Source of the DNA: a virus
Taxonomy: Duplodnaviria; Heunggongvirae; Uroviricota; Caudoviricetes
Direction: 5' to 3' (one strand)
DNA: 10,309 nucleotides
IMG/VR virus record: IMGVR_UViG_2585427736_000001
A program made the position numbers and the translations under genes. Of this stretch, positions 1 to 10,309 are shown piece after piece (positions within the stretch are counted from its first letter, which is position 1; the number at the start of each line of letters is the position of its first letter). Under the pieces are notes generated by a model, which worked only from the letters and a program-made list of their open reading frames with translations, made no database searches and was not told the origin of the DNA.

Positions 1-36
1 AGGCTCCAGTAAGTTTTTTCTAACGGAGCACGGCTC

Positions 37-870
37 ATGACAGTGAAAGTAAAGCGTTTTCGCATCGGGGTGGAAGGTGCCACCACCGACGGACGCGAAA
101 TCCAGCGTGAATGGCTGGAACAGATGGCAGCCAGCTACAACCCGACGGTGTACACCGCGCTGATTAACCTTGAGCACATCAAGTCTTATCTGCCGGACAG
201 CACCTTTAACCGCTACGGCAAGGTGACGGCGCTGTTTGCTGAAGAAATCACGGAAGGTCCGCTGGCAGGCAAGATGGCGCTGTATGCCGACGTTGAGCCA
301 ACGGAGTCCCTGGTGGAACTGGTGAAAAAAGGCCAGAAATTATTCACCTCTATGGAAGTCAGCCCGAAGTTCGCTGATACGGGCAAAGCCTACCTGGTCG
401 GCCTGGCTGCCACTGATGACCCTGCCAGTCTGGGCACTGAAATGCTGACATTCAGCGCCAGTGCAGCCCATAACCCGTTGGCAAACCGCAAGCAGAATCC
501 TGCCAATCTCTTTACCGCTGCAGAGGAAACGGTGATCGAACTGGAAGAAATCCAGGACGACAAACCGTCCCTGTTTGCCCGCGTCACGGCGCTGTTTACC
601 AAAAAAGAGCAGTCCGATGATGCCCGGTTCTCTGATGTGCATAAGGCCGTGGAACTGGTCGCCACTGAGCAGCAGAACCTGAGTGCGCGCACCGAAAAAT
701 CCCTGTCTGAGCAGGAAGAACGCCTGTCTGAGCTGGAGACTGCCCTGCAGGCACAGCAGACCGCCTTTAACGAACTGGTGGACAAGTTGAGCCAAGAAGA
801 CAGCCGCCAGGACTACCGCCAGCGTGCAACAGGCGGTAACGCCCCCGCTGACACTCTGACCAATTGCTGA
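37..870 (+). CDS. O: capsid scaffolding protein (P2 gpO family)
   Basis: 277-aa ORF; N-terminus MTVKVKRFRIGVEGATTDGREI... and C-terminal ...ATGGNAPADTLTNC resemble P2 gpO as I recall it; position immediately upstream of the major capsid gene; GGAG-type RBS (aacGGAGcacggctcATG). Confidence 0.88.
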   Translation: MTVKVKRFRIGVEGATTDGREIQREWLEQMAASYNPTVYTALINLEHIKSYLPDSTFNRYGKVTALFAEEITEGPLAGKMALYADVEPTESLVELVKKGQKLFTSMEVSPKFADTGKAYLVGLAATDDPASLGTEMLTFSASAAHNPLANRKQNPANLFTAAEETVIELEEIQDDKPSLFARVTALFTKKEQSDDARFSDVHKAVELVATEQQNLSARTEKSLSEQEERLSELETALQAQQTAFNELVDKLSQEDSRQDYRQRATGGNAPADTLTNC

Positions 871-886
871 TGGAGCACAAAACCCG

Positions 887-1945
887 ATGAAGAAGAATAC
901 CCGCTTTGCTTTTAACGCTTACCTGCAGCAGCTGGCGCGTCTGAACGGTGTGGCAGTTGAAGAACTGTCCAGCAAGTTCACCGTAGAGCCGTCCGTGCAG
1001 CAGACATTGGAAGACCAGATCCAGCAGTCCGCCGCTTTCCTGACGCTGATTAACGTCACGCCAGTGACTGAGCAGTCCGGTCAGCTGCTGGGGCTGGGAG
1101 TTGGCAGCACCATTGCCGGAACCACTGACACCACCGCGAAAGAGCGTGAACCTGTCGATCCGACGCTGATGGTCGATGTGGAATATAAATGCGAGCAGAC
1201 CAACTTTGACACGGTACTGACCTACGCGAAGCTGGACCTGTGGGCGAAGTTTCAGGATTTCCAGGTGCGCATCCGTGACGCCATCGTGAAACGTCAGGCT
1301 CTGGACCGCATCATGATCGGCTTTAACGGCGTGAAGCGTGCGAAAACCTCCAACCGTAGCGAAAACCCGCTGCTGCAGGATGTGAACAAAGGCTGGTTGC
1401 AGAAAATCCGTGAAGATGCACCGGATCACGTCATGGGCAGCACCACCACGGGCGGTGAAACCACACCGGGTGCGGTGAAAGTCGGGAAAGGGGGCGAATA
1501 TGCCAACCTGGACGCCGTAGTGATGGATGCCGTCAATGAGCTTATCGACGTGGTCTACCAGGACGATGACGATCTGGTGGTGATTTGCGGTCGTGAACTG
1601 CTGTCTGACAAGTATTTCCCGCTGGTCAACAAAGAGCAGGAAAACAGTGAAAAACTGGCTGCCGATATGATCATCAGTCAGAAACGCATGGGTGGCCTGC
1701 AGGCGGTGCGTGCGCCGTTCTTCCCGCCGAATGCGCTGCTGATCACCCGTCTGGATAACCTGTCCATCTACTGGCAGGAAGATACCCGCCGCCGTTCAGT
1801 TATCGACAACCCGAAACGTGACCGGATTGAAAATTTTGAATCCGTTAACGAAGCCTATGTGGTTGAGGACTATCGCTGCGCTGCACTGGTGGAAAACATC
1901 CAGATTGGTGACTTCAGCGCCGCTGCAGCAGAAACCGGAGCGTAA
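887..1945 (+). CDS. N: major capsid protein (P2 gpN family)
   Basis: 352-aa ORF; motifs TRFAFNAYLQQLARLNG, KFTVEPSVQQTL, LDLWAKFQDFQVRIRDAIVKRQALD, KYFPLVNKEQENSEKLAADMIISQKR match remembered P2 gpN; GGAG 11 nt upstream of ATG. Confidence 0.92.
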   Translation: MKKNTRFAFNAYLQQLARLNGVAVEELSSKFTVEPSVQQTLEDQIQQSAAFLTLINVTPVTEQSGQLLGLGVGSTIAGTTDTTAKEREPVDPTLMVDVEYKCEQTNFDTVLTYAKLDLWAKFQDFQVRIRDAIVKRQALDRIMIGFNGVKRAKTSNRSENPLLQDVNKGWLQKIREDAPDHVMGSTTTGGETTPGAVKVGKGGEYANLDAVVMDAVNELIDVVYQDDDDLVVICGRELLSDKYFPLVNKEQENSEKLAADMIISQKRMGGLQAVRAPFFPPNALLITRLDNLSIYWQEDTRRRSVIDNPKRDRIENFESVNEAYVVEDYRCAALVENIQIGDFSAAAAETGA

Positions 1946-1948
1946 TTC

Positions 1949-2599
1949 ATGAGCCTGAGTCCCGCACGGCAGCATCGCCTGCGCGTTCAGGCTGAACAGG
2001 CCGCTCGCGAAGGTGGCAGTGTTCGCCACGCGTCGGGCTATGACCTGATGCTGCTGCAACTGGCGGAAGACCGCCGCCGTCTCAAGGGCGTTCAGTCCAC
2101 GGTCAAAAAAGCGGAAATCAAGGTGGAGCTGCTGCCGAAATACGCTGCCTGGGCAGAGGGTGTCCTGGCTGCCGGAGGCGCTCAACAGGATGACGTGCTG
2201 ATGTACGTGATGCTGTGGCGCATTGATGCCGGAGATTATGCCGGGGCGCTGGAGATCGGGCGTCACGCCCTGCGTCATGGCTGGGTGATGCCACTAGGTA
2301 ACCGCAACGTGCAGACCGTGCTGGCAGAGGAAATGGCAGATGCAGCCCAGAGCGCAATGCTTGCCGCCACCGGCTTTGATGCCGATCTGTTGCTGCAGAC
2401 CCTGGAGCTGACAGACGGTATGGATATGCCGGACCAGTCACGGGCGCGTCTGCATAAAGCGATTGGCGCTGTCCTGAGTGAAAGAAATCCGGCGTCTGCC
2501 CTTAATCATCTCAACCATGCGTTACAGCTCGATCCCCGCTGTGGCGTGAAAAAAGACAAACAGCAGCTGGAGCGCAGACTGCGCAATGACAGCCGCTGA
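1949..2599 (+). CDS. M: terminase small (endonuclease) subunit (P2 gpM family)
   Basis: 216-aa ORF 3 nt after N stop; motifs QDDVLMYVMLWRIDAGDYAGALEIGRHALRHGW and LELTDGMDMPDQSRARLHK resemble P2 gpM; synteny. Confidence 0.87.
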   Translation: MSLSPARQHRLRVQAEQAAREGGSVRHASGYDLMLLQLAEDRRRLKGVQSTVKKAEIKVELLPKYAAWAEGVLAAGGAQQDDVLMYVMLWRIDAGDYAGALEIGRHALRHGWVMPLGNRNVQTVLAEEMADAAQSAMLAATGFDADLLLQTLELTDGMDMPDQSRARLHKAIGAVLSERNPASALNHLNHALQLDPRCGVKKDKQQLERRLRNDSR

Positions 2600-2604
2600 C
2601 AGAA

Positions 2605-2630
2605 CGTGCCCCCGCGCACGGGCGGCACGG
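2605..2630. other. GC-rich imperfect stem-loop in the M-L intergenic region
   Basis: cGTGCCCCCGcgcaCGGGcGGCACgg can fold with arms GTGCC/GGCAC and CCCG/CGGG; no downstream T-tract. Confidence 0.25.
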
Positions 2631-2695
2631 GGTGGCGAAAGGCACTGCCACATCAAAACCCCGTCCACCGCCCTCTATTTCAGGAGAAAGCAGCA

Positions 2696-3159
2696 TGAAG
2701 TTTGTTGCGCCAGAACAGGCACCGGAACAGGCGGAAATCATCAGGAATACGCCGTTCTGGCCTGATGTGGACCTGTCGGAGTTTCGCAGTGTGATGCGCA
2801 CTGACGGCACGGTGACGCAGCCGCGTTTAAAGCAGGTTGCGCTGTCGGCAATTTCGGAGGTCAACGCAGAGCTGTATGAGTTTCGCAGACGCCAGCAGAT
2901 GCTGGGGTATGCCTCGCTGGCAGAAGTCCCGGCGGAACAACTGGACGGCAAAAGCGAGCGCATTCAGCACTATTTCAACGCGGTTTACTGCTGGGCACGC
3001 GCCATGCTCAACGAACGTTACCAGGACTATGACGCCACGGCATCCGGTGTGAAGCGGGGCGAGGAACTGGCAGAAGCCAGCGGTGATTTGTGGCGTGACG
3101 CCCGCTGGGCCATCTGCCGGGTACAGGATGCGCCGCACTGCACAGTGGAGCTTATCTGA
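2696..3159 (+). CDS. L: head completion/stabilization protein (P2 gpL family)
   Basis: Start chosen at ATG 2696 because of strong RBS (tttcAGGAGaaagcagcATG); the ORF track extends in frame to GTG 2632, which remains an alternative start. Motifs NTPFWPDVD, NAELYEF, LWRDARWAICRVQ fit gpL; stop overlaps X start (ATGA-type). Confidence 0.83.
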
Positions 3160-3362
3160 TGAAAGTGCGTGCGCATCAGTATGACACGGTGGACGCACTT
3201 TGCTGGCGTCATTACGGGCGCACGCAGGGTGTCACGGAGCAGGTACTGAAGGCAAATCCGGGGCTTGCCGAATTTGGCCCTTTTTTACCTCACGGGCTGC
3301 AGGTGGATCTGCCGGACATTCCGACCACCACCACCGTGCAGACCGTCCAGCTATGGGACTGA
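3159..3362 (+). CDS. X: tail protein X (P2 gpX family, LysM-like small protein)
   Basis: 67-aa ORF, same length as P2 gpX; motif YGRTQGVTEQVLKANPGLAE...LPHG...LPD and C-terminal QLWD resemble gpX; synteny. Confidence 0.85.
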   Translation: MKVRAHQYDTVDALCWRHYGRTQGVTEQVLKANPGLAEFGPFLPHGLQVDLPDIPTTTTVQTVQLWD

Positions 3363-3365
3363 ATT

Positions 3366-3581
3366 ATGACGCTTGAGCGAATCAGCGCCTTTATCACGTA
3401 TTGCATCGCCGTTGTGCTGGCCTGGCTGGGCGATTTGTCCATCAAGGATGCCTCAACGCTGGGTGGCCTGATGATTGGTGTGCTGATGCTGGCTATCAAC
3501 TGGTACTACAAACACAAAGCCTACCAGCTTCTGCGCGACGGGCAGATCTCGCGGGAGGATTATGAATCCATCAATCGTTAA
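3366..3581 (+). CDS. holin, class II (two predicted TMDs), possibly a pinholin
   Basis: 71-aa protein with two hydrophobic stretches (ISAFITYCIAVVLAWLG and LGGLMIGVLMLAINWYY) and a charged C-terminus; sits at the position of P2 holin Y; 3' end overlaps the endolysin start by 20 nt. Confidence 0.7.
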   Translation: MTLERISAFITYCIAVVLAWLGDLSIKDASTLGGLMIGVLMLAINWYYKHKAYQLLRDGQISREDYESINR

Positions 3582-4074
3582 ACGCTGCCTTGTCGGGGCC
3601 GTGCTGGCTATTGCTGCCACGCTGCCGGGTTTTCAGCAACTTCACACCTCCGTGGAGGGGCTGAAACTGATTGCCGATTACGAAGGCTGTCGTCTGCAGC
3701 CGTATCAGTGCAGCGCGGGTGTCTGGACCGACGGCATTGGTAATACATCTGGCGTCATTCCAGGCAAAACCATTACGGAACGACAGGCAGCGGAAGGGCT
3801 GATCTCCAACGTGCTACGTGTGGAGCGGGCACTGGAAAAGTGTGTGAAGCAACAGCCGCCGCAGAAGGTGTATGACGCTACGGTGTCGTTTGCCTTCAAC
3901 GTGGGGACGGGCAATGCCTGCAGTTCCACGCTGGTGAAATTGCTCAACCAGCGGCGCTGGGCGGATGCGTGCCGACAGTTGCCGCGCTGGGTTTATGTAA
4001 AAGGTGTGTTTAATCAGGGGCTGGATAACCGCCGTGTGCGGGAGATGGCCTGGTGTTTACAGGGAGCAAACTGA
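3562..4074 (+). CDS. SAR endolysin, GH24 (T4/P1-type) lysozyme
   Basis: 170 aa; N-terminal weakly hydrophobic Gly/Ala-rich segment KRCLVGAVLAIAATLPGF (signal-anchor-release type); catalytic motif DYEGCRLQPYQCSAGVWTDGIGNT with Glu41 and Thr56 aligning to T4 lysozyme E11/T26; GGAGG RBS 5 nt upstream of ATG. Confidence 0.85.
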   Translation: MNPSIVKRCLVGAVLAIAATLPGFQQLHTSVEGLKLIADYEGCRLQPYQCSAGVWTDGIGNTSGVIPGKTITERQAAEGLISNVLRVERALEKCVKQQPPQKVYDATVSFAFNVGTGNACSSTLVKLLNQRRWADACRQLPRWVYVKGVFNQGLDNRRVREMAWCLQGAN

Positions 4075-4075
4075 A

Positions 4076-4453
4076 ATGAAAAAGAAATTAATCAGCGGGC
4101 TGTTTCTGATGTTATGGATGGCGCTGTTAATCGCAGCAATGGTGTATCCGCAGGGGATTTTTCCGGTACTGGCAGCGTCCGGCGTTTGGGTAGCCTGTTT
4201 GCTGACATGGGTGGTAATTCCGGTAGCACTGGATGCGTTAATTAAGAATGGCCCGCTCTGGCAGGAGTTGAGGGCATCTTTGCTGAAGGCAATTACCCGA
4301 AAAGAAAACGTATTTATCAGCTGGGTGATGCGATTGCTGATTGTCGTAAGTCTCGCCTGGACGGGGTGGGCCATTACCCTGGTCTTTTATCTGCTGACCG
4401 TTATTGCCTTCTGGATCACACGTAACCAGATGGCGCAACAGGTAGCAGCATGA
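4076..4453 (+). CDS. LysA-like multi-pass inner-membrane protein of the lysis cassette (function uncertain)
   Basis: The track ORF 4004..4453 overlaps the endolysin; I take the first in-frame ATG after the endolysin stop (4076; MKKKLISG...). About 125 aa with four predicted TMDs; occupies the position of P2 lysA; stop overlaps the i-spanin start (ATGA). Confidence 0.55.
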   Translation: MKKKLISGLFLMLWMALLIAAMVYPQGIFPVLAASGVWVACLLTWVVIPVALDALIKNGPLWQELRASLLKAITRKENVFISWVMRLLIVVSLAWTGWAITLVFYLLTVIAFWITRNQMAQQVAA

Positions 4454-4878
4454 ACCGGTTGCTGCTGGTTGTGCTGGCGTTATTACTGGCGGCGCTGGGC
4501 TGGCAGACGTGGCGGCTGGCTGATGCCAGCCAGACCATCAGCACGCAGGCAGACGAACTGCAGAGCAAAAGCCAGGCGCTGGCAAAGAGCAACAGCCAGC
4601 TTATCAGCCTGTCCATTCTGACTGAAACCAATAACCGGGAGCAGGCGCGGCTCTATGCCGAAGCAGAACAGACCAGCGCGCTGCTGAGACAACGACAACA
4701 CCGGATTGAGGAACTGAAACGTGAGAACGAGGATTTACGCCGCTGGGCTGATACTCCTTTGCCTGCTGACATTATCCGGCTGCGGGAACGTCCGACGCTC
4801 ACCGGAGGTGCAGCTTACCGTCAGTGGTTGTCCGCGAGTGACGCCGTGTTGGCTGGATCAGGCAGCGCCGCGCACTAA
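4450..4878 (+). CDS. lysB: i-spanin (Rz-like; P2 LysB equivalent)
   Basis: 142 aa; N-terminal TMD LLLVVLALLLAALGW followed by a charged, Gln/Glu/Arg-rich predicted coiled-coil region (EELKRENEDLRRW); an o-spanin gene overlaps its 3' portion in another frame. Confidence 0.8.
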   Translation: MNRLLLVVLALLLAALGWQTWRLADASQTISTQADELQSKSQALAKSNSQLISLSILTETNNREQARLYAEAEQTSALLRQRQHRIEELKRENEDLRRWADTPLPADIIRLRERPTLTGGAAYRQWLSASDAVLAGSGSAAH

Positions 4879-5011
4879 CGGTGATCTGAACGCGTTGCTG
4901 GATGAAACGGAGGCCGCCTGGGCGGTCTGTGCAGACAAAGTGGACATGATTATTGCGTGTCAGGAGCGAAACAGTGAACAAACCACAATCCCTGCGCCAC
5001 GCCCTCAATAA
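4721..5011 (+). CDS. lysC: o-spanin outer-membrane lipoprotein (Rz1-like; P2 LysC equivalent)
   Basis: GTG-initiated 96-aa ORF in the +1 frame relative to the i-spanin; signal peptide with lipobox LTLSGC; small mature protein with several Cys and a Pro-rich C-terminus; overlapped (not embedded) architecture as in P2 lysB/lysC. Confidence 0.7.
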   Translation: MRTRIYAAGLILLCLLTLSGCGNVRRSPEVQLTVSGCPRVTPCWLDQAAPRTNGDLNALLDETEAAWAVCADKVDMIIACQERNSEQTTIPAPRPQ

Positions 5012-5405
5012 AGCGGTGCCTTATGTCCGCAATAACCCGGACAAACTGCATCTGTTTGTGGATAACGGTTCGCTGGTTGCCACGGGGGCCAGCTCCATGT
5101 CGTGGGAGTACCGTTACACCCTGAACGCGGTGATTGAGGATTTCAGCGGCGACCAGAATCTGCTGATGGCCCCGGTTTTGCTGTGGCTGAGGGATAACCA
5201 GCCCGATGCCATCAATAACCCGGCGTTACGGGAAAAACTATTCACCTTTGAGGTGGATATTCTGCGCAACGATGTCTGTGATATCAGCCTGAACCTGCAA
5301 CTGACGGAGCGTGTGCTGGTCAGCACTGACGGTAGTGTGTCGAGTGTTGAAGCTATAGCGGAACCTGATGAACCTGAAGAAATGTGGACGGTGAAACGTG
5401 GCTGA
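4974..5405 (+). CDS. R: tail completion protein R (P2 gpR family)
   Basis: The track ORF begins at TTG 4953; I prefer GTG 4974 preceded by cAGGAGcgaaacaGTG, giving (M)NKPQSLRHAL... which aligns with my recollection of the gpR N-terminus; motifs FVDNGS, EYRYTLN, LTERVLVS fit gpR. Start codon uncertain. Confidence 0.8.
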   Translation: MNKPQSLRHALNKAVPYVRNNPDKLHLFVDNGSLVATGASSMSWEYRYTLNAVIEDFSGDQNLLMAPVLLWLRDNQPDAINNPALREKLFTFEVDILRNDVCDISLNLQLTERVLVSTDGSVSSVEAIAEPDEPEEMWTVKRG

Positions 5406-5844
5406 ACTGCAGAAAGTGGACGACTGGCTGAGTGCCTTGCTGGCGAATCTGGAGCCAGCCGCCAGAAGTCGCATGATGCGCCAGCTGGCGCAGGAACTGC
5501 GCCGGACACAGCAGCAGAACATCAGGATGCAACGCAATCCTGATGGCAGCAGCTATGAACCGAGGCGAGTAACAGCACGCAGTAAAAAAGGCCGTATCAA
5601 ACGGCAGATGTTTACAAAACTTCGCACCACAAAATACCTGAAAACTGCCGCTAGCGCCGACTCTGCCAGCGTGCAGTTTGAAGGTAAGGTGCAGCGCATT
5701 GCCCGTGTTCACCATTACGGCTTGCGCGATCGCATCAGTCGCAAAGGACCTGAGGTCCGTTACGCAGAACGTCGCCTTCTGGGTGTAAATGATGATGTTG
5801 AGGCAATGACCCGCGACATGATTCTGCAATGGCTGGCGGGGTGA
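5398..5844 (+). CDS. S: tail completion protein S (P2 gpS family)
   Basis: GTG-initiated 148-aa ORF overlapping the R stop by 8 nt; synteny and size match gpS (about 150 aa). Confidence 0.83.
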   Translation: MAELQKVDDWLSALLANLEPAARSRMMRQLAQELRRTQQQNIRMQRNPDGSSYEPRRVTARSKKGRIKRQMFTKLRTTKYLKTAASADSASVQFEGKVQRIARVHHYGLRDRISRKGPEVRYAERRLLGVNDDVEAMTRDMILQWLAG

Positions 5845-5848
5845 TCTT

Positions 5849-5866
5849 TGTATCAGCACTGATACA
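5849..5866. promoter_or_regulatory. perfect 18-bp palindrome TGTATCAGCACTGATACA (TGT-N12-ACA); candidate Ogr/Delta-type late activator site for a PV-like late promoter
   Basis: Sits in the only sizeable intergenic gap (5845..5912) between S and V, where P2 has its PV late promoter; P2/P4 late promoters carry a TGT-N12-ACA dyad upstream. The spacing to the V start codon looks short for a -55 centred site, so confidence is moderate. Confidence 0.4.
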
Positions 5867-5912
5867 AGTTGCAGCACTGCCGCCTTTCTTCCCCTGATGG
5901 CAACCTTTCCCT

Positions 5913-6491
5913 ATGAACGCACAATTAACCGAAATCATGCGCCTTATCACCAACCTGATCCGCACAGGTGTAGTCACCGAAGTGGACAGGGCAAACTGGC
6001 TGTGTCGGGTGAAAACGGGCGACCTCGAAACCAACTGGATTAACTGGCTGACACTGCGCGCGGGCAAATCGCGCACCTGGTGGAAACCGTCTGTGGGTGA
6101 GCAGGTTGTGCTGTTCAGCCTTGGCGGCAATCTGGAAACCGCGTTTGCCCTGCCTGCGGTCTACTCAAACCAGTTTCCGCCACCTTCAGGCTCTGAGGAC
6201 GGCAACGTGACGGAATACCCGGACGGCGGCTGGTTTGAATACGAACCCGCCACCGGGCGCTGGTATGTCAGGGGCATCAAATCAATGGTCATTGAGGCCG
6301 CTGACAATATCACCCTGAAAACCAGTGAGTTTGTGCTGGAGGCTGACCGCACGCGTATTAACAGCGAAGTGGTGATCAATGGTGGCGTTACCCAGGGCGG
6401 CGGAGCGATGAGCTCTAACGGGATTGTGGTTGATGCGCATCAGCATACTGGCGTCCTGAAAGGCGGCGATACAACCGGAGGCCCGGTATGA
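5913..6491 (+). CDS. V: baseplate spike/assembly protein V (P2 gpV family)
   Basis: 192 aa; motifs LIRTGVVTEVD, WLTLRAGKSRTWWKPSVGEQV and the C-terminal Gly-rich SSNG...HQHTG resemble gpV; weak RBS, and the in-frame ATG at 5937 is an alternative start. Confidence 0.87.
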   Translation: MNAQLTEIMRLITNLIRTGVVTEVDRANWLCRVKTGDLETNWINWLTLRAGKSRTWWKPSVGEQVVLFSLGGNLETAFALPAVYSNQFPPPSGSEDGNVTEYPDGGWFEYEPATGRWYVRGIKSMVIEAADNITLKTSEFVLEADRTRINSEVVINGGVTQGGGAMSSNGIVVDAHQHTGVLKGGDTTGGPV

Positions 6492-6847
6492 CGCTTTATA
6501 GCGGGATGAACAATACCAGCGGCAAAGTCATTACTGATATTGATCATCTGCGCCAGTCGGTGCGGGACATTCTGCTGACACCGCAGGGTAGCCGCATTGC
6601 CCGCCGGGAATATGGTTCCCTCCTGTCGGTTTTAATAGATCAGCCACAAAATCCGGCATTACGCCTGCAGGTCATGTCGGCAGTGTATGTGGCGCTGAGT
6701 CGCTGGGAGCCACGGCTGACGCTGGATTCCATCACCATCAACAGCAACTTTGACGGTTCTATGGTGGTGGAGCTGACCGGGCGGCGGAATAACGGTGTGC
6801 CTGTGTCCCTTTCCGTATCAACAGGAGCAGAGAATGGCAGTGATTGA
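6488..6847 (+). CDS. W: baseplate wedge protein W (P2 gpW / gp25-like family)
   Basis: 119 aa, ATGA overlap with V; size and position as P2 gpW (115 aa). Confidence 0.87.
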   Translation: MTLYSGMNNTSGKVITDIDHLRQSVRDILLTPQGSRIARREYGSLLSVLIDQPQNPALRLQVMSAVYVALSRWEPRLTLDSITINSNFDGSMVVELTGRRNNGVPVSLSVSTGAENGSD

Positions 6848-7742
6848 CCTTTCGCAGTTGCCTGCACCGCAGATTGTGGATGTGCCGGACTTTGAGACGC
6901 TGCTTGCCGAACGCAAGGCCCAATTTGTTGCGCTTCATCCGAAAGATGAGCGGGAAGCCGTGATCCGCACGCTGGAACTGGAATCTGAACCCGTCACTAA
7001 ATTGTTGCAGGAGAACGCTTACCGTGAGTTGCTTCTGCGCCAGCGCATTAACGAAGCCGCGCAGGCGGTGATGGTGGCTTACGCGATGGGCGGCGATCTT
7101 GACCAGCTCGCTGCCAACTACAACGTGACACGCCTGACGGTGACGCCTGCTGATAATGATGCTGTGCCGCCCGTTGCAGCTGTGATGGAAAGCGATGAAG
7201 CGTTACGTCTGCGTGTGCCTGCAGCCTTTGAAGGGCTTTCTGTTGCGGGGCCAACTGCAGCTTATGAATTTCATGCCCGAAGCGCCGACGGTCGGGTGGC
7301 GGATGCCAGTGCAACCAGCCCAGCACCTGCAGAGGTGGTGCTGACTGTCCTTAGCCGCGAAGGCGATGGAACTGCAGAAAAAGACCTGCTGGACGTGGTG
7401 GAAAAAGCTCTGAACAGTGAGAACGTCCGCCCGGTGGCTGACCGTCTTACGGTTCGCAGCGCAGAAATCATCCCGTATCGCGTGGAAGCCACTATTTTTC
7501 TCTATCCGGGACCGGAAGCAGAGCCGGTAATGGCAGCGGCAAAAGCCAGTCTGCAGAAGTACATTGCCAGCCAGACGAGGCTTGGTCGGGATATTCGCCG
7601 TAGCGCCATCTTTGCTGCTCTGCATGTTGAGGGTGTTCAACGTGTGGAACTGGCTTCTCCGCTGGCGGATGTGGTCCTGAACAAAACACAGGCGGCATCA
7701 TGTACGCAGTGGAGCGTAACCAACGGAGGAACGGATGAATAG
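6834..7742 (+). CDS. J: baseplate assembly protein J (P2 gpJ family)
   Basis: Start set at ATG 6834 (MAVIDLSQLPAPQI...) preceded by acAGGAGcagagaATG, rather than the track's upstream 6795; about 302 aa, equal to P2 gpJ length; overlaps the W stop. Confidence 0.88.
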   Translation: MAVIDLSQLPAPQIVDVPDFETLLAERKAQFVALHPKDEREAVIRTLELESEPVTKLLQENAYRELLLRQRINEAAQAVMVAYAMGGDLDQLAANYNVTRLTVTPADNDAVPPVAAVMESDEALRLRVPAAFEGLSVAGPTAAYEFHARSADGRVADASATSPAPAEVVLTVLSREGDGTAEKDLLDVVEKALNSENVRPVADRLTVRSAEIIPYRVEATIFLYPGPEAEPVMAAAKASLQKYIASQTRLGRDIRRSAIFAALHVEGVQRVELASPLADVVLNKTQAASCTQWSVTNGGTDE

Positions 7743-8340
7743 TCTGCTGCCACCGGGTTCAACTTCACTGGAGCGCCGACTGGCGCAAACCTGTAGCGGG
7801 ATTTCTGATCTGCAGGTGCCGCTGCGTGACTTGTGGAATCCGGCGACTTGTCCGGTCAGTTTCCTGCCTTATCTCGCCTGGGCGTTCTCTGTGGATCGCT
7901 GGGACGAGAGCTGGACAGAAAGCGTCAAACGCCAGGTGGTGAAGGATGCTTTTTATATTCATCAGCACAAAGGAACCACCAGTGCCGTGCGGCGGGTGGT
8001 GGAGCCGTTCGGCTTCCTGATCCGCATTATTGAGTGGTGGCAGACCGGAGAAACACCGGGCACGTTTCGCCTGGATATCGGCGTGCAGGACCAGGGCATC
8101 ACTGAAGATACCTATCTGGAACTTGAGCGGCTGATAAGCGATGCCAAACCATGTAGCCGTCACATGATCGGCATGTCCATCAATCTGCAGACCAGCGGTC
8201 CGCATTGGGTGGGGGCCGCCAGCTATCTTGGCGAAGAAATCACGATCTATCCGTATATCAACGAAACAATTATTTCCGGCGGCACCGCGCATGAAGGCGG
8301 GGCGGTCCATGTTATTGACACAATGAGAGTGAATCCATGA
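7735..8340 (+). CDS. I: baseplate/tail protein I (P2 gpI family)
   Basis: 201 aa; overlaps the J stop (ATGAATAG); position between J and the tail fiber gene as in P2. Confidence 0.85.
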   Translation: MNSLLPPGSTSLERRLAQTCSGISDLQVPLRDLWNPATCPVSFLPYLAWAFSVDRWDESWTESVKRQVVKDAFYIHQHKGTTSAVRRVVEPFGFLIRIIEWWQTGETPGTFRLDIGVQDQGITEDTYLELERLISDAKPCSRHMIGMSINLQTSGPHWVGAASYLGEEITIYPYINETIISGGTAHEGGAVHVIDTMRVNP

Positions 8341-9839
8341 GCACAAAATTTTATACCCTGCTGACGGATATTGGCGCGGCGAAACTTGCCAGCGCCGCCG
8401 CGCTCGGTGTGCCGCTAAAAATTACCCATATGGCGGTGGGCGATGGCGGCGGAACATTGCCAACGCCGGACGCCAAGCAGACAGCATTGGTAAATGAGAA
8501 ACGCCGGGCTGCGCTGAATATGCTCTATATCGACCCGCAGAACAGCAGCCAGATTATTGCTGAACAGGTGATCCCTGAAAACGAGGGCGGTTGGTGGATA
8601 CGTGAAGTGGGCCTGTTTGATGAGTCCGGGGCATTGATTGCCGTGGGCAACTGCCCGGAAAGCTATAAGCCGCAACTGGCTGAAGGCAGCGGGCGTACCC
8701 AGACCGTGCGCATGGTGCTGATTACCAGCAGCACGGACAATATCACCCTGAAAATCGACCCTGCCGTAGTGCTGGCAACCCGCAAGTATGTGGATGACAA
8801 GGTACTGGAGCTGAAGGTGTACGTGGATGATCAGATGGCAAAACATCTTGCCGCACCGGACCCGCATTCACAGTATGCACCCAAAGAAAGTCCGACGTTT
8901 ACCGGGACACCAAAAGCGCCAACTCCAGCGGCAGGGAATAACACCACGCAGGTTGCGACCACCGCGTTTGTTCAGGCGGCACTGACGGCTCTTATTAATG
9001 GTGCGCCAGCCACGCTGGACACGCTGAAAGAAATAGCCGCAGCCATTAACAATGATCCGAATTTCAGTACCACCATTAACAATGCGCTGGCACTGAAAGC
9101 GCCGTTGTCGAGTCCGGCACTCACCGGAACGCCAACAGCCCCCACTGCTGCACAGTCGGTCAACAATACACAGATTGCCACCACGGCTTTTGTGAAATCG
9201 GCGATTGCAGCAATGGTAGGTTCTGCACCTGCGGCACTGGATACACTGAACGAACTGGCGTCGGCGTTGGGGAATGATCCGAACTTTGCCACGACAATGC
9301 TTAATGCGCTGGCAGGTAAACAACCGCTGGACAATACGCTGACTAATTTGAGTGGAAAGGATGTCGCTGGTCTTCTCGCATACCTTGGAATAGGAGAAAC
9401 GGGAAAATACGACATTCTGCCAGCATCAAGAGGAGGCACTGGAGCGTCAACTATAGCCGGAGCATTGATAAACTTTGGTCTGAGTGATTTAGTGACTGCC
9501 GGATTAGTACAGGTGGAATCTGGTACAGACTTTATTACTGCTAAGATTCCGTTTCTGTCCGGTGGTAAAAAGCGATTCCTGATGATTCATGCCATCAAGG
9601 CGACAATGCCAGCAAATAATAATGGCTATAACCTTACCGTTACGTTCCCGACTGCCTACGATAACGCACCTATACCTATTCTTGGATCAACTGTAGGACT
9701 GACGTCAACAACGGGCGGTACAACAGAGTCAATGAATATTTCATCAGTCACAAAATCGGGTTGCATCATTTCTTCAGCATGGCAAACATGGTCTGAGGGA
9801 CCGGTATATCTTTTAACGATTGGAGGAGTTGCAGCATGA
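8337..9839 (+). CDS. H: tail fiber protein H (P2 gpH family) with conserved N-terminal domain and variable C-terminal receptor-binding region
   Basis: 500 aa; ATGA overlap with I; N-terminus MSTKFYTLLTDIGAAKLASAAALG... typical of P2/Mu-type tail fibers; internal tandem fiber repeats; low-GC C-terminal portion. Confidence 0.9.
   Translation: MSTKFYTLLTDIGAAKLASAAALGVPLKITHMAVGDGGGTLPTPDAKQTALVNEKRRAALNMLYIDPQNSSQIIAEQVIPENEGGWWIREVGLFDESGALIAVGNCPESYKPQLAEGSGRTQTVRMVLITSSTDNITLKIDPAVVLATRKYVDDKVLELKVYVDDQMAKHLAAPDPHSQYAPKESPTFTGTPKAPTPAAGNNTTQVATTAFVQAALTALINGAPATLDTLKEIAAAINNDPNFSTTINNALALKAPLSSPALTGTPTAPTAAQSVNNTQIATTAFVKSAIAAMVGSAPAALDTLNELASALGNDPNFATTMLNALAGKQPLDNTLTNLSGKDVAGLLAYLGIGETGKYDILPASRGGTGASTIAGALINFGLSDLVTAGLVQVESGTDFITAKIPFLSGGKKRFLMIHAIKATMPANNNGYNLTVTFPTAYDNAPIPILGSTVGLTSTTGGTTESMNISSVTKSGCIISSAWQTWSEGPVYLLTIGGVAA
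8889..9332 (+). repeat. two tandem copies of a 74-codon (222-bp) tail-fiber repeat inside H
   Basis: SPTFTGTPKAPT...TTQVATTAFVQAAL...APATLDTLKEIAAAINNDPNFSTTINNALALKAPL (8889..9110) versus SPALTGTPTAPT...NTQIATTAFVKSAI...APAALDTLNELASALGNDPNFATTMLNALAGKQPL (9111..9332); roughly half the positions identical by eye. Confidence 0.75.
9373..9398. other. candidate 26-bp serine-invertase crossover site (gix/hix/cix-like) inside H
   Basis: TTCTCGCATACC-TT-GGAATAGGAGAA: imperfect dyad of two 12-bp half-sites around a central dinucleotide, with the ACC-TT-GG core resembling remembered hix/gix sites; lies at the GC-content break in H. Confidence 0.45.
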
Positions 9840-10222
9840 AATATTATTCACCTTCAATTAATGGATTTCCCGAACAAAAGACTGATGACAGTATTGAGAT
9901 CAGTGAAGAGGTCTGGAGAATACTTCTTAGTGAAATTTACTCAGGCCGGGAGTTATTTAACGATGGCGGCGTACCCGCTACCCGTGTGCCGCAACCTACG
10001 CAAGAACAAGTAATTGCAGCCGCAGAAAATGAGCGCCAACGATTGCTGAATTATGCTGATACCGTAATGCTCGACTGGCGTACAGAATTGATGCTGGGTG
10101 AAATCAGCGACGCCAACAGGGCTAAATTGTCGGCGTGGCTGGCTTATAAAAATCAAGTTAAGTCGGTTGATGTGACAACTGACCCTGAGCATGTTAACTG
10201 GCCTATTCCCCCGGAGGCGTAG
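9836..10222 (+). CDS. G: tail fiber assembly protein / chaperone (P2 gpG / Mu U / Tfa family)
   Basis: 128 aa; ATGA overlap with H; C-terminus ...KLSAWLAYKNQVKSVDVTTDPEHVNWPIPPEA is the conserved tail-fiber-assembly C-terminal motif; AT-rich like the H 3' end. Confidence 0.85.
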   Translation: MKYYSPSINGFPEQKTDDSIEISEEVWRILLSEIYSGRELFNDGGVPATRVPQPTQEQVIAAAENERQRLLNYADTVMLDWRTELMLGEISDANRAKLSAWLAYKNQVKSVDVTTDPEHVNWPIPPEA

Positions 10223-10309
10223 GCCATTCAATATCTGGCGCACCGGAAGTATCGACCAGTTCCAGTGCGTCCAGATAATCCAGCCACGAATTATATTGCG
10301 CCAGTTCCT
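10203..10309 (-). CDS. 3' end (C-terminal 34 codons) of a second, convergent tail fiber assembly gene; 5' part lies beyond the window
   Basis: Reverse-complement translation of 10309..10206 gives ELAQYNSWLDYLDALELVDTSGAPDIEWPTPPGE followed by stop (10205..10203), the same C-terminal motif family as G; not in the ORF track because no start codon lies within the window. Confidence 0.6.
   Translation of the reverse strand, partial: ELAQYNSWLDYLDALELVDTSGAPDIEWPTPPGE

Follow-up and report, generated by a model that had tools for sequence, protein, structure and literature searches.

Among the described lysis systems, those of phages P1, HP1, 21 and P2 are, with that of the Fels-2 group, closest to the locus analysed here. 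The E-8-D/C-5-T catalytic triad was defined in earlier work (PMC3556154), and the SAR domains of P1 Lyz and R21 are described in a review as uncleaved (PMC6116005). For Haemophilus phage HP1, Hol and Lys were reported experimentally as a pinholin and a SAR endolysin; in its holin family, HP1 Hol alone has been reported to make lethal lesions too small for protein passage (PMC7312051). The lyz gene of the P1-like phage RCS47 gives C13, E42, C44 and C51, and the P1 numbering given in an earlier reading made from the letters of the DNA (the sequence-only reading: Glu42, Cys44, Cys51 and Cys13) was right. R21-type SAR endolysins have Asp in the triad and a SAR domain abutting the catalytic Glu. 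Caging of the Lyz103 type relies on cysteines at -1 and +2 around the catalytic Glu, with Asp in the triad. In P2, the holin Y is a 93-aa protein (PF04550, 143.6 bits; phrog_175), and the endolysin K matches lambda lysozyme 1AM7 (E=5e-44), being lambda-R-like, cytoplasmic and without an N-terminal hydrophobic segment; a different holin and a lambda-R-like endolysin had been correctly attributed to P2 by the sequence-only reading. The classes of SAR endolysin used below were taken from reviews and citing genome papers and from sequences. No experimental work on the endolysin subfamily considered here was found in the literature.

The window (the whole stretch of DNA that was analysed, 10,309 nt) carries a compact set of genes on its plus strand. 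With a probability of roughly 80%, this locus represents the lysis genes of a P2-like prophage (Peduoviridae, Fels-2 type), arranged as X - holin - SAR endolysin - LysA - LysB/LysC, with a mechanism that, by homology, would be P1-Lyz-like. Gene order, family membership, residue correspondence and cysteine co-variation are established here. The cassette is bordered at its 5' end by the gene for the tail/baseplate protein gpX (3159..3362, plus strand; PF05489 Phage_tail_X, 114 bits; 60% identity to P2 X), a gene common to P2. It is followed by the genes for an HP1-family class II (two-TMD) holin of 71 aa, a putative pinholin (3366..3581, plus strand), and for a predicted SAR endolysin of 170 aa, a P1 Lyz-type GH24 lysozyme (3562..4074, plus strand). 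The ORF list of the window places both reading frames exactly where the sequence-only reading had put them; they differ in frame and overlap by 20 nt.

Downstream, a LysA-like membrane protein of 125 aa with four hydrophobic segments (four-TMD) is encoded at 4076..4453, plus strand (phrog_162, E=1.5e-43; NF038378, 121 bits). P2 LysA belongs to the same PHROG, and the protein is probably a lysis-timing regulator or antiholin, as in P2. The last two genes encode the spanins: LysB, an Rz-like inner-membrane spanin (4450..4878, plus strand; TIGR03495 phage_LysB, 173 bits at a cut-off of 92.75; phrog_89), and LysC, an Rz1-like outer-membrane lipoprotein spanin (4721..5011, plus strand; NF038368 P2_Rz1, 122.6 bits; PF23793 LysC). 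The lysC gene starts at a GTG, partly overlaps lysB in a different frame and encodes a protein with the lipobox LSGC and 41% identity to P2 LysC. Antisense ORFs cross the region on the minus strand (3290-3499, 3453-3620, 3608-3748 and 3705-3947) and were taken as incidental. An Rfam search of the window gave no matches, and matches to promoter and terminator patterns in the window were about as frequent as expected from shuffled sequence.

The endolysin was assigned to PF00959 Phage_lysozyme (GH24) with 135.6 bits against a cut-off of 22.3, and its best match among PDB sequences was P1 Lyz, 1XJT (HMMER, E=3e-26). As judged from these scores, its likeness to P1 Lyz is well above chance. The AlphaFold model also found full-length P1 Lyz (1XJT) as its best fold match in the PDB, with a TM score of 0.72; the pLDDT of the model was 70.9 overall and below 50 over residues 41-69. 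The N-terminus reads MNPSIVKR followed by CLVGAVLAIAATLPG, a basic stretch and then a hydrophobic one. The latter, C9-G23 (3586..3630, plus strand), is the predicted SAR segment on the basis of hydropathy, composition and the spacing of Cys in homologues; it contains 47% Gly/Ala/Ser/Thr and has a mean Kyte-Doolittle hydropathy of 2.06. A GH24 lysozyme with a SAR-like N-terminus, as the sequence-only reading had described it, was therefore recovered from the family score, the P1 Lyz alignment and the composition of the segment, SAR behaviour itself being predicted.

The cysteines correspond to those of P1 Lyz. Read directly from the codons, C9 lies at 3586-3588 (tgc), E41 at 3682-3684 (gaa), C43 at 3688-3690 (tgt) and C50 at 3709-3711 (tgc), and the catalytic triad with the caging cysteines, as assigned by alignment to P1 Lyz, comprises E41, C43 (+2), C50 (+9, the D/C position of the triad) and T56 (3682..3729, plus strand). 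In the HMMER alignment to 1XJT and in a MAFFT alignment of homologues, E41/C43/C50/T56 fall on P1 E42/C44/C51/T57; E41 and T56 are invariant in the MAFFT alignment, and the motif EGCRxxPYxCxAGVWTDGIGNT is near-identical between the two proteins. Only five of the seven cysteines of the window endolysin align exactly with cysteines of P1 Lyz. The proposed match of C43 and C50 to the P1 regulatory pair was thus borne out; the R21 sequence has no Cys at either position.

Like the window protein, the endolysins of Fels-2, Yersinia phage 56.17 and Midge, HP1 Lys and P1 Lyz carry an N-terminal Cys in the same MAFFT alignment. Across 30 homologues with 79-98% identity, six of the cysteines never vary, C9 and C50 among them, and C43 is retained in 90% or more. 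When representatives at most 50% identical to each other and with a hydrophobic N-terminus were compared, exactly one N-terminal Cys, 30-32 residues before Glu, was found in 17 of the 20 that carry the Cys pair and in 0 of the 4 without it (Fisher p=0.003). C9 is accordingly predicted to be the activating thiol, the counterpart of P1 C13. Of 68 homologues that lack a hydrophobic N-terminus, 24 have both cysteines of the pair as well, and the pair alone is therefore not diagnostic.

Other assignments were tried and rejected. Caging of the Lyz103 type does not fit, since Lyz103 has C42-E43-G-C45 and Asp at +9, whereas the window endolysin has Y40 at -1, with no Cys there, and C50 at +9. Cysteine-independent regulation of the R21 type was rejected, the window endolysin having the N-terminal, +2 and +9 cysteines, and a lipoprotein signal was rejected because C9 is not preceded by a lipobox.

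The holin has two hydrophobic segments, as the sequence-only reading had stated for a 71-aa two-TMD protein upstream of the endolysin (3366-3581); TMD1 spans residues 6-22, TMD2 approximately 29-47, and the C-terminal tail is charged. Its score was 36.7 bits for PF16080 (HP1 family), above the cut-off of 28.8, and 23.2 bits for PF04971 (S21 family), below the cut-off of 26. It falls into phrog_20 (E=2e-26), a PHROG common to HP1 Hol and the S21 pinholin, and the PGAP name for the same gene in E. coli genomes is 'HP1 family phage holin'. BLASTP against S21 returned no alignment, and the link to that protein is remote, running via phrog_20 alone. Homology to P1 LydD was likewise rejected, as no BLASTP similarity was found.

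The approximate insertion energies of the two holin segments were -0.56 kcal/mol for TMD1 and +1.94 kcal/mol for TMD2, TMD1 being the more hydrophobic. TMD1 of the window holin, at about -0.6 kcal/mol, is strongly hydrophobic and differs from the TMD1 helices of S21 (+6.2) and HP1 Hol (+3.9), which can leave the membrane; its G/A/S/T content is 35%, compared to 65% in S21. No dual-start motif was found in the holin and no second Met lies near its start; a dual start is lacking because a stop codon is located 3 nt upstream of the ATG. The first residues of the Yersinia holin homologue, M-G-L-K-M, look like a dual start. In five diverged Peduoviridae, holins of this family occur together with an endolysin having the same cysteines, and the layout with the holin gene overlapping or just upstream of a SAR-type endolysin gene was observed in HP1, Fels-2, Yersinia phage 56.17 and Midge. 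A search for related loci with the single holin returned only 100%-identical copies, which show how widespread the gene is.

Taken by homology, lysis would proceed as follows. The 170-aa lysozyme would be exported via Sec and remain anchored in the inner membrane through its N-terminal segment, K7 and R8 followed by C9-L21. The tethered enzyme would be inactive because the C43-C50 disulfide occupies C50, the Cys that stands in for the triad Asp. The 71-aa HP1-family holin would build up in the membrane and then collapse the membrane potential, most likely via small holes. After depolarisation the tether of the endolysin would exit the bilayer, and the thiol of C9, until then at the cytoplasmic face, would attack the C43-C50 disulfide to form C9-C43. 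C50 would thereby be freed and the active site would refold, as in P1 Lyz. LysA probably tunes the timing of lysis, and LysB together with LysC would finally break the outer membrane. Export without cleavage, disulfide isomerisation and the size of the holes are the steps that we infer from homologous systems.

Both the N-terminus of the endolysin and the nature of the holin admit other readings. ATG 3562 is favoured as the endolysin start over GTG 3601, since it is preceded by the Shine-Dalgarno sequence GGGAGGA at a spacing of 3 nt, since residues 1-13 (M-N/S-x-S-I-V-K-R-C) are kept as protein in homologues of only 62-63% identity, even where the overlap with the holin gene has been lost, and since the NCBI protein is the long form (171 aa; a cluster of 1753 member sequences), as is the CPT annotation. 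Translation from the internal GTG would remove K7, R8 and C9 and make P1-type regulation impossible. It would agree with the homologues in the Fels-2 RefSeq record and in vB_EcoM-813R9, which are 157-158 aa long and start about 12-13 codons downstream, and with three distant representatives that begin within the hydrophobic stretch. This short start is nevertheless highly improbable: no ribosome site comparable to that of ATG 3562 precedes GTG 3601, the protein would begin inside the hydrophobic core, lacking a positively charged n-region, and both the conservation of residues 1-13 and the long database forms speak against it. With the long form retained, the segment itself could be a normal Sec signal peptide that is cleaved off, like that of Lys44 from phage fOg44, with C9 non-regulatory and a mature lysozyme soluble in the periplasm and restrained by the membrane potential or other means. 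The uninterrupted apolar core comprises 13 residues (C9-L21), typical for an h-region and short for a membrane helix, compared to 18-21 in HP1 Lys, P1 Lyz, Lyz103 and R21; the approximate insertion energy of the best 17-mer is poor (+3.1 kcal/mol), and stable membrane tethering is therefore not assured. C9 lies at the extreme edge of the segment, whereas P1 C13 lies inside its own. A16-I17-A18, read directly from the sequence, fits the -3/-1 rule, and SignalP called a signal peptide at residues 1-22 of HP1 Lys (PMC7312051). On the other side, the Ala-rich SAR domains of P1 Lyz and R21 contain AxA motifs as well, the family has no conserved small-x-small site after the conserved Pro, and the N-terminal Cys keeps its fixed distance from Glu in the pair-bearing homologues and is absent from those without the pair, a constraint that argues against a discarded peptide, which would escape it. 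Cleavage is thus considered improbable, and an uncleaved SAR segment is the preferred reading.

For the holin, the proposal of a pinholin-type partner is plausible, given the HP1-family assignment and the pinholin reported for HP1; the holin is not in the S21 family and its TMD1 is not SAR-like. Since the protein lies outside the S21 family and TMD1 is strongly hydrophobic, an S21-style mechanism is not established. A holin of the conventional large-hole kind, or one forming a stable hairpin of two TMDs, would also serve if the endolysin needs only depolarisation, as with P1 LydA, and the P1 SAR endolysin does work with a canonical holin (PMC6116005, PMC9025707). The lack of BLASTP similarity to S21 and LydD, the PF04971 score under its cut-off, the lack of a dual-start antiholin motif and a TMD1 more hydrophobic than TMD2, the reverse of S21 and HP1 Hol, all agree with that. 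Against it, the protein scores above the cut-off of a family whose type member released no beta-galactosidase and killed cells without lysis, it shares phrog_20 with S21, its family was always found with a SAR-type endolysin in the five diverged phages, and holins beside SAR endolysin genes are usually pinholins (PMC9025707). A non-pinholin is therefore held to be unlikely, though with an appreciable chance of being correct. Somewhat more doubtful is the idea that lysis in the enterobacterial (Fels-2-type) branch would run by a modified P1/HP1 scheme and not by a copy of it, with a possibly labile tether, a reversed holin and timing by LysA. In such a variant, the 13-residue tether with its Cys right after Lys-Arg could be unusually labile or an interfacial anchor, and timing would be set by the four-TMD LysA and not by a dual-start antiholin. 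The holin would combine a stable TMD1 with a weaker TMD2, so that TMD2 would be the helix involved if hole formation includes helix exit at all; another possibility is that the holin is not of the pinholin type.

The cassette is the ordinary lysis module of a very common P2-like prophage group, already annotated and published. Over 2 kb, its DNA shares 96.6-97.3% identity with Klebsiella and E. coli phages already deposited, and 1031 of 5426 complete E. coli genomes carry it. In GenBank, the Fels-2 record already likens the endolysin to P1 Lyz, the KP12 paper likens a near-identical protein to P1 Lyz with a SAR domain (PMC9902359), and the specialist annotation of phage Midge lists a class II holin, a SAR endolysin similar to P1 lysozyme, a LysA antiholin and spanins. 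The novelty implied by the sequence-only reading was consequently overstated, the pair being usual in several Peduoviridae lineages and the likeness to P1 Lyz already on record. The discovery value is little, as the module is among the commonest prophage lysis modules of Enterobacteriaceae. Its practical value lies elsewhere. Annotated starts that drop the first 12-13 codons lose the Lys-Arg-Cys needed by the proposed regulation, and the endolysin should therefore be cloned in its long form. The subfamily would be a convenient and very abundant test case for the minimum length of a SAR segment, and it would tell if a hydrophobic TMD1 is compatible with pinholin behaviour in the HP1 family.

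Compared to P2, the window pair occupies the same genome position as Y/K, between X and lysA, with homologous flanking genes; X, LysA, LysB, LysC, R and S are all homologous to their P2 counterparts. BLASTP of the window holin against P2 Y gave E=1e-3 over 54 aa, and that of the endolysin against P2 K was not significant. At the level of these comparisons, only the holin-endolysin pair differs from P2. This part of the proposed module swap within a P2 backbone stood. As to its direction, P2 could equally be the lineage that swapped, because HP1, Fels-2, the Yersinia phage and Midge represent several Peduoviridae lineages in which the pair is usual.

The window endolysin is like P1 Lyz (PDB 1XJT/1XJU), which is switched on through disulfide isomerisation, in its GH24 fold, the E-8-C-5-T triad, the cysteines at +2 and +9, the single Cys in the N-terminal hydrophobic segment and two aligned C-terminal cysteines (C137 and C165), with 38% identity. 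It differs in an apolar N-terminal core of 13 residues, compared to 20 in P1 Lyz, in an activating Cys 32 residues from Glu at a basic edge (KR-C), compared to 29 residues in P1, and in C94 and C120, which are displaced relative to P1 C91 and C117. An insertion after the FNxG motif in P1 and HP1 is missing from the window endolysin, which also stands in a P2-type cassette with a different holin.

With HP1, the cassette shares the holin Pfam family PF16080, the PHROG, membership in Peduoviridae, the overlap of holin and endolysin genes, the missing dual-start motif and the same three regulatory cysteines. In contrast, sequence identity to HP1 is only 22% for the holin and 34% for the endolysin. 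TMD1 is weak and TMD2 strong in HP1 Hol, the opposite of the window holin, and LysA is missing from the HP1 cassette, which follows the tail tube gene. With phage 21, it shares a 71-aa class II holin beside a GH24 SAR endolysin, a predicted one in the window, and holins that both belong to phrog_20. R21, however, has no regulatory cysteines (no N-terminal, +2 or +9 Cys), whereas the window endolysin has all three, and S21 combines a dual start with a TMD1 of weak hydrophobicity, neither of which is seen in the window holin, the two holins showing no pairwise similarity. The same cassette is found in Fels-2, SopEPhi, Klebsiella phages 4LV2017 and KP12, and Escherichia phages Cartapus, 500465-1 and vB_EcoM-813R9. 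The Fels-2 proteins are 80% (holin) and 91% (endolysin) identical to those of the window, and there is no substantive difference between the window and these Fels-2, Klebsiella and Escherichia phages, the annotated endolysin start varying in some records.

The ORF listing and the reading of the DNA showed that the window carries a block of late genes from a P2-like phage, and the coordinates, lengths and residue numbers of the sequence-only reading were all correct. The gpX gene (3159-3362, 67 aa, PF05489) is followed by the holin gene (3366-3581 (+), 71 aa), whose product scored 36.7 bits against PF16080, the HP1 holin family (cut-off 28.8), and by the endolysin gene (3562-4074 (+), 170 aa, PF00959, 135.6 bits). 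Genes for a LysA-like protein (4076-4453, 125 aa, phrog_162 and NF038378), LysB (4450-4878, 142 aa, TIGR03495) and LysC (4721-5011, 96 aa, NF038368 and PF23793) come next, with tail completion and baseplate genes downstream of the lysis genes. One terminator-like hairpin with a T-run behind it was noted within lysA (4362-4381 (+)), as a pattern match only. The pattern scan returned eight terminator-like sites in the region versus 3.0 ± 1.9 in shuffles, and the annotated attenuator of P2 is located in lysC, further downstream than the lysA hairpin.

Public annotations differ on where the endolysin starts within window 3562-3603. Fels-2 RefSeq (158 aa, locus L005 2730-3206) and vB_EcoM-813R9 (157 aa, locus L003 2002-2475) use an internal start and thereby lose K7, R8 and C9. 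The long form from ATG 3562 is nevertheless better supported: GGGAGGA is located 3 nt 5' of this codon, residues 1-13 are kept at the protein level in aligned homologues merely 62-63% identical, the NCBI 171-aa "lysozyme" (a cluster with 1753 member sequences) begins MNPSIVKRC, and the specialist annotation of phage Midge uses the equivalent long start with a ribosome-binding site marked. The choice matters, as P1-type regulation needs the Lys-Arg-Cys that the short form lacks. Three distant representatives (P0152, P0162, P0168) were seemingly truncated in the same way as the short form.

By sequence, the top solved relative of the endolysin was P1 Lyz (1XJT, E = 3e-26), and the two enzymes are nearly the same over EGCRxxPYxCxAGVWTDGIGNT. 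The P1 Lyz sequence came from RCS47, a P1-like phage, whose lyz product was confirmed to have C13, E42, C44 and C51. Seven endolysins were aligned with MAFFT: those of the window, Fels-2, Yersinia phage vB_YenM_56.17 and Escherichia phage Midge, HP1 Lys, P1 Lyz, and Lyz103 of Erwinia phage Era103. As proposed earlier, E41, C43 and C50 matched E42, C44 and C51 of P1, both here and in the 1XJT alignment. E41, C43 and T56 were invariant in all seven proteins, each of which also carried a single Cys within the N-terminal hydrophobic stretch, while the C50 position held Cys in six of them and Asp in Lyz103. In Lyz103, cysteines occupy -1 and +2 relative to the catalytic Glu, reportedly the "caging" pattern described by Kuty et al. 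(2010), whereas the window endolysin has the +2/+9 pair; R21, the phage 21 endolysin, is without any of these cysteines. Because its Cys positions agree with P1 Lyz and differ from Lyz103 and R21, the window endolysin is, as judged from sequence, of the P1 type and not of the Lyz103 or R21 type. In P1 Lyz, the Cys equivalent to C50 is tied in a disulfide until activation (PMC3556154). C137 and C165 match P1 as well, whereas C94 and C120 are out of register with P1 C91 and C117; both enzymes have seven cysteines in total. The AlphaFold model (mean pLDDT 70.9, low confidence at residues 41-69) had full-length P1 Lyz (1XJT) as its top PDB match, with a TM of 0.72.

The tether, at the N-terminus of the endolysin, carries the basic residues K7 and R8 and is then apolar, with 47% G/A/S/T in C9-G23. 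Its uninterrupted apolar core comprises 13 residues (C9-L21, window 3586-3624) with a conserved Pro at the end, compared with 18-21 residues in HP1 Lys, P1 Lyz, Lyz103 and R21; in several relatives, the next Asp or Glu comes within 14-16 residues. The insertion energy of the best 17-mer, a rough Hessa-scale sum, was +3.1 kcal/mol; P1 Lyz gave -0.2 and R21 gave +0.15. Owing to this short core and the unfavourable rough energy, a cleavable signal peptide is a genuine, if minor, alternative for the N-terminus; however, the relatives share no conserved cleavage motif C-terminal to the Pro, and the main argument for an N-terminus retained in the working protein is the co-variation of its Cys with the +2/+9 pair. 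Homologues from a full HMMER search, as cluster representatives at 50% identity, were classified if they shared under 90% identity with the query and lacked a long N-terminal extension. Among those with a hydrophobic N-terminus, the N-terminal Cys was present in 17 of 20 proteins with the pair versus 0 of 4 without it (Fisher p = 0.003). Where present, it was always single and 30-32 residues upstream of Glu, the spacing being 32 in the window endolysin and 29 in P1. The other three begin partway through the hydrophobic segment, apparently because their starts were miscalled. Both +2/+9 cysteines were also found in 24 of 68 homologues without a hydrophobic N-terminus (e.g., P0181, P0188, P0193 and P0213), so regulation would be indicated by the pair and the tether Cys combined, not by the pair alone. 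This proportion agrees with a published proposal that certain soluble endolysins derive from P1 Lyz-like SAR enzymes (PMC3556154).

The holin has two hydrophobic segments and a charged C-tail of +1 net; among its homologues, the C-tail charge is mostly net positive. Neither the ORF listing nor the DNA reading revealed a dual start at the window gene. The Yersinia homologue (L006) begins M-G-L-K-M, a dual-start-like sequence that the window gene does not have. No pairwise similarity was found to S21, the phage 21 holin, or to the P1 pinholin LydD, and the score against PF04971 (S21 family) was 23.2, below the cut-off of 26. The PF16080 cut-off was also reached by the HP1, Fels-2 and Yersinia holins, with Midge just under (28.0 vs 28.8), and phrog_20 is common to the window holin, HP1 Hol and S21 in PHROGs. 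HP1 Hol kills cells without lysing them, does not release beta-galactosidase and is required for lysis in the natural host; HP1 Lys alone lyses E. coli, phage release is Sec-dependent, and the authors concluded that HP1 uses a pinholin and a SAR endolysin (PMC7312051). The gene adjoining a SAR endolysin gene usually codes for a pinholin (PMC9025707), although canonical holins can also serve SAR endolysins (PMC6116005). Judged by its family, the window holin is probably a pinholin. Its TMD1 (3381-3431, -0.56 kcal/mol) is more hydrophobic than TMD2 (about 3450-3506, +1.94 kcal/mol), whereas the order is reversed in S21 (+6.2 and +0.19 kcal/mol) and HP1 Hol (+3.9 and +0.5 kcal/mol). Since TMD1 is the more hydrophobic helix, its S21-style exit from the membrane is not supported. 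A hydrophobic TMD1 was noted as a pattern of this enterobacterial holin branch.

Overall, the observation of a two-TMD holin with a predicted SAR endolysin was confirmed and its interpretation supported, and the cassette is a known, very common lysis module. The 2-kb cassette shares 96.6-97.3% identity with the Klebsiella phages 4LV2017 and KP12, the Escherichia phages 500465-1 and vB_EcoM-813R9, and many others. The holin of Escherichia phage Cartapus has 100% identity to that of the window, and those of Fels-2, SopEPhi, RE2010 and SEN8 have 80%; relatives are encoded on at least 582 IMG/VR contigs. Among 5426 complete E. coli genomes, the 709-bp module had a match in 1031, nearly all at ≥95% identity, and its two genes carry the labels "HP1 family phage holin" and "lysozyme" there. 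In GenBank, Fels-2 is already described as having a putative holin with two TMDs and an endolysin resembling P1 Lyz. For KP12, a structural resemblance to P1 Lyz that extends to the SAR domain was reported and a pinholin partner sought (PMC9902359), and the Midge genome announcement describes a class II holin, SAR endolysin and spanins (PMC12697156), the GenBank record also naming a LysA-like putative antiholin.

Many 296-aa database proteins (PF00959 and PF28015; P0014, P0001, P0050) are endolysin-LysA fusions with a frameshift near endolysin codon 164 (window 4040-4078). The fused frame is the LysA ORF opened by GTG 4004, which precedes the LysA ATG (window 4004-4453), and 30 contigs, the longest 354 kb, carry one such sequence. 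Holin-endolysin (235 aa) and endolysin-gpD-like (288 aa) fusions were also seen. Sequencing error, prophage decay or genuine variation could explain the endolysin fusions.

Compared with P2, X is 60% identical, R 53%, LysC 41%, S 38% and LysB 33%, and LysA shares one PHROG (phrog_162). In contrast, P2 Y belongs to PF04550/phrog_175 (BLASTP with the window holin, E = 1e-3 over 54 aa), and P2 K belongs to phrog_90 and matches lambda lysozyme 1AM7 (E = 5e-44), its BLASTP comparison with the window endolysin not being significant. Because the flanks match P2 while Y and K fall in other families, just the holin-endolysin pair differs, in agreement with the module swap proposed earlier; the swap may have occurred in either the P2 or the window lineage. 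The combination of an HP1-type holin with a P1-type endolysin is found in HP1, Fels-2, the Yersinia phage and Midge.

Follow-up and report, generated by a model that had tools for sequence, protein, structure and literature searches.

The tail-fibre gene H of an Escherichia coli element carries, inside its reading frame, a 26-bp sequence that resembles the recombination sites of Gin-type DNA invertases. Is this sequence one end of an invertible fibre segment, the remains of a former one, or a coincidence? The stretch of DNA analysed here ("the window") is the entire 10,309-bp E. coli contig JOQF01000055.1 (GCA_000713945.1; L005 in our set), which stops inside the presumed segment. We consider, at a probability of roughly 0.88, that the sequence is the left site of a Gin/Cin/Pin-type (Din family) invertible tail-fibre segment of a P2-like E. 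coli prophage.

The window and the site in gene H

The Pfam families of its called genes place the host element among the P2-like prophages of E. coli. Its late genes run from scaffold O, capsid N, small terminase M, L, X, holin and lysozyme to LysA/B/C, R, S, V, W, J and I, in agreement with the P2 module order O-N-M-L-X-lysis-R-S-V-W-J-I-H-G, then FI; in relatives the sheath gene comes after an invertase gene. Identities of 95-98% link the window to P2-like prophages of E. coli and to Escherichia phage 500465-1 (Peduoviridae, Wadgaonvirus); for this phage the value is 95.6% over positions 4337-9398. The coordinates of all features are collected in Table 1.

Table 1. Features of the tail-fibre locus in the window, and right-hand sites in its relatives
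Feature	Sequence	Position	Strand	Remarks
P2-type late genes	window	37..8340	+	Pfam families of genes called on L005
Tail-fibre gene H, 500 aa	window	8337..9839	+	ORF and translation; follows V, W, J, I in P2 order
Constant part Sc of H	window	8337-9386	+	codons 1-350
Left (Sc-proximal) crossover site, 26 bp	window	9373..9398	+	single exact occurrence of the 26-mer in the window
Outer half-site TTCTCGCATACC	window	9373-9384	+	
Central dinucleotide TT	window	9385-9386	+	
Inner half-site GGAATAGGAGAA	window	9387-9398	+	
Variable tip SvA of H, currently expressed	window	9387-9839	+	codons 351-500; 150 aa
In-window portion of the putative invertible segment	window	9387..10309	.	core to contig end; GC 0.46
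Tail-fibre assembly (chaperone) gene paired with SvA, 128 aa	window	9836..10222	+	Pfam Caudo_TAP, E = 2e-19
tfa' (second assembly gene, convergent), 3' end	window	10203..10309	-	last 34 codons; Pfam Caudo_TAP; cut by contig end
Right site	L007	3489-3514	-	core TT
Right site	L004	12646-12671	-	core TT
Right site	L002	7664-7689	-	core TT

The left site begins at base 2 of codon 346 of H and spans codons 346-354, encoding L-L-A-Y-L-G-I-G-E. The initial annotation had placed it there and had likened it to the sites of Gin-type invertases, and both statements hold. It is built as a Din-family crossover site, from two imperfect 12-bp half-sites around a 2-bp core, and agrees with P1 cixR and with e14 pixL at 20 of 26 bases each, sharing ATACC-TT-GG with the former. 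The gix, cix and pix sites used for comparison were taken from the annotated Mu, P1 and K-12 records; agreement at 20 or more of 26 bases with any of five such authentic sites was reached in one of 300 dinucleotide shuffles of the window. The ACC-TT-GG core argument of the initial annotation rests on a hixL sequence that gave no match in a full-text literature search, and cix and pix, rather than this sequence, are the apt comparators. The 12-2-12 dyad described there is likewise present, with 9 of 12 positions symmetric, but it is not unusual by itself: dyads of at least this symmetry number nine in the window against a mean of 4.7 in shuffles. We reject the symmetry as evidence, since it is commonplace by chance. 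On the complementary strand the inner half-site reads TTCTCCTATTCC, with TT where gix, cix and pix carry AA (TATTCC vs AAAACC), and forms a less canonical predicted binding site.

Nucleotide composition switches at the site, as had been described, from a GC content of 0.551 in H (8337-9372) to 0.449 in 9399-9839 (0.462 in 9399-10309). Two mosaic homology breakpoints also fall within it: phage 500465-1 remains homologous up to 9398, and a pinE-bearing e14/Mu-like prophage is homologous from 9374 onwards. A weak in-frame look-alike, encoding ALINFGLSD, lies 90 bp downstream (9463-9488); with 8 mismatches to cixL it is near chance.

Residues 1-150 of H match Pfam Phage_tail_fib, and the uncharacterised SvA tip (150 aa) contains no Pfam domain. 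The assembly gene next to SvA corresponds to U of Mu and tfaP of e14, and accompanies this tip in every context found. The convergent second assembly gene that had been noticed at the window edge is indeed there: its fragment, whose translation ends with ...DIEWPTPPGE before the stop codon, overlaps the plus-strand assembly gene tail-to-tail by 20 bp and belongs to the gene that serves the silent alternative tip.

The contig end was considered as a sign of mixed orientations and rejected, as the break sits in tfa' and not at the site; the contig is unbroken at the crossover site, so that the assembly gives no hint of mixed orientations. A repeat common to other prophages seems the likelier cause of the break, because the final 99 bp of the window are found again, with 96% identity, in phage 500465-1. 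The window shares the break inside tfa' with one further contig (L006).

Second site, silent tip and invertase in relatives

The sequence of the window ends at 10309, and the complete system was read in relatives, namely L004 (97.5% identical to the window, with an identical H protein), L007 (99.68% identical over the final 2.8 kb of the window, positions 7494-10309) and two E. coli chromosomes (L002 and L003). The initial annotation had anticipated an inverted second site downstream, an alternative fibre C-terminal ORF on the minus strand and a serine recombinase of about 190 aa, and the relatives possess all three.

Measured between core centres, the right site lies 1,609 bp from the left one in L004 and L007 (1,609-1,627 bp including L002). 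It is inverted and has the TT core and the codon phase of the left site. In L007 and L004 it reads TTTTCATAAA(T/C)G-TT-GGTTTAGGAGAA on the minus strand, and the right outer half-site of L007 carries one further change (AAATG vs AAACG). The right site of L004 differs from e14 pixR at one base. Left and right sites agree at only 18-19 of 26 bases, which is why an 8-base-seed repeat finder missed the right site in L002 and L003, where it was found by reading the DNA upstream of the silent tip.

In L004 and L007 the silent alternative tip is a 132-aa minus-strand ORF (Pfam Gp53-like_C), which follows the full 143-aa tfa' gene. The relatives hold two convergent tip-plus-chaperone cassettes, with both sites in the same codon phase, and when the segment of L007 or L004 is inverted in silico the frame stays open and yields a 468-aa H'.

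The invertase gene is located between the right site and the tail-sheath gene. Its product is a serine recombinase of 188 aa with the Pfam domains Resolvase (E = 2e-53) and HTH_7, an N-terminus of the form MLIGYVRVS(9)TNDQ and the serine Ser9. Its identity is 87% with PinE, 79% with Cin and 76% with Gin, and the alignment to Mu Gin (PDB 3UJ3; E = 8e-93) runs over the full length. The gene occurs in all five relatives that extend that far, intact in L001, L002, L003 and L004 and truncated in L012, where the contig stops; in L007 its first 77 codons are present. Over its nucleotides 19-90 the invertase gene shows 78% identity to the annotated enhancer of P1 cin, compared to 68% for the remainder of the gene, and the synonymous codon identity of this enhancer-like region (0.54 vs 0.41) is a weak signal and suggestive only.

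A shufflon (Rci tyrosine recombinase, multiple sfx sites) was also considered and is rejected, as the recombinase is of the serine type and only two good sites were found per locus. In the metagenome contig L013 the segment is flanked on both sides by an invertase gene. These two genes share just 79% identity, too little for a simple palindromic artefact of mixed orientation, and the contig is more probably a chimeric assembly at low coverage.

Both orientations and the rival readings

Two E. coli isolates, L002 and L012, possess a 1,632-bp segment that is 99.94% identical and lies in opposite orientations between flanks of the same orientation. Both sites of L012 equal the predicted hybrids without a mismatch, with the half-sites swapped exactly at the central TT, and the 466-aa form of H predicted for L002 after inversion is the form observed in L012. 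Both orientations, and a precise exchange of half-sites, exist in nature between isolates. Since the same segment is found in both orientations at this level of identity, the comparison implies a recent inversion. The segment carries the inner half-site GGAATAGGAGAA in both orientations, and the corresponding stretch of the window (9387..10309) aligns inverted to L012 at 97.3%. Together with the full architecture in the relatives, the flip supports the layout of a host-range switch of the Mu G/P1 C type that had been proposed for this locus.

The flipped form came from a protein search and the draft contig L012. Among complete E. coli genomes SvA occurs in only three, always in the expressed position and once in an e14/Mu-like prophage, and the flipped configuration was not found in these three. 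Silent-position copies of SvA do exist (P0004, P0009). The tip is joined exactly at L/GIGE (the slash marks the junction) to at least four different N-terminal parts, which include P2-like H, a 247-aa protein of e14/Mu-like type, a 240-aa protein and a silent leader beside the invertase (MMPVS..CIFLNV/GIGETGKYD).

A site-like sequence alone does not prove activity, because H of phage P2 carries one in a genome without an invertase. The site of the window could accordingly be a fossil, a former crossover site now unused in this strain, whose invertase or partner is lost or dead and whose fibre is fixed as Sc-SvA. The gix-like site of P2 at the equivalent position, the non-canonical inner half-site and the end of the sequence before the region of right site and invertase would all suit this explanation. 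We nevertheless regard it as improbable: the window includes the start of a second, convergent cassette that is absent from P2, every relative that reaches far enough has the invertase gene (and L007 its beginning), and a segment with the very same inner half-site appears to have inverted recently.

A still smaller probability is given to the possibility that the site acts as a joint for module exchange only, in which case the recurrent fibre peptide motif (..L-G-I/L-G-E..) would provide a homology patch for ordinary recombination and would be no substrate of an invertase. The union of SvA at the site with several unrelated N-terminal parts, and the weaker in-frame look-alike ALINFGLSD downstream, are in favour of such exchange, but ordinary recombination leaves the precise inversion with reciprocal exchange of half-sites at the central dinucleotide unexplained, as module exchange does the constant Pin-like invertase beside the right site. 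Exchange and inversion are moreover compatible, so that the former would be an addition to the latter and not its replacement. That an imperfect palindrome resembles invertase sites by chance could appeal to the abundance of 12-2-12 dyads, but this is effectively refuted by the rarity among shuffles of an equally good match to an authentic site, by the flipped segment of L012 with its predicted hybrid sites, and by the position of the site, which coincides exactly with the GC switch and with both of the independent homology breakpoints.

Under the preferred reading, an invertible tail-fibre segment, the small serine invertase encoded just past the right end would pair the left site with its inverted partner about 1.6 kb downstream, cut both sites at the central TT, rotate the halves and religate them. 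The constant 350 codons of H would lose the SvA tip of 150 aa, which has its own 128-aa chaperone gene, and would be fused in frame with the alternative Gp53-like_C tip of about 118 aa, whose chaperone gene would become co-oriented with the late promoter. The junctions after inversion would read ...GCATACC-TT-GGTTTAGGAGAA between Sc and the alternative tip and TTTTCATAAATG-TT-GGAATAGGAGAA between the invertase side and SvA. The outcome would be a fibre of 468 aa instead of 500 aa, presumably directed at a different host receptor. The genome of the window itself probably has a right site and an invertase as well; inversion is probably still active in its strain, would be expected to depend on Fis and presumably changes the host range.

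It is also conceivable, although we think it unlikely, that the crossover sites are universal docking joints at which a resident Pin-like invertase moves tip-plus-chaperone cassettes between unrelated prophages of one cell (P2-like, e14/Mu-like and others). SvA with its unusual GGAATAGGAGAA half-site might be a cassette travelling in this manner. The weak in-frame look-alike at 9463-9488 might then allow a third arrangement. The basis for this idea is that SvA stands in four or more fibre contexts and is attached in each precisely at the core.

In terms of annotation, this prophage family has two alternative H products, of which the 500-aa form is only one, and short "hypothetical" or "gp53-like" ORFs beside a recombinase are silent fibre tips and not separate genes. 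Many such P2-like prophages could release particles with two host ranges, since the H region of the window is matched in 2,531 of 5,426 complete E. coli genomes (about half).

Comparison with known tail-fibre switches

The mechanism of tail-fibre inversion entered the textbooks with Mu, P1 and e14. The G segment of Mu with Gin and the C segment of P1 with Cin belong to the same mechanism class and follow the same gene logic (Sc with Sv/U vs Sv'/U'), and in both the crossover site is embedded in the fibre gene, with the reading phase seen here. The segment of 1.6 kb is, however, half the size or less of those in Mu (about 3.1 kb) and P1 (4.3 kb), and the fibre tips are much shorter. Mu also has a TC core, in contrast to the TT core found here, and long perfect repeats of 34 bp, where the two sites of the present system share only part of their bases.

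Phage P2 has a homologous N-terminus of H and a homologous gene order. Its H contains the gix-like sequence TTATCGAATATC-TC-GGTTTACAGGAA, three mismatches from Mu gix, at the equivalent position (...EYLGLQE...), but P2 lacks a second cassette and an invertase; G, fun(Z) and FI follow H, and the P2 site is a relic.

The P segment of e14 in E. coli K-12 with PinE (stfP-tfaP / tfaE-stfE) displays the same layout as the present system, with a constant 5' fibre part, a site, Sv-tfa, a convergent tfa'-Sv', a second site and the invertase. Its tfaP and tfaE overlap tail-to-tail, as do the two assembly genes here, and its core is likewise TT. The site pixR of e14 reads TTTTCATAAACG-TT-GGTTTGGGAGAA, so that an inner half-site GGTTTGGGAGAA stands against GGAATAGGAGAA in the window. 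The SvA-tfa cassette itself occurs, with 96.5% DNA identity, in an e14/Mu-like prophage with pinE in strain USMARC-49610. The present system differs from e14 in its host element, a P2-like myovirus prophage, in its constant part, the 350-codon N-terminus of P2 H, and in the location of the invertase gene between the segment and the tail-sheath gene FI.

In EPEC E2348/69, whole-genome sequencing together with PCR demonstrated that tail-fibre loci of P2-like prophages invert and that their orientations coexist (Goldberg et al. 2014, PMC4272514). The tail-fibre gene of Fels-2 is reported to be flipped between Salmonella LT2 and LT7 (PMC7953296). The EPEC locus at 2977580-2979467 has the order tip, tfa, tfa', gp53-like tip, recombinase and sheath, which is of the same kind as here, and the right site of this experimentally inverting locus is identical to that of L001, L002 and L003. 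The EPEC loci nevertheless represent a different lineage: apart from 267 bp of tfa' with 91% identity, their DNA is about 65-79% identical, and their invertases share 80-83% identity with the one described here. One of them has three sites and four states, compared to the two sites found in the present system, and neither the EPEC nor the Fels-2 loci have the window's SvA as their tip. The type of switch is thus already known and published in P2-like prophages; its biology is ordinary and leaves the current understanding unchanged.

The crossover site within tail-fibre gene H

The evidence supports reading the 26-mer of gene H as the left of the two crossover sites in a tail-fibre switch with two states. 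The Gin/Hin-type site proposed in the initial annotation is supported by its match to the P1 and e14 sites cixR and pixL, by the full system in related prophages and by an inversion between two of these (L012 and L002). The 26-mer occurs once in the window; its first base is base 2 of codon 346, and its translation reads LLAYLGIGE. The genes upstream of H are P2 late genes in P2 order, and the H protein is named in the database as an E. coli phage tail protein. GC content within H is 0.551 before the site and 0.449 after it, with 0.46 through to the window end. All elements described earlier for the window, namely the 26-mer, the H ORF, the GC change and the convergent assembly gene, were recovered. 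SvA, the variable and currently expressed receptor-binding tip of H, is without a Pfam domain, and every database copy is labelled "phage tail protein" or "hypothetical". Among 5,426 complete E. coli genomes only 3 contain SvA, whereas about half contain the constant part of H.

Features of the window, right sites of related loci and invertase sites read from annotated records for comparison (sites as outer half, core, inner half where divided)
Feature	Position	Strand	Description or sequence
Tail-fibre gene H, 500 aa	8337-9839	+	P2 H-type; Pfam Phage_tail_fib, residues 1-150
Left site	9373-9398	+	TTCTCGCATACCTTGGAATAGGAGAA
SvA tip, 150 aa	9387-9839	+	
Look-alike site	9463-9488	+	CATTGATAAACT-TT-GGTCTGAGTGAT
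Tail-fibre assembly gene, 128 aa	9836-10222	+	Caudo_TAP
Second, convergent assembly gene, final 34 codons	10203-10309	-	20-bp overlap with first assembly gene
Right site, L007		-	TTTTCATAAATG-TT-GGTTTAGGAGAA
Right site, L004		-	TTTTCATAAACG-TT-GGTTTAGGAGAA
Right site, L002, L003, L001		-	TTTTCTTAAACG-TT-GGTTTGGGAGAA
Mu gix			TTATCCAAAACC-TC-GGTTTACAGGAA
P1 cixR (Sc side)			TTATCCAATACC-TT-GGTTTAAGAGAA
P1 cixL			CAATCCTAAACC-TT-GGTTTAAGAGAA
e14 pixL			CTCTCGAAAACC-TT-GGTTTGGGAGAA
e14 pixR			TTTTCATAAACG-TT-GGTTTGGGAGAA

Of the 26 positions of the window site, 20 agree with cixR and 20 with pixL, and all three sites share the TT core. A match of at least 20/26 to any of the five comparison sites arose in 1 of 300 window shuffles, and the likeness to real invertase sites is more than chance. 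The 12-2-12 dyad noted in the initial annotation is present at 9 of 12 positions, but its symmetry is not more than chance and is no evidence alone, as nine such dyads occur in the window versus 4.7 in dinucleotide shuffles. The look-alike site, 90 bp into the variable tip, has eight mismatches to cixL and the codon phase of the main site (encoding ALINFGLSD); it is near chance, with about 0.2 expected, and brings to mind an EPEC P2-like locus with three sites and four states.

The complete system in related prophages

The window is the entire contig JOQF01000055.1 (10,309 bp, identical; assembly GCA_000713945.1) and therefore permits no extension within its record. An identical H protein is found on three further contigs: L007 (JOQG01000091.1), whose identity to window 7494-10309 is 99.68% and which runs on for 1.0 kb more; L004 (188 kb), with 97.5% identity across the tail genes; and the shorter L006, with the same end point as the window. 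After this point L004 and L007 share a convergent assembly gene that is complete at 143 aa, a minus-strand ORF of 132 aa with a Gp53-like_C domain, and a plus-strand gene whose 188-aa product has Resolvase and HTH_7 domains (first 77 codons only in L007), next to which L004 has the tail-sheath gene. The 132-aa ORF and the 188-aa product are the alternative fibre ORF and the serine invertase of about 190 aa that had been predicted downstream. Gene order is the same in L002 and L003, the two closest complete E. coli chromosomes, and in L001, Escherichia phage 500465-1 (Peduoviridae), in which the recombinase is annotated as "recombinase family protein" or "DNA invertase".

The inverted second site, likewise predicted, is present in L004 and L007, 1,609 bp from the left site (core to core). 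Read on the minus strand, the right sites stand directly upstream of the silent tip ORF and share the TT core of the left site, and that of L004 differs from pixR by one base. Codon phase is equal, with (A)TT TTC ATA AAC GTT GGT TTA GGA GAA on the right and (C)TT CTC GCA TAC CTT GGA ATA GGA GAA on the left, and in-silico inversion at the core in either contig yields an open H' of 468 aa (...LLAYL/GLGEAAK...).

The recombinase aligns with Mu Gin (PDB 3UJ3, 4M6F) over 184 residues (E ~1e-92), and starts with MLIGYVRVSTNDQ, in which the serine at position 9 is of the catalytic type. Its identity is 87% with PinE, 79% with Cin and 76% with Gin. Nucleotides 19-90 of its gene, the counterpart of the annotated P1 cin enhancer, show 78% identity versus 68% over the remaining gene, and synonymous codon identity across the four genes (gin, cin, pinE and this one) is 0.54 within these nucleotides versus 0.41 outside them, a pattern that is compatible with, and no proof of, a conserved enhancer. 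We infer that this strain has both the right site and the invertase in its genome; the inner half-site, slightly non-canonical with TATTCC in place of AAAACC, would still be efficiently used, and inversion would require Fis and alter host range.

The window and L006, an independent assembly, break at one base (10309 and 7699, respectively), inside the second assembly gene and off any crossover site, and the last 99 bp of the window have a 96% copy in phage 500465-1. The break likely results from a repeat common to other prophages rather than from orientation heterogeneity. L004 has an additional 176-aa gene without a Pfam match between S and V (6951-7481, minus strand), possibly a cargo insertion; the equivalent position in the window holds only a 68-bp spacer (5845-5912).

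Evidence for use of the site

Homology breaks inside the 26 bp in two cases. Phage 500465-1 is 95.6% identical up to 9398 and divergent beyond, and L008, a pinE-bearing e14/Mu-like prophage of E. coli strain USMARC-49610, is without upstream homology and 96.5% identical from 9374 onward. L008 (NZ_CP104123.1, 3698-6224) has the SvA-plus-chaperone cassette joined to a short fibre N-terminus of the e14/Mu type adjoining pinE, which shows that unrelated prophage types share this cassette with the junction exactly at the crossover site. With the junction exactly at L/GIGE, SvA follows several N-terminal sequences: the constant part of P2 H, an e14-type protein of 247 aa, a protein of 240 aa and a short leader (MMPVS..CIFLNV). 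This leader, found in proteins P0004 and P0009, corresponds to the half of the right site on the invertase side, and SvA is therefore in the silent position in both.

P0004 is encoded on contig L012, a P2-like E. coli prophage whose expressed fibre has 466 aa (Phage_tail_fib and Gp53-like_C); SvA, together with its chaperone gene, is turned there towards the recombinase gene. Relative to L002, the flanks are collinear (96.5%) and the segment of 1,632 bp runs in the opposite direction at 99.94% identity; the alignments switch within both sites. Both L012 sites are exactly the predicted hybrids with 0 mismatches (TTCTCACATACC-TT-GGTTTGGGAGAA and TTTTCTTAAACG-TT-GGAATAGGAGAA), the signature of conservative exchange at the central dinucleotide.

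A metagenome contig (L013 1-2852; ERZ2272655 NODE_3551) carries an invertase gene on both sides of the segment, the two being 79% identical, and both tips in the silent position; it is a chimera of two prophages, assembled at low (3x) coverage, or else a genuine double-invertase arrangement.

Relation to known switches

At the equivalent point of its gene H (...EYLGLQE...), phage P2 has a gix-like 26-mer, TTATCGAATATC-TC-GGTTTACAGGAA, with three mismatches to Mu gix (L020 858-883; NC_001895.1 13857-13882). P2 has this sequence but no invertase or second cassette, and a site-like sequence alone is therefore no proof of a switch; the P2 26-mer has the appearance of a remnant, left by an ancestral switch or by module exchange. 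Set against P2, the window is distinguished by its second cassette, in convergent orientation, and by relatives of 97-99.7% identity that carry the whole system. Judged by layout, site sequences and enzyme, its predicted system belongs to the Gin/Cin/Pin group, with the e14 P segment as its closest known counterpart. In P2-like prophages of EPEC E2348/69 segment inversion was directly shown by sequencing and PCR (PMC4272514); the right site of the EPEC locus L018, in a prophage of another lineage, equals that of L002, and the L018 invertase is 80% identical. Between Salmonella LT7 and LT2 the Fels-2 tail-fibre gene, adjoining a pin homologue, is reported to be flipped (PMC7953296), and a 2024 preprint reports invertases with inverted neighbour genes at this P2 hotspot. 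The present element is individually undescribed, and its kind is thoroughly known.

Follow-up and report, generated by a model that had tools for sequence, protein, structure and literature searches.

Gene content of the window

The window analysed here is a stretch of 10,309 bases and comprises the entire NCBI contig JOQF01000055.1 of assembly GCA_000713945.1. Judged by ORF layout and Pfam content it represents a P2-family late region, encoding a terminase small subunit, L, X, a holin, a lysozyme, LysA/B/C, R, S, V, W, J, I, H and G. The order V-W-J-I-H-G is kept in the window as well as in sibling contigs, with H and G forming the fibre and chaperone pair known from P2. Escherichia phage 500465-1 and several Klebsiella P2-like phages cover 92% of the window at 96–96.5% identity, and the uncovered 8% is, at the DNA level, the stretch encoding the fibre tip together with G. 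Over the initial 1,071 nt of H, phage Cartapus (Peduoviridae, Elveevirus) reaches 99.5% identity. Five or more contigs from independent samples carry the exact 500-aa H protein, and their sources name E. coli.

The tail-fibre gene H spans 8337–9839 on the plus strand and encodes 500 aa. It is followed on the same strand by G (9836–10222, 128 aa), the start of which overlaps the H stop (ATGA). The product of G is a tail-fibre assembly chaperone, matching PF02413 (Caudo_TAP, E 2e-19) and phrog_188 (E 5e-33). A second chaperone gene, G', lies convergently on the minus strand, and only its 3' end is present in the window (10203–10309; 34 codons and a stop), as the gene is cut by the contig end. 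It is a Caudo_TAP gene in loci L006 and L007. G and G' overlap by 20 nt, at 10203–10222.

Constant and variable parts of the tail fibre

Two parts can be distinguished in H. The constant part, Hc (8337–9372, plus strand, 345 aa), has an N-terminal tail-collar domain (PF12571 over residues 1–150, E 3e-65) followed by two fibre repeats of about 67 aa, located at approximately 8907–9107 and 9129–9329 and 61% identical at the amino acid level over 67 residues. Its GC content is 0.554 and its GC3 0.589. Hc matches 408 phage records, with up to 100% amino acid identity to Escherichia phage Cartapus.

The variable tip, Hv (9387–9839, plus strand, 150 aa and a stop), is presumed to be the receptor-binding part and has a GC3 of 0.35. 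A tblastn search with Hv gave zero matches in 50,697 phage records and zero matches in 72,556 plasmid records, the latter providing no link to plasmid prophages of the P1/p15B type. Among 1.84 billion representatives, the relatives of Hv comprised one close family and about four remote ones, similar over the distal domain. Against the Gp53-like_C profile (PF21882) Hv scored 18.3 bits, which is below the cut-off of 24.9 (E 0.0034; profile positions 14–83 of 84), while one of its remote relatives, P0040, is a clear member of that family (E 5e-13). The sub-threshold match and the remote relative suggest that Hv is a divergent Gp53-like tip, and we have not filed it as a member. A structure prediction from a shallow alignment of seven sequences reached a mean pLDDT of 44, too poor for a fold search.

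G directly follows Hv at every locus that bears Hv. Within the phage records G reaches at most 54% identity, the best match being Salmonella phage SEN34. An identical G protein is encoded on 189 contigs with Salmonella enterica, E. coli or Enterobacteriaceae as source names; for the exact 500-aa H the number is five.

Crossover sites, second cassette and invertase

A 26-bp sequence, TTCTCGCATACC-TT-GGAATAGGAGAA, is found at the junction of Hc and Hv (9373–9398, plus strand). It forms an imperfect inverted repeat of the layout 12-2-12, with the core TT at 9385–9386, and resembles the gix, cix and hix crossover sites. The site lies in frame within H, where it encodes LLAYLGIGE, and it occurs once in the window and in none of 200 shuffles. 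Its layout is identical to that of Mu gixL, TTATCCAAAACC-TC-GGTTTACAGGAA, as taken from the annotated G-segment boundary of the Mu record. The inner half-site GGAATAGGAGAA differs from the common GGTTTGGGAGAA at three positions, and with such a degenerate half-site the activity could be reduced.

Because the contig ends within G', the invertase and the second site fall outside the window, and we infer both from siblings with identical H. Two contigs, L005 (a Logan assembly) and L008 (JOQG01000091), carry the identical 500-aa H and extend past the window end. In both of them G is followed by G', a tip ORF on the minus strand, an inverted site, a gene for a 188-aa protein with Resolvase and HTH_7 domains, and the tail-sheath gene. 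At full length G' encodes 143 aa (PF02413, E 2.5e-34). The tip ORF, Hv', is promoterless, encodes 132 aa and contains a Gp53-like_C domain that, at 37.7 bits, passes the PF21882 threshold of 24.9; BLASTP detected no significant similarity between Hv and this alternative tip. The partner site, TTCTCCTAAACC-AA-CGTTTATGAAAA, is inverted, has a complementary core and is located just upstream of the invertase gene in L005 and L008 (8646–8671 in L005, core AA on the same strand). The 188-aa invertase matches PF00239 (E 2e-53) and PF02796 (E 1e-15), and aligns with Mu Gin (PDB 3UJ3) over residues 1–184 (E 8e-93). The site pairs of three further loci, L002–L004, were found by a scan that scores half-sites; a repeat search had missed them because the two sites are too divergent.

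The enhancers of Hin, Gin and Cin contain two Fis sites spaced 48 bp. A degenerate Fis consensus is matched at positions 23 and 71 of the gene in six out of six invertase genes, including Mu gin, although the consensus is weak (about one match per 128 positions) and coding conservation may explain the matches.

The arrangement refines the earlier note's reading of H and G. The cassette of the window appears to be one half of an invertible segment, with the other half and the invertase gene predicted past the contig end.

Evidence for inversion

Recombination at both site cores would keep the reading frame and yield a predicted H' of 468 aa that ends in the Gp53-like tip. The predicted junction between Hc and Hv' was found at full length in 32 complete E. 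coli genomes, at 97–98.3% identity to a chimeric query of 301 nt. In two loci that were inspected, L019 and L020, the G'-Hv' cassette occupies the expressed position on a backbone of the window type.

Both orientations of the window cassette are known from comparison between genomes. In the e14/Mu-like element L014 the window cassette is fused to the constant part, giving a fibre of 247 aa. In the e14-like elements L015 and L018 an Hv of the window type is instead an orphan beside the invertase, and a Gp53-like tip is fused to the constant part, giving a fibre of 215 aa. When L014 is aligned with L015, a flank of 5.2 kb matches in reversed orientation and the segment 5550–7165 in the same orientation, with the junctions at the site cores. 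From these alignments, L014 and L015/L018 are inversion isomers of each other. The 'off' position of the window-type cassette was seen only in L015 and L018; beside an invertase of the P2 type it gave no full-length match in the complete E. coli genomes, only three of which carry the window-type cassette at all. Inversion has been shown experimentally in P2-like prophages of E. coli, EPEC (PMC4272514). Furthermore, the annotation of Cartapus includes a 'Mu phage Gin invertase homolog'.

The following mechanism may be proposed. Upstream of the site, Hc forms the conserved fibre shaft and has the composition of the backbone, and downstream of it lies the low-GC cassette of Hv and G. The second cassette, G' and the promoterless Gp53-like tip, would face the opposite way and be followed by the inverted site and the gene of the Gin-like serine invertase. 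The invertase would cut both 2-bp cores, with Fis of the host occupying an enhancer within the 5' end of the gene. The cut segment would then rotate, so that Hc is fused in frame either to Hv (the 500-aa H, made with G) or to Hv' (the 468-aa H, made with G'). With two alternative fusions, a population of lysogens would release phage with two receptor specificities. Swapping of the fibre tip along with its chaperone is a well-known phage route to a change of host range. On the strength of gene order, sites and isomers, the window cassette appears to be one half of a host-range switch of the Din family, the effect on host range being a prediction.

Exchange of the cassette between prophage backbones

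Similarity between the window and its backbone relatives (Cartapus, 500465-1 and Klebsiella P2-like phages) is 96–99.5% up to 9398–9407, and there is none from there until about 10191. Klebsiella phage KP12 illustrates this pattern. It is 96.8% identical to the window as far as 9398, where the site ends, and matches again only from 10191, within the overlapping 3' ends of G and G'. Aligned to L005, KP12 is similar from L005 position 7855, which corresponds to window position 10191, and stays at 97.3% identity through G', Hv', the right site and the invertase. The right-hand joint of the exchanged cassette thus lies at 10191–10222 (no strand), in the conserved chaperone 3' ends, with KP12 similarity back from 10191.

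The tip and G were found as a cassette in three backbones besides that of the window, two of them other P2-like types and one e14/Mu-like. In L004 (e14-like, with pinE), L013 (P2-like, with an H of 528 aa) and L014 (e14-like) the match to the window begins at 9373 or 9374 and amounts to 96.5–99.8% identity, the highest value being that of L014 (99.8%). In L015 and L018 the first matching position is 9385, that of the core dinucleotide. L009 and L017, representing another P2-like type with an H of 426 aa, carry the cassette at 93–94% identity, and here similarity already starts before the site, at 9224 and 9113, respectively. The earlier note had read the 3' end of H plus G as an exchanged cassette, and its recurrence at 94–99.8% identity in unrelated backbones, at a place where the backbone relatives do not match, agrees with that reading. 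So does the difference in relatives that it had anticipated for the two parts of H, as hundreds of phage records match Hc, none matches the tip and G has only distant counterparts among them.

These distributions show transfer of the Hv-G unit among four or more prophage backbones, in E. coli and, going by the source names for identical G, in Salmonella. With breakpoints at the site core and at the chaperone 3' ends, the unit of exchange covers approximately 9385–10191 of the window. L002 and L003 keep Hv-G but carry different Hv' tips, which indicates that the partner half-segment was swapped independently. By comparison, each half-segment is also a unit of evolutionary exchange, bounded by the site core and the conserved 3' end of its chaperone gene.

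An alternative account is that the prophage gained the tip plus G by homologous or illegitimate recombination as a plain mosaic joint, with the 26-bp sequence only a conserved microhomology linker and with inversion lost, or never present, in the window prophage. The position of the right-hand joint, near 10191 in conserved chaperone 3' ends and not at a recombination site, is compatible with such a history, and it implies that at least one of the two crossovers for a cassette swap was homologous. The degenerate inner half-site points in the same direction, as does the result that complete genomes did not show the window-type cassette 'off' on the backbone of the window. However, the siblings combine an intact invertase of the Gin kind with a partner site whose core matches and with an in-frame alternative tip; the e14-like elements show the cassette, with the same inner half-site, in both orientations and with junctions at the core; and the partner cassette is fused to the same Hc in the 32 genomes mentioned above. 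Intact parts and isomers together make a frozen joint in the window prophage unlikely, and we give this account only a slim chance. The boundary of the exchanged cassette is more than a mosaic joint, being a site-specific recombination site.

It may also be speculated that crossover sites provide docking points where unrelated prophages residing in the same cell exchange cassettes in trans, loosely resembling an integron. The single hint comes from GCA_014106295.1, where co-resident P2-like and e14-like prophages share a 100% identical segment of 1.2 kb between unrelated flanks. Homologous gene conversion explains this segment equally well, and exchange in trans seems rather doubtful. If it does occur, a pool of low-GC tips with their chaperones would circulate across P2-like and e14/Mu-like elements, and Hv would also recognise an uncharacterised receptor.

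Composition step at the crossover site

The earlier note had described a fall in GC from four 60-nt samples counted by hand, and recomputation gave exactly the same values (0.567, 0.500, 0.417 and 0.317). A likelihood scan for a single change point over the whole window placed the change at 9272–9316, where the GC content falls from 0.565 to 0.463. This change had a log-likelihood ratio of 19.5, against a mean of 2.5 and a maximum of 10.8 for the null distribution (200 shuffles of 30-nt blocks). The step that had been proposed near 9350 is thus significant. Its support interval of 2 units spans 9142–9464 (no strand), a width which means that the step is real but that composition alone places it only within about 150 nt. 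The best composition estimate falls 60–100 nt upstream of the crossover site, with the site still within the support interval.

Codon usage, which had been proposed as a further check, showed the same step, with GC3 falling from 0.59 to 0.38. The change point of GC3 is 9344, and GC3 is 0.589 in H from 8337 to 9335, 0.351 in H from 9336 to 9839, and 0.442 in G, whereas GC2 goes up slightly across the step, from 0.483 to 0.524. As GC3 falls while GC2 rises, the shift is one of codon usage and not of amino acid composition. Of the features that the step had been said to adjoin, the fibre repeats are real, the second of them ending at about 9329, and a 26-bp gix-like crossover site lies within the support interval.

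We consider it very probable (roughly 90%) that the window is the late region (head, lysis and tail) of a P2-family prophage of E. coli resembling Elveevirus, and that the GC step is the left edge of an invertible segment of the Din family (Gin/Cin/Pin/Hin type) that starts at the 26-bp crossover site within H.

A GC drop unrelated to transfer, caused by the amino acid composition of the tip, by functional constraint or by chance, would be in keeping with the frequent richness of fibre tips in Ser, Thr, Asn and Gly, and with other GC dips in the window. Against this, the drop is concentrated in GC3 (from 0.59 to 0.35), the likelihood ratio exceeds that of 200 out of 200 block shuffles, and similarity to all backbone relatives stops at the same place. 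Composition or chance as the cause of the step is ruled out by GC3, the shuffles and the coincident homology breaks, and the explanation as a whole is scarcely credible. An assembly chimera, in which the contig would combine, across a repeat, the fibre shaft from one prophage with the tip from a different one, has next to no probability: the contig does end within a repeated gene and that of a second assembly stops at the identical base, but the identical H recurs on independent contigs, and chimerism is ruled out by complete or near-complete genomes with the same H-G arrangement at 96–97.6% identity (L002, L003, L010–L012 and L016).

In L005 the GC content is 0.456 in the invertible segment, compared with 0.551 in Hc, 0.508 in the invertase gene and 0.564 in the tail-sheath gene. 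The best-fitting low-GC block of this contig, 6980–9400, comprises the segment, the invertase gene and a short spacer after the invertase. Low GC is also found in KP12, which has different cassettes (0.491 vs 0.563), in L002, L003, L009 and L014 (about 0.45), and in the G segment of Mu (0.452 vs 0.508 upstream). Since the segments of KP12 and Mu share it, low GC characterises modules of this class in general and is not peculiar to one acquisition. It probably reflects a shared and fast-circulating pool of cassettes that has not equilibrated with any single backbone. Further GC dips occur elsewhere in the window, for example values of 0.505–0.53 at 4001–4400.

Comparison with known invertible systems

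The organisation resembles that of the Mu G segment and Gin, with its S/U and S'/U' pairs, in having a constant part, a site within the ORF, a tip with its chaperone, a convergent chaperone with a promoterless tip, an inverted site and an invertase. The likeness extends to 12-2-12 sites with complementary cores, to an invertase that aligns with Gin over 184 residues, and to a segment with GC below that of its flank. The weak Fis consensus is also matched at the same two positions of both invertase genes, 48 bp apart, which may simply be due to coding conservation. The backbone of the window, however, belongs to the P2 family (Peduoviridae). Its segment is about 1.6 kb, whereas that of Mu is 3 kb, and the core dinucleotide is TT here and TC in Mu. 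Furthermore, after the site the tips measure about 150 and 118 aa, far less than in Mu, and at the level tested they show no relationship to Mu Sv and Sv'.

The P segment of e14 with PinE shares the very cassette of the window, as the same Hv-G is found at 96.5–99.8% nucleotide identity near invertases of the pinE type (L004, L014, L015 and L018). Together with the C segment of P1 (Cin) and Min of p15B, e14 is a classic case of fibre-tip sharing between unrelated phages, as reportedly described in 1992 by Sandmeier, Iida and Arber and by Haggard-Ljungquist et al. These systems have a constant part and a baseplate without relationship to those of the window (the Mu gp45–48 type as opposed to V/W/J/I of P2), and Hv was absent from all 72,556 plasmid records searched. 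The invertible loci of P2-like elements (EPEC E2348/69, Cartapus, 500465-1 and Klebsiella KP12) share the backbone family, Hc with up to 100% amino acid identity, the sites and the invertase. They differ from the window in that the expressed position holds other cassettes of tip and chaperone.

Systems of this kind are thus already known, and the tip alone is unusual here, having no homologue among the 50,697 phage records. As this tip is absent from sequenced phages, engineered phages or tailocins might draw a new receptor specificity from it. The locus offers a nucleotide-level example of how host-range modules are shuffled in temperate phages and leaves current understanding unchanged; one 26-bp site would serve both as the switch point of programmed inversion and as the evolutionary joint for the trading of cassettes among unrelated prophages. 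The annotation of such genes falls short, with labels like 'phage tail protein' or 'hypothetical protein', and loci of this type break short-read assemblies.

Distribution of the cassette

The cassette of Hv (the low-GC fibre tip) and its chaperone G is present in two unrelated prophages of a single genome, GCA_014106295.1, one of them P2-like (L013) and the other e14/Mu-like (L014). Across about 1.2 kb comprising G, the convergent second chaperone G' and the alternative tip Hv' (locus coordinates about 5900–7100) the two copies are 100% identical, with unrelated flanks, and the sequence differences between them are found inside Hv and in the invertase gene. Such identity suggests that prophages residing in one genome have recently exchanged this DNA or undergone gene conversion. 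The e14-like element with the cassette in strain USMARC-49610 has an insertion of the IS3 family (L004 7664–8826) immediately after its pinE gene.

The first 40 or so residues of Hv (window 9387–9500, GIGETGKYDILPASRGGTGASTIAGALINFGL) have matches in many otherwise unrelated fibre proteins, and frequently several matches within a single fibre protein. Judged from these matches, this start of the tip is a short and widespread fibre motif, distinct from the rare distal domain.

Contig ends and database records

The contigs JOQF01000055 (window 10309) and JNMY01000059 (L007 7699) come from independent assemblies and stop at the identical base within G'. Short-read assemblers break contigs in this way where a repeat or an invertible region begins or ends. 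Partial copies of this stretch are present in many E. coli genomes, up to 11 per genome.

The record of the Klebsiella phage KP12 (OM835953, L001), a relative of the backbone, is placed in Vequintavirinae by its taxonomy line. The clone content, with V, W, J, I and H genes and a DNA invertase, is plainly that of a P2-like element, and the record is probably a co-isolated prophage sequence placed under the wrong lineage.

Other variable regions of the backbone

Between the tail genes S and V the window has merely a short spacer (5844–5913). At this position the sibling contig L005 encodes an additional ORF of 176 aa (2951–3481, minus strand) without a Pfam match, and L019, a locus on the same backbone, has a DUF6216 gene (1–74). 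The S–V interval thus looks like a variable cargo hotspot in P2-like phages.

A second GC dip (0.505–0.53), weaker than the first, was observed over the LysA/LysB region at window 4001–4500, where the GC skew is strongly positive, reaching 0.33. The dip may represent another mosaic piece, within the lysis cassette.

Follow-up and report, generated by a model that had tools for sequence, protein, structure and literature searches.

A P2-like prophage sequence that very probably ends at the midpoint of an e14/Mu-type invertible tail fibre segment, with a near-palindrome between convergent chaperone genes as a by-product

Invertible tail fibre segments are of a textbook kind, exemplified by the G segment of Mu, the C segment of P1, and the P segment of e14. 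For Gin, Hin, and Cin, a Fis-dependent recombinational enhancer lies within the invertase gene, towards its 5' end. The described systems closest to the locus analysed here are the e14 P segment of Escherichia coli K-12 (stfP-tfaP / tfaE-stfE, with pinE), P2-like prophage loci of E. coli and Klebsiella (such as those of 500465-1 and the EPEC E2348/69 prophages), and the Mu G segment (S-U / U'-S', with gin). Measurements have shown phase variation in P2-like prophages, and inversion of both the e14 and the P2-like prophage loci was measured by sequencing and PCR (PMC4272514). The e14 segment has also been inverted on demand, and its inverted repeat was published as TTGGTTTGGGAGAAGG (PMC12529663).

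The window (the whole 10,309-nucleotide stretch of DNA that was analysed, IMG/VR record IMGVR_UViG_2585427736_000001) carries a late region of the P2-like (Peduoviridae-type) kind. Pfam domains found in it include Phage_GPO, Phage_cap_P2, Phage_term_smal, Phage_GPL, Baseplate_J, and Tail_P2_I, the gene order is O N M L ... V W J I H G, and the annotation of a 96%-identical relative (L001) agrees. Escherichia phage 500465-1 and a set of Klebsiella prophage records match the window at 96% identity over 92% of its length. The taxonomy line of one related record, L005 (OM835953.1, Klebsiella phage KP12 clone KP12_3), names the Vequintavirinae, but what matches in it is an invertase-bearing tail module of the P2-like type; the record is probably a prophage fragment that was co-assembled and then assigned to the wrong phage.

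The window itself ends at 10309. Its continuation was taken from contig L011 (IMGVR_UViG_2609459831_000007), with relatives in support; this contig is 100% identical to window positions 9385 to 10309 over 925 bp and carries G', Hv', the second crossover site, and the invertase. Composite positions run on from the window into this contig. The features of the region are these:

8337 to 9839, plus strand: tail fibre gene H (500 aa), with a Pfam Phage_tail_fib N-terminal domain (3.1e-65).
Up to the 9385/9386 crossover point, plus strand: constant N-terminal part of H; with many relatives, the homology stops at about 9398 to 9407.
9373 to 9398, either strand: left crossover site TTCTCGCATACC-TT-GGAATAGGAGAA, core dinucleotide 9385-9386, inside H, encoding ...LAYLGIGE...
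9386 to 9839, plus strand: Hv, the variable C-terminal part of H, inside the predicted invertible segment.
9836 to 10222, plus strand: G, tail fibre assembly chaperone (128 aa; Caudo_TAP, 2.1e-19), serving the Hv tip that H carries at present.
10199 to 10226, either strand: near-palindrome TGGCCT-N16-AGGCCA, 28 bp, 11 of 14 pairs complementary.
10203 to 10309, minus strand: 3' end of G' (the stop and the 34 codons before it), the chaperone gene for the alternative tip that is now silent, from translation and Caudo_TAP.
L011, to 1611, minus strand: Hv', alternative fibre C-terminus, with a Gp53-like_C domain.
L011 1598 to 1623, either strand: right crossover site TTCTCCTAAACC-AA-CATTTATGAAAA, ahead of the invertase gene.
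L011 1679 to 2245, plus strand: serine invertase (Resolvase, 2.2e-53; HTH_7, 1.4e-15).

The adjacent serine invertase has a catalytic resolvase domain and a C-terminal helix-turn-helix, and its VRVSTNDQ block, home of the family's catalytic serine, is invariant in PinE and Gin. When the last 2 kb of the window served as a megablast query, 2531 of 5426 complete E. coli genomes matched in the constant part of H, but only two (L001 and L002, both 96% identical) over the whole stretch. After G, these two continue with a complete Tfa gene and a fibre C-terminus (Gp53-like_C) on the minus strand, a 'recombinase family protein' of 188 aa on the plus strand, and the P2 tail sheath gene. The gene order of L011 is also that of L001, L002, and L043 (96 to 97% identical), in which the tail sheath gene FI follows. 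The Hv-G cassette (window 9400 to 10202) was complete in only 3 of the 5426 genomes.

The e14 P segment shares with the window segment its gene order, its type of crossover site, an 85%-identical invertase, and the same tail-to-tail joint (TGGCCTACGCCTCCGGCAGTTCAGGCCA in e14). It differs in its backbone, which is defective lambdoid rather than P2-like, in the length of the segment (1797 bp versus 1611 bp), and in its fibre-tip and chaperone cassettes. The overlap of tfaP and tfaE is longer, at 29 bp against 20 bp, because the residue after Trp-Pro is Glu in TfaE and Ile in G of the window. The P2-like prophage loci of E. coli and Klebsiella have the backbone of the window, the order H-G/G'-Hv'-invertase-FI, and the overlapping joint, but mostly carry other Hv-G cassettes and mostly overlap by 29 bp. 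The Mu G segment likewise has a constant fibre N terminus, two convergent cassettes of tip plus chaperone, and an adjoining serine invertase (Gin, 74% identical). Unlike the window, Mu (L086) has U and U' 28 bp apart (3504 to 3531) with no overlap, in a segment of ~3 kb, and this gap holds a hairpin, AAGGCCCG-ATAG-CGGGCCTT (z = -4.7 and -5.1), whereas e14/P2-type segments are without a dedicated terminator between their chaperone genes. The system is therefore already known, down to the overlapping joint, which is annotated in E. coli K-12; a full-text literature search for accounts of the overlap between the chaperone genes returned nothing relevant. It is only in details, a rare Hv-G cassette and a symmetric 20-bp overlap, that the window is unusual.

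The first-pass annotation of the window had two tail fibre assembly genes converging at 10199 to 10309 and overlapping by 20 bp at their 3' ends, and both points stood up to re-reading. G ends ...HVNWPIPPEA*, with its TAG stop at 10220 to 10222, and a minus-strand frame that is open from the window edge ends ...ELAQYNSWLDYLDALELVDTSGAPDIEWPTPPGE*, with its TAG on 10205 to 10203, so that the two share 10203 to 10222. The remaining two minus-strand frames at the window edge are closed or unrelated. Both genes match Pfam Caudo_TAP (PF02413) at their C-terminal ends, the conserved WP motif included. G scores 70.4 bits (2.1e-19), the 34-aa fragment of G' in the window scores 40.5 bits by itself (3.6e-10, profile positions 99 to 130 of 131), and full-length G' scores 118.7 bits (2.5e-34, positions 2 to 130 of 131), all above the gathering cut-off of 22.1 bits. 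G and G' are 32% identical to each other. It had been left open that the minus-strand frame might be a pseudogene remnant, with early stops or no N-terminal domain. This was rejected, as G' in the 100%-identical L011 is intact (143 aa, 819 to 1250 on the minus strand, reaching composite position 10634) and spans nearly all of the Caudo_TAP profile.

The near-palindrome at 10199 to 10226 reads TGGCCTATTCCCCC|GGAGGCGTAGGCCA, and a recount returned the same 11 of 14 complementary pairs that had been reported for it. Its attribution to one conserved C terminus encoded on both strands was also borne out, since W-P-x-P-P is coded by each strand. Both chaperones end in the conserved family motif ...D(I/V)xWPxPP. 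The left half of the 28-mer holds the WPIPP codons of G and is read in antisense by G' as GE*, and the right half holds the WPTPP codons of G' and is read in antisense by G as EA*. The Trp-Pro codons of each gene thus lie opposite the stop and the post-stop bases of its partner. Because the Trp codons of the antiparallel genes are set 28 bp apart, the last 2 to 6 codons and the stop of each gene come from the antisense of the partner's WPxPP. Our reading from this arrangement is that the near-palindrome is a by-product of two homologous C termini coded antiparallel.

The same arrangement accounts for the length of the overlap. TAG arises as the complement of CCT-A, in which a Pro codon precedes a codon that begins with A. 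In the window, Trp-Pro is followed by ATT (Ile) in G and by ACG (Thr) in G', and because both partners have an A-initial codon there, both stop early and symmetrically, leaving a 20-bp overlap. When G has Val or Glu at this position, G' reads CAG instead and runs for three codons more, to a 29-bp overlap. This is what is found in L001 to L005, in which G has GTT (Val) or GAA (Glu), G' is extended to QAS* or QAR*, and the overlap is 29 bp. A single A/G difference at 10205 separates the 20-bp state of the window from its closest relatives.

Three palindromes of 28 bp with at least 11 of 14 pairs were counted in the window (starting at 1820, 2885, and 10199), against a mean of 0.46 per window in dinucleotide shuffles, and the palindrome was accordingly rejected as statistically exceptional on its own. 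The other two, at 1820 to 1847 and 2885 to 2912, have 11 of 14 pairs each and lie in the capsid gene and in the region of the head-completion gene. Three such palindromes in one window exceed the shuffle expectation, as 1% of shuffles reached that number.

What takes the joint beyond chance is its recurrence. The same 28-bp Trp-Pro...Pro-Trp joint is present in 59 of 60 related viral loci, in 14 further genome loci, and in e14. Among the convergent chaperone pairs of the 60 viral contigs, the overlap is 29 bp in 54 and 20 bp in 5, and the remaining pair, on a P1-sized contig of 101 kb, is separated by a 3-bp gap; the 20-bp overlap of the window is thus a minority state, since most relatives carry the base G at 10205 and overlap by 29 bp. 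There are 21 distinct joint 28-mers, with 6 to 11 of 14 pairs complementary, and the window stands at the top of this range. In data with one genome per species, the 28-bp Trp-to-Trp spacing was also found in Trabulsiella, Siccibacter, Pseudescherichia, Citrobacter, Buttiauxella, Kluyvera, Pluralibacter, and Mangrovibacter, with overlaps of 29, 26, 20, or 17 bp that are set by the stop positions. In Dryocola sp. BD586 (L093, ~4702 to 4831), the convergent chaperone frames overlap by 130 bp and the Trp-Pro of the partner is altered (GGCCCAG); this copy is probably decaying and has lost a stop or undergone a frameshift.

The tail-to-tail chaperone genes had been proposed to mark the middle of an invertible fibre segment, and the DNA on either side agrees with this: two crossover sites flank them, a Pin/Gin-type invertase is next door, and the centre of the palindrome (10212/10213) is 22 bp off the geometric centre of the segment (10190). 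The two 26-bp sites are inverted relative to each other and have matching TT and AA cores. Both resemble the sites of e14 and the gix sites of Mu, as taken from annotated records, and also the published e14 inverted repeat; the left one matches the left site of e14, CTCTCGAAAACCTTGGTTTGGGAGAA, and the layout of Mu gix. The sites were spotted by eye and confirmed by mismatch scans; a generic inverted-repeat search on L001 and L002 missed them, as they are too short and degenerate, and the core pattern AAACCNNGGTTT, searched with 2 mismatches allowed, matched the window only at the level of chance. The inner half of the left site (9387 to 9398) is GGAATAGGAGAA, as against the usual GGTTTGGGAGAA or GGTTTAGGAGAA of e14, L003, L004, and the right site, with the atypical GGAATAG in place of GGTTTGG. 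To judge from these letters, the atypical half could lower the efficiency of inversion, so that the window copy would invert slowly.

The predicted segment is 1611 bp long and runs from window position 9385 to composite position 10995. Inverting this block in silico produced an in-frame H' of 468 aa (...GLLAYLGLGEAAK...; ...GLLAYLGLGEAAKMDVGTG...), with G' starting 2 nt past the H' stop. The left site lies inside the fibre gene, and the in-silico flip swaps the tip in frame and brings the matching chaperone in behind it.

Taken together, these observations lead us to place the end of the window at the midpoint of an e14/Mu-type invertible tail fibre segment in a P2-like prophage, with the palindrome as a by-product, at a probability of about 0.88. 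Such a segment would consist of two convergent cassettes, each a fibre tip with its own Tfa chaperone, Hv-G on the plus strand and Hv'-G' on the minus strand. An invertase of the Pin/Gin family would exchange strands at the central dinucleotides of the two 26-bp sites, and each flip would change the tip, Hv or Hv', that continues the constant part of H in frame, with the matching chaperone directly downstream. Going by the family, inversion is expected to depend on Fis and an enhancer.

It is possible, though we think it rather unlikely, that the joint is more than a by-product and has been selected as a universal coupling, in which the Tfa 3' coding sequence and the fixed 28-bp spacing serve as a homologous recombination site for swapping half-cassettes between phages. 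G modules that differ from one another to the left of the palindrome are identical to the window from CCGGAGG rightwards. When C-terminal regions were clustered at 85% identity to define chaperone types, the G'-like type 1 had types 0, 3, and 4 as partners and type 0 (TfaE-like) had more than 10 partner types, the spacing being always the same. Moreover, the same Hv-G/G'-Hv' segment occurs in a non-P2 (e14-like, ymfQ/pinE) element of E. coli USMARC-49610, so whole invertible segments are shared between unrelated phage backbones. Reassortment of this kind, however, points to recombination somewhere in or near the ~100-nt Tfa 3' region and not to selection of the palindrome or the overlap. Common descent from one ancestral joint, with both frames kept open, explains the constant spacing equally well, and the segments of Mu, P1-like phages, Pantoea, and Photorhabdus function without any overlap. 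That the spacing stays at 28 bp in cassettes that otherwise differ greatly could still reflect selection on the joint beyond dual coding. That the fixed spacing is a selected coupling that joins any two half-cassettes with neither spacer nor terminator, the short stem giving a modest, orientation-independent RNA 3' end, is a more doubtful proposition still, and we consider it distinctly unlikely.

The shared copy just mentioned lies at 3697 to 6223 of L167 (E. coli USDA-ARS-USMARC-49610, NZ_CP104123.1). It is 96.5% identical, has the 20-bp overlap, and stands beside pinE; the baseplate genes of the element are of the Mu/e14 type (gp46, gp47, and ymfQ).

Under the preferred reading of an active invertible segment, both orientations should be met with in nature, and among relatives they are. 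In loci gathered with an invertase query, the commonest joint faced one way relative to the invertase gene in 26 cases and the other way in 16; this concerns the same joint in relatives and is indirect evidence for the copy in the window. Position 1 of L011 is the central TT of the left site (9385), and many genome contigs stop short of the invertase gene, 70 to 200 bp upstream of it. Both kinds of break probably reflect assemblies broken by populations that hold both orientations. From these patterns we infer that the window's own copy also inverts.

Alternatively, the overlap may be real and the copy a frozen relic that no longer inverts, with G' and Hv' as silent leftovers. The non-consensus inner half of the left site (GGAATAG versus GGTTTGG) and the rarity of the Hv-G cassette (3 of 5426 complete E. 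coli genomes) would fit such a history. Against them stand the intact state of G', Hv', and the invertase alike, the in-frame inverted form, and the L011 break exactly at the core dinucleotide, which is expected if the sequenced population holds both orientations. In addition, such a cassette is found flipped in one viral locus, with WPTPPGGQAS* on the plus strand and HVNWPVPPEA* on the minus strand. We regard a frozen relic as very unlikely.

The first-pass annotation had also suggested, with a hedge, that the palindrome might act as a bidirectional RNA hairpin at the two gene ends, and this part was not supported. A functional hairpin (a terminator, pause site, or 3'-end stabiliser) would halt late transcription in mid-segment in either orientation and so spare the silent cassette antisense transcription. 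A terminator at this place is biologically plausible, because Mu and Pantoea have hairpins there: the 28-bp U/U' gap of Mu holds the strong GC hairpin given above, which a terminator scan calls terminator-like on one strand, and the Pantoea element has AAAGCCCGC-TAT-GCGGGCTTTTT at the corresponding place, in a 26-bp gap. In the window, a fold of -14 to -16 kcal/mol is possible on both strands. The stem, however, lacks a U-tract on either strand, its tails being UUCAAUAUC on the plus strand and GUUAACAUG on the minus strand, and the terminator scan made no call over the joint. That scan is insensitive, since it called nothing at the Pantoea locus (L155), where the gap can be seen to hold a GC hairpin, and the comparison with Mu therefore rests mainly on folding z-scores.

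These z-scores are weak. In a 51-nt context, the window joint reaches only -1.5 and -1.75, with 11 to 12 of 200 shuffles folding as well, and overall its values range from -1.5 to -2.4; the commonest joint variant, that of e14, has -0.6 and -0.2. Across the 21 distinct joints, only the outer 5 to 6 pairs are constant, being fixed by the Trp-Pro codons, and the inner ones are mostly broken. All measures of covariation across these joints were below the shuffle mean, with 482 to 498 of 500 shuffles at or above the observed value. A T-run hairpin outside the segment, past the right site, could moreover serve both orientations. The joint thus has neither the stem plus U-tract of an intrinsic bidirectional terminator nor the combination of stability and compensatory changes, a terminator role of the palindrome is not supported, and a functional bidirectional hairpin is in our estimation highly improbable.

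The outside hairpin, AACTGGCATCATC(T/C)CCGGTT followed by TTTTATT, lies at L011 1640 to 1659 (composite 11024 to 11043) and at L001 7743 to 7762. It is upstream of the invertase gene, just outside the right site, and is a candidate for terminating the H-G transcript whichever way the segment faces.

Should the joint turn out to be a selected coupling after all, it would amount to a design rule for the modular host-range cassettes of e14-like and P2-like Enterobacteriaceae phages. The reading of a known type of invertible segment, which we prefer, has consequences for annotation, as H would have two alternative C termini and 9385/9386 would be a frequent break point in assemblies. Past position 10309, the same reading predicts G', an alternative fibre tip, a second crossover site, and a Pin-type invertase. 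In e14/P2-type segments, whose two chaperone genes share their last 20 to 29 bp, the C-terminal tail of each chaperone past WPxPP is dictated by its partner. The end of the window would then be the midpoint of a host-range switch, and this bears on how the host range of the phage is to be judged.
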